Source: Planctomycetota bacterium | GTDB lineage: Bacteria; Planctomycetota; B15-G4 | Reading direction: 5' to 3' | NCBI GenBank assembly: GCA_029259695.1 | Contig: JAJDEQ010000144.1 | Coordinates: forward strand, 1,501-65,500 | DNA length: 64,000 bases | The notes under the pieces: generated by a model | The model's input: the letters and a program-made list of their open reading frames with translations, nothing else | Databases searched by the model: none | Told to the model about the DNA's origin: nothing | Shown here: positions 1 to 64,000 of the stretch, piece by piece | Layout: each line of letters opens with the position of its first letter | Position numbering within the stretch: the stretch's first letter is position 1 | Program-made: the position numbers and the translations under genes

Positions 1-2
1 CA

Positions 3-950
3 TTCACCACGATTTGGCACAGGGTCCTGGCAGCGGTCCCTCTTCAGATCGATAGAGAACAACCTGGTCTTAGCCGGCAGGTGATTAGCGAGATGGTTTC
101 CCTTGCGAGCCTACTCCCTTCGCAGGAAGTCACGCCGGCCCACGTCGCCGCTGCACTCGCTAGGCTTTCTGCGCCTGGTTGGATCGTTGTCGTCCTCGAC
201 GAATTCGACAAGGTCCGAGATCAAGGTACCCGCGCGAAGACCGCAGACTTGATCAAGGTCCTCTCCGACAGTCCTCGGAGTCGAGTCAGTCTTGTGGTCG
301 TTGGTGTGGCACGGAGTATCGGCCAACTGATTGGCGAACATCCGTCGATTGATCGCAATCTCGTTCATATTGAGTTGCCAAAAATGGTCGATGAGGAGAT
401 TCGTGACATCCTCACGAATGGATGCAATAGACTCGGGCTTGATGTAACGCCCACAGTTCTAGACGAAGCATGCCTGCTTGCCGACGGCTTCCCCCACTAC
501 GCTCACCTGCTCGGACTTCAGGCCGCAAAGGCCTGCTTTCAGAGCGCCCAGAAGGTGATCGACCACGCAGAGTTCACTGTTGCCTGCACCACGGCTGTGG
601 ACGACGCAATCGAGAAGTACCGAGATGCGTACGCTTTCGCTACGTCAACAACTCAGCAGAGCCGATACCCACAGGTACTGTGTTCGTGCGCGCACGCCGA
701 CCACGACGATCGGGGCGCGTTCCGAGCCACAGACGTTGTCGACGCTATGAGTAAAGTCTTCAATGTTGACGTATCCCTACAGTCAGTTGTTCCCGCGCTA
801 GGAGAGTTTTGCAAGCGAGAGCGCGGTGAAGTGCTGGAGAAGGTCCCGGTAGGAAAGCGCCACCGGTACCGCTTCCTTGACCCAATGCTGCGACCATTCC
901 TGCGGATCAAGACGCAATCAGTTCTCGCAGAAGCGCTTCAGCGGACCTGA
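3..950 (+). CDS. AAA+ ATPase (Orc1/Cdc6-like C-terminal part with probable winged helix), 5'-truncated by the window
   Basis: Frame is open from base 3 (FTTIWHRVL...). Walker B-like IVVVLDEFDKV, then LVVVG, LDEACLLADGFPHYAHLLG, and C-terminal RYRFLDPMLRPF. Walker A lies outside the window. Confidence 0.75.
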   Translation, partial: FTTIWHRVLAAVPLQIDREQPGLSRQVISEMVSLASLLPSQEVTPAHVAAALARLSAPGWIVVVLDEFDKVRDQGTRAKTADLIKVLSDSPRSRVSLVVVGVARSIGQLIGEHPSIDRNLVHIELPKMVDEEIRDILTNGCNRLGLDVTPTVLDEACLLADGFPHYAHLLGLQAAKACFQSAQKVIDHAEFTVACTTAVDDAIEKYRDAYAFATSTTQQSRYPQVLCSCAHADHDDRGAFRATDVVDAMSKVFNVDVSLQSVVPALGEFCKRERGEVLEKVPVGKRHRYRFLDPMLRPFLRIKTQSVLAEALQRT

Positions 951-1365
951 CGCATCGCAAAGCGAAGAGTTGTTGCCCGTGTTGGCAGCTGCCTTCGCGG
1001 AGCTGGGCAACCTCATCGTCGAGAGGCAAGCGAGATGGCCCCGCCTGGAGTTGTGGCGCTCTCTACGCTCGGCTTGGCGACTGAAGACTGAAGTGCCAGT
1101 GGAGCATCCGGCTGACTCCTTGCCGACCCATCACATGGGTTGCGCTCGTGAAGGCTGCATGGTCGGAGTGTGCTGGAACTCCGTTCGCGGCGGAGGCCCG
1201 TCGTCGACCCTGGCCTCGCCACTCGTGCCAGTCGCGCGGGTGGGCGCAGTGCACGCTGGGGCGCTGGGGCGTGCGTGGGGTCTTCGAGAGGGGGAGCTGC
1301 CAGGAAGCGCGATGCGTCATCGTTGTGTGCGCGGGCACCGCATTCAGCCATTCAGCTACCGGGGC

Positions 1366-3039
1366 TCACTTCTCGTGAGATTGCTCGATTCTGGACCAGA
1401 TCTTGTCCACGAGTTCGTCCACTTCTTCTGCCGAGAGGAACGGGCTGTCATCTACTCCAACGGGACGTTCCACCAAGAACCAGGAACAGAATGCAAAGTG
1501 GGTCGCGATCAGCCCGGAGATAGCAAGGCGACCGATTCCGGAGGACCTACCGAGAACGTACAAGCAACCAGCGAATGCGATCAGTGAGAGGGTAGTTCCT
1601 GTCGCCTCGAACACTTCCCAGGGTGGAATAGGACGACCGGTATCCGGGTCACGCATCCATTCTTCCCAACCCGGCGCAGATTGGTAGATTTGCGCCGATT
1701 GCACGAGGAGAAACGCGCCGCATAGCCCAAGGGCGCCAAGTAGATTGCCACGAAGCCTCAAGCGACGTCTGAGGGCGGCGCGAGCAGCGACCTCCCGATG
1801 CAGCCCGCCGATGGGGTCGTCGAGGGCTTGGCTCTTGACCAGAAGTGCAGTCAGTTGGTTCCGGAATGACCGCGCCGCCTCAGTTGTGTTGCCATGGCAA
1901 GGGGCTCTTAGCGGTTCATAACTCAGCAAGTTGCACTGCAGGGCGTACTCACGACCAATGGTCGCTTCAAGTTGTTCCCAGACGCCATGAGCAATCTTCG
2001 CCGTCTCATGAAGAAGAACGACGCGCTCAGGTTCGCAAGCGGCCGAGACCTTCGCTAGCTCCCACAAGACACTCCCTGTCAGCGTGCTGATGTCGACGAT
2101 GATGAAATCAGCACACTCGATGAACTCTTCGACGACAGACTCCCAGACGTCGTCGTCACAGCGGACGATAGACAACTGCGTCCCTCGTCCGGTTCCTCTG
2201 CCTATGTCGCACAGGATCTCTTGCACCTGTTCCTCCGCACCCTCTCGCTTGATTCTCGAGAACAGTCGGCGACGGAGAGCGAAAATGAGCAAGGCCACGA
2301 TCAGCAGTGCGAGGACCCATAACGTGACAAGATCGAACAGAGATTGAGAGCTCGTGCCAATGCCGAACCGCTTGAATGAGTGCCCGACGCCGAAGACGAT
2401 CGTCGCGTAGACTCCTGCCGCTACCAGAATCGGAGATGCGAGAGCGCTGGGGTCAGACAGTGCCCAGCTCCACGAGAAGCGGAAGGTGGAGTCCTGGAGC
2501 GTGATGGGAACCGCGCGTCCTCTAAGGGCACGACGAAGTTCGGTGTCGAGCCGTATCTCTTTCACACTAGACTGGTGAAAACGGCGGAGCCAGAGTGCCA
2601 GCCGCGCTGGTCGCCGCTTCCGCCCAAACTGGAGCCACAGGAGCCCGGCAGCGGCGATTCCGACCACCGCGGAGCCATCTGATCTCAGGCTGATGATGAG
2701 GCCAAGAGCGAGGAGGGCTACGCTAGCTTGGCGCAGGCGCTCACGAAGTGGGTTTGGGCGCTCGTGCCTCCACCCATCGATTGCTGGAGATCTCGAAGTG
2801 CCCGTCCAATCCCGGACCCGGCGTCCTCGGCTGTCCTTGAAGAGTCCGGTCGCCACGAGCAGGACGTCGATCCACCACCAAATGCAGACCCCTCCGAGCG
2901 AAACGGCCTGGAGACTCCCCGTTACCCAGCGGCCGACATAGAAGCGGTGGATTCCGAATGCTCCGAGAACGACGGCTCTCCAGAGCGTCGAGGTGCGCGT
3001 TCGGGCGCTGCTAGTACCTGTTTGTCCGTTGAAGTGCAG
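1366..3039 (-). CDS. TM2-domain multi-pass membrane protein with central soluble domain (start uncertain; ORF track starts at GTG 2856)
   Basis: The frame upstream of 2856 is open to a TAA near 3070 and reads AVVLGAFGIHRFYVGRWVTGSLQAVSLGGVCIWWWIDVLLVATGLFKDSRG, a TM2 motif. The only candidate start is a CTG at 3039 after AGAGGAG. Several hydrophobic segments follow. Confidence 0.65.
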   Translation of the reverse strand: MHFNGQTGTSSARTRTSTLWRAVVLGAFGIHRFYVGRWVTGSLQAVSLGGVCIWWWIDVLLVATGLFKDSRGRRVRDWTGTSRSPAIDGWRHERPNPLRERLRQASVALLALGLIISLRSDGSAVVGIAAAGLLWLQFGRKRRPARLALWLRRFHQSSVKEIRLDTELRRALRGRAVPITLQDSTFRFSWSWALSDPSALASPILVAAGVYATIVFGVGHSFKRFGIGTSSQSLFDLVTLWVLALLIVALLIFALRRRLFSRIKREGAEEQVQEILCDIGRGTGRGTQLSIVRCDDDVWESVVEEFIECADFIIVDISTLTGSVLWELAKVSAACEPERVVLLHETAKIAHGVWEQLEATIGREYALQCNLLSYEPLRAPCHGNTTEAARSFRNQLTALLVKSQALDDPIGGLHREVAARAALRRRLRLRGNLLGALGLCGAFLLVQSAQIYQSAPGWEEWMRDPDTGRPIPPWEVFEATGTTLSLIAFAGCLYVLGRSSGIGRLAISGLIATHFAFCSWFLVERPVGVDDSPFLSAEEVDELVDKIWSRIEQSHEK

Positions 3040-3182
3040 GGCTCCTCTAAGCTTCCGGATTGCTGGCGTTTATAACGACCTCAAGCGCCCGGTGGATCCG
3101 CTGGGAGGAGCTGGATGATAACGCTTGGCGATCGCGCGTGGGCCAGCGACGTCCCGCCGTCTCGAACTCCGCCCTCCGGCTA

Positions 3183-3334
3183 GCGCGCAGGCAGGGCCTG
3201 ACCTTGCCGCGAGATTCCACAGCGAGCCCCGATGCGAGTGCACGCGCTGCGCTGCGTGCATCACCATCACCGCTCACCCGAAGTTCGCTCGCGAGGACTG
3301 ACCGTAGCGGCAGGGTCAGGCCCTGCCTGCGCGC
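3183..3334. repeat. 28-bp inverted repeat pair (REP/MITE-like) enclosing 96 bp
   Basis: 3183-3210 gcgcgcaggcagggcctgaccttgccgc versus reverse complement of 3307-3334: one mismatch. Right arm contains hairpin GGCAGGG-tcagg-CCCTGCC and is preceded by GTAG (3304-3307). Confidence 0.8.
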
Positions 3335-3382
3335 CCCCCGACGCGCCGGCCCCGAGCCCTATCCGCTCAAACGCCCTCGCCC

Positions 3383-6364
3383 CTAATCCGACTCCGGATC
3401 GAGGAAGCCCTGGTCGGTGTCCTCCATGGGCGTGAAGGTGAGCAGCAGGCTGTCCGTGTCGCCGGTGAGGGTGTGCTCGACTACGGCGAACTCGTCGTCC
3501 AGGTCGGTGGCGAGCTGGAACTGGTAGGTGCCGGGACTGAGCGAGTCGAACTCGAAGCGCATGTCGTCCTGGTCGGGGCGCGTGTTCTCCCGCGCGCTGC
3601 CGTCCGTCTGCTCGGCGATCAGGAAGATCCACTGCGGCTTCTCCGACACGCCGTCCACGACGACGCGGCCGGCGATCGAGAGCGCTCGCGAGAGCGTCAA
3701 CTCCATGCCCGTGCGCGACTGCAGGGCACGCAGCTCGAAGGTCTCCGAACTGGTCGAGGCGAAACCCTCGAGTTCGGCGCGGAGCTGGTACTTGCCCTGT
3801 TCGACCATGTCGAACAGGAAGGCGCCGTTGCTCGTCGTGACCGTCGACTGGGTGCCGAAGAATCCGCCGTCCTTCTCGTCGCGCACGGGCACGAGTCGCA
3901 GCCGCGCGTTCTCCAGCCGGCTGCCGTTCAGGCCCGAACGCACCCAGCCCGAGACCGAACCGGTCTCCACGTTGATCTCGACGAAGCGCCGCTCGTCGGG
4001 CTCCAGCTCGAGCCGGCGGGACGCGATGCCGCCCCAGCGCGACATGCCCGCACCCGGCGGCGACACGGCGAGCTGGGTCTCACCCGACGCCACGATGCCC
4101 AGCTCGAAGTTGCCCTCGGCGTCGGTCGTCGCCGAGCGTCGGATCTGGCCCCAGCAGCGGATCTTCCAGCCCGGGACGGCGGAGCCGTTCACGCGCAGGC
4201 GGCCGGTGACCCGGGCGGTGTCCATGTCCTCGTACTCGCTGCCCACGATCAGCAGCGTCTCCACCTCGCCTTCTTCGGGGACCTCCACCTGGGCCTGGGC
4301 CAGGGGGCTGTTGACGAACGCCTCCCAGAAGCTGAAACCGGAGATGTTGGTCACGCGGTCGCGCACCTCGAGTTGGACCTCGCCGGGTTCGACCTGGTGG
4401 AACGAGAACAGGCCGTCGGCGTCGGTGATCGCCAGGCGCGGCATCTCGGAGTCCAGTGCGTCGGAGTTGGAGCCCTGCATGGAGACCAGCACCGGGATGC
4501 GGGGGGGCTCGCCGTTGTCGAGCACGGTGCCCAGGATCGAACCGCCCGGCGTCAGGGCGACGTTGAGCTCGTCCACGTCCGGCACCTCGAACTCCTGCCA
4601 CGCGATGGCGTAGGCGGGATGGGTGACCATCAGGGCGTATTCGCCGTCGGCCAGGGCCGGGAGTTCGGCCCAGCCGTTCTCGTTGGTGCGCGCCGACACG
4701 AGCGGGAAGTCCTCACCACGCTCGAACACGGTGGCCCTGGCCCAGTCCACGGGGTCGCCCTTGCCCGCCGGCGGGCCGAACACGGTGACCTCGAGCGTCG
4801 TGGCCGGTTCGAAGGTCAGCGTGACGTTGGCTTCTTCGGCCGTCTCGAGCAGCACTTCGACCTGGGTCACCGCGCGGCCCTCGGAACGGCCCTGGATCGT
4901 CCAGGGCGCGGGCGTCAGTCCCTCCACGACGTAGAGGCCGTCCTCGTCCCGTCGCGTCCGGTCGCCCAGCGCGTGGATCGGCTTGAGATAGGAGGGCAGC
5001 GCTTCGCCCACGTCGGATCGCAAGGCGCGTCCGAACAGTTGCACGTCGTCCACCGTCTCGCCGAACTCGTCCACGGCGAGGATCTTCAGCTGCGTCTTGC
5101 CGGGCAGTTGGATGATCGCCTTCTGGTCCGGGGACAGGTCACCCAGGAAGACGTGCGCGGCGTCGCCGGGGGCGCGGGCAGCCACGTAGACCGACTCCAT
5201 GCGCATCCCTTCCATCTGGAAGTTGCCGTTCTCATCGGTGCGCGTGGGTGGGCGCATGATCGAGACCGGTGCGAGGCTGAAGGTGTTGCCCACGTAGACC
5301 TCGGCGTCGACCACGCCCGCGCCGTCCCGGTCGACCACACGGCCGTTGAAGGTGGTGCCGTCGTAGATCGTGATGGCGCCCACGTCGCGTTCCCCGCCGG
5401 CCGCGCCGGTGGGGAACGGGCCGGCGCTGTTGGCGGCATGGCGCCCGTCGTCGGCGATCATGGTGACCATGCCGGGCGGCACCTGCAGCGAGAAGCGCCC
5501 GTCGGCGTCGGTCTGGGTCGTGGGCAACGGCAGGCGCGAGGTGAGCCTGTCGATCGAGCCCGGCGGGTCGATCAGGATCGGTCGTTCGAGGTTCTCCTCG
5601 TGGATCAGGATCGCCCCGCCCTCGCGGTACTCGGCGAACAGGATGCCGACGCTGACCCAGGTGTGCTCCAGATCGGTGGCGCGCACGCGGACGCCGGCGA
5701 CGGGGCGGCGCTGGTCGTCCACGATGCGCCCGCTCATGGTGACCGTGCCGGGCAGCACGATGTCGCCGATGTCGCGCACCGCGCCGCTGCTGGGTGTCAT
5801 CTCCAGGATGCGCAGGACGGTGCGCGGGCCGCCGGGGTCGAGCAGCAGTCCGCCCAGGATGCGCGGATCGAGGTGCTCGAAGAAGAAGCGCCCTTCGGCG
5901 TCGGTGACGGCCGTGCCGGCGATCAGATCCAGGTCGGCCTGCAACTCCTCCAGCATCTCCATGCGCGGCATGAGGAACTGCGACGGGCGCCCCGCGATGA
6001 TCTCCAGCGGGAGGTCGGGCACCGGCGTGCCGTCCTCTTCGAGCACCCGCCCGGTGATGCCGCCCAGGGCCGCGGTGTACGAGGCCGGCGGGCCCCGCCC
6101 CTGCTCGAGTTCCGGCACGACGGTCGCGATCGTCGGGGTCTGCAACTCCGTCGGCGCCGCGTCATCCGTCAGGGCCAGCGGGTCGATCTCCGGGAGGTCC
6201 CCGGCCGTGCTCTCGGCCGTGACCGTCTGCATGTCGCCGTCACCGCCCGAGTCGGTGAAGAGGTCGCTCAGGAAGTACCCGAGCGCGCCGAGAACGATGA
6301 TGATCGCGCCGCCGACCAACCACGTCGTACGGCGCCCTCCGTTGGATTGTCTGCCCTTGCGCAT
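3383..6364 (-). CDS. Membrane-anchored protein with multiple Carboxypeptidase-regulatory-like (beta-sandwich) repeats
   Basis: 993 aa. N-terminal TM segment (WLVGGAIIIVLGALGYFL). Repeated motifs ITGRVLEEDGTPV, MSGRIVDDQRRPVAG, FNGRVVDRDGAGVVDAEV, TDAEGRF/TDENGNF. Strong GC3 bias. Confidence 0.8.
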   Translation of the reverse strand: MRKGRQSNGGRRTTWLVGGAIIIVLGALGYFLSDLFTDSGGDGDMQTVTAESTAGDLPEIDPLALTDDAAPTELQTPTIATVVPELEQGRGPPASYTAALGGITGRVLEEDGTPVPDLPLEIIAGRPSQFLMPRMEMLEELQADLDLIAGTAVTDAEGRFFFEHLDPRILGGLLLDPGGPRTVLRILEMTPSSGAVRDIGDIVLPGTVTMSGRIVDDQRRPVAGVRVRATDLEHTWVSVGILFAEYREGGAILIHEENLERPILIDPPGSIDRLTSRLPLPTTQTDADGRFSLQVPPGMVTMIADDGRHAANSAGPFPTGAAGGERDVGAITIYDGTTFNGRVVDRDGAGVVDAEVYVGNTFSLAPVSIMRPPTRTDENGNFQMEGMRMESVYVAARAPGDAAHVFLGDLSPDQKAIIQLPGKTQLKILAVDEFGETVDDVQLFGRALRSDVGEALPSYLKPIHALGDRTRRDEDGLYVVEGLTPAPWTIQGRSEGRAVTQVEVLLETAEEANVTLTFEPATTLEVTVFGPPAGKGDPVDWARATVFERGEDFPLVSARTNENGWAELPALADGEYALMVTHPAYAIAWQEFEVPDVDELNVALTPGGSILGTVLDNGEPPRIPVLVSMQGSNSDALDSEMPRLAITDADGLFSFHQVEPGEVQLEVRDRVTNISGFSFWEAFVNSPLAQAQVEVPEEGEVETLLIVGSEYEDMDTARVTGRLRVNGSAVPGWKIRCWGQIRRSATTDAEGNFELGIVASGETQLAVSPPGAGMSRWGGIASRRLELEPDERRFVEINVETGSVSGWVRSGLNGSRLENARLRLVPVRDEKDGGFFGTQSTVTTSNGAFLFDMVEQGKYQLRAELEGFASTSSETFELRALQSRTGMELTLSRALSIAGRVVVDGVSEKPQWIFLIAEQTDGSARENTRPDQDDMRFEFDSLSPGTYQFQLATDLDDEFAVVEHTLTGDTDSLLLTFTPMEDTDQGFLDPESD

Positions 6365-6497
6365 CGCCCGAGGTTAACAGTCGGGGCCCGCGGCGTCGGG
6401 CCCTCACGGGTTGGATCGCCCGCTCCAGGTGTGGCGATGTGATGACGGCCCGGTCCGGTCGAGGCCGCCCTGTCGAGCCCGGGTGGGGCCCGGCGGC

Positions 6498-7385
6498 TCA
6501 GTCGACCCGTTCGTCGGCGTGGGGCGGGTGCGCGCGGTCGGCGGTCCAGCCCTCGAGGTCGTGGCGCTGCATGAGTGCGACGAACTCATCGCAGATCGAC
6601 GGCGGCCCGGCCACCAGGGTGCGCGTCTCGCGCGACACCGGCCGCCCGTCCGCCGTGACGATGCGCCCGCCCGCCTCGCTCAGGACGACCATGCCGCCGA
6701 CGATGTCCAGCAAGCGTTGGGGCGTTCCGCGACCCACGACCAGCAGGTCCGCCTCCCCGGCGGCGAGCAGGGCCAGGTCGAGGGCGATCGACCCCATGCA
6801 GCGGATCTTGCGCGTGTTCCAGAGCACGTCCTGGAGCACGTCGGGCAGACACACCAGCGGACCGCGACGGGAGAGGTGGGCGATGACCATGGCGTCGGCC
6901 AGCGCCGTCGTCTCCGCGATGTGCGTGGGGCGCACGCCGTCGTCGTCGTGCACCCGGGCGCCGCCGCCGCGGTGAGCGGAGAAGGTGATGTCGCGCACGA
7001 CGTCGTGCACGACGCCCACCACGGGTTCGCCGTCGATCATCAGGCCGGCGGTGACGGCGACGTAGGGGATGCCGCGCAGGTGGTTGGCGCTGCCGTCGAT
7101 CGGATCGATGTACCACTCGTGCACGCCGTCGCCGGGCACGGGGTCGCAGTCCTCCACGATCTGGCCGTGGCTCGGGAAGCTCTCCCCGAACAGCTTGATC
7201 AGCTCCTGCCCGGCGCGGTGGTCGTCGACCGTGAAGACCTGGGCGTGGGACATCCAGTGGTGCTTGCTCTGGGGGCCGCCCAGGCTGGGTCGCACGATGT
7301 CGCGGGCCACCTGACGGACCAGGGCCGCGGCCGTCTGTTCGAGGCCGGCGAGGTCGGGAGACGGCTGGGCGGGGGGCGGCGACAT
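6498..7385 (-). CDS. Inositol monophosphatase family protein
   Basis: Motifs IVEDCD, WYIDPIDGSANH, RCMGSIALDLALLAAG, LDIVGG. Confidence 0.9.
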   Translation of the reverse strand: MSPPPAQPSPDLAGLEQTAAALVRQVARDIVRPSLGGPQSKHHWMSHAQVFTVDDHRAGQELIKLFGESFPSHGQIVEDCDPVPGDGVHEWYIDPIDGSANHLRGIPYVAVTAGLMIDGEPVVGVVHDVVRDITFSAHRGGGARVHDDDGVRPTHIAETTALADAMVIAHLSRRGPLVCLPDVLQDVLWNTRKIRCMGSIALDLALLAAGEADLLVVGRGTPQRLLDIVGGMVVLSEAGGRIVTADGRPVSRETRTLVAGPPSICDEFVALMQRHDLEGWTADRAHPPHADERVD

Positions 7386-7431
7386 GAACTCACCGTAGGC
7401 GGAGTCGCATCACGAATCTATGCTGTGCGCC

Positions 7432-7845
7432 ATGTCACGCCCCGCCGCACTCTTCGCCTTGCTCGTCGCCTGCCTGGGCGCCGGCTGCTGGGCGCTCGAA
7501 TCCACCGTGCCGGTGGGCGTCACCGTTCCCACGCCGCGAGGACTGCTGCTGGTGAACGTGCCGTCGGACACGGCGGCGCAGCTCGAGCAGGCGCCCGTCG
7601 TGGAACAGTTCGAGCAGGCGGTGCGGCTCGGGCACCTGCGCGCTCCGGCACTCGAGCCGTTGCTGCGCCAGCACATGGTGGTGACGGGGATGTCGCAGCA
7701 GGAGGTCATCTGGGCCTTCCGGGCCCATCCCTCCAGCGTGCGCTTCAGCGGCCCTCCCGGCGGCCGGACCTTCCACTGGGAGCCCGGACGCTACTGGGTG
7801 CGCTTCGACGAGACCGGTGCGGCCGTCTCGGCGGGGCGTTACTGA
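7432..7845 (+). CDS. Small lipoprotein, SmpA/BamE-like segment
   Basis: Lipobox LGAGC; GMSQQEVIWAF and YWVRFDETGAAV resemble the SmpA/OmlA fold. TATGCT at 7419-7424 is a possible -10 box, favouring ATG 7432. Confidence 0.6.
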   Translation: MSRPAALFALLVACLGAGCWALESTVPVGVTVPTPRGLLLVNVPSDTAAQLEQAPVVEQFEQAVRLGHLRAPALEPLLRQHMVVTGMSQQEVIWAFRAHPSSVRFSGPPGGRTFHWEPGRYWVRFDETGAAVSAGRY

Positions 7846-8140
7846 GGCCGCGCCCGCTGGTGCAAGTCGCTTGCTCCCGGGCAGGCTGCTCGCCCCGTCG
7901 GGTGGCGTGTTCCCGGCGCCAGACCGGTGGAGGCTGCGGTCCTGAGGGCTGCATGACGCGCTACTGATGCCCGCGCCATCCCGCCGATAGGAGCTTCGGA
8001 CGGGCGCTGCACGATTTGCGTGCCTCGTGTTCGTCCGGCAGACAGACTCCCCCAGCGGCGGTAATCTGTAGACCCCGGTCCAAGTCGCGTGCTGCCCCTC
8101 CCTGCCCGGCGCCGACTCCGCATCCCCCCCGAGCCCCCCG

Positions 8141-10669
8141 ATGCTGCGCCTCGCCCTGCCCGTCGTCTGCACCGCCCTCGCCGCGTGTTCGTCTGCCCCG
8201 CACCAGCCGGCCCCGCAGGTTGCCGCCGCCCCCGAGGCTCCCCGCGTTGCGGCGCCGTCCGAGGACGGTTCTGCGGCAGGGCTGCTCGACATGGGCTTCG
8301 TGCGCAACGACGGCCAGCTCGATCCGCGCGCCCGCTTCAGCTGGCGGCGCGGTGCGTCGTCCGCCTATGCCACGGACACCGGGTTCGCCCTGCAGTTCGT
8401 GGCGCCGCGCGACGACATCGGCGGGGCCAACCTGCTGTTCACGTTCGAGGGTGCCGCCGACGGTGTGCAGCTGAGCGGCGACGGGGAACGGGCCGGGCGC
8501 GTGCACGTCTACCGCGACGAGCACGCGTTCGTGCAGATCCCCAGCTTCGATCGTGTGCACTACACGGGCCTCTACGACGGCGTCGACCTGCGGCTGCGCG
8601 ACCACGACGGTCGCCTGGAGTACGACCTGCTGCTCGAACCCGGCGTCGACGCGAGCACCGTCGTGGTGCACTGCGACGGCGCCCGCTCGCTGTCCGTCGC
8701 GGACGACGGACGACTGCTGATCGAGACCGACGCAGGGCTGGTGTCCCAGAGCATCCCGGCCACGTGGGAGCGCACGGCGACCGGGGAGCAGCTGGCGCGG
8801 GAAGCGCGGTTCCGGGTGATCGACGCTGAACACTTCGGCTTCGACGTACCCGACCGCGAGCCGGCCCACGCGCTGGTGATCGATCCGGACATCACCTTCT
8901 CCAGCTTCCTGGGCGGCATCAACCGCGACGAGGCGCTGACCGTGGAGGTGGGGGCCGATGGGAAGGTCTACCTGGCGGGCCTCACCGGGTCGCCCGACTT
9001 CCCGGTGAGCGGCGGTGCGTTCCAGCGCACGCAGCTCGGCCTGACCGATGCGTTCGTGGCCAAGGTCGATCTCGACAGCGGGGCGATCGATTGGGCCACC
9101 TTCCTCGGCGGCACCGACGCCTTCATCCTGCAGAGCGACACGGCGTCGGACGTCGCGGTCGACGCCGCCGGCAACGTCTTCGTCACCGGCTGGGCGCCCG
9201 AGGGGGACTTCCCCACGACGACCGGCGCGCACGCCGAGGTCTCGGCGGGAGGCGTGGAGGCCTTCGTGGCCCGCTTCGGGACCACCGGCACCCTGACCTG
9301 GTCCACCTTCCTGGGCGGGGCGGACAACGACTTCGCCAACGCCATCGCGCTCAAGCCCAACGGCGACGTGGTCGTGACCGGGCACACCTTCTCGGACGGT
9401 GCCGGCGCCACCGCGGCCTTCCCGACGACGGCCGGTGCTTACGACGAGAGCTTCAACTCGGTCTTCTTCAGCAACGACGCCTTCGCCAGTTGCCTCTCCG
9501 CCGACGGCACGACGCTGGTCTGGTCGACGCTGCTGGGCGGCAGCCTGCGCGACGAGGCGACCGACATCGTGGCCGACGGCAGCGGCGACCTGTACCTGTC
9601 CGGCTTCACGCGCTCGAGCGACTACCCGTCGACCGTCGGCGCGTACGACGAGACGTTCAACAGCGGCACGCCCAACGAGTCGGACGCGTTCGTGGCCAAG
9701 CTCAGCGCGGACGGCTCCACGCTCGCGTGGTCCACGTTCCTGGGCGGTGTGGACGACGTGGAGGCCCAAGGCATCGCCTTGGGGGCGGCCGGCCTGCACG
9801 TCACCGGGCGTACGGTCACCGGCGACTTCCCCACGACCACCGGCGCGTTCCAGGAGACGTTCGGCGGCGGAAGCGCCGATGCCTTCGTGACCCAGCTCGC
9901 CCTCGACGGCACGGCCATCCTGTGGTCGTCGTTGCTCGGCGGGACGGGTGACGAGTGCGGCCTGGACCTGGCCATCGACGGGGCCGGCGCCACGACGCTG
10001 GTGGGCGTGACCACGTCCACCGACTTCCCCGCCGGCCAGCAGACCAACGACGCCACGGCCAACGGCCTGGAGGACGGCTTCCTCGCCAAGCTCGACGGGC
10101 CGGGCGGCAAGCTGCTGTTCAGCAGTTACTACGGCGCGGCGGACAACGACACCGCCCTCGGCGTGGGGCTGGACCTGTTTGGCGCCGCGGTGATCGCCGG
10201 GCGCACGACGTCGGCGGGCCTGACCCAGACGAGTCCGGCGCTGCAACCGGGCTACGGCGGCGACGGAGACGGCTTCGTGGCGCGCCTGGAGCTGCCGCCG
10301 TTCAGTGACCGCGGCTTCGGGCAGGCCGGCACCGGCGGCATCCAGCCGTTGCTCGTCGGCACCGGATCGCTCGAGCCCCTCAGCGCCGGCGCGCTCACCA
10401 TCAGCGGCGCCCTGGCCAGCTCGGTGGGCATCCTGTTCATCGGCTTCAGCGAGAACCCGGCGCCGTTCAAGCAGGGCTTCCTGGTCCCGGTACCGTTCTT
10501 CCTGGACCTGACGCTGCCCACCTTCGGTGGCACCCTGCCGCTGGCTTTCGCCGAGTGGCCCGCCGGGATCCCCGCCGGCTTCCAGTTCATCTTCCAGTTC
10601 GCCATCTCGGACCCGGTCGCACCGGGTGCCGTGTCCATGACGAACGCGCTGCGAGCGATCACGCCGTAG
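8141..10669 (+). CDS. SBBP/beta-propeller repeat surface lipoprotein with conserved C-terminal domain
   Basis: Lipobox LAAC. N-terminal FVRNDGQ...YTGLYDGVDLR...LEYDLLLEPG domain. Repeats of (W/F)STFLGG...D..G..Y..G.T.S.DFP.T.GA...DAFV. C-terminal ~125-aa domain ending NALRAITP. Confidence 0.85.
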   Translation: MLRLALPVVCTALAACSSAPHQPAPQVAAAPEAPRVAAPSEDGSAAGLLDMGFVRNDGQLDPRARFSWRRGASSAYATDTGFALQFVAPRDDIGGANLLFTFEGAADGVQLSGDGERAGRVHVYRDEHAFVQIPSFDRVHYTGLYDGVDLRLRDHDGRLEYDLLLEPGVDASTVVVHCDGARSLSVADDGRLLIETDAGLVSQSIPATWERTATGEQLAREARFRVIDAEHFGFDVPDREPAHALVIDPDITFSSFLGGINRDEALTVEVGADGKVYLAGLTGSPDFPVSGGAFQRTQLGLTDAFVAKVDLDSGAIDWATFLGGTDAFILQSDTASDVAVDAAGNVFVTGWAPEGDFPTTTGAHAEVSAGGVEAFVARFGTTGTLTWSTFLGGADNDFANAIALKPNGDVVVTGHTFSDGAGATAAFPTTAGAYDESFNSVFFSNDAFASCLSADGTTLVWSTLLGGSLRDEATDIVADGSGDLYLSGFTRSSDYPSTVGAYDETFNSGTPNESDAFVAKLSADGSTLAWSTFLGGVDDVEAQGIALGAAGLHVTGRTVTGDFPTTTGAFQETFGGGSADAFVTQLALDGTAILWSSLLGGTGDECGLDLAIDGAGATTLVGVTTSTDFPAGQQTNDATANGLEDGFLAKLDGPGGKLLFSSYYGAADNDTALGVGLDLFGAAVIAGRTTSAGLTQTSPALQPGYGGDGDGFVARLELPPFSDRGFGQAGTGGIQPLLVGTGSLEPLSAGALTISGALASSVGILFIGFSENPAPFKQGFLVPVPFFLDLTLPTFGGTLPLAFAEWPAGIPAGFQFIFQFAISDPVAPGAVSMTNALRAITP

Positions 10670-11012
10670 GCGCGGCACGGGGCGCCGTCACGGGCCCCTC
10701 GGGGGGCCTCGCACACGGCGGAATTGTGCCCTGACGGGCGGTCGGGCGTATTCCCAGGGGTGCCTGGGTGCTCTATGATCTCCCGCTTTCCCCAAGCCTC
10801 CACAACTCAGTATGTGTGGGGCGGCCGGGAAGGACGTTGCAGGGAACGCGTGCTCACCAGCCGGGGTTCATTGCCCGGGGCGCGCTGCTCTCGGCCGCGT
10901 CCCCCCCCGATCTCAGGGCCCCCGCAGGGCGGGGCAGATCACCGGGGCAAGCTCGCGCGCCCGCGAACTCCCCGAACACGAGCATCAACGAAACGACGGA
11001 AGCTGCATCACC

Positions 11013-12773
11013 ATGACGACGAACCAGACGCTGAAGAGTTGGGTCGACGAGGTCGCCACGCTCACCAAGCCGGAGAAGATCCACTGGTGCGACGGCAGTC
11101 AGGCCGAGTACGACAAGCTCATCAGCGAGATGGTCGCCGACGGCACGATGCAGGAGCTCGACCAGCAGAAGTGGCCGGGCTGCTACTACCACCGCAGCGC
11201 CTCCAACGACGTGGCGCGCGTCGAGCACCTCACCTTCATCTGCTCCGAGAAGGAAGAGGACGCCGGCCCCAACAACAACTGGGGCAACCCGAGCGAGTGG
11301 AAGCAGAAGCTGACGGGCCTGTTCGACGGCTGCATGGCCGGCCGCACGATGTACGTGGTGCCCTACTGCATGGGCCCGCTGTCGTCGCCCTACAGCAAGG
11401 TCGGCATCGAGATCACCGACAGCCCCTACGTCACCGTGAACATGCGCGTCATGACGCGCATGGGTGAAGGCGCCCTGAACAAGCTCGGCGACAGCACCGA
11501 CTTCGTGCGCGGTCTCCACAGCATCGGGCAGCTCGACCCCGACAACCGCTACATCTGCCACTTCCCCGAGACCCGCGAGATCATGTCGTTCGGTTCGGGT
11601 TACGGCGGCAACGCGCTGCTGGGCAAGAAGTGCCACGCCCTGCGCATCGCGTCGGCCCAGGCCCGCGACGAGGGCTGGATGGCCGAGCACATGCTGATCC
11701 TGGGCCTCGAGAGTCCGCAGGGCGAGACCAAGTACGTCTGCGCCGCGTTCCCCAGCGCCTGCGGCAAGACGAACCTGGCCATGCTCGAGCCGCCGGCCGA
11801 GTACAAGGGCTGGAAGGCCTGGTGCGTGGGCGACGACATCGCCTGGCTGCGTTACGCCGACGACGGTCGCCTGTGGGCGATCAACCCCGAGTCGGGGTTC
11901 TTCGGCGTGGCCCCCGGCACCTCCGAGAAGTCCAACCCCAGCGCGCTGGCATCGCTGCGCAAGAACAGCATCTTCACCAACACGGCCATCACCGATGACG
12001 GCCAGCCGTGGTGGGAGGGTCTCGGCGAGCCGCCGGCGAAGGCCACCGATTGGAAGGGCAACCCCTGGACGCCCGCCAGCGAGGGCAAGGCGGCCCACCC
12101 CAACAGCCGCTTCACCGCGCCGGCCGAGCAGTGCCCGGTGATCAGCCCCGAGTTCGACGCGGCCGACGGCGTGCCGATCGACGCGTTCATCTTCGGCGGT
12201 CGTCGCGCGCGCGTGGCGCCGCTCGTGTTCCAGGCCTTCGACTGGAACCACGGCGTGTACGTGGGTGCCATGGCGGCGTCCGAGACGACGGCGGCCGCGA
12301 CCGGCGCGGTCGGCGTGGTGCGTCGCGACCCGATGGCCATGAAGCCCTTCTGTGGCTACAACTACGGCGACTACTTCGCGCACTGGCTGAAGATGGGCGC
12401 CAAGAGCGAGAAGGCGCCGAAGATCTTCCACGTGAACTGGTTCCGCCAGGACGACAACGGCGACTTCGTCTGGCCGGGTTTCGGTCAGAACATGCGCGTG
12501 CTCGAGTGGGTGCTCAAGCGCTGCGCCGGCGACGCCGAAGCGGTCCAGACGCCGATCGGTTTCGTGCCCGCCGAGGGCGACGTGAACCTGGACGGCAGCG
12601 GCGTGGACGAGGGCACCATGAAGGACCTGCTCGACGTCGACCCCGAGGAGTGGCAGAGCGAGCTGGCCGGGCAGAAGGAGTTCCTGGAGCAGTTCGGGGA
12701 CAAGATGCCCAAGGAGATGTGGGACCAGTACCACGCGCTGGCCGAGAGGTTGTCGGCTGTAGGCGCGCGCTGA
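11013..12773 (+). CDS. pckG: Phosphoenolpyruvate carboxykinase (GTP)
   Basis: Motifs SNDVARVE, FGSGYGGNALLGKKC, AFPSACGKTNLAM, CVGDDIAW, NPESGFFGVAPGT, AHPNSRF, DPMAMKPF. Start at MTTNQTL. Confidence 0.97.
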   Translation: MTTNQTLKSWVDEVATLTKPEKIHWCDGSQAEYDKLISEMVADGTMQELDQQKWPGCYYHRSASNDVARVEHLTFICSEKEEDAGPNNNWGNPSEWKQKLTGLFDGCMAGRTMYVVPYCMGPLSSPYSKVGIEITDSPYVTVNMRVMTRMGEGALNKLGDSTDFVRGLHSIGQLDPDNRYICHFPETREIMSFGSGYGGNALLGKKCHALRIASAQARDEGWMAEHMLILGLESPQGETKYVCAAFPSACGKTNLAMLEPPAEYKGWKAWCVGDDIAWLRYADDGRLWAINPESGFFGVAPGTSEKSNPSALASLRKNSIFTNTAITDDGQPWWEGLGEPPAKATDWKGNPWTPASEGKAAHPNSRFTAPAEQCPVISPEFDAADGVPIDAFIFGGRRARVAPLVFQAFDWNHGVYVGAMAASETTAAATGAVGVVRRDPMAMKPFCGYNYGDYFAHWLKMGAKSEKAPKIFHVNWFRQDDNGDFVWPGFGQNMRVLEWVLKRCAGDAEAVQTPIGFVPAEGDVNLDGSGVDEGTMKDLLDVDPEEWQSELAGQKEFLEQFGDKMPKEMWDQYHALAERLSAVGAR

Positions 12774-12792
12774 TGTCCCGGCGGGCCACCCC

Positions 12793-13986
12793 GTGGCCCT
12801 GACACGCGACGAGCGAACCGTCGTCGGGTTCGCGTCGGCGGGGCACTTCATGTGCCACGGCGCGAAGATGGCCCTGCCGGCCCTGACGCTGTCGCGGCCG
12901 GCGCGCGATCTCGGCGTGTCGCTCAGCGACATGTCCCTGGCCATGGTGGCCTTCGGCATCAGCATGGGCTGCGCGTCACTGCCGGCCGGCCTGATGGCCG
13001 ATCGCTTCGGCGCGGCGCGGGTGGTCAACCTCTTCTTCTGGGCCACGGCACTGGGCGCGTTCCTGTGCTGGTCGGCGACGACCTACCAGAGCTTCCTGTT
13101 CGCCAACATCGTCCTGGGCGGCGCCGCGGGGCTGTATCACCCCGCCGGCCTGGGGCTGCTCTCGCTGACCATCGACAAGCCCCGACGGGGCTTCGCCATG
13201 GGGCTGCACGGCATGGCCGGCCCGGTGGGCATGGCGGTCACGCCGCTGCTCATGGGGCTGCTCGCCGCCCAGGGTGACTGGCGTACGGGGTTTGCCGCAC
13301 TGGCCGTTGCGGCCGGGGCGTGCGCCATCGCCGGGCACGTGTTGCGCGGGCGCGGCGCGATCTACGACGACGTCCCGCGCCGTCACGACACGGGGCCGGC
13401 CCAGAGCGTGCTGCACACACGGGCGGTGCTGCTGGTCGCGGTCGTGGCCGTGAACGCGTTCATGCTCGACGGCTTCTCGGCGATCTACGGTGACTCGGTC
13501 GAGTTGCACGGGGTCTGGATGTGGGACCTCGAGGTGGTGTTGTTCGCGATCCTCGCACTCGGCGCCTCGGGTCAGTTCGCCGGGGGCCTGATCGCCAAGG
13601 GCGACGGCCGTCGGCGTCGCTACGCGCTCGTGGTGACGGTCCAGCCGATCCTGTTGCTGGGGGCCGGCTTCTTCCTCGGCGAACCCCTGCTGCCGTTCGT
13701 GCTCATGGCCGGCTTCGCCTTCGCCAACTTCATGACCCAACCGTTGGAGAACGAACTCCTGGCCGGGTTCACCGCGCGCACCAGGCGCGGCACCGCCTAC
13801 GCGTTGAAGTTCCTCGTGGGGCTGCTGGTGGGGGCGCCGGCGCCGTTCGTCGTGGCGCGCATCGCCGAGACGCGCGGTTTCGCACCGGCCTGGACCACGC
13901 TGGGAACCATCGGCCTGCTGGCGGTTGTGCTGGCGGTGGTGTTCACCGCGGTCTCACGCCGCATGGCGATCGAGGACGTGCACTAG
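12793..13986 (+). CDS. MFS transporter
   Basis: About 12 hydrophobic segments; PAGLMADRFGAARV (MFS motif A-like) and GLYHPAG. Confidence 0.85.
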   Translation: MALTRDERTVVGFASAGHFMCHGAKMALPALTLSRPARDLGVSLSDMSLAMVAFGISMGCASLPAGLMADRFGAARVVNLFFWATALGAFLCWSATTYQSFLFANIVLGGAAGLYHPAGLGLLSLTIDKPRRGFAMGLHGMAGPVGMAVTPLLMGLLAAQGDWRTGFAALAVAAGACAIAGHVLRGRGAIYDDVPRRHDTGPAQSVLHTRAVLLVAVVAVNAFMLDGFSAIYGDSVELHGVWMWDLEVVLFAILALGASGQFAGGLIAKGDGRRRRYALVVTVQPILLLGAGFFLGEPLLPFVLMAGFAFANFMTQPLENELLAGFTARTRRGTAYALKFLVGLLVGAPAPFVVARIAETRGFAPAWTTLGTIGLLAVVLAVVFTAVSRRMAIEDVH

Positions 13987-14043
13987 CAGCGGCGGCAATT
14001 GCTCCCGTGCCGCCTGTCGGCGCGGAGGACTCTTCGCACCGGG

Positions 14044-14532
14044 CTAGCCGTCGTCGCTGCCCGTGTCGAGCAGCTGATCTCCCGGCGGCAGCTCGCGACG
14101 CCCGCGGCGCTTCTCCCGGCCTGCCATGCGCCCTTTGTGGGAGAACCACGAGCGGCGCATGTCCTCGAAGCTGCTGCGGAAGTCGTCGCGCCGGTCGGCG
14201 GGGATCTGGGCGGCGATCTCGTCGGTGAAACGATCGAGTTCCGGGTCGACCTGGGACAGCATGCTCTCGCGTGCCTGCATCAGCGCCTGATGGCGGCGGC
14301 GCACGACCTCGCGCACGCGCGCGGTCTGCTCGTCGTCCAGCTCGAAGCGCTCGGCGATGCGGCCCGCGATGCGTTCGGACATGCGCTCGGGGTGCTCCCA
14401 GGCCTCACGGCTCTGATTCCGAATCCACATCATCGTCGCGCCGCCGCCGACGATCGCGCCGGAGACGAAGATCACCACGCTCAGGAGCACCACGAGCCAG
14501 GTCCGTCCGTGAATCCTGCGTTCGGTCGTCAT
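14044..14532 (-). CDS. Periplasmic heavy-metal-sensor/ZraP-like helical protein
   Basis: N-terminal TM (LVVLLSVVIFVSGAIVGGG); RFELDDEQTARVREVV motif; overlaps the anti-sigma stop codon. Confidence 0.65.
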   Translation of the reverse strand: MTTERRIHGRTWLVVLLSVVIFVSGAIVGGGATMMWIRNQSREAWEHPERMSERIAGRIAERFELDDEQTARVREVVRRRHQALMQARESMLSQVDPELDRFTDEIAAQIPADRRDDFRSSFEDMRRSWFSHKGRMAGREKRRGRRELPPGDQLLDTGSDDG

Positions 14533-14798
14533 TGCAGGCTCATGTCCATGGAGCGCAGCAACTCGGCCAGCGGGTCGGTGACCCCGTTCCAGCTGGGGAG
14601 CGAGACGAAGGCCACGATCAGGGCGACCGCGACGGACACGCCGGCGCAGGCCAGGACGACGCGGTCGGGGACCGCGGACACGCGCCGGTCGCGCGCGCTG
14701 CGGATGCGGGTCATGACCGTGCCCGTGACCTGCACGTGTTCCGGGGCGTCGTGTGCCGCGCGTGCCGCGAGTCGCTCGAAGTCGGGGATGTTGGTCAT
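14529..14798 (-). CDS. Putative anti-sigma factor (single TM)
   Basis: 89 aa starting MTNIPDFERLAARA, one TM segment, translationally coupled to the ECF sigma (ATGA overlap at 14795-14798). Confidence 0.65.
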   Translation of the reverse strand: MTNIPDFERLAARAAHDAPEHVQVTGTVMTRIRSARDRRVSAVPDRVVLACAGVSVAVALIVAFVSLPSWNGVTDPLAELLRSMDMSLQ

Positions 14799-15559
14799 GC
14801 TGCCCGCCCCTCGTCGAGCGCCTTGAGCCGCTTGCGCGCGCGGTGGGCCTGCACCTTCACCATGGTGCGGCTCCAGCCGGTGAGCGTGGCGGCTTCTTCC
14901 ACCGTGCACCCCTCCAGGTACATCAGCGTCAGCACGAGTCGATCACGAGGGCGCAGGCGGGCGAGCAGGGCGTGCACGTACTCGGCGGTGTCGTGAGCTT
15001 CGGCGCTGCGGCTCTCGGCGCCGCTGCCGTGGCCGGGGCTTCCGCCGGACGGCTCGGGGAGTTCGGCCAGGGGCAGCGGGTTGCGGGCGCTGCGTCTCCA
15101 ATGGCGGTAGCCGACGCGCGTGGCGATGCGGCGCAGCCAGTGCACGAGCGGCGCGTCGCCGCGGTAGCTGTGCAGGCTGGAGTAGGCCTCCACGAAGACG
15201 TCCTGCACGAGTTCTTCGTAGGTGGCGGGGTCGCGCGCGAAGCGGTACATGTGCCGGGCGATGGTCTGCTGGTGACGTTCCACGATGCGCGCGAAGCCGT
15301 CCTGATCGCCGCCACGGACGGCGTCCAGGTCGAGGGCGTCGGCTCGCTGGGTGAGATCGGCGCCGGTCTCGCCGTCGGTCATGGCGCTCTCGTCACTCAC
15401 CTGGACGGCGTCTTGCGCGGAGGGCACCCGGGCTCGTGGCTGCAACGCCGAGGCGAAGGGCGCCAGGCAACGTTCCAGTTCACGCCAGGCGAGGGCGAGG
15501 CGTGCCGCGTCCGCAGATGCGTGGGGCACTCGGGCGAAGTCGGCGGTGAGCGAAGTCAT
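14795..15559 (-). CDS. ECF RNA polymerase sigma factor (alternative start 15382)
   Basis: GDQDGFARIVERHQ, EELVQDVFVEAY, WLRRIATR (region 2); LVLTLMYLEGCTVEEAATLTGWSRTMVKVQAHRARKRL (region 4). Confidence 0.9.
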   Translation of the reverse strand: MTSLTADFARVPHASADAARLALAWRELERCLAPFASALQPRARVPSAQDAVQVSDESAMTDGETGADLTQRADALDLDAVRGGDQDGFARIVERHQQTIARHMYRFARDPATYEELVQDVFVEAYSSLHSYRGDAPLVHWLRRIATRVGYRHWRRSARNPLPLAELPEPSGGSPGHGSGAESRSAEAHDTAEYVHALLARLRPRDRLVLTLMYLEGCTVEEAATLTGWSRTMVKVQAHRARKRLKALDEGRAA

Positions 15560-15583
15560 GACGGGTGTCGTGGGCTTTCGGGG

Positions 15584-16162
15584 TCAGCGTCTCGCCGGCC
15601 GTCGCCGGGTCGCTTGCTCGGCACGTGCTGCGCGCAGGGATTGCAGGCGCTGCAACTGCTCGCCGTCGAGCACCGTACGCAACTCGGCGCCCAGGCGTGC
15701 GCGCCGGATGGCTGCTTCGCCCCGGGCGCTGCCCAGACGCTGGGCACTGTCGCGCACCAGGCCTTCTTGCAGTGCGTCGGCGCGGGCGGCGGCGTGCAGG
15801 GCCTGACGGGCGGCGCGGAGCGATTCGCGCGTCGTCTTCAGGCCCTCGCGATGCTGTTCGACGACGGCGCGCACCCGGCCACGTTGCTCGTCACTCAGCT
15901 CCAGTCCGCGCAGGGCGCCCCTGCGGCCGGCTCGTTCTGCACGCTGGCGGATGGGCCCGGCAGCCTGGCGGCCGCCGGGCAGGCCGCGGCGCCTGGCTCC
16001 CCGGCGGACGTCGTCGCCGACCACGGCTGTGCCGGGGCCGGGCCCGGCGAGGCGCCCAGCGGAGGCTGGCTCGTCGTCGGCGTGGGGCGCGGGCGAGCTC
16101 GTCATCAGCCCTGCACCGAGAACCGCGGCGGCGAGCGGGGCGAGCAGGGCGGGGAGCGGCAT
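15584..16162 (-). CDS. Spy/CpxP family periplasmic chaperone
   Basis: Signal peptide; two LTxxQ-like motifs (LELSDEQ, VLDGEQ). Confidence 0.75.
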   Translation of the reverse strand: MPLPALLAPLAAAVLGAGLMTSSPAPHADDEPASAGRLAGPGPGTAVVGDDVRRGARRRGLPGGRQAAGPIRQRAERAGRRGALRGLELSDEQRGRVRAVVEQHREGLKTTRESLRAARQALHAAARADALQEGLVRDSAQRLGSARGEAAIRRARLGAELRTVLDGEQLQRLQSLRAARAEQATRRRPARR

Positions 16163-16340
16163 GGCGCTGGTTCCGGAGGGTCGAGAGGGCCGGAGCGGCC
16201 GGAGCGGAGAGGGGTGTCAGGCAAAGCTGCGCTGGAGCCCGGGGGGCGGGCGCAGGCCCCTGGTGTGGTGCGGCCCGGTCCAGGTTACAGCGCCTGCGCG
16301 GGCGGTGGGGCCAGGCGCCTCCCGTGCGCGGGCGACCGGC

Positions 16341-17561
16341 TCACAGCGCCGCCAGCGCCTGATCGAAGTCGGCGATCAGATCCTCGGGGCCTTCCAGACC
16401 GATCGAGACCCGGATCAGGCCCTCGCCGATGCCGCCGCGCGCGCGCTCCTCCGGCGTGAGCGGGGCGTGGGTCGTGGACGCCGCGTGGACCGCGAGGGTC
16501 TCGATGCCACCCAGGCTCACCGCGTGAGTGGCCAGGCGCAGGGCTTCGAGCACGCGTTTGCCCGCTTCGAAGCCGCCCGCCACCTCGAAGGCGAGCATGC
16601 CGCCGAAGCCCTTCATCTGCCGGCGCGCGATGGCGTGTCCGGGGTGATCGGGCAGCCCCGGGTAGTGCACGAGGTCCACGCTCGGGTGTGCGGCCAGGAA
16701 GCGGGCGATGGTGAGTGCCGAGGCGTTCTGGCGTTCGACGCGCAGCGGCATGGTGCGCAGTCCGCGCAGCACGAGCCACGAATCGTGAGGGCTCGGACAA
16801 CCGCCGAAGATCTTGAGGTAGGGCCAGACCTGGTCGATCCAGGTCTGCTTGCCCACGACGGCCCCGGCGATCACGTCGCTGTGTCCGTTGAGGTACTTGG
16901 TGGCGGACTGCACGACGGCATCGATGCCCAGTTCGATCGGGCGTGTGTTGCAGGGTGAAGCCCAGGTGTTGTCGGCGATGGTGAAGACGCCGCGCGCGCG
17001 GCCCAGTGCGGCGACGGTCGCCAGGTCGGTGATGGCGAGCGTGGGGTTGGCCGGCGTTTCGACGTAGAGCAGCTTCGTGTTGTCGCGCACCGCGGCCTCG
17101 AAGGCACCTGGTTCACCGGGGTCGACGAAGGTCGTCTCCACGCCGAGCGGCGCGAGCACCCGATCGAACAGCTCGGTCATGCCGGCGTACAGGCAGTTGG
17201 CCGCCACCACGTGGTCGCCGCCGCGCACCATCGCCATCACGGCCGTGACCCCGGCGGCCATGCCCGAGGCGAAGGCCAAGGCCGCCTCGCCGCCCTCGAG
17301 TTCGGCGTAGGCCCGTTCGAGCACCTTCGTGGTGGGGTTGCCCCAGCGCGTGTAGAGCTCGCCCGGAGCGACCGAGCTGCACATCCCGGCGCCGTGTTCG
17401 GCGGAGTCGAAACGGAAGGTCGACGTCTGGAACACCGGCGGCGACAGGGCGGAGCCGTCGTGGGCCGAGGCGCCGGCGTGCACGGCGAGGGTCGAGGGGT
17501 CGCGCCGGGGGTGGTCATCGCGCGGGCCGTGGTCACCGTCCGCGGTGGGGGCATCGGTCAT
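16341..17561 (-). CDS. Cys/Met metabolism PLP-dependent enzyme (methionine gamma-lyase / cystathionine gamma-synthase family)
   Basis: PPVFQTSTF, YTRWGNPT, FASGMAA, ETPANP, DNTWASP, SATKYLNGHSD, VSLGG, GLIRVSIGLE. Confidence 0.92.
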   Translation of the reverse strand: MTDAPTADGDHGPRDDHPRRDPSTLAVHAGASAHDGSALSPPVFQTSTFRFDSAEHGAGMCSSVAPGELYTRWGNPTTKVLERAYAELEGGEAALAFASGMAAGVTAVMAMVRGGDHVVAANCLYAGMTELFDRVLAPLGVETTFVDPGEPGAFEAAVRDNTKLLYVETPANPTLAITDLATVAALGRARGVFTIADNTWASPCNTRPIELGIDAVVQSATKYLNGHSDVIAGAVVGKQTWIDQVWPYLKIFGGCPSPHDSWLVLRGLRTMPLRVERQNASALTIARFLAAHPSVDLVHYPGLPDHPGHAIARRQMKGFGGMLAFEVAGGFEAGKRVLEALRLATHAVSLGGIETLAVHAASTTHAPLTPEERARGGIGEGLIRVSIGLEGPEDLIADFDQALAAL

Positions 17562-17722
17562 GTGGGCTCTCGGTTGCCGCGCGTCGGCGCCCGGGTCCGG
17601 GGAGGCCGTCGGCGGTCGTGATCTGGTACGGGCATGTGTGCCGCACACGATCATGATGTCATCTGAGTCGCGTTGGCAACACGAGCAGCGCGCGTCTGCG
17701 CCGGTCGCTATAACGGGCGCCC

Positions 17723-19819
<2,097 letters not shown>

Positions 19820-19866
19820 CCGTTGATCGGTTGACTGCCGGGCTGACGCCCGTTCAGCTCTCGAGC

Positions 19867-19912
19867 GACTCGCTCAGTTCTTGAGTGACTCGCTCAGTTC
19901 TTGAGTGACTCG
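19867..19912. repeat. Perfect 20-bp tandem duplication covering the rhodanese stop codon
   Basis: gactcgctcagttcttgagt x2 (19867-19906) plus gactcg. Confidence 0.9.
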
Positions 19913-20319
19913 TATGTCGACGCGTCGCTCTCGATCGGCAGCCCCGACGCCTGCCAGCCCTCGACGAGCACGCTGCCCATGGGGTCGCGTCGCCCGCCGA
20001 ATCCACCGTCCACGTTCACCAGGTCGCCGTAACCCGCGGCTTCCAGTTCGTGACATGCCTTCAGCGAACGCCCGCCGGCCTGACACGAGATGAACAACGT
20101 CGTGTCGCTGGCGTAGTGCTTGCGCATGGTCGGCAGGAATCCCGCGTTGTGCGCCATCTGCCCGCTCGCGGGATCGATGATCGCCCAGGGCACGTTCACC
20201 GCGCCGGCGGGATGTCCCGCGTCGTACTCCTGCACGGTGCGCACATCGACGAAGACGTGGCCATCAGTGCCCGCCATCGCATCGCGGGCGGCCTTGGGGT
20301 CGAGGCTACGGATCGGCAT
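19894..20319 (-). CDS. Rhodanese-like domain protein
   Basis: FVDVRTVQEYDAGHPAGAVNVP; active-site loop SCQAGGRS; VDGGF. Confidence 0.9.
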   Translation of the reverse strand: MPIRSLDPKAARDAMAGTDGHVFVDVRTVQEYDAGHPAGAVNVPWAIIDPASGQMAHNAGFLPTMRKHYASDTTLFISCQAGGRSLKACHELEAAGYGDLVNVDGGFGGRRDPMGSVLVEGWQASGLPIESDASTYESLKN

Positions 20320-20321
20320 TG

Positions 20322-20534
20322 TCAGTTGGCAGCGACGCGAACGACGTGCTTGGCACGATCGCCGTTCGACCCCGCCTCGATCTCGAACTCCACTTGCGCG
20401 CCCTCTTCGAGCGAGCGGAATCCCTCACCCTCGATGTCGCTGTAATGAACGAAGACATCCTTGTCCCTGCCGGGAACCTGAATGAAACCGTAACCCTTCT
20501 CGTCGCTGAACCACTTCACGCTACCGACAGGCAT
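20322..20534 (-). CDS. Cold-shock domain protein
   Basis: GSVKWFSDEKGYGFI (RNP1), DVFVHYSDI (RNP2), GFRSLEEG. Confidence 0.95.
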   Translation of the reverse strand: MPVGSVKWFSDEKGYGFIQVPGRDKDVFVHYSDIEGEGFRSLEEGAQVEFEIEAGSNGDRAKHVVRVAAN

Positions 20535-20939
20535 TCCAACGTCTCCTGGGAAAGTCACCCGCACGCTCGCAAGAACACAAAGGGGGGGCGAGCGCGACGC
20601 GCTGCAAGATAGCCGCTCCGGGCGAAGTTGATAAGAGGGCCAGGAGCCGAATCAGCGCCGGATACGGGCCCCTTGGGGGCACCAAGGCCGCCCGAAACGC
20701 GTCTCGGCGGCTCTCGGCGCGGTGAGCGGCCATCGATCCACCGTGTTTCCACAGCCGCGCGGCGGGGCGACGAGCCCGGGCGCCGGGAGTCAGGAGCCGG
20801 CGTCACGGCCCGGGGGCGGGGTTGCGAGCCCTGCGCACGGGAGGTCTCCGCCGACGGTCGAGCGGCGGGACGCACGACGGCCCTGAGGTGCGCACGAGCC
20901 AGGGTGGTAGTCACCCAGGTGGGTCGATAGTTTGGCCGC

Positions 20940-21932
20940 ATGCTGCGCGGAACGATTCATCGCCTGGGTCACGACAGCGACGTGCTGCGGGGCAACCCCC
21001 TGGGTGACCCCAGCGCGCGCAACGTCCCCGTCTACCTGCCGCCCGGCGGGGCCCAGGCCGGCATGCCCTTGATCGGCGTGCTCGCGGGATACACCGGGCG
21101 CGGGGAGACGTCGCTGGGCGGCACACCCTGGGACCCGTCGTTCCCGGAGCGATACGAGCGGCTGCTCGAGCGCGGCGACGTGGCACCGGCGGCGTTCGTG
21201 TTCCCCGACGGCTTCACGCGACTCGGTGGCAGCCAGTACATGAACAGCAGCGCGACGGGGCGCTACCGCGACTACCTGGTGCAGGAGGTGTTCCCGCTGG
21301 TCGAGGGGGAGTTCGGTGTGGGCGGGTCGCGCGAGCGTCGCGGGTTGATGGGCAAGTCGTCCGGTGGGTATGGCGCCCTGCACCTGTCGTTCGAGCATCC
21401 CGATGTGTTCGGCGCGTTGGCCAGCCACGCGGGCGACGCGGCATTCGACCTCTGCTATCGACACGACTTTCCGCTGCTCGCCGGACAGATCGAGCAGCAC
21501 GGCAGTGTCGAGGCGTTCGTCGCGGCGTTCGATGCGGCGCAGGTCAAGACCACGCCGCTGATCCTGTCGCTGGCGGCGCTCGCCATGGCGGCCTGCTACT
21601 CACCCGACTCGAGCGAGCCGATGGGCATCGCGCTGCCCTTCGACCCGCGCACCGGCGCCATACGTGACGAGGTCTGGGCGCGCTGGCTCGAGCAGGACCC
21701 GGTGCAGGTGGGCCGACGACTGGGGAGCGAGCTGCGCGACTTCGCCCTGGTGTACGTCGACGCCGGCCTGCGCGACGAGTACCACCTGCAGTACGGCGCC
21801 CGGCAACTCGTGGACGTGCTGCGCGAGCAGGGCGTGAACGTCCACCACGAGGAGTTCGACGGGACGCACCGGGGCATCAATTATCGCTACGACGCGTCCC
21901 TGCCGCTGATCACCCGGGCGCTCGCGGGTTGA
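20940..21932 (+). CDS. Esterase, Fes-like alpha/beta hydrolase
   Basis: VYLPPG, GKSSGGYGA nucleophile elbow, VDAGLRDEY, EEFDGTH. Confidence 0.85.
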   Translation: MLRGTIHRLGHDSDVLRGNPLGDPSARNVPVYLPPGGAQAGMPLIGVLAGYTGRGETSLGGTPWDPSFPERYERLLERGDVAPAAFVFPDGFTRLGGSQYMNSSATGRYRDYLVQEVFPLVEGEFGVGGSRERRGLMGKSSGGYGALHLSFEHPDVFGALASHAGDAAFDLCYRHDFPLLAGQIEQHGSVEAFVAAFDAAQVKTTPLILSLAALAMAACYSPDSSEPMGIALPFDPRTGAIRDEVWARWLEQDPVQVGRRLGSELRDFALVYVDAGLRDEYHLQYGARQLVDVLREQGVNVHHEEFDGTHRGINYRYDASLPLITRALAG

Positions 21933-22687
21933 ACGGCTGGCGATTCATCAGGGGCTGGGGCGGGCGGCGACGCTTTCAGGTGCTGCTGCTGTCCCTGCTC
22001 GCGCTGATCGTCCTGGCGCCGCTGATGATGCCGAACGAAGGCGGGCAGCGCGGGCACCCCTTCCTGCTCAACCTGCTCAGCAGCGGTGTGCTGCTCAGTG
22101 GTCTGTACAGCGTGAGTCGTTCGCGCGGCAAGTTGCTGGTCGGCGCGTTGTTGTTCCTGCCCACGGCCGTGACGACCTGGTTGGAGCTGGTCCCCTCCGT
22201 CGACGTGCAAGACGGCGACCTGATCCAGTACGTCGACCATGCCACGTCGGCGGCCTTCTTCGTGTTCCTCAGTTACGTGATCCTCGACCGTGTGTTCCGC
22301 AGCCGTCAGGTCACGAAGGACACGCTCTACGGCATCGCCTGCGTCTATCTGCTGGTGTCGCTCGTCTTCCAATCGCTGTTCATGCTGATCTACGTCGACT
22401 ATCGCGCGCAGCTCGTGGCCGCGGCGGGCGACAGCGGGCTGGCCGCCGCGCTGACCTCGCCGTTCACCAACGTCACGGGTCCGGCGGCCCTGGTGTGGGA
22501 CGACCTGCTGCACTTCAGCTTCACCGCGCTCACGACCGTCGGCTACGGGAACGTCTCGCCGGTGCATGAGTACGCGCGGGTGCTGGCTGACCTCGAGTCC
22601 GTCTTCGGGGTGCTCTTCACCACGATCCTGGTCGCGCGCCTCGTGGCGCTCTATCGACACGAGGCGGAGCCGGCGGACAGCGCGTAG
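21929..22687 (+). CDS. Potassium channel family protein (ion channel pore domain)
   Basis: Selectivity filter FTALTTVGYGNVSP; multiple TM segments; TTG start overlaps the esterase stop. Confidence 0.85.
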   Translation: MNGWRFIRGWGGRRRFQVLLLSLLALIVLAPLMMPNEGGQRGHPFLLNLLSSGVLLSGLYSVSRSRGKLLVGALLFLPTAVTTWLELVPSVDVQDGDLIQYVDHATSAAFFVFLSYVILDRVFRSRQVTKDTLYGIACVYLLVSLVFQSLFMLIYVDYRAQLVAAAGDSGLAAALTSPFTNVTGPAALVWDDLLHFSFTALTTVGYGNVSPVHEYARVLADLESVFGVLFTTILVARLVALYRHEAEPADSA

Positions 22688-22819
22688 GGGGACGGCATCG
22701 GACGGGCGGCTGACCTGCCCGTGGCCCCGATGCTAGAGTGTCGGCCCGTCCCGGCGCAGCGCGAACGCGGGCGACCCCACGACCGCGCCGCCCTCGCGGC
22801 CAGGGACCCGAGCGAACCG

Positions 22820-23344
22820 ATGCGCACCCTCCGCTTCCAACTCAACGGCGACGACGTCGAGATCGCGGCGCCCGACCACTGGACCCTGCTCGAGGTGCTG
22901 CGCTACCGGGCCGGGCTCACCGGCAGCAAGCAGGGCTGCGACAAGGGCGACTGCGGGGCCTGCACGCTGCACGTGGACGGCCGGGCGGTGCTGTCGTGCC
23001 TGACCCTGGCGGCCGAGGCCGAAGGTCGCTCGGTCACGACCGTCGAGGGGCTGGTGGGGCCCGGCGGCCCCGATGTGGTCCAGGACTGCTTCGACGAATC
23101 GGGCTGTCTGCAGTGCGGCTTCTGCCAGCCGGGGATGATCATGGCGGCGCGCCAGCTCGTCACCGAGAACCCCCAGGCCTCGCGGGACGAGATCAAGGCG
23201 GCCCTGTCCTCCAACCTGTGCCGCTGCACCGGGTACACCAAGATCTACGAGGCGGTGGAGAACGCCTGTCGCCGCACGTTGCAAGCGGCGCCGGTGTCCG
23301 CCGGTTCGGCGGCGGCGGCGCCCGGTGGGAAGGGGCGCGGCTGA
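22820..23344 (+). CDS. hcrC: 2x[2Fe-2S] subunit of XDH-family enzyme (HcrC-like)
   Basis: GSKQGCDKGDCGACT, LSCL, QCGFCQPG, NLCRCTGY; first gene of a C-A-B order. Confidence 0.8.
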   Translation: MRTLRFQLNGDDVEIAAPDHWTLLEVLRYRAGLTGSKQGCDKGDCGACTLHVDGRAVLSCLTLAAEAEGRSVTTVEGLVGPGGPDVVQDCFDESGCLQCGFCQPGMIMAARQLVTENPQASRDEIKAALSSNLCRCTGYTKIYEAVENACRRTLQAAPVSAGSAAAAPGGKGRG

Positions 23345-25905
23345 TGGAGCGCAACGTCATCAACCGCACCCACGGGCCGGACGCGCCCCACGGCGAGTTC
23401 CACCGGGTCGGGCAGCGGGCCCGCAAGGTCGACGCGATCGGCAAGGCCACGGGCCAGGCGATCTACACCGACGACATCCAGCTCCCGGGCATGCTGCACG
23501 CCAAGACGCTGCGCAGCCCGCACCCGCACGCGCGCATCCGCTCGATCGACACGTCCGCCGCCGAGGCGCTGCCCGGCGTGCACGGCGTGATCACCGGCAA
23601 GGACATGCCCACGAAGTACGGCGTGATCCCCTGGACGCCCGACGAGAACGCCCTGGCCGTGGACAAGGTGCGCTTCGTGGGCGACGAGGTGGCCGCCGTG
23701 GCGGCGGTGGACGAAGACACCGCCAACCGCGCCCTGCGACTGATCGAGGTGGATTACGAGGTGCTCGAGTCCTACCTCGACCCGCACAAGTCGCTGCAGC
23801 AGCACGACCCGGTGATCCACGAGGGCAACAAGCACGGCAACGTGTCCAAGCACGTGCGGCTGGAGTTCGGCGAGGTCGACGCGGCGCTCGAGGCGGCGCC
23901 GCACGTGGTCGAGGACGACTACTTCTTCCACGGCACGGCCCACGCGCCGATCGAGCCCCACTGCGCGGTGGCCCAGTCCGGTCACGACGGGGTGATCACC
24001 CTGTGGTCGTCGACCCAGATCCCGCACTACGTGCACCGGGCGTTGGCACGCGTGCTGGAGATCCCCGCGCACCGCATCCGCGTCATCCAGCCCCACCTGG
24101 GCGGCGCCTTCGGCGGCAAGAGCGACCCGTTCTTCTTCGAGTTCTGCGCCGCCAAGCTGGCCATGCTCACCGGCCGCCCGGTGAAGTTCCTGCTCACCCG
24201 GGAAGAGACGTTCTACACGCACCGCGGGCGTCACCCGATGGAGATGCACTTCACCACGGGCTGCGACGACGACGGCAAACTCACCGCGGTCGACAGCAAG
24301 ATCCTGATCGACGGCGGCAGCTACAGCAGCTTCGGCCTGGTGACCACGTACTACGCCGGGCAGTTGCTGTGCGGGCCCAGTCACTTCCCCACGTACCGCT
24401 TCGACAGCACGCGCGTGTACACCAACAAGCCGCCCTGCGGACCCAAGCGCGGACACGGTTCGGTGCAGCCGCGCTTCGCCCTGGAGATCCAGCTCGATCG
24501 GCTGGCCACGAAGCTCGGCATCGATCCCCTGGAGATGCGGCGCCGCAACTTCCAGGGGGCGTTTGCGCGCACGGTGAACGGCATGACCGTCACCAGCAAC
24601 GGCTTCATGGAGTGCCTCGACGCGATCGAGCAGGCCAGCGGCTGGAAGGACAAGCGCGGCAAGCTGCCCTTCGGACGCGGCATCGGCGCCGCGGGCTCGA
24701 TGTACATCTCGGGCACCAACTACGCGGTGTACCCCAACGACATGCCCCAGGCCGGCATCCTGGTGAAGCTCGACCGCTCGGGGCTGGCCATGGTCTACAC
24801 CGGCACGTCGGACATCGGCCAGGGCAGCAGCTCGGTCATGGCCACGCTGGTGGCCGAGGAGCTGGGGCTGCGCATGGACCAGGTGCGCGTGGTGGCGGCG
24901 GACACCGACCTGACACCGGTGGACCTGGGCGCCTACAGCAGCCGCATCACGCTCATGGCCGGCAACGCCGCCGTGGACGCCGGGCGCAAGCTGCGTTTCA
25001 AGCTGCAGGAAGCGGTGGGCGAGAAGCTGGGCGTGCCGGCCAAGCAGGTCATGCTCGCCGACGGCTTCGCCTTCGACAGCCAGGACGGTGACAAGCGCAT
25101 CACCTCGCAGGAAGCGTTCGAGCTGGCCGAAGCGAAGTTCGAGACGCTGGCCGCCACCGGCAGCTACAACACGCCCGAGCGCGGCGGCGACTACCGCGGC
25201 GGCACGATCGGCGCCTCGCCCGCCTACTCGTTCACGGCCCACTGCGCCGAGGTGGAGATCGACGTCGAGACCGGCGAGATCACCGTGCCCAAGCTGTGGA
25301 TCGCCCACGACTGCGGTCGCGCCATCAGCCCGGTGCAGGTCGAAGGGCAGATCGAGGGCAGCACCTACATGGGCGTGGCCGAACTGCAGATGGAAGACCA
25401 CGACGTGTACACCGACCCGGCCCACCCCGAGGCCGGTCTGCACCGTCGTCCGTCACTGCTCGAGTACACGATCCCGACCAGCCTCGACACGCCCGAGCTC
25501 GAGGCGATGATCGTGGAGTCGCTCGACCCGGAGGGACCCTACGGCGCCAAGGAAGCGGGCGAGGGTCCGCTCCACGGCAGCCTGCCGGCCGTGGCCAACG
25601 CGATCTACGACGCCCTCGGCGTGTGGATGACGCACCTGCCGTTCACGCCGGGCAAGGTGCTCGAGGCGTTGCGGGAACAGGGTGTCGGTGGCGGCGCGGC
25701 GAGAGCCGGCGGTGCCAGCGCGGGCGAAGCCGGTGCGAGCGGTACCGGTGCGAGCGGTGCTGGTGGCGGCGGCAGTGGCGCGAGCGGTACCGGTGCGAGC
25801 GGTACCCGTGGCGGCGGCGGTGGCGCGAGCGGTTCGGCGCCGGACGTCGCGGCCATTCGCGCGCGACTCGCCGGCAAGCGCGACAAGCCCGAGGGAGACG
25901 CCTGA
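23344..25905 (+). CDS. hcrA: Molybdopterin-binding subunit of XDH family (4-hydroxybenzoyl-CoA reductase alpha-like) with Gly/Ser tail
   Basis: HAPIEPH, GGAFGGKSD, KRGHGSVQPRF, DIGQGS, QIEG, AKEAGEGP. ATG overlaps the hcrC stop. Confidence 0.78.
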   Translation: MERNVINRTHGPDAPHGEFHRVGQRARKVDAIGKATGQAIYTDDIQLPGMLHAKTLRSPHPHARIRSIDTSAAEALPGVHGVITGKDMPTKYGVIPWTPDENALAVDKVRFVGDEVAAVAAVDEDTANRALRLIEVDYEVLESYLDPHKSLQQHDPVIHEGNKHGNVSKHVRLEFGEVDAALEAAPHVVEDDYFFHGTAHAPIEPHCAVAQSGHDGVITLWSSTQIPHYVHRALARVLEIPAHRIRVIQPHLGGAFGGKSDPFFFEFCAAKLAMLTGRPVKFLLTREETFYTHRGRHPMEMHFTTGCDDDGKLTAVDSKILIDGGSYSSFGLVTTYYAGQLLCGPSHFPTYRFDSTRVYTNKPPCGPKRGHGSVQPRFALEIQLDRLATKLGIDPLEMRRRNFQGAFARTVNGMTVTSNGFMECLDAIEQASGWKDKRGKLPFGRGIGAAGSMYISGTNYAVYPNDMPQAGILVKLDRSGLAMVYTGTSDIGQGSSSVMATLVAEELGLRMDQVRVVAADTDLTPVDLGAYSSRITLMAGNAAVDAGRKLRFKLQEAVGEKLGVPAKQVMLADGFAFDSQDGDKRITSQEAFELAEAKFETLAATGSYNTPERGGDYRGGTIGASPAYSFTAHCAEVEIDVETGEITVPKLWIAHDCGRAISPVQVEGQIEGSTYMGVAELQMEDHDVYTDPAHPEAGLHRRPSLLEYTIPTSLDTPELEAMIVESLDPEGPYGAKEAGEGPLHGSLPAVANAIYDALGVWMTHLPFTPGKVLEALREQGVGGGAARAGGASAGEAGASGTGASGAGGGGSGASGTGASGTRGGGGGASGSAPDVAAIRARLAGKRDKPEGDA
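25735..25824. repeat. Imperfect 45-bp tandem duplication encoding the Gly/Ser/Ala tail of HcrA
   Basis: gcgagcggtaccggtgcgagcggt... at 25735-25779 and 25780-25824. Confidence 0.75.
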
Positions 25906-25906
25906 C

Positions 25907-27058
25907 GTGTTGCGCCTGCCGAGCTTCGAGTACACCGCGCCGGACAGCGTCGATGACGTGCTGGCCCTGCTGGCCCACAACCCCCGCGCGCGCCTGGTCG
26001 CCGGCGGCACCGACCTGGTGCCCAACCTGAAGCACGGGATCGAGGAGGCCGAGGTGGTCGTCTCGCTGCGCAACGTGCCGGGCCTGCGGGACGTGACCGA
26101 GCGCGCCGACGGCGGCCTCGACCTGGGCGCCATGCTCACGCTCGAAGAGGTGGCCGAGCACCCGCTGGTCCAGGCGAAGTACCCGTCACTGTCGCAGGCC
26201 GCCGGCGTCGTGGCCGGCCCGCACCACCGGCGCATGGGCACGCTGGGCGGCAACGTCTGCCTCAACACCCGCTGCGTCTACATCAACCAGACCTACTTCT
26301 GGCGCGAGTCGCTGGGCTTCTGCCTCAAGAAGGACGGCGAGCTGTGCCACGTGGTCAAGGGCGGCAAGCGCTGCGTGGCCGCGGCCAGCAACGACACCGC
26401 CACGGTGCTCATGACCCTCGGCGCCGATCTGGCCTTCGCCAGCCGCGACCGCGGCGAACGCCGCCTGCCCATCACCGACTTCTACGTGCGCGACGGCGTC
26501 TACAACAAGGACATGCAGTCCGACGACCTGCTCACGGCGGTCTCCCTGCCCGCACCCGCACCGGGCCTGCACGGTGCCTACGGCAAGCTGCGCCCGCGCA
26601 ACAGCATCGACTTCCCGCGCCTGTCGGTGGCCGTGGCGTTCACGCTGCGGGGTGCAGGTGGCGGTGGCGACAGCGGTGGCGACAGCGGTGGCAGCAGCGG
26701 TGGCGACAGCGGTGGCGGCAGCGGTAGCGGCAGCGGTGGCGGCAGCGCTGACAGCGGGGACTCGAGCAACGGGGGTGCCGACAGTGGCGGTTCGGGCAGC
26801 GGCGGGACGGTGCACGACCTGCGCGTCGTCGTCTCGGCTCTGGCGGCCGTCCCCCAGCTCATGCGCAACGTCACCGAGTTGGCCGAGGGCCGGGTGGCGG
26901 ACGAAGAGCTCTTCGCCGAAGTGGCCGCCGCCTGCGCGAAGCAGTGCCACCCGCTCACCAGCATCGACGGCGACCCCACGTACCGCCGCGAGATGGTGCC
27001 GGTGTACGTGAGGCGCACGCTGCGGGCGGCGCTGGCCGAGGGGCAGTCGGCGGTCTGA
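25907..27058 (+). CDS. hcrB: FAD-binding subunit with [4Fe-4S] insert (HcrB-like)
   Basis: AGGTDLVPNLK, MGTLGGNVC; insert TRCVYINQTYFWRESLGFCLKKDGELCHVVKGGKRC with four Cys; GTG start after GAGGGAG. Confidence 0.8.
   Translation: MLRLPSFEYTAPDSVDDVLALLAHNPRARLVAGGTDLVPNLKHGIEEAEVVVSLRNVPGLRDVTERADGGLDLGAMLTLEEVAEHPLVQAKYPSLSQAAGVVAGPHHRRMGTLGGNVCLNTRCVYINQTYFWRESLGFCLKKDGELCHVVKGGKRCVAAASNDTATVLMTLGADLAFASRDRGERRLPITDFYVRDGVYNKDMQSDDLLTAVSLPAPAPGLHGAYGKLRPRNSIDFPRLSVAVAFTLRGAGGGGDSGGDSGGSSGGDSGGGSGSGSGGGSADSGDSSNGGADSGGSGSGGTVHDLRVVVSALAAVPQLMRNVTELAEGRVADEELFAEVAAACAKQCHPLTSIDGDPTYRREMVPVYVRRTLRAALAEGQSAV
26651..26806. repeat. In-frame Gly/Ser/Asp low-complexity insertion (12-bp unit ggtggcgacagc and variants)
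   Basis: Encodes GAGGGGDSGGDSGGSSGGDSGGGSGSGSGGGSADSGDSSNGGADSGGSGSGG between FTLR and TVHDLRV. Confidence 0.85.
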
Positions 27059-27269
27059 GACCCGCGCTGCGGGGCCTCGAAATATGCGCTCCGGCGCCGG
27101 GCTGGATTCCTCCGAGTGCCAGTTCGTCCAAATAAAGCGCCAGCAAACGACGTTTTGTTCGAAGTGCATATTCACTCCCCGCTTCGCAGGAGAGCCGTTA
27201 GGATCGGCTTCGCGCAGGCGGAAGGCCTTCGGGAGCCCCCGGCGCTCACCCTCGGAATGGGAGGTTGGC

Positions 27270-29843
27270 ATGTCGCCGTCGAGCCCCGCATCGTCCGTGT
27301 TCCGCCCGGCCCGCCGCATGCGGCGCCTGCCCGCCCTGGCCGTCGCGCTGGCCCTGTTGCTGAGCGCAGCACCCAGCGCGTGGGGACAGGGCGGACCTCT
27401 GTTCCCCCGGCAGTTCTTCGAGTTGGGCGACAACCCCCGGGCCGTGGTGACCGGGGACGTGAACGGCGACGGAGCACTGGACGCCCTGGTGGCCAACAGC
27501 GGTTCCGACACGATCACGGTGCTGCTCGGGGACGGCCTGGGTGACTTCACCGCGGTGGCGCCGGTGCCGGTCACGGATCAGCCCCAGTCGCTCGCCCTGG
27601 GTGATATGGACGGCGACCTGATCCCCGACCTGGTCGTGCCGAGCCTGCACGACGACCTGATCGACGTGTTGCTCGGCAACGGAGACGGCACCTTCGGCGC
27701 GCCGACGCCGCTCGCCGTGGCCGGCGGCCCGCGTCGCATCGTGATGGACGACTTCGACGGCGACGGCGACCGGGATGTGGCCGTCAGCGTGGGCAGCCTC
27801 GACGGCCTGATCATCGCCCTGGGCGCCGGCGACGGCACGTTCTCGAGCGTGCGTTTCGAGACCTCGGGCGGCCTCTTCCCCGATCGTCTGGTGGCGGGCG
27901 ATGTGAATGGCGACGAGGTCGTGGACCTGGCCGTGATCCACCTGACGAGCCTCGACACGACGGTGCTGCTGGGCGACGGCCGCGGCGGTTTCGACGTGAG
28001 CGCTGTGCTGCCGTCGGCGGGTGACCCCACGGGCCTGGCCCTGGCCGACCTGGACGGCGGCGGGACGCTCGACGTGATCGTGTCCAACGACGGCGCCACG
28101 TCGCCCCAGCGGGTGGAGCTGTTCCCGGGTGTCGGTGACGGCACCTTCGGCCCGGTGCAGTTCCCCATTCCCTCGATCATCCAGGACGCTGGCGACGTGA
28201 CCGTGGCCGACCTCGAGAACGACGGGGACCTGGACCTCGTCGTGGCGGAGAGCGCGGCCGAGCGTATCGGCTACTCGCTCCAGGGCCCGGGCGGTGTCTT
28301 CGGTCCGCTGGTGGAGTCGGACCTGGACGACGACCCCGAAGCGCTGATCAGTGCCGACCTCAACGGCGATGACCAGCCCGACCTGCTCGCCGTGCTCGAC
28401 GACGACCGCGAGGAGCTGGTAGTGGTCCTGGGGCAGCCGCAGGGCGCGCCCTTCGCGGAGGCCGCCGTGCTGGGCACCCCGTTCGTCACGCCCAAGGCAG
28501 TGGGTGCCGGCGACTTCACCGGTGACGGCTTCAGCGACGCCGTGGTGGTGGGGACCTTCGCCGACGTGAAGCGCGTGCTGGTCTTCCCCGGCGCGGGCGA
28601 CGGCACCGCGGGGGCGGCGGTCGAGACGTTCCTCGACGCCCACACCGACAACTCCGTCACCGACCTGCTGGTGGCCGACTTCGACGGCGACACGCAGCTC
28701 GACGTGGCCGTCGTGAACCAGACCAACGACCGGGTGGCGATCCTGCTGGGCCAGGGCGACGGCAGCTTCGGGCCCCAGGCCGACGTCTTCCCCGGCTTCG
28801 ACCCCACCCGGGTCGTGGCCGGCGACGTGAACGGTGACACGATCCTCGATCTCGTGACGGCCCACGAGGACCTCGACCTGGTGGCGGTGATGCTCGGCGC
28901 GGGCGACGGCAGCTTCGGCTCGGGCACCAGCTTCCCGGTGGGGGACCGCCCCGAGCAGTTGGCCCTGGGCGACTTCGACGAGGACGGTGATCTCGATCTC
29001 GTGACCGCCAACCAGCTCTCGGACGATGTGTCCGTGCTGATCGGCGGGGGCGACGGCAGCTTCGGCCTTGCCACGTCGATTCCCGCCGGCAGCGATCCGC
29101 TCGCCGTGGACGTGGGCGACTTCGACAACGACGACCACCTCGACGTGGCCGTCGTCGTCGACGCGGGTGTGCGCCTGCTGTTCGGCGACGGCACCGGCGC
29201 CTTCCCGACCCAGTCCACCGAGGGCGGCTCCTTCAGCCAGCGCTTGCTGGCGGTCGACATCACCGGCGATGGGGAGCTGGACCTGATCACGCGCGGCGGC
29301 GTCCACACCCAGGTGCTGGTGGGTGACGGCGCCGGTGCGTTCGTCGCACCCGACGCGTACGTCCCCGACGGCACGGGCCAGGCCGCGCTGGCGGACTTCG
29401 ACGACGACGGCGCGCTCGACCTGCTCGTGGGCAGGCGCATCGTGCTCAACCGCGCGGGCCTGCCGTCGGCCTTCGCCGACGTGGGCCAGGGTCTGGCCGG
29501 CACCCACGGGCTCCCGTCCCTCACTGGCGACGGCACGCTCGAGCCCGTCACGCCGCTCACGCTGGCCCTCGCCAACGCCCTGGAGAACACCACGGCCTGG
29601 ATGGTGCTGGGCGTCGCCGAGTTGAGCGCGCCCTTCAAGGGCGGCGTGCTCGTCCCCGACCCGGCGCCGCCGGGCTTCCTCCTGCCGCTGCCCACGGGCG
29701 TCACCGGCACGATCGAGATCGCCGGCACCTGGCCCGCCGGCGTGCCCTCCGCCTTCGACACCTGGTTCCAGTTCTGGATCCAGGACGCCGCCGGCCCGGT
29801 GGGCTTCGCCGCCAGCAATGCGCTGCGCGCCACCACGCCGTGA
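27270..29843 (+). CDS. FG-GAP/VCBS repeat secreted protein with conserved C-terminal domain
   Basis: GGAGG RBS; signal peptide ending AWG-QG; many GD(V/F)(N/D)GDG..DL and LLG.GDG.F repeats; ends SNALRATTP. Confidence 0.88.
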   Translation: MSPSSPASSVFRPARRMRRLPALAVALALLLSAAPSAWGQGGPLFPRQFFELGDNPRAVVTGDVNGDGALDALVANSGSDTITVLLGDGLGDFTAVAPVPVTDQPQSLALGDMDGDLIPDLVVPSLHDDLIDVLLGNGDGTFGAPTPLAVAGGPRRIVMDDFDGDGDRDVAVSVGSLDGLIIALGAGDGTFSSVRFETSGGLFPDRLVAGDVNGDEVVDLAVIHLTSLDTTVLLGDGRGGFDVSAVLPSAGDPTGLALADLDGGGTLDVIVSNDGATSPQRVELFPGVGDGTFGPVQFPIPSIIQDAGDVTVADLENDGDLDLVVAESAAERIGYSLQGPGGVFGPLVESDLDDDPEALISADLNGDDQPDLLAVLDDDREELVVVLGQPQGAPFAEAAVLGTPFVTPKAVGAGDFTGDGFSDAVVVGTFADVKRVLVFPGAGDGTAGAAVETFLDAHTDNSVTDLLVADFDGDTQLDVAVVNQTNDRVAILLGQGDGSFGPQADVFPGFDPTRVVAGDVNGDTILDLVTAHEDLDLVAVMLGAGDGSFGSGTSFPVGDRPEQLALGDFDEDGDLDLVTANQLSDDVSVLIGGGDGSFGLATSIPAGSDPLAVDVGDFDNDDHLDVAVVVDAGVRLLFGDGTGAFPTQSTEGGSFSQRLLAVDITGDGELDLITRGGVHTQVLVGDGAGAFVAPDAYVPDGTGQAALADFDDDGALDLLVGRRIVLNRAGLPSAFADVGQGLAGTHGLPSLTGDGTLEPVTPLTLALANALENTTAWMVLGVAELSAPFKGGVLVPDPAPPGFLLPLPTGVTGTIEIAGTWPAGVPSAFDTWFQFWIQDAAGPVGFAASNALRATTP

Positions 29844-29853
29844 TGTGGGTGGA

Positions 29854-29929
29854 CTCGTCGGGTAGAGCAGGACGAGTCGCGTGGAGCTGGACTAGTCAGG
29901 TAGAGCTGGGCTAGTCGGGTAGAGCAGGG
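29854..29929. repeat. Three degenerate copies of the last ~19 nt of the DUF2442 gene
   Basis: ctcgtcgggtagagcagg (29854-29871), ctagtcaggtagagctggg (29892-29910), ctagtcgggtagagcaggg (29911-29929, includes the stop). Confidence 0.8.
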
Positions 29930-30171
29930 AGCGCGTAGAGCGCTTCCGGTGCGAAGTCGGCACCGTTGGGCCAGACGACCGTACCGGCATCTGCATCCAC
30001 CCGCACCCGCGCGAACTCCGCCGGGTCGTGAAGCGGTTCGAACACCGGGCCCTGCAGCAGAGGTCGCACGTCCACACGCTTGATTGTCCCGTCGTCGAAG
30101 GACAAGCGGAGTTCGTGAGCGCCACAGGGTGTCGCGGCTTCGATGTGCAGGATGCGTGTCACGAAAGTCAT
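29911..30171 (-). CDS. DUF2442 domain protein (antitoxin-like partner of DUF4160)
   Basis: LRLSFDDGTIKRVDV...GPVFEPLHDPAEFARVRVD..AGTVVWPNGADFAPEALY. Confidence 0.88.
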   Translation of the reverse strand: MTFVTRILHIEAATPCGAHELRLSFDDGTIKRVDVRPLLQGPVFEPLHDPAEFARVRVDADAGTVVWPNGADFAPEALYALPALPD

Positions 30172-30281
30172 TGTCGTGGCTCGATCTTCTTGAGTGTGTG
30201 GCCGGCGCGGGCGCGCGGCGGTGCATGATCACTGTAGTCCATGTAGATCTCGAACCCATCGAACTCCGATATCTTGGGCAA
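30168..30281 (-). pseudogene. Internally deleted DUF4160 (toxin-like) gene, 37 codons
   Basis: My translation from TTG 30281: MPKISEFDGFEIYMDYSDHAPP-RARAGHTLKKIEPRQ*. These are the N- and C-terminal ends typical of DUF4160 with the middle missing. ATGA overlap with DUF2442. Confidence 0.75.
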
Positions 30282-30342
30282 CGTTGTTCCCCGGACTGCA
30301 ACGTGAGCACCGCCTCGTCAGAGGCTCGTCGAAGGAAACGCC

Positions 30343-30942
30343 GTGCTGTTACCCGTGATCGAGACCGAGCGGTTGCTGTTGCGGCCACCGGTGTTGGACG
30401 ACGCGCAGGGGATCTTCGATGCCTATGCGTCGGACGAGGAGGCCACGCGTTACCTTGTGTGGTTGGCGCACGATTCGGTGGACTCCGTGCGGCTGTTCCT
30501 ATCGCAGGCGCTGAAGGGGCTCGCGAACGGCACGACGTACCTGTGGGCGATCACGCGGCGGTCAGCGGACGGCACGAGCGGCGAGCTGATCGGCATGATC
30601 GGCCTGGACCTGAGCGCCATGCCCCACAACGCGCACCGGGCGAGCATGGGTTACGTCCTCTCCCGTCGCCAATGGGGGCGGGGGCTCATGACCGAGGCCG
30701 TCAGCGCCGTGGTCGACTGGGCGCTCCGCGACAGGGGCAGCACCGACCGCGCTGACACCGTTCCCCTCGCCGGCGGCGGCTTCGAGCGCGTGTGGGCCGT
30801 GTGCCACGTCGACCACAGCGCGTCGGCGCGCGTGATGGAGAAGGCCGGCATGCAGCGCGAAGGCCTTCTGCGCAAGTGGATCCGCTTCCCCAGCCTCGGG
30901 AACGAAGCGTGTGATTGCTGGTGTTACGCGCGGGTGAGGTAG
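30343..30942 (+). CDS. GNAT family N-acetyltransferase (RimJ/RimL type)
   Basis: IETERLLLRPP, GYVLSRRQWGRGLMTEAV, SARVMEKAGMQREG. Confidence 0.9.
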   Translation: MLLPVIETERLLLRPPVLDDAQGIFDAYASDEEATRYLVWLAHDSVDSVRLFLSQALKGLANGTTYLWAITRRSADGTSGELIGMIGLDLSAMPHNAHRASMGYVLSRRQWGRGLMTEAVSAVVDWALRDRGSTDRADTVPLAGGGFERVWAVCHVDHSASARVMEKAGMQREGLLRKWIRFPSLGNEACDCWCYARVR

Positions 30943-30947
30943 CGACC

Positions 30948-31511
30948 TCAGTCAAGCGTGCGCAAGAGCAGGTCATCGCCTGGGGTCACGCTGAATGCTT
31001 TCGTTCGACGGTAGGCGAGTCCGCCGTCGGAGGCCGGTCGAGGGAGCGTGAGCGTGTATCGCCCCGGTGCCACGTAGGTGAAGACCACGCGACCATCGGG
31101 TGGGAGACGCACACGCCGCACGTCGAGTTCGCCGGCCACAGGGGAAAGCAAGTGGGGCAGCGCGCCGTGCAGCGGTTGCTCCTGCTCCGTGTCGAGAATC
31201 ACTTCCGGTTGGCCGCCGCGCCAGTGGGGCGCGACCGAGGTCCCCAGGTCGAGCGTGATCGTGCCGAAGTCCCTGGAAGTCTTCCCCGGCGAGACGACCC
31301 GACATTGGCTCTCACCGCCGGACGCAGGGATGACCCCGGCCTCGATCGGGTCGACGCGCGGCTCGACCCGGAGCCCGAGTGGCGCTCCGAAGCGCGGGGC
31401 GTCGTCGATCGCGTGCTCCTCAGGCTCCTGTCGAAACAGGAACCAGGTCGCCGCAAGCAGGCCGGCAAGTCCGACGACCAGCAGGGACGAAGTGCGGTGA
31501 CGAGTCGTCAT
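30948..31511 (-). CDS. Hypothetical membrane-anchored protein
   Basis: N-terminal TM (LLVVGLAGLLAATWFLF); C-terminal FTYVAPGRYTLT beta-sandwich-like segment. Confidence 0.6.
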   Translation of the reverse strand: MTTRHRTSSLLVVGLAGLLAATWFLFRQEPEEHAIDDAPRFGAPLGLRVEPRVDPIEAGVIPASGGESQCRVVSPGKTSRDFGTITLDLGTSVAPHWRGGQPEVILDTEQEQPLHGALPHLLSPVAGELDVRRVRLPPDGRVVFTYVAPGRYTLTLPRPASDGGLAYRRTKAFSVTPGDDLLLRTLD

Positions 31512-32009
31512 GAAGTGCGTTGTCAGCCGAGCCGCGCTTCTCAGCAGGGGCAGAGCTGTTCGGGGTGCAGTTGTGAGAGCAACGCCAGGGTCGTGATGAG
31601 TTTCTCGTGTGTGCAGATTTGTTGATCGCTTGTCGCATCTTGCACGCTCTGTTCCGTGAAGAGGAACAGTGGGACTGCCGTGTTGCGTCTCGCCGTGCGA
31701 CATGCCTCTGCCACACGCCTCAGGACCACGGCCCGGCAGCGGTCGCCCCGGTTCACCAAGGGCGGGCCGCACCCGGCGGCCGGGTGACACGGCCTCGCGC
31801 ATTGTTCCAGAGAGCGGAACTGGCGGCCAGTCGGGGCCTCCCTCCTTCCCGGCGTCGCCGTGTTTGGCGACTTGCGATGAGGCCGGGTGTCACGCGGGCG
31901 TCCGCGGGCCGACAGCCATGCGGCGAGGGGTTGCCGCTGATTCGCGCAGAGCAGGTCAGGCGATGAGTGGTGTTCCCTCGACAGCAACTTCAACTCGAGG
32001 AGACACACG

Positions 32010-32444
32010 ATGAGATCGAAGACCTGGATGATGCTGTGCGTCGCGGCCATGCTGCTGGGAGGCTGCAAGGTGATGTTGGCCAAGACCGACTGTTACAAGG
32101 GCATCGCGACCGGTGTGAAGGCAGCGGGTGGAAGCCTGAGCGCAACGGGCATGTCGGTGACGACCAACGCCGAGCGCGGCGATTGTCCCAAGCTGAAGAG
32201 CATGAAGCTCAAGACCTACCACGATCTGGGGTTCCAAGGGGGAGGGGGGCACGCGGGGTTCAACCCCGGCGCCGACATCTGCGTCGACGCGCTCAACGCG
32301 GATGTCGCCACGCCCTCGAGCGAGCTGAAGATGGGAACCATCAACCTCGACCTGTTCGACAACGGCATCGCGGCCACGCACTGGGAGTTCAGTTTCGTCG
32401 ACGAGAACGGTGGGGTCTCCACGTTCTCGGGCAACTTCAACTGA
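32010..32444 (+). CDS. Hypothetical lipoprotein
   Basis: GAGGAG RBS; lipobox LGGC; three further Cys; strong GC3 bias. Confidence 0.75.
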   Translation: MRSKTWMMLCVAAMLLGGCKVMLAKTDCYKGIATGVKAAGGSLSATGMSVTTNAERGDCPKLKSMKLKTYHDLGFQGGGGHAGFNPGADICVDALNADVATPSSELKMGTINLDLFDNGIAATHWEFSFVDENGGVSTFSGNFN

Positions 32445-32460
32445 TCGGAAGGGGGAACAC

Positions 32461-32943
32461 ATGAACGTGCTGAAGAGATTGGTCGTCGTCCTGCTCGTCG
32501 CGGGCGCCATCGGCCCGTACGCGTATCCGCAGGTGGCCATGCAGGGGAAGAACCAGCTCCTGCGCTTGAAGGTGGAGCTGCTGGCCCTGCTCGGGAACGG
32601 TAACTACCGCGAGTTCCAGTGGAACGCGCACCAGTACGGCAACGGGTTGCGCGTGCTCAACCCCGCCGCGCCGCACTCCCGGGACGAGTACCGGTTGGTC
32701 TGGATCGAGGACCTCGGCCGGGTGAAGGACATGCAGGAAGACGTTCCTGCGGCGTACGCCTGGATCTGGGTCAATGGCGTGCAGGTGGACTTCGTGCGGG
32801 ACGAGTTCACCGGCCGGCTCGAGGTGCTCGTGCCCACCGACCTGCTCGGTCTGCTGCACAACGAGGTGCGGGTCGAGGGCTACGCCGTCGACGACCGCCT
32901 GGTCCTCGCCTGGGAACACGACGACTTGCCGATGTTCTTCTGA
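32461..32943 (+). CDS. Hypothetical secreted protein
   Basis: Purine-rich RBS (ggaaggggga); signal peptide MNVLKRLVVVLLVAGAIG; strong GC3 bias. Confidence 0.75.
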   Translation: MNVLKRLVVVLLVAGAIGPYAYPQVAMQGKNQLLRLKVELLALLGNGNYREFQWNAHQYGNGLRVLNPAAPHSRDEYRLVWIEDLGRVKDMQEDVPAAYAWIWVNGVQVDFVRDEFTGRLEVLVPTDLLGLLHNEVRVEGYAVDDRLVLAWEHDDLPMFF

Positions 32944-33018
32944 GTGGCGACAGTGGATCGAGAAGGACGGCGCCGGCGGCTCGGGGGAGTCGCCGGCGCG
33001 TTGTCAGGAGAGAACCTC

Positions 33019-33414
33019 ATGGGAGAGAAGACGATGCCGTTCGTACTCGCGCTGTGCCTGTTGGCCTCCGCCTGCGTCTCGCCGTCGGCACCGCCCGCGG
33101 TGATTCACACGATGGCGGACGGGAAAGTCACTTTCGCTCACGCGGCGCCCGAGTGGCGAGAGGATCGGATCGTGCTGACCTGGCTCGAGGCCGAGGGCGT
33201 CGGGGGGGTGGCCATGACGAAGATCGAAGTGAACGTCGCGCTGGCCGAGTCCGGGCCCTACGAGCGCGGGGTCGGTGCCTCGAGGCTCCGGCCGTCGCGC
33301 GGACTGCAGTTCGGACCGCTCGCTCTTCCTCCGGGGGCGGAGCAAGCCTGGCTTGAGGTGCGCGTGACGACGGACGCGGGTGTGGTGGAGCAACGCTTCC
33401 CTGTGCGTCGATAG
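33019..33414 (+). CDS. Hypothetical lipoprotein
   Basis: AGGAG upstream; lipobox LASAC; beta-rich sequence. Alternative start 33034. Confidence 0.65.
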   Translation: MGEKTMPFVLALCLLASACVSPSAPPAVIHTMADGKVTFAHAAPEWREDRIVLTWLEAEGVGGVAMTKIEVNVALAESGPYERGVGASRLRPSRGLQFGPLALPPGAEQAWLEVRVTTDAGVVEQRFPVRR

Positions 33415-33417
33415 CCG

Positions 33418-34002
33418 TCAATCGCCCCAAGTCGCGTGTTGTTCGACGCGCCCGCAATGCCGTTCGGCGGGGTAGCTGGAGCATGTGAGGCAGAAGACGA
33501 ACTCGGTGGGGTACTCCCACGGAAAGAGCTTCCACTCGATGCGCTCGAGCTGGGTGCGGTAGCTGTCCAGCCAGGCATCGAGATTGGCGGACCGGCCTTC
33601 GGCGAGTCGAGCGGCTTCATAGGCGCAGCGACCGTCCTTGGCGGTGTGGCATTCGCTGATGAGCCGGAGCCACGTCTCGTCGTCGAGGATCTGGTGCGGG
33701 ACGACGTCCTGCTCCAGCACCTCCCACGCGGCACGGCCGGCCGGGTCCACGGGCTCGGTGATGGACTCCGCGCGGACGATGGATCGAATGAGGGAGACCG
33801 TGGCGCGCCGTGCGAGGAGGGTGTCGTTTGTCTCGAGGGCGGCGTTGAACGCTGCCTGCGCGTGGTGGTGAGCGCCCGTGTGGTCGTCTTGCCAGAGCGC
33901 CTCTCTGGCGAGCGCCATGTGCTGCTCCGGGGTGGGTTCGGTGCAGGCGGGGAGGGCGCCGGTCAGGGTCGCTGTCAGGAGCAAGCCGGAGCAGATGCGC
34001 AA
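33418..34002 (-). CDS. Hypothetical helical lipoprotein
   Basis: TTG start; lipobox-like LPAC; helical, TPR-like N-terminal part; C-terminal CLTC...HC. Confidence 0.6.
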   Translation of the reverse strand: MRICSGLLLTATLTGALPACTEPTPEQHMALAREALWQDDHTGAHHHAQAAFNAALETNDTLLARRATVSLIRSIVRAESITEPVDPAGRAAWEVLEQDVVPHQILDDETWLRLISECHTAKDGRCAYEAARLAEGRSANLDAWLDSYRTQLERIEWKLFPWEYPTEFVFCLTCSSYPAERHCGRVEQHATWGD

Positions 34003-34029
34003 GGGAGGTTCGTCGCGAGTGGAGGGGCG

Positions 34030-34617
34030 TCACACCTCGATCTTGGTGCCCAGCACCTCCAGGAAACGAGCGATCCACTCGGCGTGGGCCGGCCAGGCCG
34101 GGGCGGTGACGAGGTTGCCGTCCACCACGGCGTTGCTGAGGGTGTCGTTGGGTTCGGCCCACTCGGCGCCGGCGCGCACGACTTCCGGGCGCACGGCGGG
34201 GTAGGCGGTGCACAGCCGGCCCTGGAGCACGTCGGCGGCGGCGAGCAGTTGCTGGCCGTGGCAGATCGAGGCGATCGGTTTGGCCTGGTCGGCGAAGTGG
34301 CGCACGCAGGCCAGCACCTGCTCGTCGAGGCGCAGGTACTCGGGGGCGCGGCCGCCGGGGACGACCAGGGCGTCGTAGTCGGCGGGGTCGAGCCGGTCGA
34401 AGTCGGCATTGAGCACGAAGTCGTGGCCGCGCTTCTCGGTGTAGGTCTGGTCGCCCTCGAAGTCGTGGACGGCGGTCCGGACCTTCTCGCCGGCGCGCTT
34501 GCCGGGGCAGGCGGCGTGGACCTCATGGCCCACCATGCCCAACATCTGGAACGGCACCATGACCTCGTAGTCCTCCACGAAGTCGCCGACGAGCATCAGG
34601 ATCCTGCGGGCGGCCAT
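34030..34617 (-). CDS. DJ-1/PfpI family protein
   Basis: [39 protein letters not shown]. Confidence 0.92.
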
Positions 34618-34903
34618 GGGGGCCTCCGGGGTGTTCAGGGGCACACAACGGACCATTGTAGGCCGGGGCTCTCGGGGTGGGGGCGGCGCGGAACGGCTCC
34701 GGCTCGGCTGTGGGAGCGGAGTGTGGTGCGTGGCCCGGGCCGGAGCTCGGAGTCCTCGGCCGGGGGTGGCTCGAGTGCCCCTCAGGCCCGCCGGGTCGTC
34801 TTGCCGATGGACGGGGCTGCCGCTATTCTGCGCCATCCCTCTTCGCGCGCCACGTCCAGAGGCGCCGGGCAGCCCCGCCCCTCCGTCGTCGGTCCCAACG
34901 CCC

Positions 34904-35116
34904 GTGTTCCAGCCCGTCACTCAGTTTCTCGAGCGTTTCGGCAACGTCGTCGGGCGCACACTGCTCTCGGTCATCTACTGGGTGGCCCTGGCCCCGATCG
35001 CGGTGTTCTACAAGCTCTTCACCGACGCGCTCATGGTGAAGTCGCCTCCGTCCTCGACGTATTGCGACTGGAGCCAGGTGAACGAGACGCTCGACGACGC
35101 GCGGCGTCAGGACTGA
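34904..35116 (+). CDS. SxtJ-like small membrane protein
   Basis: [33 protein letters not shown]-terminal ARRQD; 5 nt upstream of the carbamoyltransferase. Confidence 0.7.
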
Positions 35117-35121
35117 GACCC

Positions 35122-36918
35122 ATGTACATCCTCGGCTTGTCGTTCTACTACCACGACGGATCCGCTGCGATCATCAAGGACGGCGTGGTCCTCGCCGCGG
35201 GTGAGGAAGAGCGCTTCAGTCGTCGCAAGCACGACCCGGGCTTCCCCGGCAAGGCGATCGACTTCTGCCTGAAGACGGCCGGCATCACGATCGACCAGGT
35301 CGACTACGTGGTGTTCTACGAGAAGCCGTTCGTGAAGTTCGAGCGCCTGCTGCTCACGGCCTTCTCGACCTTCCCGCGTTCGCTCAAGGTCTTCCGCGAG
35401 GCGATGCTCGCCTGGATGCAGAAGAAGCTGTGGGTGCGCAGCCTGATCCTGAAGAACCTCGGGATCCCCAAGAGCAAGCTGCTCTTCGCCGACCACCACA
35501 TGAGCCACGCCAGCGCGGCGTTCTTCTGCTCGCCCTTCGACGAGGCGGCCGTGCTCACGCTCGACGGCGCCGGGGAGTGGACCACGTCCACCCTGGGGCA
35601 CGGCAAGGACACCAAGATCGACCTGCTCAAGGAGATGCGCTTTCCGCACTCCGTGGGCCTGCTCTACTCGTCCTTCACCGCCTACTGCGGCTTCGAGGTG
35701 AACGAGGGCGAGTACAAGCTGATGGGCATGGCGCCCTACGGCGAGCCCAAGTACATCGATCGGATCAAGAAGATGATCCGCATCAACGACGACGGTTCGC
35801 TGTGGCAGGACATGAAGTACTTCGCCTACCACTGGTCGGCGACGAACAGCTACACGCCGGCCTTCGAGGAGGTCATGGGGCGGCCCGGGCGCGACCCGGC
35901 CCTCGAGGACAAGAGCCTCGATCCCTTCTACTGCGACGTGGCCATGTCGATCCAGAGGGTGACCGAGGAGATCGTGATGCGCATGGCGCAGAACGCGGTC
36001 AACGTCACCGGCTGCAAGCGGCTGTGCATGGCGGGCGGCGTGGCGCTCAACTCGGTGGCCAACGCCAAGATCATCAACGAGACCGACGTCGAGGAGCTGT
36101 ACGTGCACCCGGCGGCGGGCGACGACGGCGGCGCGGTGGGTGCGGCCATGTGGGCCTACAACCACCTGCTCGGCAAGCCCCGCGCTCCGGCGCTCGATCA
36201 CGCCTACCTGGGCAGCGAGTACTCACACGCCGAGATCGAGGAGTTCCTCAGCGAGCACGACATCGCCTTCGAGAAGTACGACACCGACGAGGAGTTCTTC
36301 GATGTCGTCACCGAGGACCTGATCGCCGGCAAGGTCGGCGGGTGGTTCCGCGGTCGCTTCGAGTGGGGGCCGCGTGCGCTCGGTTCACGATCGATCATCG
36401 CCGATGCTCGCAGCACCGAGATGAAGGAGATCGTCAACGCCAAGATCAAGTTCCGCGAGGCGTTCCGGCCCTTCGCTCCCAGCGTGCTGCACGAGCGCGC
36501 CGGCGAGTACTTCGAGATGCCCAACGACCCCTCCGGTGAGCACTGGCCCGCGCGCTTCATGCTCTACGTCGTGCCGGTGCGCGAGGAGAAGCGGGACGCG
36601 ATCCCGGCCATCACCCACGTGGACGGCTCGGGCCGCCTGCAGACGGTGATGAAGGACAGCAACCCCGACTACCACCGCATGATCGAGCTCTTCGGCGAGA
36701 AGACCGGCGTGCCGGTCGTGCTGAACACCTCGTTCAACCTGAAGGGTGAGCCGATCGTCGAGACGCCGGCCCAGGCCTTCAACACCTTCAGCCGCAGCGA
36801 GATGGACGTGCTCTACCTGCAGAACTACGTCGTCCGCAAGGAGGCCAAGAAGATCATCCACGACACGCCCTTCATGCTGCGGCACGAAGGTGATCGCGTG
36901 GCCGAGATGGTGTCCTGA
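35122..36918 (+). CDS. O-carbamoyltransferase, NodU/CmcH (SxtI-like) family
   Basis: ILGLSFYYHDGSAA, EEERFSRRKH, HHMSHA, GEYKLMGMAPYG, GGVALN, EWGPRALGSRS, FRPFAPS, THVDGSGRLQTV, LNTSFN. Confidence 0.95.
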   Translation: MYILGLSFYYHDGSAAIIKDGVVLAAGEEERFSRRKHDPGFPGKAIDFCLKTAGITIDQVDYVVFYEKPFVKFERLLLTAFSTFPRSLKVFREAMLAWMQKKLWVRSLILKNLGIPKSKLLFADHHMSHASAAFFCSPFDEAAVLTLDGAGEWTTSTLGHGKDTKIDLLKEMRFPHSVGLLYSSFTAYCGFEVNEGEYKLMGMAPYGEPKYIDRIKKMIRINDDGSLWQDMKYFAYHWSATNSYTPAFEEVMGRPGRDPALEDKSLDPFYCDVAMSIQRVTEEIVMRMAQNAVNVTGCKRLCMAGGVALNSVANAKIINETDVEELYVHPAAGDDGGAVGAAMWAYNHLLGKPRAPALDHAYLGSEYSHAEIEEFLSEHDIAFEKYDTDEEFFDVVTEDLIAGKVGGWFRGRFEWGPRALGSRSIIADARSTEMKEIVNAKIKFREAFRPFAPSVLHERAGEYFEMPNDPSGEHWPARFMLYVVPVREEKRDAIPAITHVDGSGRLQTVMKDSNPDYHRMIELFGEKTGVPVVLNTSFNLKGEPIVETPAQAFNTFSRSEMDVLYLQNYVVRKEAKKIIHDTPFMLRHEGDRVAEMVS

Positions 36919-36920
36919 TC

Positions 36921-37376
36921 ATGGGTACGCTCGAAATCGTCTTCCTGGTCCTGCTCGGCGTCTTCGGCCCGCTGTACTGGCTGAACTACCGCAAGGACGA
37001 GAACCTGCCCGTGGCGCTGCTCAAGGTGGCGGCGTTGCTCGGCTTCGTCTACGCCGTGATGAAGGGCTTCGACTGGATGGCGGCGGAGGTCCCGGCCGAG
37101 GAGGTGATGACCTTCGGCGAGCCGGCGACCGAGGCCGGGCCGCGGATCCCGCTGGCTGCGAACGCGTTCACCTGGTTCGCGGTGTTCATCCTGGTGATGA
37201 TCACCTGGTATGCGCGCGACAAGTTCACCACGGTCGTCTCGCTCATGCTGTCGACCTGGGACCGGGGCAACTGGTACGTGCTGCCCGTGCTCGTCGTGCT
37301 GATGACGATCGGCCTCGCCCTGGCGGCGGCTGCGGCCTCGCCGGTGCTCTCGCCGTTCATCTACACGCTGTTCTAG
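36921..37376 (+). CDS. Membrane protein with C-terminal DUF5989/SxtK-like segment
   Basis: Ends GNWYVLPVLVVLMTIGLALAAAAASPVLSPFIYTLF; three extra N-terminal TM segments. Confidence 0.72.
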   Translation: MGTLEIVFLVLLGVFGPLYWLNYRKDENLPVALLKVAALLGFVYAVMKGFDWMAAEVPAEEVMTFGEPATEAGPRIPLAANAFTWFAVFILVMITWYARDKFTTVVSLMLSTWDRGNWYVLPVLVVLMTIGLALAAAAASPVLSPFIYTLF

Positions 37377-37393
37377 AGCGCGCGCCGCCCCGC

Positions 37394-37996
37394 TCAGCGA
37401 GGGGCCGCGTTCTCCTTGGCGCGCTTGGCCTTGGCCTTGGCCCGCGCGTTGTTGACCTTGCCGCGCTGCTCCGGGGAGAGCGTGTGCCGCAGGGCCTGCA
37501 GGTGCGCCGGCGGGTAGAGGTACGCCATGTGCTCGGCCAGGCGGATGGCGACGGCCGGTGCGGCGGCGGTGTCGTAGCTCTTCGCCACGAATTCGAAGCG
37601 GTGGGCGTAGGGGCAGCTCAGCGTGAAGAAGAGGCAGGCGCAGACCACACCCACCAGCGAGCCGAAGTGCTTGTTGTGCGGCTCCTCGCCGCCGGCCTGC
37701 TTCTTGCCGTCGCGGCCGCCGAAGATGCGACCCAGGATCGGCAGGGCCAGCAGCATGCCCGTCACGCCCCCGTAGGCCATGAACTGGGTGTGCCAGTTCT
37801 GGGCGTCCTGGGGGTCGGCCACCCAGCCGAGGAGAATCGGGGCCAGGCTGCGGCCGATCCACATGGCGGCGATCAGCCAGAGCATCATCCCGAACACCGG
37901 GCCGAGGCCCTTGTTCAGGCCGTAGAAGTACCCGAGAACCAGGGCGCCGACACCGACCCAGTCGATGAGCGCGAGCTCGACCGATACGGTTTCCAC
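37394..37996 (-). CDS. CvpA-like membrane protein
   Basis: LIDWVGVGALVLGYFYGLNKGL opening, four TM segments, FGSLVGVVCAC. Confidence 0.65.
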   Translation of the reverse strand: METVSVELALIDWVGVGALVLGYFYGLNKGLGPVFGMMLWLIAAMWIGRSLAPILLGWVADPQDAQNWHTQFMAYGGVTGMLLALPILGRIFGGRDGKKQAGGEEPHNKHFGSLVGVVCACLFFTLSCPYAHRFEFVAKSYDTAAAPAVAIRLAEHMAYLYPPAHLQALRHTLSPEQRGKVNNARAKAKAKRAKENAAPR

Positions 37997-38156
37997 GATC
38001 CGATGGACTCCGGCGGGGTCGGTTGCGTCGTGGCGAACGCCAGGGGGCTGACGTGGAGGGGCTTGGCTGACAGTGGGGCGGTGTAGGTCAGGAGCCCCAA
38101 TCCCCGGCGCAGGGGCCTATAATGCGCCGTTCCGGCTCCCCCATCAGAATCACGCC

Positions 38157-40505
38157 ATGCGACCCCTCGATCAACTCCGCTCTGAAATTCCCTTCTGGGA
38201 AAAGACCGCCGATATCGTCGATGAGTGCCTGGATCTGGCGTTGAACCTGAGCCAGAGCGGCCACCCCGGTGGCAGCCGGAGCAAGGTCCACGCGCTGCTC
38301 ACGCTGATGCTGTCGGGGGCCATGCGCTGGGACATCCGGCACCCCGAGGAGCGCTTTGCGGACCGTTTCGTGCTCGTCGCCGGACACTGCAACCCGGTCG
38401 TCTATGCCGCGCTGGCGGTGCTGAACGAGGCCATGCGGCTGCGCCACGAGCGCACCGGGGACGCCCGTTTCGCCCATCCGCTGGGCCGTGACTTCACCCT
38501 GCTGCCGGCCGACCTGCTCACCCTGCGGCAGAACGGAGGACTGCCCGGCCACGCCGAGATGGAAGGGCGCACGCTGTTCTTCAAGGCCAACACCGGGCCC
38601 TCCGGTCACGGGGCGCCGATCGCCGCGGGTGAGGCCATGGCGCTGAAGCACGCCGGCGCGGGCGAGGTGCGTGTGTTCGCCATGGAGGGCGAGGGCGGTC
38701 ACACGGCGGGTGCGCACCACGAGGTCAAGAACAGCGCCTGGGGGCTGGGGCTGGGCAACTTCACCTACCTGCTCGACTGGAACGACTGCGGCATCGACGA
38801 CCACCGCATCAGCCACGTCGTCCACGGGACGCCCGACACGTGGTTCAAGAGCTACGGCTGGCGCGTGGCTGGGGCCGAGGAGGGCAGCGACTTCAACGCG
38901 CTGATGACGGCCTTCCACGAAGTGCTCGCCAGTCGCGACCAGTCGGTGCCGAGCTGCGTGTGGTTCCGCACGCGCAAGGGGCGCGGGTACCTCAAGTACG
39001 ACAACGCATCCCACGGCGCGCCGCACAAGTTCAACAGCGAACCGTTCTGGACGCTGCGCAACGGCTTCGGCGAGAAGTACGGCGTGCAGTACAGCGGTGA
39101 GCAGGTGCAGGTCCCCTCCGACCGCGAGGACCGCGTCGCGCAGGGTCGTGACCACCTGGACGTGGCCCTGTCCGTCCTGGCCGGCGACCAGGCCCTGGTG
39201 GACTTCCTCTCCGATCGCCTGATCGACCTGGCCCAGGAGGTCCCGCGCGAGATTCCCAGCTTCCGTTGGGACACCGCCAACGACCCCTGGCAGGACGCGC
39301 GCCTCACGGATCCCGAGGCGCTGCCGGACGAGCTCTTCTTCGCGCCCGGTGAGCAGCAGCCCAACCGCAAGGGCTTCGCACGTTTCGGTGCCTATGCCAA
39401 CGCGATCGGCAGCGAGGACTACGGGCGACCGCTGTTCCTGGTGTGTGCCGCCGACCTCGCCGACAGCACGAACATCTCGGGCTTCGGCAAGCAGTGGGGT
39501 GACTTCCCGGGCTACGGCTGGTACCAGCGCGACGAGCGGCAGGAGGGCGTGGTGCTGCCCCAGGAGATCACCGAGTTCACCAACTCGGGCATCGTCTGCG
39601 GCGCCGCCAGCGTCAACCTGAGCGACAAGCCGTTCGAGAACTTCCGCGGCTACTTCGCCGGGTGCGCGACCTACGGCTCGTTCAGCTACCTCAAGTACGG
39701 CCCCATGCGGCTCTTCAGCCAGGCCTGCCAGGACAGCCAGATCAAGCTGGGCAAGGTCATCTGGGTCGCCGGACACAGCGGGCCCGAGACGGCGGAGGAC
39801 AGCCGCACGCACTTCGGCATCTTCTCGCCCGGCGTCACGTCGCTGTTCCCCCGCGGGCAGGTGCTGAACCTCCACCCCTGGGAGGCCAACGAGGTTCCGG
39901 TGGTGCTCGCCGCAGCCCTGGCCACCGAGGTGCCGATCGTGGTGTTGCACCTCACCCGGCCCCCGATCGAGATCCCCGACCGCAAGGCACTGGGCATCGA
40001 CGACCACCGGGCCGCGGCCCGTGGGGCCTACGTGATCCGACCCTTCGACGAGTCACGCCCCAAGCAGGGTGTGGTGATCGTGCGCGGGACGAGTTCGACC
40101 GCCAGCCTCGTCCAACTGCTGCCCTGGCTGCAGAGCGACGGGCCCAACCTGAAGGTCGTGGCGGCCGTAAGCCACGGTCTGTTCCGGCGGCAGTCGGACG
40201 AGTACCGCAACCACGTGCTGCCCCCGGCCGAATGGGCGCAGGCGATGGTCGTCTCCAACACCGCGCGCTGGAACATGAACAACTGGATCCCCCACGCCGT
40301 GTCCGCCGACTACGCGATCACGCCCGATTTCGACGATCGCTGGCGTACCGGTGGCTCGGTGGCGCAGATCGTGGCCGAGTCCCATCTCGACCCCGAGCAC
40401 CTGCGGGCCGGGATCCAGCGGTTCGTGGACGAGGCCCCGGAGCGGCACGAGCGCACCCGGGAGTTGCTCGCAGGCTTCCCGCCGGCGGAGTTCGTGGAGG
40501 CATGA
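38157..40505 (+). CDS. Transketolase-like TPP enzyme (divergent, 782 aa)
   Basis: SGHPGGS, DRFVLVAGH, LPGHAE, NTGPSGHG, GEG...DWND TPP motif, ADLADS, GHSGPETAEDSRTH. Confidence 0.85.
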   Translation: MRPLDQLRSEIPFWEKTADIVDECLDLALNLSQSGHPGGSRSKVHALLTLMLSGAMRWDIRHPEERFADRFVLVAGHCNPVVYAALAVLNEAMRLRHERTGDARFAHPLGRDFTLLPADLLTLRQNGGLPGHAEMEGRTLFFKANTGPSGHGAPIAAGEAMALKHAGAGEVRVFAMEGEGGHTAGAHHEVKNSAWGLGLGNFTYLLDWNDCGIDDHRISHVVHGTPDTWFKSYGWRVAGAEEGSDFNALMTAFHEVLASRDQSVPSCVWFRTRKGRGYLKYDNASHGAPHKFNSEPFWTLRNGFGEKYGVQYSGEQVQVPSDREDRVAQGRDHLDVALSVLAGDQALVDFLSDRLIDLAQEVPREIPSFRWDTANDPWQDARLTDPEALPDELFFAPGEQQPNRKGFARFGAYANAIGSEDYGRPLFLVCAADLADSTNISGFGKQWGDFPGYGWYQRDERQEGVVLPQEITEFTNSGIVCGAASVNLSDKPFENFRGYFAGCATYGSFSYLKYGPMRLFSQACQDSQIKLGKVIWVAGHSGPETAEDSRTHFGIFSPGVTSLFPRGQVLNLHPWEANEVPVVLAAALATEVPIVVLHLTRPPIEIPDRKALGIDDHRAAARGAYVIRPFDESRPKQGVVIVRGTSSTASLVQLLPWLQSDGPNLKVVAAVSHGLFRRQSDEYRNHVLPPAEWAQAMVVSNTARWNMNNWIPHAVSADYAITPDFDDRWRTGGSVAQIVAESHLDPEHLRAGIQRFVDEAPERHERTRELLAGFPPAEFVEA

Positions 40506-40868
40506 TCGCGCTCCATGGTTTCGTCACAGCCGGAGCAGTCCATGGGGCTCGAGGCGCTGAGCAGGTCTGTGTAACGGACTCGCATGGCATCCGACTCCCC
40601 AGTGGCCGCCGGATGCCGCGCCATCGCGTCACGGTGTGGAGATCCCGTGGATAAACGGCACGACTGACGGATCGACGAGGCTAGAGCAGGGAACCATCAG
40701 GACTTCAGGCATGGACAAGGTGCAAGAAACCACTCAACGTACGGGACATCGAGGAGAACGGCGTGCGGGCAACGGGCAACCCGGGCGGCGCCAAGAGTGC
40801 TGCTTTGGTGGGTGGCTGCCTGGTGGAGTGCACCCGATGGGTGGGTACCGAGTGGAGGGGATGTTCCG

Positions 40869-41753
40869 ATGACAGCGATTGAATCTGTTTACAGCCTGCG
40901 CGTTACCGAGAAGGTTCCGCAGGCCGTGGCGCTCGCGTTCCTCAAGGGCGAGCCGCGGGAGAATGTCTTCCTGATCTCCCGCATCGGTCGGGGAGGCATG
41001 GACAGCACGCGCCAACCCTCCGGGGGAACGTTCCTCGGTGTGTTCGACGAGGACCAGTCGCTGCGCGGCCTGGCGTTCCTGGGCAACGGTGGCGCTCTGG
41101 TCATCTCGGTGGACGAAGCCAAGGTGGCCGGCATGTTCGCGCGGCCGATCGCGGAGCGCGGCTACCGTTTCACCATCCTGATCGGTGAGAACGAGGCGGG
41201 GCGCGAGTTCCTTGCACGCTACAAGGGCGAGACGGGCGCCGTGCCGACGCTCAGCCGCAAGCAGCCGTTCTACGTGCTGACTTCCAAGGGCGTCGCGAAG
41301 GGCCTCAAGGAAATCGACATGGAGCAGGCCAGCCTCGACTCGATCGACGAGTTGACGGAACTGTCCTGTGCCATGGTCACCGAGGACCTGCGACTCAAGC
41401 CCTTCCAGGTCGACCGCAAGCACTACCGCATCCGCATGACCGAGAAGGTCATGGACGGCCGCGCGTTCCTTTGTCGCAACGACGAGGGGCGGCCCGTATT
41501 CAAGTGCGACCTCGCCGTGATGGGCCCCGAGGGCGCCCTGCTCGAAGGGGTCTACACGCCGAAGGAGTGCCGCAAGCAGGGTCTCGCGACACGCGCGCTC
41601 TGGACGCTGTGCAAGGACCTGGTCAACCGCGAGGGCGTCCCCTTCATCGCGCTCCACGTCGACGAGAAGAACAAGGCGGCGCGCAAGGCCTACGAGAAGG
41701 TGGGCTTCGAGCACAGCAGCGACTTCCGTCTCGCGCTGATGCCACCGCTCTGA
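40869..41753 (+). CDS. GNAT family acetyltransferase with N-terminal extension
   Basis: C-terminal LEGVYTPKECRKQGLAT...LHVDEKNKAARKAYEKVGF; GGAGGGG upstream. Confidence 0.85.
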   Translation: MTAIESVYSLRVTEKVPQAVALAFLKGEPRENVFLISRIGRGGMDSTRQPSGGTFLGVFDEDQSLRGLAFLGNGGALVISVDEAKVAGMFARPIAERGYRFTILIGENEAGREFLARYKGETGAVPTLSRKQPFYVLTSKGVAKGLKEIDMEQASLDSIDELTELSCAMVTEDLRLKPFQVDRKHYRIRMTEKVMDGRAFLCRNDEGRPVFKCDLAVMGPEGALLEGVYTPKECRKQGLATRALWTLCKDLVNREGVPFIALHVDEKNKAARKAYEKVGFEHSSDFRLALMPPL

Positions 41754-41807
41754 TTCACCGCGGGACCGGCCGTCGGGGCGCTGGAGCGGACTCCCGGAGC
41801 GGGACGA

Positions 41808-42740
41808 TCAGTGCCCGGCGAGGAAACGCTCGGCGTCGAGGGCGGCCATGCACCCGGTCCCGGCGGCGCTGATGGCCTGACGGTAGATCGGGTCGGCTAC
41901 GTCTCCGGCGGCGAACACGCCGGGCACGTTGGTCCGGGTGGCGCCGTCGACCTTGAGGTAGCCCTTCTCGTCCAGGTCGAGCTGGCCGGCGAAGACCTCG
42001 GTGTTGGGCTTGTGCCCGATGGCGACGAACAACCCGTCCAGCTCCATCAGGCTCTCTTCGCCCGTCTTGAGGTTGCGGACGCGCGCGCCCCTGAGGCGCC
42101 GCTTGTCGTCCAACGACACCATCTCGTCCACCACGGTGTCGGTGACGAACTCGATCTTGGGGTTCTCCTGGGCGCGCTTGAGCATGATCTTGCTGGCCCG
42201 GAACTCCTCGCGGCGGTGGATCACGGTGACCTTGCTCGCGAACTTGGTCAGGTAGTCGGACTCTTCCATGGCGCTGTCGCCTCCGCCCACCACGCCCACG
42301 TGCACGTCGCGGAAGAACGCCGCGTCACAGGTGGCGCAGGCCGACACGCCGTAGCCCATCAGGTGATCCTCGCCCTTCGCGCCCAGCAGCTGTGCGGTGG
42401 CTCCGGTGGCGACGACGACGGTGTCGGCCTCGAGGCTCTTGCCGTCGCTGTCCTCGAGGGCGAACGGGCGCTTGCTGAAGTCGACCTTGTTGATCCGACC
42501 CGGGTGGATCTCGGTGCCGAAGCGCTCGGCCTGCTGGCGCATGCGCTCCATCAGGTCGGGGCCCATCACCCCCTCGGGGAAGCCCGGGAAGTTCTCGACG
42601 TCGGTGGTGATCGTGAGCTGGCCGCCCGGCTGGAGGCCGGCGTAGAGCAGCGGCTGGAGGTCGGCGCGGGCAGCGTAGATGGCGGCCGTGTATCCGGCGG
42701 CTCCCGATCCGATGATGACGATCTTGCGCGACTGGCTCAT
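41808..42740 (-). CDS. trxB: Thioredoxin-disulfide reductase
   Basis: IIGSGAAGYTAAIYAAR, GGQLTITTDVENFPGF, GVSACATCD, VGGGDSAMEE, GVFAAGDV. Confidence 0.97.
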   Translation of the reverse strand: MSQSRKIVIIGSGAAGYTAAIYAARADLQPLLYAGLQPGGQLTITTDVENFPGFPEGVMGPDLMERMRQQAERFGTEIHPGRINKVDFSKRPFALEDSDGKSLEADTVVVATGATAQLLGAKGEDHLMGYGVSACATCDAAFFRDVHVGVVGGGDSAMEESDYLTKFASKVTVIHRREEFRASKIMLKRAQENPKIEFVTDTVVDEMVSLDDKRRLRGARVRNLKTGEESLMELDGLFVAIGHKPNTEVFAGQLDLDEKGYLKVDGATRTNVPGVFAAGDVADPIYRQAISAAGTGCMAALDAERFLAGH

Positions 42741-42940
42741 GTACACAATTCCTGCTCGGGGACCCACGAAGGCGCGGGATGATAGCACGCGCTCGGTCCG
42801 GCTCAGCGGGGTCGGTCAGCGTGGGCGCGGTGTTCCGGGCGGGCGTCGCTGGAAGGGGGCGCGACACCTGCGGGGCCGGCGTCGAGGGCTCCGTTCCGGG
42901 GCGGCGCCGCTCGCACGAGCCGCTACAATCGCAGCCGACC

Positions 42941-44560
42941 ATGCCTTCCCCCGACGAGTACGACGACGCGTTCCTGTGGGAGCTCCCGGGCACGACCTCG
43001 TCGTCCGCGGAGCAGGGTGCGGTGCCCTCCCAGCCGGCGCGCAGGCGGGCCGGCGAGCCGGGGCCCCGGGAGCCGCGCGCCGTCGCGGAGGATGTGCCGT
43101 CGCCGACGAGCGACGAGCCGCGCACATGGACCGTTCCCGAGGTGGGGGAGCACATCAGCTCCCTGCTCAAGTCGGGCTTCCCCGAGCCGTTCTGGCTGGT
43201 GGGCGAGACGTTCGAGCTGGAACGCACCTCCCGCCGCGGCGGCCCCCACTGGTACTTCGCCCTGGTCGACGAGCAGGGCGCTGCGGGCACCGGGCGCGGA
43301 CAGCCGAAGCGCGCGACGCTCTCGGTGAAGATGTGGCGGCGGACGGTGGAGGGCCTCTTCGGGCCGCGCGGCAAGCTCGCCGGGGTGCTCGAGCCCGCCG
43401 ATGGCGTCGTGCTGCGAGTCCTGGTGAAGCCGGACTTCTATGCCCCCAAGGGCGAGATCAGCTTCACCATCAGCGACATCGACCCGGAGTTCACGCTGGG
43501 CAGCCTCGACCGTCAGCGGCGCGAAGTGCTGCGCCGACTGGAGCTCGAAGGTGCGTTGCGGTGGAACAAGCAGGTGAGCCTGCCCGACCCGCCGCTGCGC
43601 ATCGGGCTGGTGACCGCGGCCGGCAGCGCTGCCCACCAGGACTTCCTCAAGGAACTGGGCGCCGCGGGGATCGGATTCCAGGTGCTGGCGTGCAACGCGC
43701 GCATGCAGGGCACCACGACGAGCGTCGAGGTGTGCGCGGCGCTCACGACGCTGGCCGGCCTCGACGTGGATGCAATCTGCCTGGTGCGCGGCGGCGGGTC
43801 GCGGCTCGACCTGTCCTGGTTCGACCAGGAAGACATCGCCCGGGCCATCGCGACCTGTCCGGTCCCGGTGCTCACCGGGATCGGGCACGAGATCGACACG
43901 TCAGTGGCCGACGCGGCGGCGCACGCCGGCTTCAAGACGCCGACCAAGGTCGCCCAGTGGCTGGTGGAGCGGGCCCGTGAATGTCTGGGCCAGGCTGAGG
44001 CGGTGTGGACCGCCATCTGCCTGCAGGCGGACGAGAGGTTGCGCGCCGAGCGCGAAGGGCTGATGGACACGGCGCGACGCGCCCAGATCTCGGTCGTGGA
44101 AGGGCTCGACGAGGCCCGCGGCCGGCTCGATCAGGCCGGTGAACGGCTGCCCGCCCTCGCGCAGCGCCGACTCGAGCGCGAGCAGCACGGTCTGCAGCGG
44201 GCCGTCGCGACCGTGGGCTCGGGCGTGCACACCGAGGCCCTGGCGCGTCACGAGTCGCGCATGGGTGCGGCGGTCGAGCGCCTGGGGCTGATCGCGCGCC
44301 GCGGCAGTGATCAGCAGGATCAGGCCCTGCGCGACGTGGAGGAGCGGGTGCGCCTGCTCGATCCGCGGGCGATCCTGCGCCGCGGCTACGCCTGGCTCCG
44401 TCGTCCCGATGGCGCGATTCTGAAGGACGCCTCGGATGCTCGGAAGGGTGAGGCGCTCACCGCCGTGATGCGCGACGGCGAACTCGACCTCACCGCCGGC
44501 ACCGCCCGCCCGGCTGCCGAGGATGGGGCGAGCGCCACGACCGACGAAGACGCTTCGTGA
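42941..44560 (+). CDS. xseA: Exodeoxyribonuclease VII large subunit
   Basis: HWYFALVD OB fold, RIGLVTAAGSAA, RGGGS..DLSWF, TGIGHEID, TPTKVA, LRRGYA. TACAAT at 42924-42929 upstream. Confidence 0.92.
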   Translation: MPSPDEYDDAFLWELPGTTSSSAEQGAVPSQPARRRAGEPGPREPRAVAEDVPSPTSDEPRTWTVPEVGEHISSLLKSGFPEPFWLVGETFELERTSRRGGPHWYFALVDEQGAAGTGRGQPKRATLSVKMWRRTVEGLFGPRGKLAGVLEPADGVVLRVLVKPDFYAPKGEISFTISDIDPEFTLGSLDRQRREVLRRLELEGALRWNKQVSLPDPPLRIGLVTAAGSAAHQDFLKELGAAGIGFQVLACNARMQGTTTSVEVCAALTTLAGLDVDAICLVRGGGSRLDLSWFDQEDIARAIATCPVPVLTGIGHEIDTSVADAAAHAGFKTPTKVAQWLVERARECLGQAEAVWTAICLQADERLRAEREGLMDTARRAQISVVEGLDEARGRLDQAGERLPALAQRRLEREQHGLQRAVATVGSGVHTEALARHESRMGAAVERLGLIARRGSDQQDQALRDVEERVRLLDPRAILRRGYAWLRRPDGAILKDASDARKGEALTAVMRDGELDLTAGTARPAAEDGASATTDEDAS

Positions 44561-46116
44561 GCGGCGCACCCACACCCCGGGCCGCGGACCGCGGGCTGCT
44601 TGCCGCGCGGTCTGCGCTCGCGCCTGCCGTGCTGCTGCCTACCGTGCTGCTGCGGGCTGGCGTGCTGCAGCGGGCTGCCGTGCTGCTGCGAGCTGCCGTG
44701 CTGCAGCGGGCTGCCGTGCTGCTGCGGGCTGGCGTGCTGCTGCGGGCTGGCGTGCTGCTGCTGCTTGGCGTGCTGCTGCTGGCTGCGGGCTGCGCGCCCT
44801 CCGGACCTCAGCCCATCGTGCGCTCGCCGTCGCCCACCGCCCCGGTGATCATGATCCTGATCGACACCCTGCGCGCCGACCACACGAGCATCCACGGCTA
44901 CGCCCGCCGCACCACGCCGTTCCTGAACGAACTGGCCGAGCAGAGCATCGTCTTCGAGCGCGCCTACGCCGCCGCGAGTTGGACCCGTCCGTCGATCGCG
45001 TCGCTGTTCAGCGGTCGCCTGCCAGAGAGCCACGGTTGCGAGGGTCGCGACGGACGGCTCGTGCCCGAGGTGCTCACCCTGGCCGAGGCCTTCACCGACG
45101 CCGGCTACGAGTCGCGCGGCGTGATCGCCAATGGCAACGTGCTGGGCAAGTACGGCTTCGACCAGGGCTTCCTGCAGTACGCCCACATCAAGGACTGGCC
45201 GGCCTACCCCTATGCGGACGCCGTGCGCATGGAGGAACCGGTGGATGACGCCTTCGCCGCCATCGAGCGCGAGGCGTTCTTCGTCTACCTGCACTACGTC
45301 GACCCGCACGACCCCTACATCGTCCACCCGGAGACGGACTACAGTCCGGACTACGAAGGTCCCATGGACGGCGCACGGGAGACGCTCAAGCCGTTCAACG
45401 GCAAGCGTCCGCCAGCGGCCGAGATGGCCCGCGCCATCGATCTGTACGACGGCGAGATCCTCTGGTTCGACGGCTACATGCGCGAGCTGTTCGGCAAGCT
45501 GGAGGCCAGCGGCATCCTCGATCGCGCGTGGGTGCTGATCACCAGCGACCACGGTGAGGGCCTGTGGGACCATCGGGTGCAGTCTCACGGGCAGGAGGTC
45601 TTCGAGGAGCAGATCCACGTGCCGCTGGTGGTGCGCCCTCCCGGCGGACTCGCCGCCCGGGCGTCGCTGCCCGATCCGATCTCGCTGATCGACGTGGCAC
45701 CCACGCTGCTCGACCTGGTGGAGGTGGAAGTCCCCGCCGACTTCGAGGGCCGCTCGTGGGCTCCGTTCCTGCGCGGACTCGAGGACGCACCCGTGCGGCC
45801 GGTGATCGTCGACGAGGAGATGGACATGTTCCACATGGCCGCGATCATCGAGGGCGAGGACAAGCTGATCGTCGACTACGGCCGGGAGACGCGCCGCCTG
45901 TACGATCTCGGTGCCAACCCCGATGAGATGGGCGCGCAGGCCGTGGATCTCGATCGGCGCCCCACGACCAGGGGCAACCAGCTCGAGCGCACGCTGCTCG
46001 AGGCCCTGGCCCGGGCGGCCCGCGCCCGTCCGCAGAACACCACGGGCGAGGAGACCGACCCCGAGCAGCTGAAGATGCTCGAGGCCCTCGGGTACGTGGG
46101 CGACGACGACGACTGA
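44557..46116 (+). CDS. Sulfatase-like (alkaline phosphatase superfamily) lipoprotein, Thr-type
   Basis: ILIDTLRADH, ASWTRPSIASLFSG, LHYVDPHDPY, YDGEI, SDHGEG, HVPL; lipobox AAGC; GTGA overlap with xseA. Confidence 0.88.
   Translation: MSGAPTPRAADRGLLAARSALAPAVLLPTVLLRAGVLQRAAVLLRAAVLQRAAVLLRAGVLLRAGVLLLLGVLLLAAGCAPSGPQPIVRSPSPTAPVIMILIDTLRADHTSIHGYARRTTPFLNELAEQSIVFERAYAAASWTRPSIASLFSGRLPESHGCEGRDGRLVPEVLTLAEAFTDAGYESRGVIANGNVLGKYGFDQGFLQYAHIKDWPAYPYADAVRMEEPVDDAFAAIEREAFFVYLHYVDPHDPYIVHPETDYSPDYEGPMDGARETLKPFNGKRPPAAEMARAIDLYDGEILWFDGYMRELFGKLEASGILDRAWVLITSDHGEGLWDHRVQSHGQEVFEEQIHVPLVVRPPGGLAARASLPDPISLIDVAPTLLDLVEVEVPADFEGRSWAPFLRGLEDAPVRPVIVDEEMDMFHMAAIIEGEDKLIVDYGRETRRLYDLGANPDEMGAQAVDLDRRPTTRGNQLERTLLEALARAARARPQNTTGEETDPEQLKMLEALGYVGDDDD
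44644..44787. repeat. Eight 18-bp tandem units within the signal-peptide region
   Basis: gtgctgc(t/a)gcgggctg(g/c)c units encoding VLLRAG/VLQRAA/VLLRAA/VLQRAA/VLLRAG/VLLRAG/VLLLLG/VLLLAA. Confidence 0.9.
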
Positions 46117-46135
46117 AGCTAAGATCCTCCCACCC

Positions 46136-47584
46136 ATGCGCCGCCCGATCCTCATCGTCATCACCTGTTGCGCCCTGGGCGCGGCGCTCGCCTGCAGCCG
46201 CGGCTCCGCCGAGCTCCAGACGCTGGGGCAGCCCAAGTCGATCGTGATGATCCTGATCGACACCCTGCGCTCCGACCACATGAGCCTGTACGGCAGCGAA
46301 CGCACGACGACGCCGTTCCTCGACGGGCTGGCCCGGGAGAGCATCGTCTTCGGCAACGCCTACGCGCCCGCGAGCTGGACCCGTGCTTCGGTGGCGTCGC
46401 TGTTCAGCTCGCGTATCCCCGAGAGTCACGGCTGCGAGGGCCGCGACGGCATGCTCTCGTCCAGCGTGGTCACCCTGGCCGAGGCGCTCGCCGCCGAGGG
46501 CTACGAGGCACGCGGTGTGGTCGCCAACGGCAACGTGCTGCCGCGCCACGGCCTCGATCAGGGGTTCGTGCAGTACGACTTCATCAAGGACTACCCCGAC
46601 TACCCGTACGCCGACGCGCTGGAGATGATCGAGCCGGTCGCCGACGCCCTGGGGCAACTCGGCCCGGGCCCGCACTTCGTCTACCTGCACTACGTCGACC
46701 CGCACGATCCCTACACGCCGCATCACGACGCCGACTTCGACCCGGACTACACTGGGCCCATGGATGGCTCGCGCGAGCAGCTCGAGCCGTTCGGCTTCAA
46801 GCGTCCGCCCGAGGCCGAAGCCCAGCGCACGATCGACCTGTACGACGGCGAGATCCTCTGGTTCGACCGCCAGCTCGAACACGTCTTCTCCGACCTGGAG
46901 GCGCGCGGTCTGCTGGACGAGAGCTGGGTGGTGATCGTGAGCGATCACGGAGAGGGGCTCTGGGATCACGGGGTGATGACTCACGGGGCCGACGTGTTCC
47001 AGGAGCAGCTGCGCGTGCCGCTGATCATCCGGCCGCCGGGCGGGCTGCGCAGCGGACACCTGTGGATCGACGAGCAGATCTCGCTGATCGACGTGGCGCC
47101 GACGCTGCTCGAGTGCGTGGGACTGGCGCAGCCGGAGGACTTCGAGGGGCGCTCCTGGGCGTCCTTCCTCGATGGGCGCGAGGAAGCGCCGGTGCGTCCG
47201 GTGGTGATCGACGAAGAGCTCCAGAACGTGAACCTGGCGGCGATCGTGGACGGTGACCACAAGCTGATCGTGGACTTCAATCGCAACCGGCGTCACCTGT
47301 ACGACCTCGCGACCAATCCACGCGAGGAGCCCGAGGGCGCGATCGACCTGCAGCAGACCCACTCGGAGGTGGGGACGCGGCTGTGGCGCGAACTCGATCG
47401 GGCACTGAGTCGTGCGCGAGAGCGGCGACCGAACGACAATGTCTTCGTCGAGGAGGATCCCGAGCAGCTCGAGATCCTGCGCCGGATGGGCTACATCGAC
47501 GACGAGACGGACGCTGTCCCGCGCGACGACGGGCGAGCGGGCGGGGTCGAACCCGAGGGGGCCGACGACGGCCCGGACGGCTGA
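46136..47584 (+). CDS. Sulfatase-like lipoprotein, Thr-type (tandem paralog)
   Basis: ILIDTLRSDH, ASWTRASVASLFSS, LHYVDPHDPY, SDHGEGLWDH; lipobox ALAC; collinear with 44557-46116. Confidence 0.88.
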   Translation: MRRPILIVITCCALGAALACSRGSAELQTLGQPKSIVMILIDTLRSDHMSLYGSERTTTPFLDGLARESIVFGNAYAPASWTRASVASLFSSRIPESHGCEGRDGMLSSSVVTLAEALAAEGYEARGVVANGNVLPRHGLDQGFVQYDFIKDYPDYPYADALEMIEPVADALGQLGPGPHFVYLHYVDPHDPYTPHHDADFDPDYTGPMDGSREQLEPFGFKRPPEAEAQRTIDLYDGEILWFDRQLEHVFSDLEARGLLDESWVVIVSDHGEGLWDHGVMTHGADVFQEQLRVPLIIRPPGGLRSGHLWIDEQISLIDVAPTLLECVGLAQPEDFEGRSWASFLDGREEAPVRPVVIDEELQNVNLAAIVDGDHKLIVDFNRNRRHLYDLATNPREEPEGAIDLQQTHSEVGTRLWRELDRALSRARERRPNDNVFVEEDPEQLEILRRMGYIDDETDAVPRDDGRAGGVEPEGADDGPDG

Positions 47585-47632
47585 CGGTGTCTCGACCGCG
47601 CGTCGGCGTGGTCGTGCAGGAAGGACCAAGCG

Positions 47633-47992
47633 GTGGCGACGGGCAAACAGACACGGGCGAAGCACAAGACGTTCCGGAGCGCGCGGGAGCGGCTCGACGA
47701 GATCCTGGACGAACTCGAGCACGACGCGGGCGACGTGGACCAGTTGGCGGCCCGGGTCAAGGAAGCGGGGGAGCTGATCCGCTTCTGTCGTGAGCGGCTC
47801 CAGGCAGCGCGCCACGAGGTGACCGAGGTCGTGGCGGCGCTGGGCGCGGAGGTGGACGTCGAGGCGGCTGCGACCTCCGTGACCCCTGCGACCCCCGCGA
47901 CGGCCGGTGATGACGAGCGGCCGCCGGACGTCCCGCCCCCCGACTACGAGGCGGGCGACGTCCCGATCGCGGAAGACGACCTGCCCTTCTAG
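47633..47992 (+). CDS. xseB: Exodeoxyribonuclease VII small subunit with acidic C-terminal tail
   Basis: TFRSARERLDEILDELE...VKEAGELIRFCRERLQAARHEV; AAGGA RBS. Confidence 0.85.
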   Translation: MATGKQTRAKHKTFRSARERLDEILDELEHDAGDVDQLAARVKEAGELIRFCRERLQAARHEVTEVVAALGAEVDVEAAATSVTPATPATAGDDERPPDVPPPDYEAGDVPIAEDDLPF

Positions 47993-48012
47993 CGCCCCCG
48001 CCGGTCGACAGT

Positions 48013-48100
48013 CCCGGTGCGGAACTCAGCCCGGTGCGGAACTCAGCCCGGCGCGGAGACTCAGCCCGGCGCGGAGACTCAGCCCGGCGCGGAGACTCAG
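48013..48100. repeat. Five tandem 17/18-bp units at a convergent junction
   Basis: cccggtgcggaactcag x2, then cccggcgcggagactcag x3. The last unit includes the stop codon at 48097-48099. Confidence 0.9.
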
Positions 48101-49122
48101 TCCGCGAGCAGTTCGCGCAGGGCCGGCACCAGCTCCCGTGGGGCGAGCCGGCTGGGAGGCTGCTCGCGCAGGTCGGGGTCCTCGAAGAACGCGTTGCCCA
48201 CCAGGCCGGCGTCCCCGAAACCGAGCAGGGCGACCGGTGCGGCCAAGGCAGTGTGCCACCACACGCCCTCGCGCGGTCCCGGCCCTTCGAGGGCCTCGAG
48301 GGCGGCGGCCACCGGCTCCAGCGGACGTCGCGCCAAGGGCGTGAAGCTGACCGTGTCGAACCACGATTCGTCACGGTAGGCGAATCGGTAGCGGTAGCCG
48401 TCGCTGCCGGGTTGGATCAACAACACGCGGTAGGCCGGGCCGGCGGCGTGGTGCAGGGCGATGGCGGTGAGCGGCTCGGCGCTGGTGACCACCGCCAGAT
48501 CCTCGTCGGGGAAGCGCTCCACCGGCGGTCCGCGCCCGGCATCGATGTTCTCGACCTGCCGGCTGATGAGCTCGTGCCGGGGCTCCCACAGGGCGCGCCA
48601 CGCCCAGGGGTCGTCGAGCACGGCGTCCATGCGCTCCAGCAGCCAGTCGTAGCCCCGGGCCCAGCGGGTCTCCTGGTCGGTTCCGGCGGGGATCTGCGCC
48701 GCGAGCGGGGAGGCCCGGTGCTTCGTGATCGACATCACCGTGAGCTCGACCGCCAGGGCATCGGGACCGTGCCAGGTGGCGAAGTCGCCGGTGGCAGCCG
48801 CGCGCAGCATGGCGTCGGCCCGGGGCAGGGCCCGATCGGGGTGCATCACCGCGAAGGCCGACAGCACCCCGTCGGTGTCGAAGTGGTTCTGCGCGAAGAC
48901 CTCCACCGGCCCCACGAGCCGCCGCTGCTCCAGGGCCGGGCGCCCGGCGAAATCGAGCGCGATGCCCGTGCTGAGGTCGTGTTTCAGCTCAGCGGGGGTC
49001 GTGTTGCCCGGCCAATGGCTCAGGCTGCGGAAGCCGGCCTCGGTTCCGTCCACATAGACCGTGACGGCCGGGTCCGGCTGCCGCGGGAGGAACTCGAAGC
49101 GCGCTGTCGTCTGGATGCCCAC
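48097..49122 (-). CDS. Uncharacterised protein, DUF6687/DHH-like (start uncertain, 49122 or 49176)
   Basis: VYVDG...LSHWPGNTTP...DLSTGI...QNHFDTDGVLS...ATGDF motif pattern. Confidence 0.65.
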   Translation of the reverse strand: MGIQTTARFEFLPRQPDPAVTVYVDGTEAGFRSLSHWPGNTTPAELKHDLSTGIALDFAGRPALEQRRLVGPVEVFAQNHFDTDGVLSAFAVMHPDRALPRADAMLRAAATGDFATWHGPDALAVELTVMSITKHRASPLAAQIPAGTDQETRWARGYDWLLERMDAVLDDPWAWRALWEPRHELISRQVENIDAGRGPPVERFPDEDLAVVTSAEPLTAIALHHAAGPAYRVLLIQPGSDGYRYRFAYRDESWFDTVSFTPLARRPLEPVAAALEALEGPGPREGVWWHTALAAPVALLGFGDAGLVGNAFFEDPDLREQPPSRLAPRELVPALRELLAD

Positions 49123-49349
49123 AAGCAGGCGCCGGATAGCACACCCGCTAGAGAGCGGGGGCGCCATCCGGCGCATGGGTGCGACGATTCGGCCGAATCG
49201 TGCGGCGAGGCCGGAGCCAGCGATCCAGCGAGCGGGCCGACCTCCGGCACCACTCGTCTCGGGGAGTCACCTCGCCCGAGAGGTTCGCAGCTGACCTGCG
49301 CCTGGGTGTCCCGCATCGGCCGCAGTGCGGCGATACGCGACGTCCCCGA

Positions 49350-49532
49350 TTAGAGGTCGTGAGGCCGGACGGTCGAACGCTTGTTGGACTGCGTGCGTTC
49401 GCACGCCTTGTCGAGAGCCTCTCGCACCAGCTGTGACACGGCGTCGGAGAGGTCACCCGAGCACATGAGGCCCTTGGTCTTCACGTAGGCCTTCACCTTG
49501 CTACCGATCACCAGGCTTTCCTTGTCCGCCAT
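49350..49532 (-). CDS. Bacterial histone-fold protein (60 aa)
   Basis: MADKESLVIGSKVKAYVKTKGLMCSGDLSDAVSQLVREALDKACERTQSNKRSTVRPHDL; GGGAG RBS 8 nt before ATG; histone-fold R-x-T-V-x-x-x-D-L end. Confidence 0.88.
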   Translation of the reverse strand: MADKESLVIGSKVKAYVKTKGLMCSGDLSDAVSQLVREALDKACERTQSNKRSTVRPHDL

Positions 49533-49844
49533 CTCGAACACTCCCTTAAACCGTGGTTTCAGCGCTCCATGCGCGCGCCGACACCATACCGCCCGAGGGT
49601 CCCGAACAAGCGCCTTTTGTATGTTTCTCGCGCGGTCTGGTTCCCGGCCGGTCGGGGACACCCTGGCCGGCGGGCCCCGCTTGCGAGCCTGAACGGGCCG
49701 CTGCATGCGTTGCGATGCATATATTTGCCGGCTGCAGGGGCCTCCGACGACCCGTCGCCGCAGGCCGGCCGTTTGATCGCGTTCGGTGTGAGTGGTAAGA
49801 CCGCGCGTTCGACAGACCAGTTCGTTTCAGGCCCCGAGGTCACG

Positions 49845-50384
49845 ATGAAAACGTTCGCCGCCCTACTGCTTACCTTGGTGCTGCTGCCCGCGTGCCACAC
49901 GACGCCCACCAAGAACTACTTCGTGAACCGGGGTGGCGACCTGACCGACATCCTCAGGGGCCACGTGATGTGGGGCAAGGGCATCGCGCTCAAGCTCGAG
50001 GTCACCCGTCTGCTGCACCTCGGTGGCGGCTGGTGGGACGCCCAGGCATGGGGACTGAGCAACCGCGAGGTCGGCGGCTGGCACGAGCAGGTGGGGACCT
50101 GGGGTCTGATCCTCGGTGAGTACCACGAGCGGGACGTCTACGACATCGATCGCGTAAGTGGCAGCTACGGCTGGCGCTTCGCGGAGGAGGGCGGCACGTC
50201 GTTCCATCAGGCCGACCCCGACAACCCGCTCGACCTGCTCACGGTGCGCGCCGACCTGATGCTCTTCGTGGGCATCGATCTCGAGGTTCGCGTGGGCGAG
50301 GTGATCGACTTCGTTGCGGGCATCTTCCAGTTCGACCCGGCCAACGACGACAACGACTACACGTCCGTCATCGACACCCCGTAA
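49845..50384 (+). CDS. Hypothetical lipoprotein (paralog 1)
   Basis: Lipobox LPAC; NRGGDLTDILRGHVMWGKGIALKLEVT. Confidence 0.8.
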   Translation: MKTFAALLLTLVLLPACHTTPTKNYFVNRGGDLTDILRGHVMWGKGIALKLEVTRLLHLGGGWWDAQAWGLSNREVGGWHEQVGTWGLILGEYHERDVYDIDRVSGSYGWRFAEEGGTSFHQADPDNPLDLLTVRADLMLFVGIDLEVRVGEVIDFVAGIFQFDPANDDNDYTSVIDTP

Positions 50385-50397
50385 CGGGCGACGCGAC

Positions 50398-51027
50398 GTG
50401 GCTCGCAGTTCCCCGTCTCGCCGGGCACCGGCACGGCGTCCCGCGCCGGTGCTGTGCGTGCTCGCGTTGGCGGTCGCGAGCGCGTGCTCGGCAGTGGGCG
50501 ACTACGCCGCCGATCGCGGTCACGACCTCGAGGACCTGCTGCGTGGTCACGTGATGGCCGGCCGCGGCATCGGCGCCAAACTCGAGCTGACCCACTTCAT
50601 CCAACTCGGCTACGACAACTACTACGCCGACGCGGCGGGCTGGACCGGGCGTCAGTGGGCGACGTGGCGCGAAGAGATCTTCGGCTGGGGTCTGCTGGTG
50701 GGACAGCACCGGGAGACGCTCGAAGGGATCGACCGCATCAGCGGGAGCTACGGCTGGGCCGGCGGCGACGCCCGGTTCGACGGCGCCGACTCGGGCGGCC
50801 CCCTGGACTGGCTCACGTTGCGCGCGCGCCTGTTCATGTTCTTCGGGGTGGACCTCGAAGTGCGCGTGGGTGAGGTGCTCGACTTCGCTGTGGGCCTGTT
50901 TGGTTTCGACCCCTCCGGTGACGACGGAGCCGTCCACGCGGGTCCGACGAAGAACAGCTACGAGCAGCCGGAGGCGACGCCGCAGGTCGAGGAATCGCTC
51001 CCGGACCCGGGGGACGGGGTCGGCTGA
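50398..51027 (+). CDS. Hypothetical lipoprotein (paralog 2)
   Basis: Lipobox ASAC; DRGHDLEDLLRGHVMAGRGIGAKLELT; clearly similar to 49845-50384. Confidence 0.78.
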   Translation: MARSSPSRRAPARRPAPVLCVLALAVASACSAVGDYAADRGHDLEDLLRGHVMAGRGIGAKLELTHFIQLGYDNYYADAAGWTGRQWATWREEIFGWGLLVGQHRETLEGIDRISGSYGWAGGDARFDGADSGGPLDWLTLRARLFMFFGVDLEVRVGEVLDFAVGLFGFDPSGDDGAVHAGPTKNSYEQPEATPQVEESLPDPGDGVG

Positions 51028-51042
51028 GCGCCGGGCCCGCAC

Positions 51043-51152
51043 GGCTCGCGACCGTGGCCCCGTAGGGCTCGCGACCGTGGGCCGCAGGGCGCGCGACCGT
51101 GGGCTGCAGGGCTCGCGACCGTGGTCTGCAGGGCTCGCGACCGTGGGCCGCA
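51043..51152. repeat. Five tandem 22-bp units at a convergent junction
   Basis: Consensus gggctcgcgaccgtgggccgca; units start at 51043, 51065, 51087, 51109, 51131. Confidence 0.9.
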
Positions 51153-51156
51153 GCGC

Positions 51157-53733
51157 CTACTCGTCGCGCCGCAGTTCGGCGTCCAGCAGCCGGTGGGTCT
51201 CGAACAGGCTGCGCCAGTCGCCCTGGAACGCCTCCAGCGGGAGTGGGTCGTTGGGTTGCGCACTGCGCACGGTGACACCGAGGCCCACGACCGTCCCCGG
51301 AACCAGACGCAGTCCTTCGACCTCGACCGCATCCGGGACCGCGTGCACGTGCGGTGCACCCGGGCCCATGCGCTCCGGCAGGAACGCGGTGAGCACGTAG
51401 CGCCCGTTCTGCCGCTCGGCGCCCACGAAGGCGCCGGGCACCGGTCGCCGCCCGACGAACACGCCCTGTGGCGCGTGGTGGGCGCGCAGCGCGATGCGCG
51501 CCGGACCGCACCACACGTCCGAGCCCACGGCGTCCTCGCCGCGGGTCACGCCGTCGGTCTCCCAGCGCCCGAGCCGGCCGCTGCCGTCGAGGTCCAGGAA
51601 CACGTCGCAGGCGCGGTCGGTGCTGACGCGCAGCGTGATGCCCTGCTCGTTCCAGCACGCGCGCAGTTCGATGGCCGTGTCGCGCAGGGGCGGGAGTTCG
51701 TCGCCCTGCGCGCCGGGTGGCGTCGTGCGGCGTGGGGGCAGGGTGGCGATGACGACCGGTTGGTCGCCGTAGGGGATCACGCCGGCGAAGGGGATCAGCG
51801 GCGCCGGGTCGTCGCCGTCCGCCAGGCCGTCGCCGTCGGTGTCGGGATGCCGCGGGTTGCACGAGGCATACAGTCCGGCCGCGGCCTCGGCGAGGTCGTC
51901 CAGTCCGTCGCCGTCGGTGTCGGCCACGGCGGGGTCGCTGCCGAAGCGACGCTCATCGAGGGGCAGCCGTCGGTCGTCGTCGGCCAGGCCGTCGCCGTCG
52001 CTGTCGACCGTCTCGAAGGTCCGGCGACGGGGCCAGCAGATTTGTTCCCAGGCGTCGAAGTCGGCGAAGAGCCGAGCCAGTCCGTCCCAGGCCTCTCCGG
52101 CGTCGAAGGGGCGGCCGCGCTGGCTGCCCAGGCGGCCGGTGAGGACGTCGTTCGCGTAGTGCCCGCTGGGCCAGTCGTCGATGCCCACGGCCGGCGCCAT
52201 GTCGAGTTCGAGCAGGTGGTGCACCTCGTGCGCGAAGCTCCACGCCATGCCCGGGGCGCCGCCCATGGCGCCGGGTGGCGTGGGCACCGGCTCGGGACGC
52301 CCCATGGCGCCGGCCGTGTCGCCCAGCAGGGTGAAGCCCGAGTAGCTCCCCGAGAGGTCACCGGCCACGGCGAAGACCATGCCGAACTGATCGTCGCCGA
52401 CGCCCAGGGCGCGCAGGCGAGCCTCGATCGCACCCATGGTGGGGCCGGCCGTGACCGGGGTCGGGCCGTCGACTGCCAGGTAGGTGGGGTCGAGCAGGAA
52501 GCGCCCGCGCGATTGCAGGTAGATGAAGCGCCGCGCCGCATCGATGCCGTCCACCAGGCGCTCGACCTCGCCGTCGGGGAGACTGTCGGAGAACAGCACC
52601 ACGAGCAGCGGGAAGCGCCCGGGGTCGATCATCCCCGCGGGCTTGCGCGAGTGGGTGCGGACGCGCGACTCGGCGCTGAGTTCGCCGAGCGGGTTGCCGA
52701 ACCCGTCGATGCGCCGATAGCTGTACTGGTACGCCTGGCCGGGTGCGACGGAATCATCGACGTAGACGTTGCTCTCGGTGCGCCCCATGCGTTGGGGTTG
52801 CTTCACGCCGGCGTTGCGACGCAGCACTTCGAACGGCGGCGTGCCCTCGAGCAGCAGCTCGGCCACGCGCCATCCGGGACGGCTGCCCGGCGCCGGGGGG
52901 GAAGCCGCGAGGGGACGCACGAGGCAGTCTCTGCGCGCACCCTCGAGGCTGCCGATGCGCGGTGAGATGGAGATCGGCCCGCCGACCAGCGTCACCGCGC
53001 GTCCACCCTCGGCGAGGGCCAGGGCGCGGGCCGGTTGGACGTTCAGTTGAGCTCGGCCCGTGAGTTCCGGTCGCCCGCCGAGGCTGTCGCGCCCGACGAC
53101 CCTGATCGGGAAGCTGCCGCCCTCCGGGAGCGTCTCGGGCACGTTCTCGAGCGACAGCGCCTCGATCGTCACGAGGCCCCTCACGTCGATCTCGCCCACG
53201 CTCACCGGACCGTCGCCGAGGCGTTCGACTTCGATCTCGAGCCGACGGGTGTTCACGTCGCGCAGGCCGAAGGTGGCCGCGCCGCCGCCGTCCACCACGA
53301 ACTCACCGGCGGCGAAACGGCTCCCATCGGCCTCGACCACGGTCAGCCGCACCTCGCACGCGTCCAGGCCGCCCGGCGTGACGCGCACGCGCCGCACGAC
53401 GAGTCGCTGCGGGAAGTCGATCAGGAAGCGGGCCGGATTCGAGTCGGTGGCGAAGACCGTGACGCTGTTGTCGTCGAACAGGGCCTCCACGCGGCCGGCC
53501 ACCCGGGGCGGAGTGTCGACGGCGATCACCCCGAGTCGTCGCCACCCGGCCAGGTCCACGTCGGCGACCACCGCCTCCTGGGCCCCCAGCGCCGCGGCGA
53601 GGGCAGCCTGCGCGATCGCGACCCGGATCAGGCGGGGGCTCCAGTGGGACCCGCGCCGGCCCGACGCGGACCGCTCGCCGGCGGTGACGGATCGAGGCGA
53701 GGAGCCGATGTGGGTGGGCCGGGAGGCTGCCAT
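51157..53733 (-). CDS. Secreted multidomain protein with HExxH zincin-like motif and Ca-binding DxDGDG repeats (start uncertain)
   Basis: Signal ending ALGA-QE; discoidin-like and FN3-like segments (YVDDSVAPGQAYQY); AHEVHH; DSDGDGL, DTDGDGL x2. Confidence 0.72.
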   Translation of the reverse strand: MAASRPTHIGSSPRSVTAGERSASGRRGSHWSPRLIRVAIAQAALAAALGAQEAVVADVDLAGWRRLGVIAVDTPPRVAGRVEALFDDNSVTVFATDSNPARFLIDFPQRLVVRRVRVTPGGLDACEVRLTVVEADGSRFAAGEFVVDGGGAATFGLRDVNTRRLEIEVERLGDGPVSVGEIDVRGLVTIEALSLENVPETLPEGGSFPIRVVGRDSLGGRPELTGRAQLNVQPARALALAEGGRAVTLVGGPISISPRIGSLEGARRDCLVRPLAASPPAPGSRPGWRVAELLLEGTPPFEVLRRNAGVKQPQRMGRTESNVYVDDSVAPGQAYQYSYRRIDGFGNPLGELSAESRVRTHSRKPAGMIDPGRFPLLVVLFSDSLPDGEVERLVDGIDAARRFIYLQSRGRFLLDPTYLAVDGPTPVTAGPTMGAIEARLRALGVGDDQFGMVFAVAGDLSGSYSGFTLLGDTAGAMGRPEPVPTPPGAMGGAPGMAWSFAHEVHHLLELDMAPAVGIDDWPSGHYANDVLTGRLGSQRGRPFDAGEAWDGLARLFADFDAWEQICWPRRRTFETVDSDGDGLADDDRRLPLDERRFGSDPAVADTDGDGLDDLAEAAAGLYASCNPRHPDTDGDGLADGDDPAPLIPFAGVIPYGDQPVVIATLPPRRTTPPGAQGDELPPLRDTAIELRACWNEQGITLRVSTDRACDVFLDLDGSGRLGRWETDGVTRGEDAVGSDVWCGPARIALRAHHAPQGVFVGRRPVPGAFVGAERQNGRYVLTAFLPERMGPGAPHVHAVPDAVEVEGLRLVPGTVVGLGVTVRSAQPNDPLPLEAFQGDWRSLFETHRLLDAELRRDE

Positions 53734-53851
53734 GACGAGATCATGCGACCCGCTGGTGTCGCGGGACAAGACCGCCGAGCCCGAGACCTTTTGGTCTCCG
53801 CGGCAGGTGCTCTCTGGCGCTGGAGCCGTCACTCGCGTAATTGTGCGCGCC

Positions 53852-55381
53852 ATGCCAAGTCTGCTCATGGGCCAAGCTCCTCTCGGGCTGGGGGAGTTGG
53901 AGCGTCTCTCAAGCCCCCGCCCCCCCCGACTGGGCCTCGCCGACGAGGCCCGAGTGCGGGTCGTCGCGGCTCGGGGCGCCGTCGATCGGGCGATGAAGGC
54001 GGGGCGCGTGTGTTACGGCGTGAACACCGGCTTCGGGCGTCTCGCCCAGACGGTGGTGCCGGCCGGCAAGTTGCGTGCGCTGCAGGTGAACCTGGTACGC
54101 AGCCACGCGGTCGGCGTGGGGGCACCCCTCGACCCGCGCGTCTGCCGACTCGCCTTCGCGTTGCGCATCGCGAACCTCTCCCGTGGCTACTCCGGCGTGC
54201 GCGAGGCCCTGGTCGACCACGCCATGGCCGTCTTCAACGCGGGCATCGTGCCGGTGCTGCCGTCGCAGGGTTCGGTGGGGGCGTCGGGGGATCTGGCGCC
54301 GCTGGCGCACATGGCGCTGGTGCTGATCGGCGAGGGCAAGGCCTGGGTCGGGCGTCGCGCGATGGACGGCGGCGCGGCGCTGGAGCGGCGCGGTCTCTCC
54401 GCGATCCGACTGCAGAGCAAGGAGGGGTTGGCGCTCGTCAACGGCACCCAGGTCTCCACGGCGATCCTGATCGACGCGCTGCTCGCGGCACGGCGACTGG
54501 CGCGTGTGGCGGACATCGCCTGCGCGCTCACCCTGGAAGCACACAAGGGCACCGACAGCGCCTTCGACGAACGGCTGCACCTCGTGCGCGGGCAGCTCGG
54601 CCAGATCCGTGTGGCCGAGACGCTGCGACGCCTGCTCGCGGACAGCGCGATCCTGAGCAGCCATCGCGATTGCGAGCGTGTGCAGGATCCCTACAGCCTG
54701 CGCTGCGTGCCCCAGGTCCACGGTGCATCGCGTGACACGCTGGAGTACGTGACCGGCGTCGTCGAGCGGGAAGCCAACGCCGTGACCGACAACCCGATCG
54801 TGTTCGACAACGGGGACATCGTGTCGGGGGGGAACTTCCACGCCCAGCCCATCGCCCTCGCGGCCGATGCACTCAAGGTGGCCGCGGCCGAGTTCGCGAG
54901 CATCTCCGAACGGCGCATCGAGCTGCTGGTCAATCCCGACGTGTCGGGGCTGCCGGCGTTCCTCGCGCGCGAGAGCGGCGTGCAGAGCGGGCTCATGATC
55001 GCGCAGGTGGCCGCCGCCGCCCTCGTGTCCGAGAACAAGGTGCTCGCGCATCCCGCTTCGGTGGATTCGATCCCGACCTCCGCCGGCAAGGAAGACCACG
55101 TCTCGATGGCGACACACGCCGCGCGGCACGCCCGCACGATCGTCGACAACGCGACGCATGTGCTCGCGCTCGAACTCATGACGGGCTTCCACGGCCTGGC
55201 GTTCGAGAAACGGTTGCGTCCAGGGCGGGGTGTTGCCGCCGCGCGCGCCGTCCTCTCGGAGGTGCTCGCGCCGCTCGTCACCGACAGGGTGTTGGCGGGC
55301 GACGTCGAGGCCGTCGTCGGGGTGATCGCCGACGGCAGCCTGGCGGCTGCGGTCGAGGAGGCCGTCGGCCCGCTGGACTGA
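53852..55381 (+). CDS. hutH: Histidine ammonia-lyase
   Basis: YGVNTGFG, MIO-forming GSVGASGDLAPLAH, GLALVNGT, QDPYSLRCVPQVHG, SGGNFH, KEDHVSM. Confidence 0.95.
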   Translation: MPSLLMGQAPLGLGELERLSSPRPPRLGLADEARVRVVAARGAVDRAMKAGRVCYGVNTGFGRLAQTVVPAGKLRALQVNLVRSHAVGVGAPLDPRVCRLAFALRIANLSRGYSGVREALVDHAMAVFNAGIVPVLPSQGSVGASGDLAPLAHMALVLIGEGKAWVGRRAMDGGAALERRGLSAIRLQSKEGLALVNGTQVSTAILIDALLAARRLARVADIACALTLEAHKGTDSAFDERLHLVRGQLGQIRVAETLRRLLADSAILSSHRDCERVQDPYSLRCVPQVHGASRDTLEYVTGVVEREANAVTDNPIVFDNGDIVSGGNFHAQPIALAADALKVAAAEFASISERRIELLVNPDVSGLPAFLARESGVQSGLMIAQVAAAALVSENKVLAHPASVDSIPTSAGKEDHVSMATHAARHARTIVDNATHVLALELMTGFHGLAFEKRLRPGRGVAAARAVLSEVLAPLVTDRVLAGDVEAVVGVIADGSLAAAVEEAVGPLD

Positions 55382-55405
55382 CCGCCGGCTCGCTGTGCCA
55401 ACTGC

Positions 55406-55433
55406 TGGACGTTCGCGCGCCGCTGCCTAAGAT
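55406..55433 (+). promoter_or_regulatory. Possible sigma70-type promoter for hutU
   Basis: TGGACG-N16-TAAGAT, 17 nt before the hutU ATG. Confidence 0.35.
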
Positions 55434-55450
55434 CGCGGCGGGAGCCCCAG

Positions 55451-57112
55451 ATGACCAACTCGTTGCAACGCACCGTGATCGCCCCCCGGGGCACGAGCCT
55501 GACCGCCAAGAGCTGGCTGGCCGAAGCACCCCTGCGCATGCTCATGAACAACCTCGACCCCGAGGTGGCCGAGGACCCCGATCGCCTCGTCGTGTACGGC
55601 GGTTCGGGTCGGGCGGCCCGCAGCTGGGAGGACTTCGACCGGATCTGCCAGGCGTTGCGTGAACTCGAGACCGACGAGACGCTGCTGGTGCAGTCCGGGC
55701 GGGCCGTGGGGGTCTTCCGCACCCACCGCGACGCGCCGCGCGTGCTGATCGCCAACAGCAACCTGGTGGGGCGCTGGGCGAACTGGGAGCACTTCAACGA
55801 GCTCGAGCGCCAGGGCCTGATCATGTTCGGGCAGATGACGGCCGGCTCGTGGATCTACATCGGGAGCCAGGGGATCGTCCAGGGCACCTACGAGACCTTC
55901 GAGGCCGTGGGCGCTCAGCACTTCGGTGGCTCGCTCGACCGGCGGCTCGTGGTGAGTGGCGGACTGGGCGGGATGGGCGGGGCCCAGCCGCTCGCCGCCG
56001 TGATGACCGGCGGCACGTTCCTCGCGGCGGACGTCGACGCGACCCGTATCGAGAAGCGCCTCGCCACCCGCTACATCGACGCCCGGATCGACGATCTCGA
56101 CGAGGCGATCGAGACGGCCCTGGCCTGGAAGCAAGCGGGTGAGGCCAAGTCGATCGGCTGGGTCGGTAATCAGGTCGAGCTGCTCGAGGCGCTGGTTGCT
56201 CGCGGTGTGACGCCCGACGTCCTGACCGACCAGACGAGCGCACACGACCCGCTCAACGGCTACGTGCCGCGGGACATGAGCTTCGATCAGGCCCTGGCCC
56301 TGCGCGAAGACGACCCCGACACCTACCGCCAGCGCTCACTGGCCACCATGGTCGACCACATCCGGGCCATGCGCGCGCTGCAGGATCGCGGGGCGGTGAC
56401 GTTCGACTACGGCAACAACCTGCGCGGCTTCGCCGAGACGGCGGGAGCCGAGGACGCCTTCCGCATCCCGGGTTTCGTCCCCGAGTACATCCGGCCCCTG
56501 TTCTGTCTGGGGAAGGGGCCGTTCCGTTGGGCCGCCCTGTCGGGTGACCCGGCCGACATCCACGCCACCGACGAGGCCGTGTTGCGGTTGTTCCCGGAGG
56601 ACGCACCGCTCGCCCGCTGGATCCGGCTGGCTCAGGAGCGCATTGCGTTCCAGGGCCTGCCGGCGCGGATCTGCTGGCTCGGCCAGGGCGATCGCGCCAA
56701 GCTGGGTCTGGAGATCAACCGGCTCGTGGCCGACGGCACGATCAGCGCGCCGATCGTGATCGGACGCGACCACCTCGACACGGGGTCGGTTGCGTCGCCG
56801 AACCGCGAGACCGAGGGCATGCTCGACGGCACGGACGCCGTGGCGGACTGGCCGCTGCTCAACGCGCTGCTGAACACCGCGTCGGGCGCCACCTGGGTCT
56901 CGTTGCACCACGGGGGCGGCGTGGGCATCGGCTACAGCCAACACGCGGGCCAGGTCATCGTCGCGGACGGGACGCCCGAGGCGGCTGCGCGACTGGAGCG
57001 GGTGCTCACCAACGACCCGGCCAGCGGCGTGATGCGGCATGCACACGCGGGCTACGAGGACGCCATCGCCTGCGCTCGCGACAAGGGGTTGAAGCTCCCC
57101 GGCCTGACCTGA
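55451..57112 (+). CDS. hutU: Urocanate hydratase
   Basis: [68 protein letters not shown]. Confidence 0.97.
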
Positions 57113-57223
57113 GACCTGCGTCGCGAGACGTGGCATCCGCGGGGGCCGCTCGTGCTCGACCTGGACGTCATGACCGACCTGCTCGTGGGCGCCGATCGCT
57201 GACCGTCCGTCGGCGCTCCGGGG

Positions 57224-58069
57224 TCACGCCACGCCGGAGACGAACAGGGCTTCGGCCGGCAGCGCCAGGCCGTCGCCGCGCACGAAGCCGGCGACCCGCT
57301 CGGCCACGAGTTCCGCCGCCTGCCGGCAGAGCGCCTCGCCGAGGGGTTCGCAGCGCTCGGCGATCTTGCCCGACAGGGCCCGCTGCCGTTCGAGCAACTG
57401 ATCGGGACGGGTCTCGGGCAGGATCATCTCGAACGGCAGTCGCTCCTCGCGCGCCTCGCGCCACCCGGCCTGCCGCGCCGTCTCCAGCAGCAGGGGCGAC
57501 TCGCCGAACTCGAACACCGTCCGTCGCGAGGGGACCGGCGGGGCCCCGACCTCGTCCAGCGCTGCCGAGACGCAGGTGAAGTAGGCATTGCAGTCCTTGC
57601 TGCCCCAGGCTGCGACGATCAGGCGACCGCCCGGGTGGACGCAGGTGGCCATGCGCGACAGGGCTTCGCGCGGGTCCGGGAAGAACATCACCCCGAAGCG
57701 CGAGCAGGCTCCGTCGAATGATCCGGCCTCGAAGCTCAACTCCTCGGCGGCGACCTGCTCGACGCGGACCTGCGTCCATGCTTCGTCTTCGACGCGTGCG
57801 CGCAGGGCAGCGACCATCTCGCCCACCCCGTCGGTCGCCATGACCAGGCCGCTGCTGCCGACGCGGGCCGCAATCGCCAGGGCCGGGTCACCCGCTCCGC
57901 AGGCCGTGTCGAGGATGCGCTGTCCCGGCTTGGGCGCCAGGCGAGCGACGAGCGCGGCCGAGACCGGCGCCGTCATGTGCTCGATCACATCGGACTTCTC
58001 GATCCATTGTTCGGCGGCCAGACGCCAGTAATCGAGTTCGGAGTCGGGTGTTCTCGCCGTTTCGTCCAT
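57224..58069 (-). CDS. Class I SAM-dependent methyltransferase
   Basis: ILDTACGAGD, SFDGACSRFGVMFFPDP, HPGGRL. Confidence 0.9.
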   Translation of the reverse strand: MDETARTPDSELDYWRLAAEQWIEKSDVIEHMTAPVSAALVARLAPKPGQRILDTACGAGDPALAIAARVGSSGLVMATDGVGEMVAALRARVEDEAWTQVRVEQVAAEELSFEAGSFDGACSRFGVMFFPDPREALSRMATCVHPGGRLIVAAWGSKDCNAYFTCVSAALDEVGAPPVPSRRTVFEFGESPLLLETARQAGWREAREERLPFEMILPETRPDQLLERQRALSGKIAERCEPLGEALCRQAAELVAERVAGFVRGDGLALPAEALFVSGVA

Positions 58070-58166
58070 TCAAAGCCCTCTCGCGCACGAACGGGTATTC
58101 ATACCAAAAACACGACAACGGGCATAAGTTGTTTGTTTGCAGGCACTTGTAAAATCAGACCATGCA

Positions 58167-58196
58167 TTGACGGTTTACGGGAAGGGGGGGTAGACT
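58167..58196 (+). promoter_or_regulatory. sigma70-type promoter for the di-heme enzyme, with G7 run in the spacer
   Basis: TTGACG (58167-58172), 18-bp spacer ending in GGGGGGG (58184-58190), TAGACT (58191-58196), within an AT-rich intergenic region. Confidence 0.6.
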
Positions 58197-58320
58197 TTCG
58201 TCATTCCATGGGTGCGCAAGCGTTCTGCCCACCTTGGTCGATGACTGAGTTCCCTGCTCCAGGGCACTCCTCCCGATTCTGACCCACTCTCCCTGGCCCT
58301 CCAGCTCCACCGAGGTCTCT

Positions 58321-59994
58321 ATGCACCGCTCCCGATTCTTCATGCTCCCGCTGGCGTTGTTCGCCGTTGCGGCTCTCGGCCCCGCTGTCACCGCTCAAGG
58401 TGACGTCGGCCTTCCCAATCCTCCGGAGCACCCGGACGAAAACCAGCTGCTGCCCAATCAGGACATCCTGGGCAAGTTCCTGTTCTGGGAAGAGCAGATG
58501 AGCGGCGACAACACCATGGCCTGCGGCACGTGCCACATCCACGAGGCGGGCGGCAGTGACCCCCGCACGTTCAACGGCAACCACCCCGGTCCCGACGGCA
58601 TGTTCGGCACCGACGATGACATCGGTGGCTCCGTCGGCGTGGTGGCCTTCGACCGCGTGTCGAAGGAGTACGTCCACGAAGGCACGTTCTTCCCCGGGCC
58701 CCAGAGCACCGGTCGCAAGACGCCCACGACGGTCAACGCCGCGCACTTCACCAACGTCGGCCTCTTCTGGGACGGCCGTGCCGTGCAGGAGTTCGTCGAC
58801 CCGGTGACCGGCCTGGTCGAGATCATGTTCGCTGGTGGCATGGAGAGCCAGGCTGCCGGCCCGCCCGAGTCCGACGTCGAGATGGGTGGTCTGAACCAGA
58901 CCTGGGAGCAGATCGTGGTCAAGCTGGGCGGCGTCAAGCCGCTGGCGCTCGCGACCAACATCCCGGCTGACATGACCGGCTTCCTCGCCGCGAACCCGAC
59001 CTACGGCGACATGATGACTGCCGTGTACGGAACGCCTGAGATCACCGCCAAGCGCGTGATCTTCGCCATCGCCAACTACGAGCGCACCCTGATCTCCGAT
59101 CAGAGCCCGCTCGACGACGACCTGAACGGCGTCGCCAGCCTGCCCACGAACCTGCAGGACGGTCTCGACCTGTTCAACGGTGATGCGAACTGCGCTGCGT
59201 GCCACACGCTGCCCTTCACCTCGGACCTGGCCTTCCACAACATCGGCCTCCGTCCGGACGCCGAGGACATCGGGCTCGAGGCTGTCACCGGCAGCTTCTT
59301 CGACAAGGCCAAGTTCAAGACGCCGAACATCCGCAACTCCAAGCTGCGCACCCCGTTGTTCCACAACGGCTCGCGCGACACGGTCGCGGAGGTCATCGAC
59401 TTCTACAACGACGGCGGCGACTTCAACGACAACGGTCTGCTCGACGAGAACATGCAGGCGCTGGACCTCACCGAGGCGCAGAAGACCCTGCTGATCGACC
59501 TGGTCGAGATCGGCATGACCGACCCGCGCCTCGAAGCCGGCACGTTCCCCTTCACCCGTCCCACGCTGCGCAGCGAGCTGCCCCCGCTCAACACCCAGTA
59601 CGGTGTCGAGAGCCTGAGCGGCACGGGTGTGGCCCCGCTCGTGTTGTCCGGTCACCCGGCGAACCTCGGCAACACCGAGTTCCTGCTGGGCGTCGACGAT
59701 GCCACGCCGAGCCAGCCCGCCGTCGCCGCGTTCGCGTTCGACGACGATCCGGCCGGCACGCTGCTTCCGGATCCGCGCTTCCCGGTGCCGGTGAACCTCG
59801 ACCTGTCGTCGCTGTTCCTGATCCTGAACACGAGCACGGATGCGTTCGGTGTCGCCTCGGTCAACCTGGCGATCCCGAACAACCCGGCCGTGATGGGCGT
59901 GACCATCTACGCTCAGTGGTTCATCGCCGATGCGGCGGCGACCACGACGGGTGGTGTGTACGGCAGCAAGGGCGTCGAGATTCCCCTGCTCTGA
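58321..59994 (+). CDS. Di-heme cytochrome c peroxidase/MauG superfamily protein with C-terminal beta domain
   Basis: Signal peptide; two CxxCH (CGTCH, CAACH); LFWDGRA, FKTPNIRN, FHNGS..V.EVIDFY; C-terminal ~130-aa extension. Confidence 0.9.
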   Translation: MHRSRFFMLPLALFAVAALGPAVTAQGDVGLPNPPEHPDENQLLPNQDILGKFLFWEEQMSGDNTMACGTCHIHEAGGSDPRTFNGNHPGPDGMFGTDDDIGGSVGVVAFDRVSKEYVHEGTFFPGPQSTGRKTPTTVNAAHFTNVGLFWDGRAVQEFVDPVTGLVEIMFAGGMESQAAGPPESDVEMGGLNQTWEQIVVKLGGVKPLALATNIPADMTGFLAANPTYGDMMTAVYGTPEITAKRVIFAIANYERTLISDQSPLDDDLNGVASLPTNLQDGLDLFNGDANCAACHTLPFTSDLAFHNIGLRPDAEDIGLEAVTGSFFDKAKFKTPNIRNSKLRTPLFHNGSRDTVAEVIDFYNDGGDFNDNGLLDENMQALDLTEAQKTLLIDLVEIGMTDPRLEAGTFPFTRPTLRSELPPLNTQYGVESLSGTGVAPLVLSGHPANLGNTEFLLGVDDATPSQPAVAAFAFDDDPAGTLLPDPRFPVPVNLDLSSLFLILNTSTDAFGVASVNLAIPNNPAVMGVTIYAQWFIADAAATTTGGVYGSKGVEIPLL

Positions 59995-60026
59995 TCCACG
60001 CCTGACTTCTCTTCGCGAGACGTCCG

Positions 60027-60060
60027 CGGGCGTCGCGGTCCTTCGGGGCTGCGGCGCCCG
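60027..60060 (+). terminator. GC-rich hairpin downstream of the di-heme gene
   Basis: cgggcgtcgcggtcc-TTCG-gggctgcggcgcccg: 15-bp stem with G-U pairs and a UUCG loop; weak T tail. Confidence 0.6.
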
Positions 60061-60194
60061 TTCGCGTTGAGCGGGAGCTCCGGATGCCGTGCTTCGGGCC
60101 GCGCGGTGAGCGCGGACTCGGACGAGCGTCGTGCGGGCGCTGGCCCCGAGGCTGTGCCCCGGTCCGGCCGGTTCCGGTTCGTTCGGAGCAGGCC

Positions 60195-60241
60195 GGGTCG
60201 GGTGGTCGGGTCGGGAGGTCGGGTCGGGAGGTCGGGTCGGG
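60195..60241. repeat. 13-bp G-rich tandem repeat (x3.6)
   Basis: gggtcgggtggtc, gggtcgggaggtc x2, gggtcggg. Confidence 0.85.
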
Positions 60242-60270
60242 TGTGCCGGGCCGGGTCAGGTTCGTTCGGG

Positions 60271-61854
60271 TCAGCGCGGTGCGCAGGGCTCGGCGAAGTA
60301 CACGTCCTGGCGGTCAGTGCTGGGGCCGACGTAGCCGAGCTGGGTCATGCGCTCCAGCTCCTCGTCCGACACGCCGAGTTCCATCGCCTTCTGGTGCTGC
60401 GGCTCACGCTTCCACGCTTCGAGAGCCTGGCGCAGGGAGGCGATGGGCGCGGGCAGGTTGGCGTCGTCGTCGAGGGTCGCCGGATCGAGGTGCACCAGCA
60501 GGTCGTGCTGCTGGCCCGGATCGACCGACAGGTCGTAGGCCTCGAAGCAGCGCATGGCAAAGCCCTGCGGCGCACTCGGCGGGGCGCTGTTGTACGGCGA
60601 CTTGCGCGGATGGACGTGGAAGCGGTTGTCGATGTACAGCCAGCGTCCGTCGGACACGGCGTAGATCAGGTCCTGCCACTCGACGAACGAGTACGGCCGG
60701 GGGGACGCGGAGGCGCTGCCGTCGATCAACCCGCCCAGTGACGCGCCTTCCATGTCGGTGGGCACGTCGAGGCCCAGCAGGTCCAGCACGGTGGGGGCCA
60801 GGTCGACGTTCTGGACGTGGCTCGTCACCCGGCGCGGATCGATGCCCGGTCCGCTGATCACCAGCGGGACGCGCACCGTCCCATCGTAGATCGATGCACC
60901 GTGATAGAAGTACCGGTTGCGGTCGTAGAGCTCTTCGCCGTGGTCCGCGGTGAACACGATGATCGTGTCGTCGTCCAGGCCGCGCTCGCGGAGCTTCTCG
61001 AGGATGCGGCCCAGGCGTGCGTCGGTGGCCTTGACCGTGGCGTCGTACAGGCCGCGTACGGCGCGCAGCTCCGCGTCCGGGACGTCCCGGGCCCCGAGCG
61101 TGATCGCGCCGAGGTGGGACTCGAGGTTGTGTGCCGAGCGCGGGCCGGGCGCCGCGAGGACCTTCGGCTGGAGCGGTGCCGAGGTGTCGAGGTTGGCGTA
61201 GCCGTCGGGCGGGTTGTACGGCTTGTGGATGTCGTAGAAGTGCACCCAGGCGGCGAAGGGCTGCTCGGCGCTGCGTCCGTCGAGGAACTCCAGGGTCGCG
61301 CGTTCCACGCGCTCGTCCCAGCGCTGCTGGAACATGCTCTCCATGCGCGACTCGGCGCCCCGGTTGCCCTGGAAGCCGTCGGCCGACACGTCCGCGCCGC
61401 GGTAGACCCAGTTGTCGGCCGGCCACTCGCGCTGGAAGTTGGCCACGAACACGCCGGTCTGGTAACCGGCGCCCTGCAGCATCTGCATCAGGGTGGTGTG
61501 CTCGGTGCCCAGCGTGTGCACGTTCTCGCGCACTCCCGTCGTGATCGGGAACTTGCCGGTGAGCATCGATGCGACCGACGGGTGGGTCTGGCCGCGGGTC
61601 GCGCGGCACTGATCGAAGACCACCCCGCGGCTGGCGAGGGCGTCGGCATGGGGCGACGGCGAACTGCTCCACTCGTCGTTCCCGTAGGAGCCGAGCCGGT
61701 CGGCGCGCAACGTGTCGAACGAGACGATCAACAGGTTGGGGCCGTCGGGCGCCGAGGAGCCGCAGCCCGTCAGGCAGGCCGCGAGCGCAAGCCCTGCGAA
61801 CGCGGAGCTCGCGCGACGCGGGAGCGCCTGGGTACCACCGGTTGTGTCCGTCAA
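60271..61854 (-). CDS. Sulfatase-like lipoprotein, Thr-type
   Basis: Lipobox LTGC; VSFDTLRADRL, GQTHPSVASMLTG, HFYDIHKPY, ADHGEEL, RVPLVI. Confidence 0.87.
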   Translation of the reverse strand: MTDTTGGTQALPRRASSAFAGLALAACLTGCGSSAPDGPNLLIVSFDTLRADRLGSYGNDEWSSSPSPHADALASRGVVFDQCRATRGQTHPSVASMLTGKFPITTGVRENVHTLGTEHTTLMQMLQGAGYQTGVFVANFQREWPADNWVYRGADVSADGFQGNRGAESRMESMFQQRWDERVERATLEFLDGRSAEQPFAAWVHFYDIHKPYNPPDGYANLDTSAPLQPKVLAAPGPRSAHNLESHLGAITLGARDVPDAELRAVRGLYDATVKATDARLGRILEKLRERGLDDDTIIVFTADHGEELYDRNRYFYHGASIYDGTVRVPLVISGPGIDPRRVTSHVQNVDLAPTVLDLLGLDVPTDMEGASLGGLIDGSASASPRPYSFVEWQDLIYAVSDGRWLYIDNRFHVHPRKSPYNSAPPSAPQGFAMRCFEAYDLSVDPGQQHDLLVHLDPATLDDDANLPAPIASLRQALEAWKREPQHQKAMELGVSDEELERMTQLGYVGPSTDRQDVYFAEPCAPR

Positions 61855-61879
61855 CGCTCTCGCCGTTCGCGGGGCGGGC

Positions 61880-64000
61880 TCAGAACAGGAACGACCACAC
61901 GTCGAGACCGTTCTGCGACCAGAAGTGTCCGAGGAAGGTCAGTGTACGGGTCGTGTCGCGGTCGGGTTGGAGTCGCCGGCCGTTGTTGTTCACGTCCAGG
62001 TCGATCAGGAACAAGCGGTCGGGGTCGACGACGACTTCGACCAGTCGGCTGCCGCTCTCGTAGTCGAAGCGCTTGCGCCCGCCGCGGCCGTCCCACGTGT
62101 CGCGCTGGGTCGAGCCGTCCGCGAAGCGCGCCTCGATCGCCACGGGAGCCTCGATCTCGCCGAGCTGGCGCACGGTGTAACGGGTGCGCCAGGGCCCCGG
62201 CTCGACCGCGGTCGGGTCCTCGGCCGGTTCGGCGCCGCCCGGCTGGGGCGGGCCCGCGTCCTCGAAGAAGCTGCCCAGCAGCGCGCCGAGTTCGGCGAAC
62301 CAGCCGGCGTCCTGCTCGTCGTCGTCGTCGGCAGCTTCGGGATCGCCGGTCGGACGCGACCAGGTGACCGGGTCACCGGGCCGGGCCTGGGGGGTGTAGC
62401 CGGTCAGGGCGCGCACGCGTCGGGATGTGACGTCCTGGACGCAGAAGTCGAGCGCGCCGTCGGTGGTGATCAGCTGGCGCAGCCAGGTGTCGTGACGGCT
62501 CTCAGTCTGCTCGCTCACGAGCGCCAGGAAGTCGTCGCCGTCGGGGTGCGCGAAACGGTACTCGGCCACGTAGGCGCGCATCACGGCCTGCATGCCCTCG
62601 AAGCCGATGTGGTTTTCCAGCGTCTTCAACACGAGCGAGGCCTTGCTGTAGACGAGCGGCCCGTAGTTGCCCCGATCGAACTCCCGCGAGGGCGTGGTCA
62701 AGGGCAGTTCCCGCGCCGCTTCGTAGTAGCGGTCCTTGCTCCAGGCCGACCGCCGGGCGCCGCTGTCGTCACGCCACCACGAACCCACGCGCGGCACGCT
62801 GTAGCCGAGCAGGGTGGGGCGCTTGGCAGGCTTGGCCGGCAGCGTGTCGTGGAACGGGCTGCGATCCCAGCCGATCAGGTCCGCCAGGGACACGGGGCGC
62901 GTCGGTATCAACAACTCGGCGTCCTGCGAACCGTTGAGGAACGTGCGCAGCAGGTCGCGTTCCACCAACGTGATCGCGTCGGGGAGCTGTCGCTCGCCGA
63001 AGTGGTGATCGAGCATGGCGTCGGTGGCCCACGAGTTGACGCCCTCGTCCAGCCAGGCCTCGGCGAACTCGTTGCTGGCCATGATCCCGTACCAGTACTG
63101 GTGGCCGAACTCGTGCGCCGTCACGCCCGCGGGGGCTTCCATGCCGTCGACCAGGGCCCCGAGGTGGTTCGGGAAGCGCTGGCTGATGGTGAACAGCATG
63201 GGGTACTCCATGCCGCCGCCCAGGCTGTGGGGCAGCCCGTCGATCACGATCCGGTCGTACGGGTACGCCATCCAGTGCGTGCCGGCGAAGTCGAGGCAGC
63301 TCTTGACCACGGCGATCACCTGCTGCGCCTTGGGCATCGCGTACGGCTGGCACAGGTAGACGATCTCCACGTCCCGCGGCACGTCGCTCAGGTAGGTGAA
63401 GCTGTCGACCACGCGCTCGGCGTGCGGCGACGCGACGAAGGCGAAGTCGTGGACGTCTCGGGCGCGGTAGCGCACGCGCCGGGTGCCGTCGGCGTCGGTG
63501 CGGCGCTCGCCGGGCAGACCCGTCGCCTCGAGTTCGACGTGGCCCGGGTAGTGGAAGCTCACGTCGTAGCTACCGAAGTCGGCGAAGAACTCACCCATGC
63601 GGTGGAACTGGCTGGTGATCCAGCCCTGCTCGGCGTCGTGGGCGCAGAACTTCGGGTACCACTGCATGCCGTCGAGGTGCTCCCCGGTGGATCCCATGCG
63701 CGCGAACACGTGCGGGAAGCGCGTGACGAACTCGATCGCCAGGGTGACCCGTTCACCGGGCGCCACGGGGGCCGGCAGGCGCACGTGCATCAGCGTGTCG
63801 TCGATGACGGTCGCGTCGCCCAGGTCCGGGCCGTCGGCCAGGCGCACCGAGCGGATGTCGAGGTAGCCACCCAGCTCCTCGCCGCGGCGGCCCACGCCGC
63901 CGGTCTCGCCGCCGCGCATCCAGTTGGTCTCGGTGTTGGCGAAGCCGGCGGCGTACAGGTGCAGCCAGAGATCGGGCACCGCCCGCTCGCTGGTGTTGAT
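61880..64000 (-). CDS. M1 family zinc aminopeptidase, 5'-truncated by the window
   Basis: GGGMEYP and HEFGHQYW...EAWLDEG (HExxH-x18-E); QWYPKF; frame open to the window end. Confidence 0.9.
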   Translation of the reverse strand: MNTSERAVPDLWLHLYAAGFANTETNWMRGGETGGVGRRGEELGGYLDIRSVRLADGPDLGDATVIDDTLMHVRLPAPVAPGERVTLAIEFVTRFPHVFARMGSTGEHLDGMQWYPKFCAHDAEQGWITSQFHRMGEFFADFGSYDVSFHYPGHVELEATGLPGERRTDADGTRRVRYRARDVHDFAFVASPHAERVVDSFTYLSDVPRDVEIVYLCQPYAMPKAQQVIAVVKSCLDFAGTHWMAYPYDRIVIDGLPHSLGGGMEYPMLFTISQRFPNHLGALVDGMEAPAGVTAHEFGHQYWYGIMASNEFAEAWLDEGVNSWATDAMLDHHFGERQLPDAITLVERDLLRTFLNGSQDAELLIPTRPVSLADLIGWDRSPFHDTLPAKPAKRPTLLGYSVPRVGSWWRDDSGARRSAWSKDRYYEAARELPLTTPSREFDRGNYGPLVYSKASLVLKTLENHIGFEGMQAVMRAYVAEYRFAHPDGDDFLALVSEQTESRHDTWLRQLITTDGALDFCVQDVTSRRVRALTGYTPQARPGDPVTWSRPTGDPEAADDDDEQDAGWFAELGALLGSFFEDAGPPQPGGAEPAEDPTAVEPGPWRTRYTVRQLGEIEAPVAIEARFADGSTQRDTWDGRGGRKRFDYESGSRLVEVVVDPDRLFLIDLDVNNNGRRLQPDRDTTRTLTFLGHFWSQNGLDVWSFLF

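Follow-up and report, generated by a model that had tools for sequence, protein, structure and literature searches.

A 60-residue face-to-face-type histone resembling Leptospira HLp in a Planctomycetota genome

The closest described relatives of the protein reported here are bacterial face-to-face (FtF) histones of Leptospira, namely HLp of Leptospira perolatii (PDB 9QT0, 9QT1 and 9QT2; Hu 2025, PMC12701072) and its orthologue in Leptospira interrogans. These proteins are alpha3-truncated histones, a group with an alpha3 helix of three to four residues and an alpha2 helix four to five residues shorter than in nucleosomal histones, which falls into several categories (Schwab 2024, PMC11390915). 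Histones of the FtF category form a torus tetramer and conserve R48, N52, R54, T56 and D61, whereas R48 and N52 are absent from "bacterial dimers" such as HBb (Schwab 2024, PMC11390915). In HLp, residues R49, S52 and N53 of one dimer form bonds with R55, T61 and F63 of its partner dimer, loop L2 is clamped by R55-D62, and DNA is contacted by A13, S14, K15, K17, K21, T27, G29, T56 and T57 (Hu 2025, PMC12701072). MNase digestion with HLp leaves protected fragments of 35 to 72 bp. In L. interrogans, the orthologue ranks among the most abundant proteins of the cell and is probably essential (Hocher 2023; Schwab 2024, PMC11390915). Further points of comparison are HBb (Bd0055) of Bdellovibrio bacteriovorus (PDB 8CMP, 8FVX and 9EZZ), a strict DNA-bending dimer; the archaeal FtF histones HTkC of Thermococcus kodakarensis (PDB 9F2C) and Haloferax D4GZE0, which have the same subfamily architecture and torus-tetramer signature; and the archaeal nucleosomal histone HMfB (Pfam family PF00808). 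Among bacteria, the Planctomycetota are one of the principal groups with FtF histones, which come mostly from uncultured organisms (Schwab 2024, PMC11390915; Hu 2025, PMC12701072), and histones have been described as showing "notable phylogenetic persistence" in this phylum (Hocher 2023).

We analyzed a 64,000-nt stretch of DNA (the window) from a Planctomycetota assembly of 6.0 Mb in 233 contigs (87% complete, 70% GC). The records nearest to it come from Planctomycetota MAGs, and a number of its relatives are labelled uncultured Phycisphaerales. The gene of interest and the features around it are listed in Table 1. Its product, MADKESLVIGSKVKAYVKTKGLMCSGDLSDAVSQLVREALDKACERTQSNKRSTVRPHDL, has a mass of 6.6 kDa and is modestly basic, with 11 lysines and arginines against 8 aspartates and glutamates. 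The initial annotation had pointed to a basic protein of 60 residues hidden in the 3′ half of a longer reading-frame entry; both the coordinates and the length are correct, and the pI is 9.1.

Table 1. Features of the histone gene and its surroundings, in window coordinates.
Feature	Position	Strand	Basis or remark
Sulfatase-family gene	46136-47584	+	
18-nt tandem repeat CCCGGCGCGGAGACTCAG, 5.2 copies, 96% match	48013-48104		
DUF6687 protein, listed with 359 aa (start possibly further downstream)	48097-49176	-	Downstream neighbour of the histone gene
GC-rich stem-loops 3′ of the histone stop, imperfect here	49249-49341	-	
TAA stop codon of the histone gene	49350-49352	-	
118-aa ORF list entry enclosing the histone gene	49350-49706	-	
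Histone CDS, 60 aa, alpha3-truncated, face-to-face type	49353-49532	-	Sequence, fold model, dN/dS
Predicted histone helices: alpha1, residues 10-19; alpha2, residues 28-49; alpha3, residues 57-59			AlphaFold2 model
Codon of histone C44	49401-49403	-	
Codon of histone C24	49461-49463	-	
Shine-Dalgarno sequence AAGGGAG, 8 nt 5′ of the ATG	49541-49547	-	GGAG-like site kept in orthologues
Candidate -10 hexamer TATGGT, 50 nt 5′ of the ATG	49583-49588	-	Orthologue comparison
First lipoprotein-like paralogue	49845-50384	+	
Second lipoprotein-like paralogue	about 50440-51027	+	
903-aa ORF	51157-53868	-	

Sequence, predicted fold and signature residues all support the identification of this protein as a bacterial histone, which bears out what had been proposed when the gene was first noted. 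Among PDB sequences, phmmer matched it to HLp (9QT0) without gaps over residues 2 to 59 (E = 1.3e-15), to HBb/Bd0055 (8FVX, 8CMP; E = 0.003), and to archaeal HTkC (9F2C; E = 0.06), and a family profile gave E values of 1.9e-26, 2e-10, and 8e-8, respectively. Identity is 50% to HLp over 58 gapless residues, 33% to HBb and 28% to HTkC, which, unlike the present protein, is archaeal and belongs to a sequence cluster separate from that of the bacterial FtF histones. An AlphaFold2 monomer model built on 45 homologues (pLDDT 82) has the alpha1-L1-alpha2-L2-alpha3 order and long central helix of the histone fold superfamily. In a Foldseek search of the PDB with this model, HLp ranked first (TM 0.87/0.92; rmsd 1.0 Å), followed by HBb (TM 0.83), HTkC (TM 0.82), and then eukaryotic and archaeal histone-fold proteins. 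All of the best 50 matches are histone-fold proteins, and the three-helix fold that the first identification called for is what the model shows.

The architecture places the protein among the alpha3-truncated histones: the predicted alpha3 has three residues and alpha2 has 22, within a chain of 60. The other established classes fit poorly. With HMfB the protein shares the histone fold and the RxTxxxxD motif, but its alpha3 is 3 rather than ~10 residues long, its alpha2 is shorter, and it has no four-helix-bundle tetramer interface; a hypernucleosome built from this histone is not expected. No Pfam family was matched above its cut-off, the best being the nucleosomal family CBFD_NFYB_HMF (PF00808) over residues 29 to 60, at 14.1 bits versus a cut-off of 21.4, and an NCBIfam search with the protein also gave no match. 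The pseudodimeric DUF1931 proteins (PF09123) consist of two fused folds in ~140 residues, whereas the present protein is a single fold; PF09123 has no match in it or anywhere in the genome, and among the 45 homologues, 28 give matches to this family that are all below threshold. The named homologues are either "hypothetical protein" entries of Planctomycetota MAGs or JGI entries called "histone H3/H4," and the Pfam and NCBIfam misses explain the "hypothetical" labels on the orthologues. Identifying the protein took the PDB searches by sequence and by fold, of which the sequence search was decisive.

Within the alpha3-truncated group, the protein has a complete FtF signature, R46-x3-N50-x-R52-x-T54-x4-D59, with a spacing identical to that of the FtF HMM. 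These five residues correspond to R48, N52, R54, T56 and D61 of that HMM, and they are invariant in the 45 homologues. Using the offset given by the phmmer alignment (HLp numbering minus 3), the HLp tetramer and clamp residues R49, S52, N53, R55 and D62 are kept as R46, S49, N50, R52 and D59, of which S49 alone varies across the homologues. Six of the nine DNA-contacting residues of HLp are identical (S11, K12, K14, K18, G26 and T54), and three differ (A13 to G10, T27 to C24, and T56 to S53). The closest relatives in sequence are FtF members, and one of the related loci found (L065) is hlp of L. perolatii. The resemblance to HLp extends to equally short alpha2 and alpha3 helices, the same pI of 9.1 and a single histone gene per genome. 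Set against this are a different phylum, a core substitution of L47 by C44, and changes at two of the six residues of the HLp dimer-dimer hydrogen-bond network (T61 to H58 and F63 to L60). The N terminus (MADKES) is not positively charged and is three residues shorter than that of HLp; many bacterial FtF histones have a basic N-terminal tail, which this protein lacks. The genomic neighborhood also differs, with DUF6687, xseB and xseA here and SMC, MAP and DUF350 around the HLp gene. HLp has been characterized experimentally, whereas the present protein is known from its sequence and predicted fold.

On the strength of the conserved tetramer and clamp residues together with the HLp match, we therefore assign the protein to the FtF histones of the Leptospira kind and not to the Bd0055-type dimers. 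The initial annotation had likened it to the minimal histones of Bdellovibrio and Leptospira alike. The motif cited in support, including R52-x-T54...D59, is indeed present, and chance cannot account for the match to HLp; of the two, the protein belongs with the Leptospira type and not with the Bdellovibrio dimer type. The "unusual DNA-binding mode" cited for Bd0055 is likewise not the best model, because the protein is of the HLp type and HBb lacks equivalents of R46 and N50, having S and D at these positions in the phmmer alignment. We nevertheless weighed the reading in which the protein, like HBb/Bd0055, stays a dimer that bends DNA or coats it end-on and forms no wrapping tetramer, and we think it rather unlikely. 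The two proteins have the same alpha3-truncated fold, an SKVK motif on alpha1 and R-x-T...D in L2, the profile match to HBb is significant, and H58 and L60 depart from the HLp interface; far stronger, however, is the likeness to HLp in both E value and identity. Dimer and FtF histones have both been reported in Planctomycetota (Schwab 2024, PMC11390915), and the genome also encodes HU, as in Bdellovibrio and unlike in Leptospira, but R46 and N50, the arginine and asparagine of the dimer-dimer interface that are missing from the dimer class, occur in this protein and in all 45 of its homologues.

We consider it probable that the locus is a genuine, vertically inherited gene for an FtF histone that forms HLp-like wrapping tetramers and compacts the nucleoid beside HU/IHF. 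By analogy with HLp, histone monomers would associate as handshake pairs, and two such dimers would join face-to-face through R46, S49, N50 and R52 into a closed, rigid, torus-shaped tetramer with a continuous basic rim, in which L2 would be held by an R52-D59 clamp. The conserved rim residues S11, K12, K14, K18, G26 and T54 would then touch the DNA backbone irrespective of sequence, and each tetramer would wrap ~60 bp of DNA, giving irregular nucleosome-like protection and compaction of the nucleoid. The histone would act alongside HU/IHF, not in their place. We infer from its characterized relatives that this protein forms tetramers, wraps DNA, is highly abundant and acts on chromatin globally.

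The histone gene belongs to the core genome of its order and is vertically inherited. With the family profile, it was found in all 16 genomes of its own family, in all 12 genomes of the sister family (all fragmented assemblies of 20 to ~1050 contigs), in 36 of 41 relatives (18 of the 19 high-quality ones), and in 135 of 301 sampled Planctomycetota (92 of 190 high-quality genomes). At least 473 species genomes, Leptospira perolatii included, encode the two motifs of the histone. Orthologues with 88 to 90% identity occur in isolates OFTM221 and OFTM347. The statement that histones are rare in bacteria, made when the gene was first noted, thus needs qualification within Planctomycetota, where 135 of 301 makes them common. 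In its own genome, the gene is single copy, and searches of the 87%-complete assembly with the protein, the family profile, PF09123 and PF00808 revealed no second histone-fold gene. Three genomes of the same order (G022, G025 and G028; family f5) carry, beside the orthologue (E ~1e-27), a second and more divergent alpha3-histone paralogue (E ~1e-10 to 1e-11).

We also asked what other nucleoid proteins accompany the histone. HU/IHF proteins (PF00216) are encoded in 300 of the same 301 Planctomycetota genomes, and two such genes are present in the genome studied here, whereas Leptospira has no HU/IHF. The histone has therefore been added to HU, and replacement of HU by the histone is ruled out. 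With both HU/IHF genes retained, the main nucleoid protein of this genome may be one other than the histone.

The gene order around the histone is conserved across the family. In the genome studied here and in its family, two divergent genes for small lipoprotein-like paralogues are followed by the histone gene, by a DUF6687 gene on the same strand, and by xseB and xseA on the opposite strand, so that xseB, sometimes a sulfatase gene, and xseA converge on the histone and DUF6687 genes. This conserved synteny with xseB and xseA, together with presence in every genome of the family, agrees with the earlier view that the gene sits among core genes and not in an island. The two lipoprotein-like paralogues lie in tandem, are 47% identical (E = 1e-46), are transcribed divergently from the histone gene, and have no Pfam match; in related genomes, one or two unannotated genes of 169 to 211 aa take the place of this pair. 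The 18-nt tandem repeat lies in the gap between the convergent xseB and DUF6687 genes and overlaps the last DUF6687 codons. The sulfatase-family gene directly precedes xseB in this genome and separates xseB from xseA in a related locus (L009), while xseB and xseA are adjacent in two others (L006 and L007); the sulfatase gene therefore appears to have entered the exonuclease VII gene pair in a lineage-specific manner. The 903-aa ORF beyond the lipoprotein-like genes has no Pfam match at E ≤ 0.01 and contains acidic repeats of the DTDGDGLxD type; at the same relative position, related loci have genes of 810 to 847 aa with no recorded Pfam family.

That the gene is monocistronic, as the initial annotation had it, is possible but needs qualification: in every genome of the family a DUF6687 gene comes next on the same strand, although at least 177 nt and GC-rich hairpins lie between the two genes here. 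Scans of the histone locus for a sigma-70 consensus promoter and for a canonical intrinsic terminator gave no matches, and an Rfam scan of positions 49100 to 49900 returned chance-level matches only. In 13 of 17 orthologous loci, however, a TAT(T/C)CT-like hexamer lies 45 to 156 nt before the ATG, preceded by an A-rich patch and, ~19 to 21 nt upstream, a conserved GC; from this comparison, the TATGGT of the present locus is plausibly a promoter element. Most orthologues have a near-perfect GC hairpin of 12 to 18 bp just past the histone stop, and weaker stem-loops occur in the genome studied here. Such a 3′ hairpin could be a terminator lacking a T tract or a 3′ stabilizer.

Codon usage is compatible with high expression of the histone. 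With 17 ribosomal-protein and EF-G genes from one contig (C14) as the reference, the histone scores 0.005 versus a ribosomal mean of 0.003 and exceeds 98% of long ORFs; 18% of random 60-codon windows match this score, and the genome as a whole has almost no difference in codon usage between ribosomal-protein and average genes. The histone gene ends in TAA, a stop codon that terminates 55 of 2463 long background ORFs (2%). Codon score and stop codon agree with high expression and are not evidence for it.

The neighboring DUF6687 gene was considered as a possible functional partner. Its assignment to this Pfam family of unknown function is clear (E = 4.9e-59). A PDB sequence search with the DUF6687 protein gave no match; Foldseek matches of its AlphaFold2 model (pLDDT 91) are weak (E 0.005 to 0.3, TM 0.2 to 0.3) and are enriched for DHH/DHHA1 phosphoesterases, among them PggH, exopolyphosphatase (PPX1), RecJ2 and NrnA. 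A motif, NNH-x-D-T-D-G (H98-x-D100-x-D102-G103), is invariant or nearly so, and we take it to resemble the N-terminal metal-binding motifs of DHH enzymes. Of 301 Planctomycetota genomes, 49 encode DUF6687; the 14 control genomes all lack it. The histone and DUF6687 genes are same-strand neighbors in all eight family genomes compared, separated by 33 to 178 nt in relatives and by at least 177 nt, with the GC-rich hairpins between them, in the genome studied here. In the sister family (f2) and in two further families (f9 and f47), the two genes are either separated by over 100 kb or found on separate contigs, and in family f58 DUF6687 is present and the histone absent. With adjacency lost elsewhere and DUF6687 found without the histone, the arrangement is therefore family-level synteny and gives no evidence for a partnership, and DUF6687 was rejected as a functional partner.

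These observations bear on the reading in which the protein has a histone fold yet is no global chromatin protein, acting instead as a low-abundance or condition-specific DNA-binding factor, possibly with DUF6687. We regard this as improbable. The disappearance of the DUF6687 adjacency outside the family, and the absence of the histone from f58, count against the constant presence of that gene next to the histone within the family. The codon score, reached by 18% of random windows, and the retention of HU/IHF throughout nearly the whole phylum sample leave room for a minor role, but the characterized close relatives in Leptospira (the L. interrogans protein and HLp) are abundant, essential or nucleoid-reorganizing. 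Not all prokaryotic histone-fold proteins need organize genomes, as Schwab 2024 (PMC11390915) cautions, and HTkC is expressed far below HTkA (Schwab 2024, PMC11390915); the present gene, for its part, combines strong conservation and a strong ribosome-binding site with a long upstream region containing the conserved promoter-like motif and with a 3′ hairpin.

Beyond a nucleoid-compacting FtF histone acting beside HU/IHF, a more far-reaching version of the same reading may be drawn from the cysteines of the protein. Both C24 and C44 are shared across the close Planctomycetota clade. In loop L1, C24 stands where HLp has the DNA-contacting T27, and C44 takes the place of L47 in the dimer core; more distant homologues have T, S or A at the first position and A, L, I or M at the second. 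It is conceivable, though we consider it quite improbable, that the FtF histone is dominant despite HU/IHF, forms ~60-bp tetramer particles, and binds DNA in a redox-sensitive manner through C24. If this were true, a dominant redox-sensitive FtF histone would represent regulated bacterial chromatin with no described counterpart.

The gene model itself is well determined. A search of 5.8 billion proteins returned 72 histone homologues at 53 to 88% identity, 42 of them exactly 60 aa long, and dN/dS against 12 orthologues is 0.08 to 0.26, with synonymous sites close to saturation. The 60-codon short form is a real gene under purifying selection. Most orthologues have a GGAG-type site 6 to 9 nt 5′ of the same ATG, so the good ribosome-binding site noted at the outset stands. 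The 118-aa ORF is an artefact, because the 58 codons upstream of the histone start show no conservation among the 12 orthologues, 7 of which have in-frame stops there, and it is ruled out as the real product. High-GC genomes do yield many long spurious ORFs, and Pfam and NCBIfam gave no above-threshold match, but the homologues and their lengths, a dN/dS well below 1, the unconserved and stop-interrupted extension, the conserved start and Shine-Dalgarno site, and the confidently predicted fold leave a chance frame, or the 118-aa frame as the true product, practically no likelihood.

FtF histones are already known from Planctomycetota (Hocher 2023; Schwab 2024, PMC11390915; Hu 2025, PMC12701072), and the present locus is a well-supported but ordinary addition to them. 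As their existence and distribution in the phylum have been published, this locus alone brings nothing conceptually new; the first identification was correct and is here sharpened to the FtF/HLp type, a result that will not surprise a specialist. The locus does expose an annotation gap, in that Pfam and NCBIfam miss the histone and its GenBank orthologues are called "hypothetical protein." To our knowledge, no Planctomycetota histone has been studied experimentally, and this one is therefore a sensible choice for recombinant study. As a further well-documented case, it fits the recent picture of histones beyond archaea and eukaryotes, in a lineage that carries its histone as a core, single-copy and strongly constrained gene coexisting with HU.
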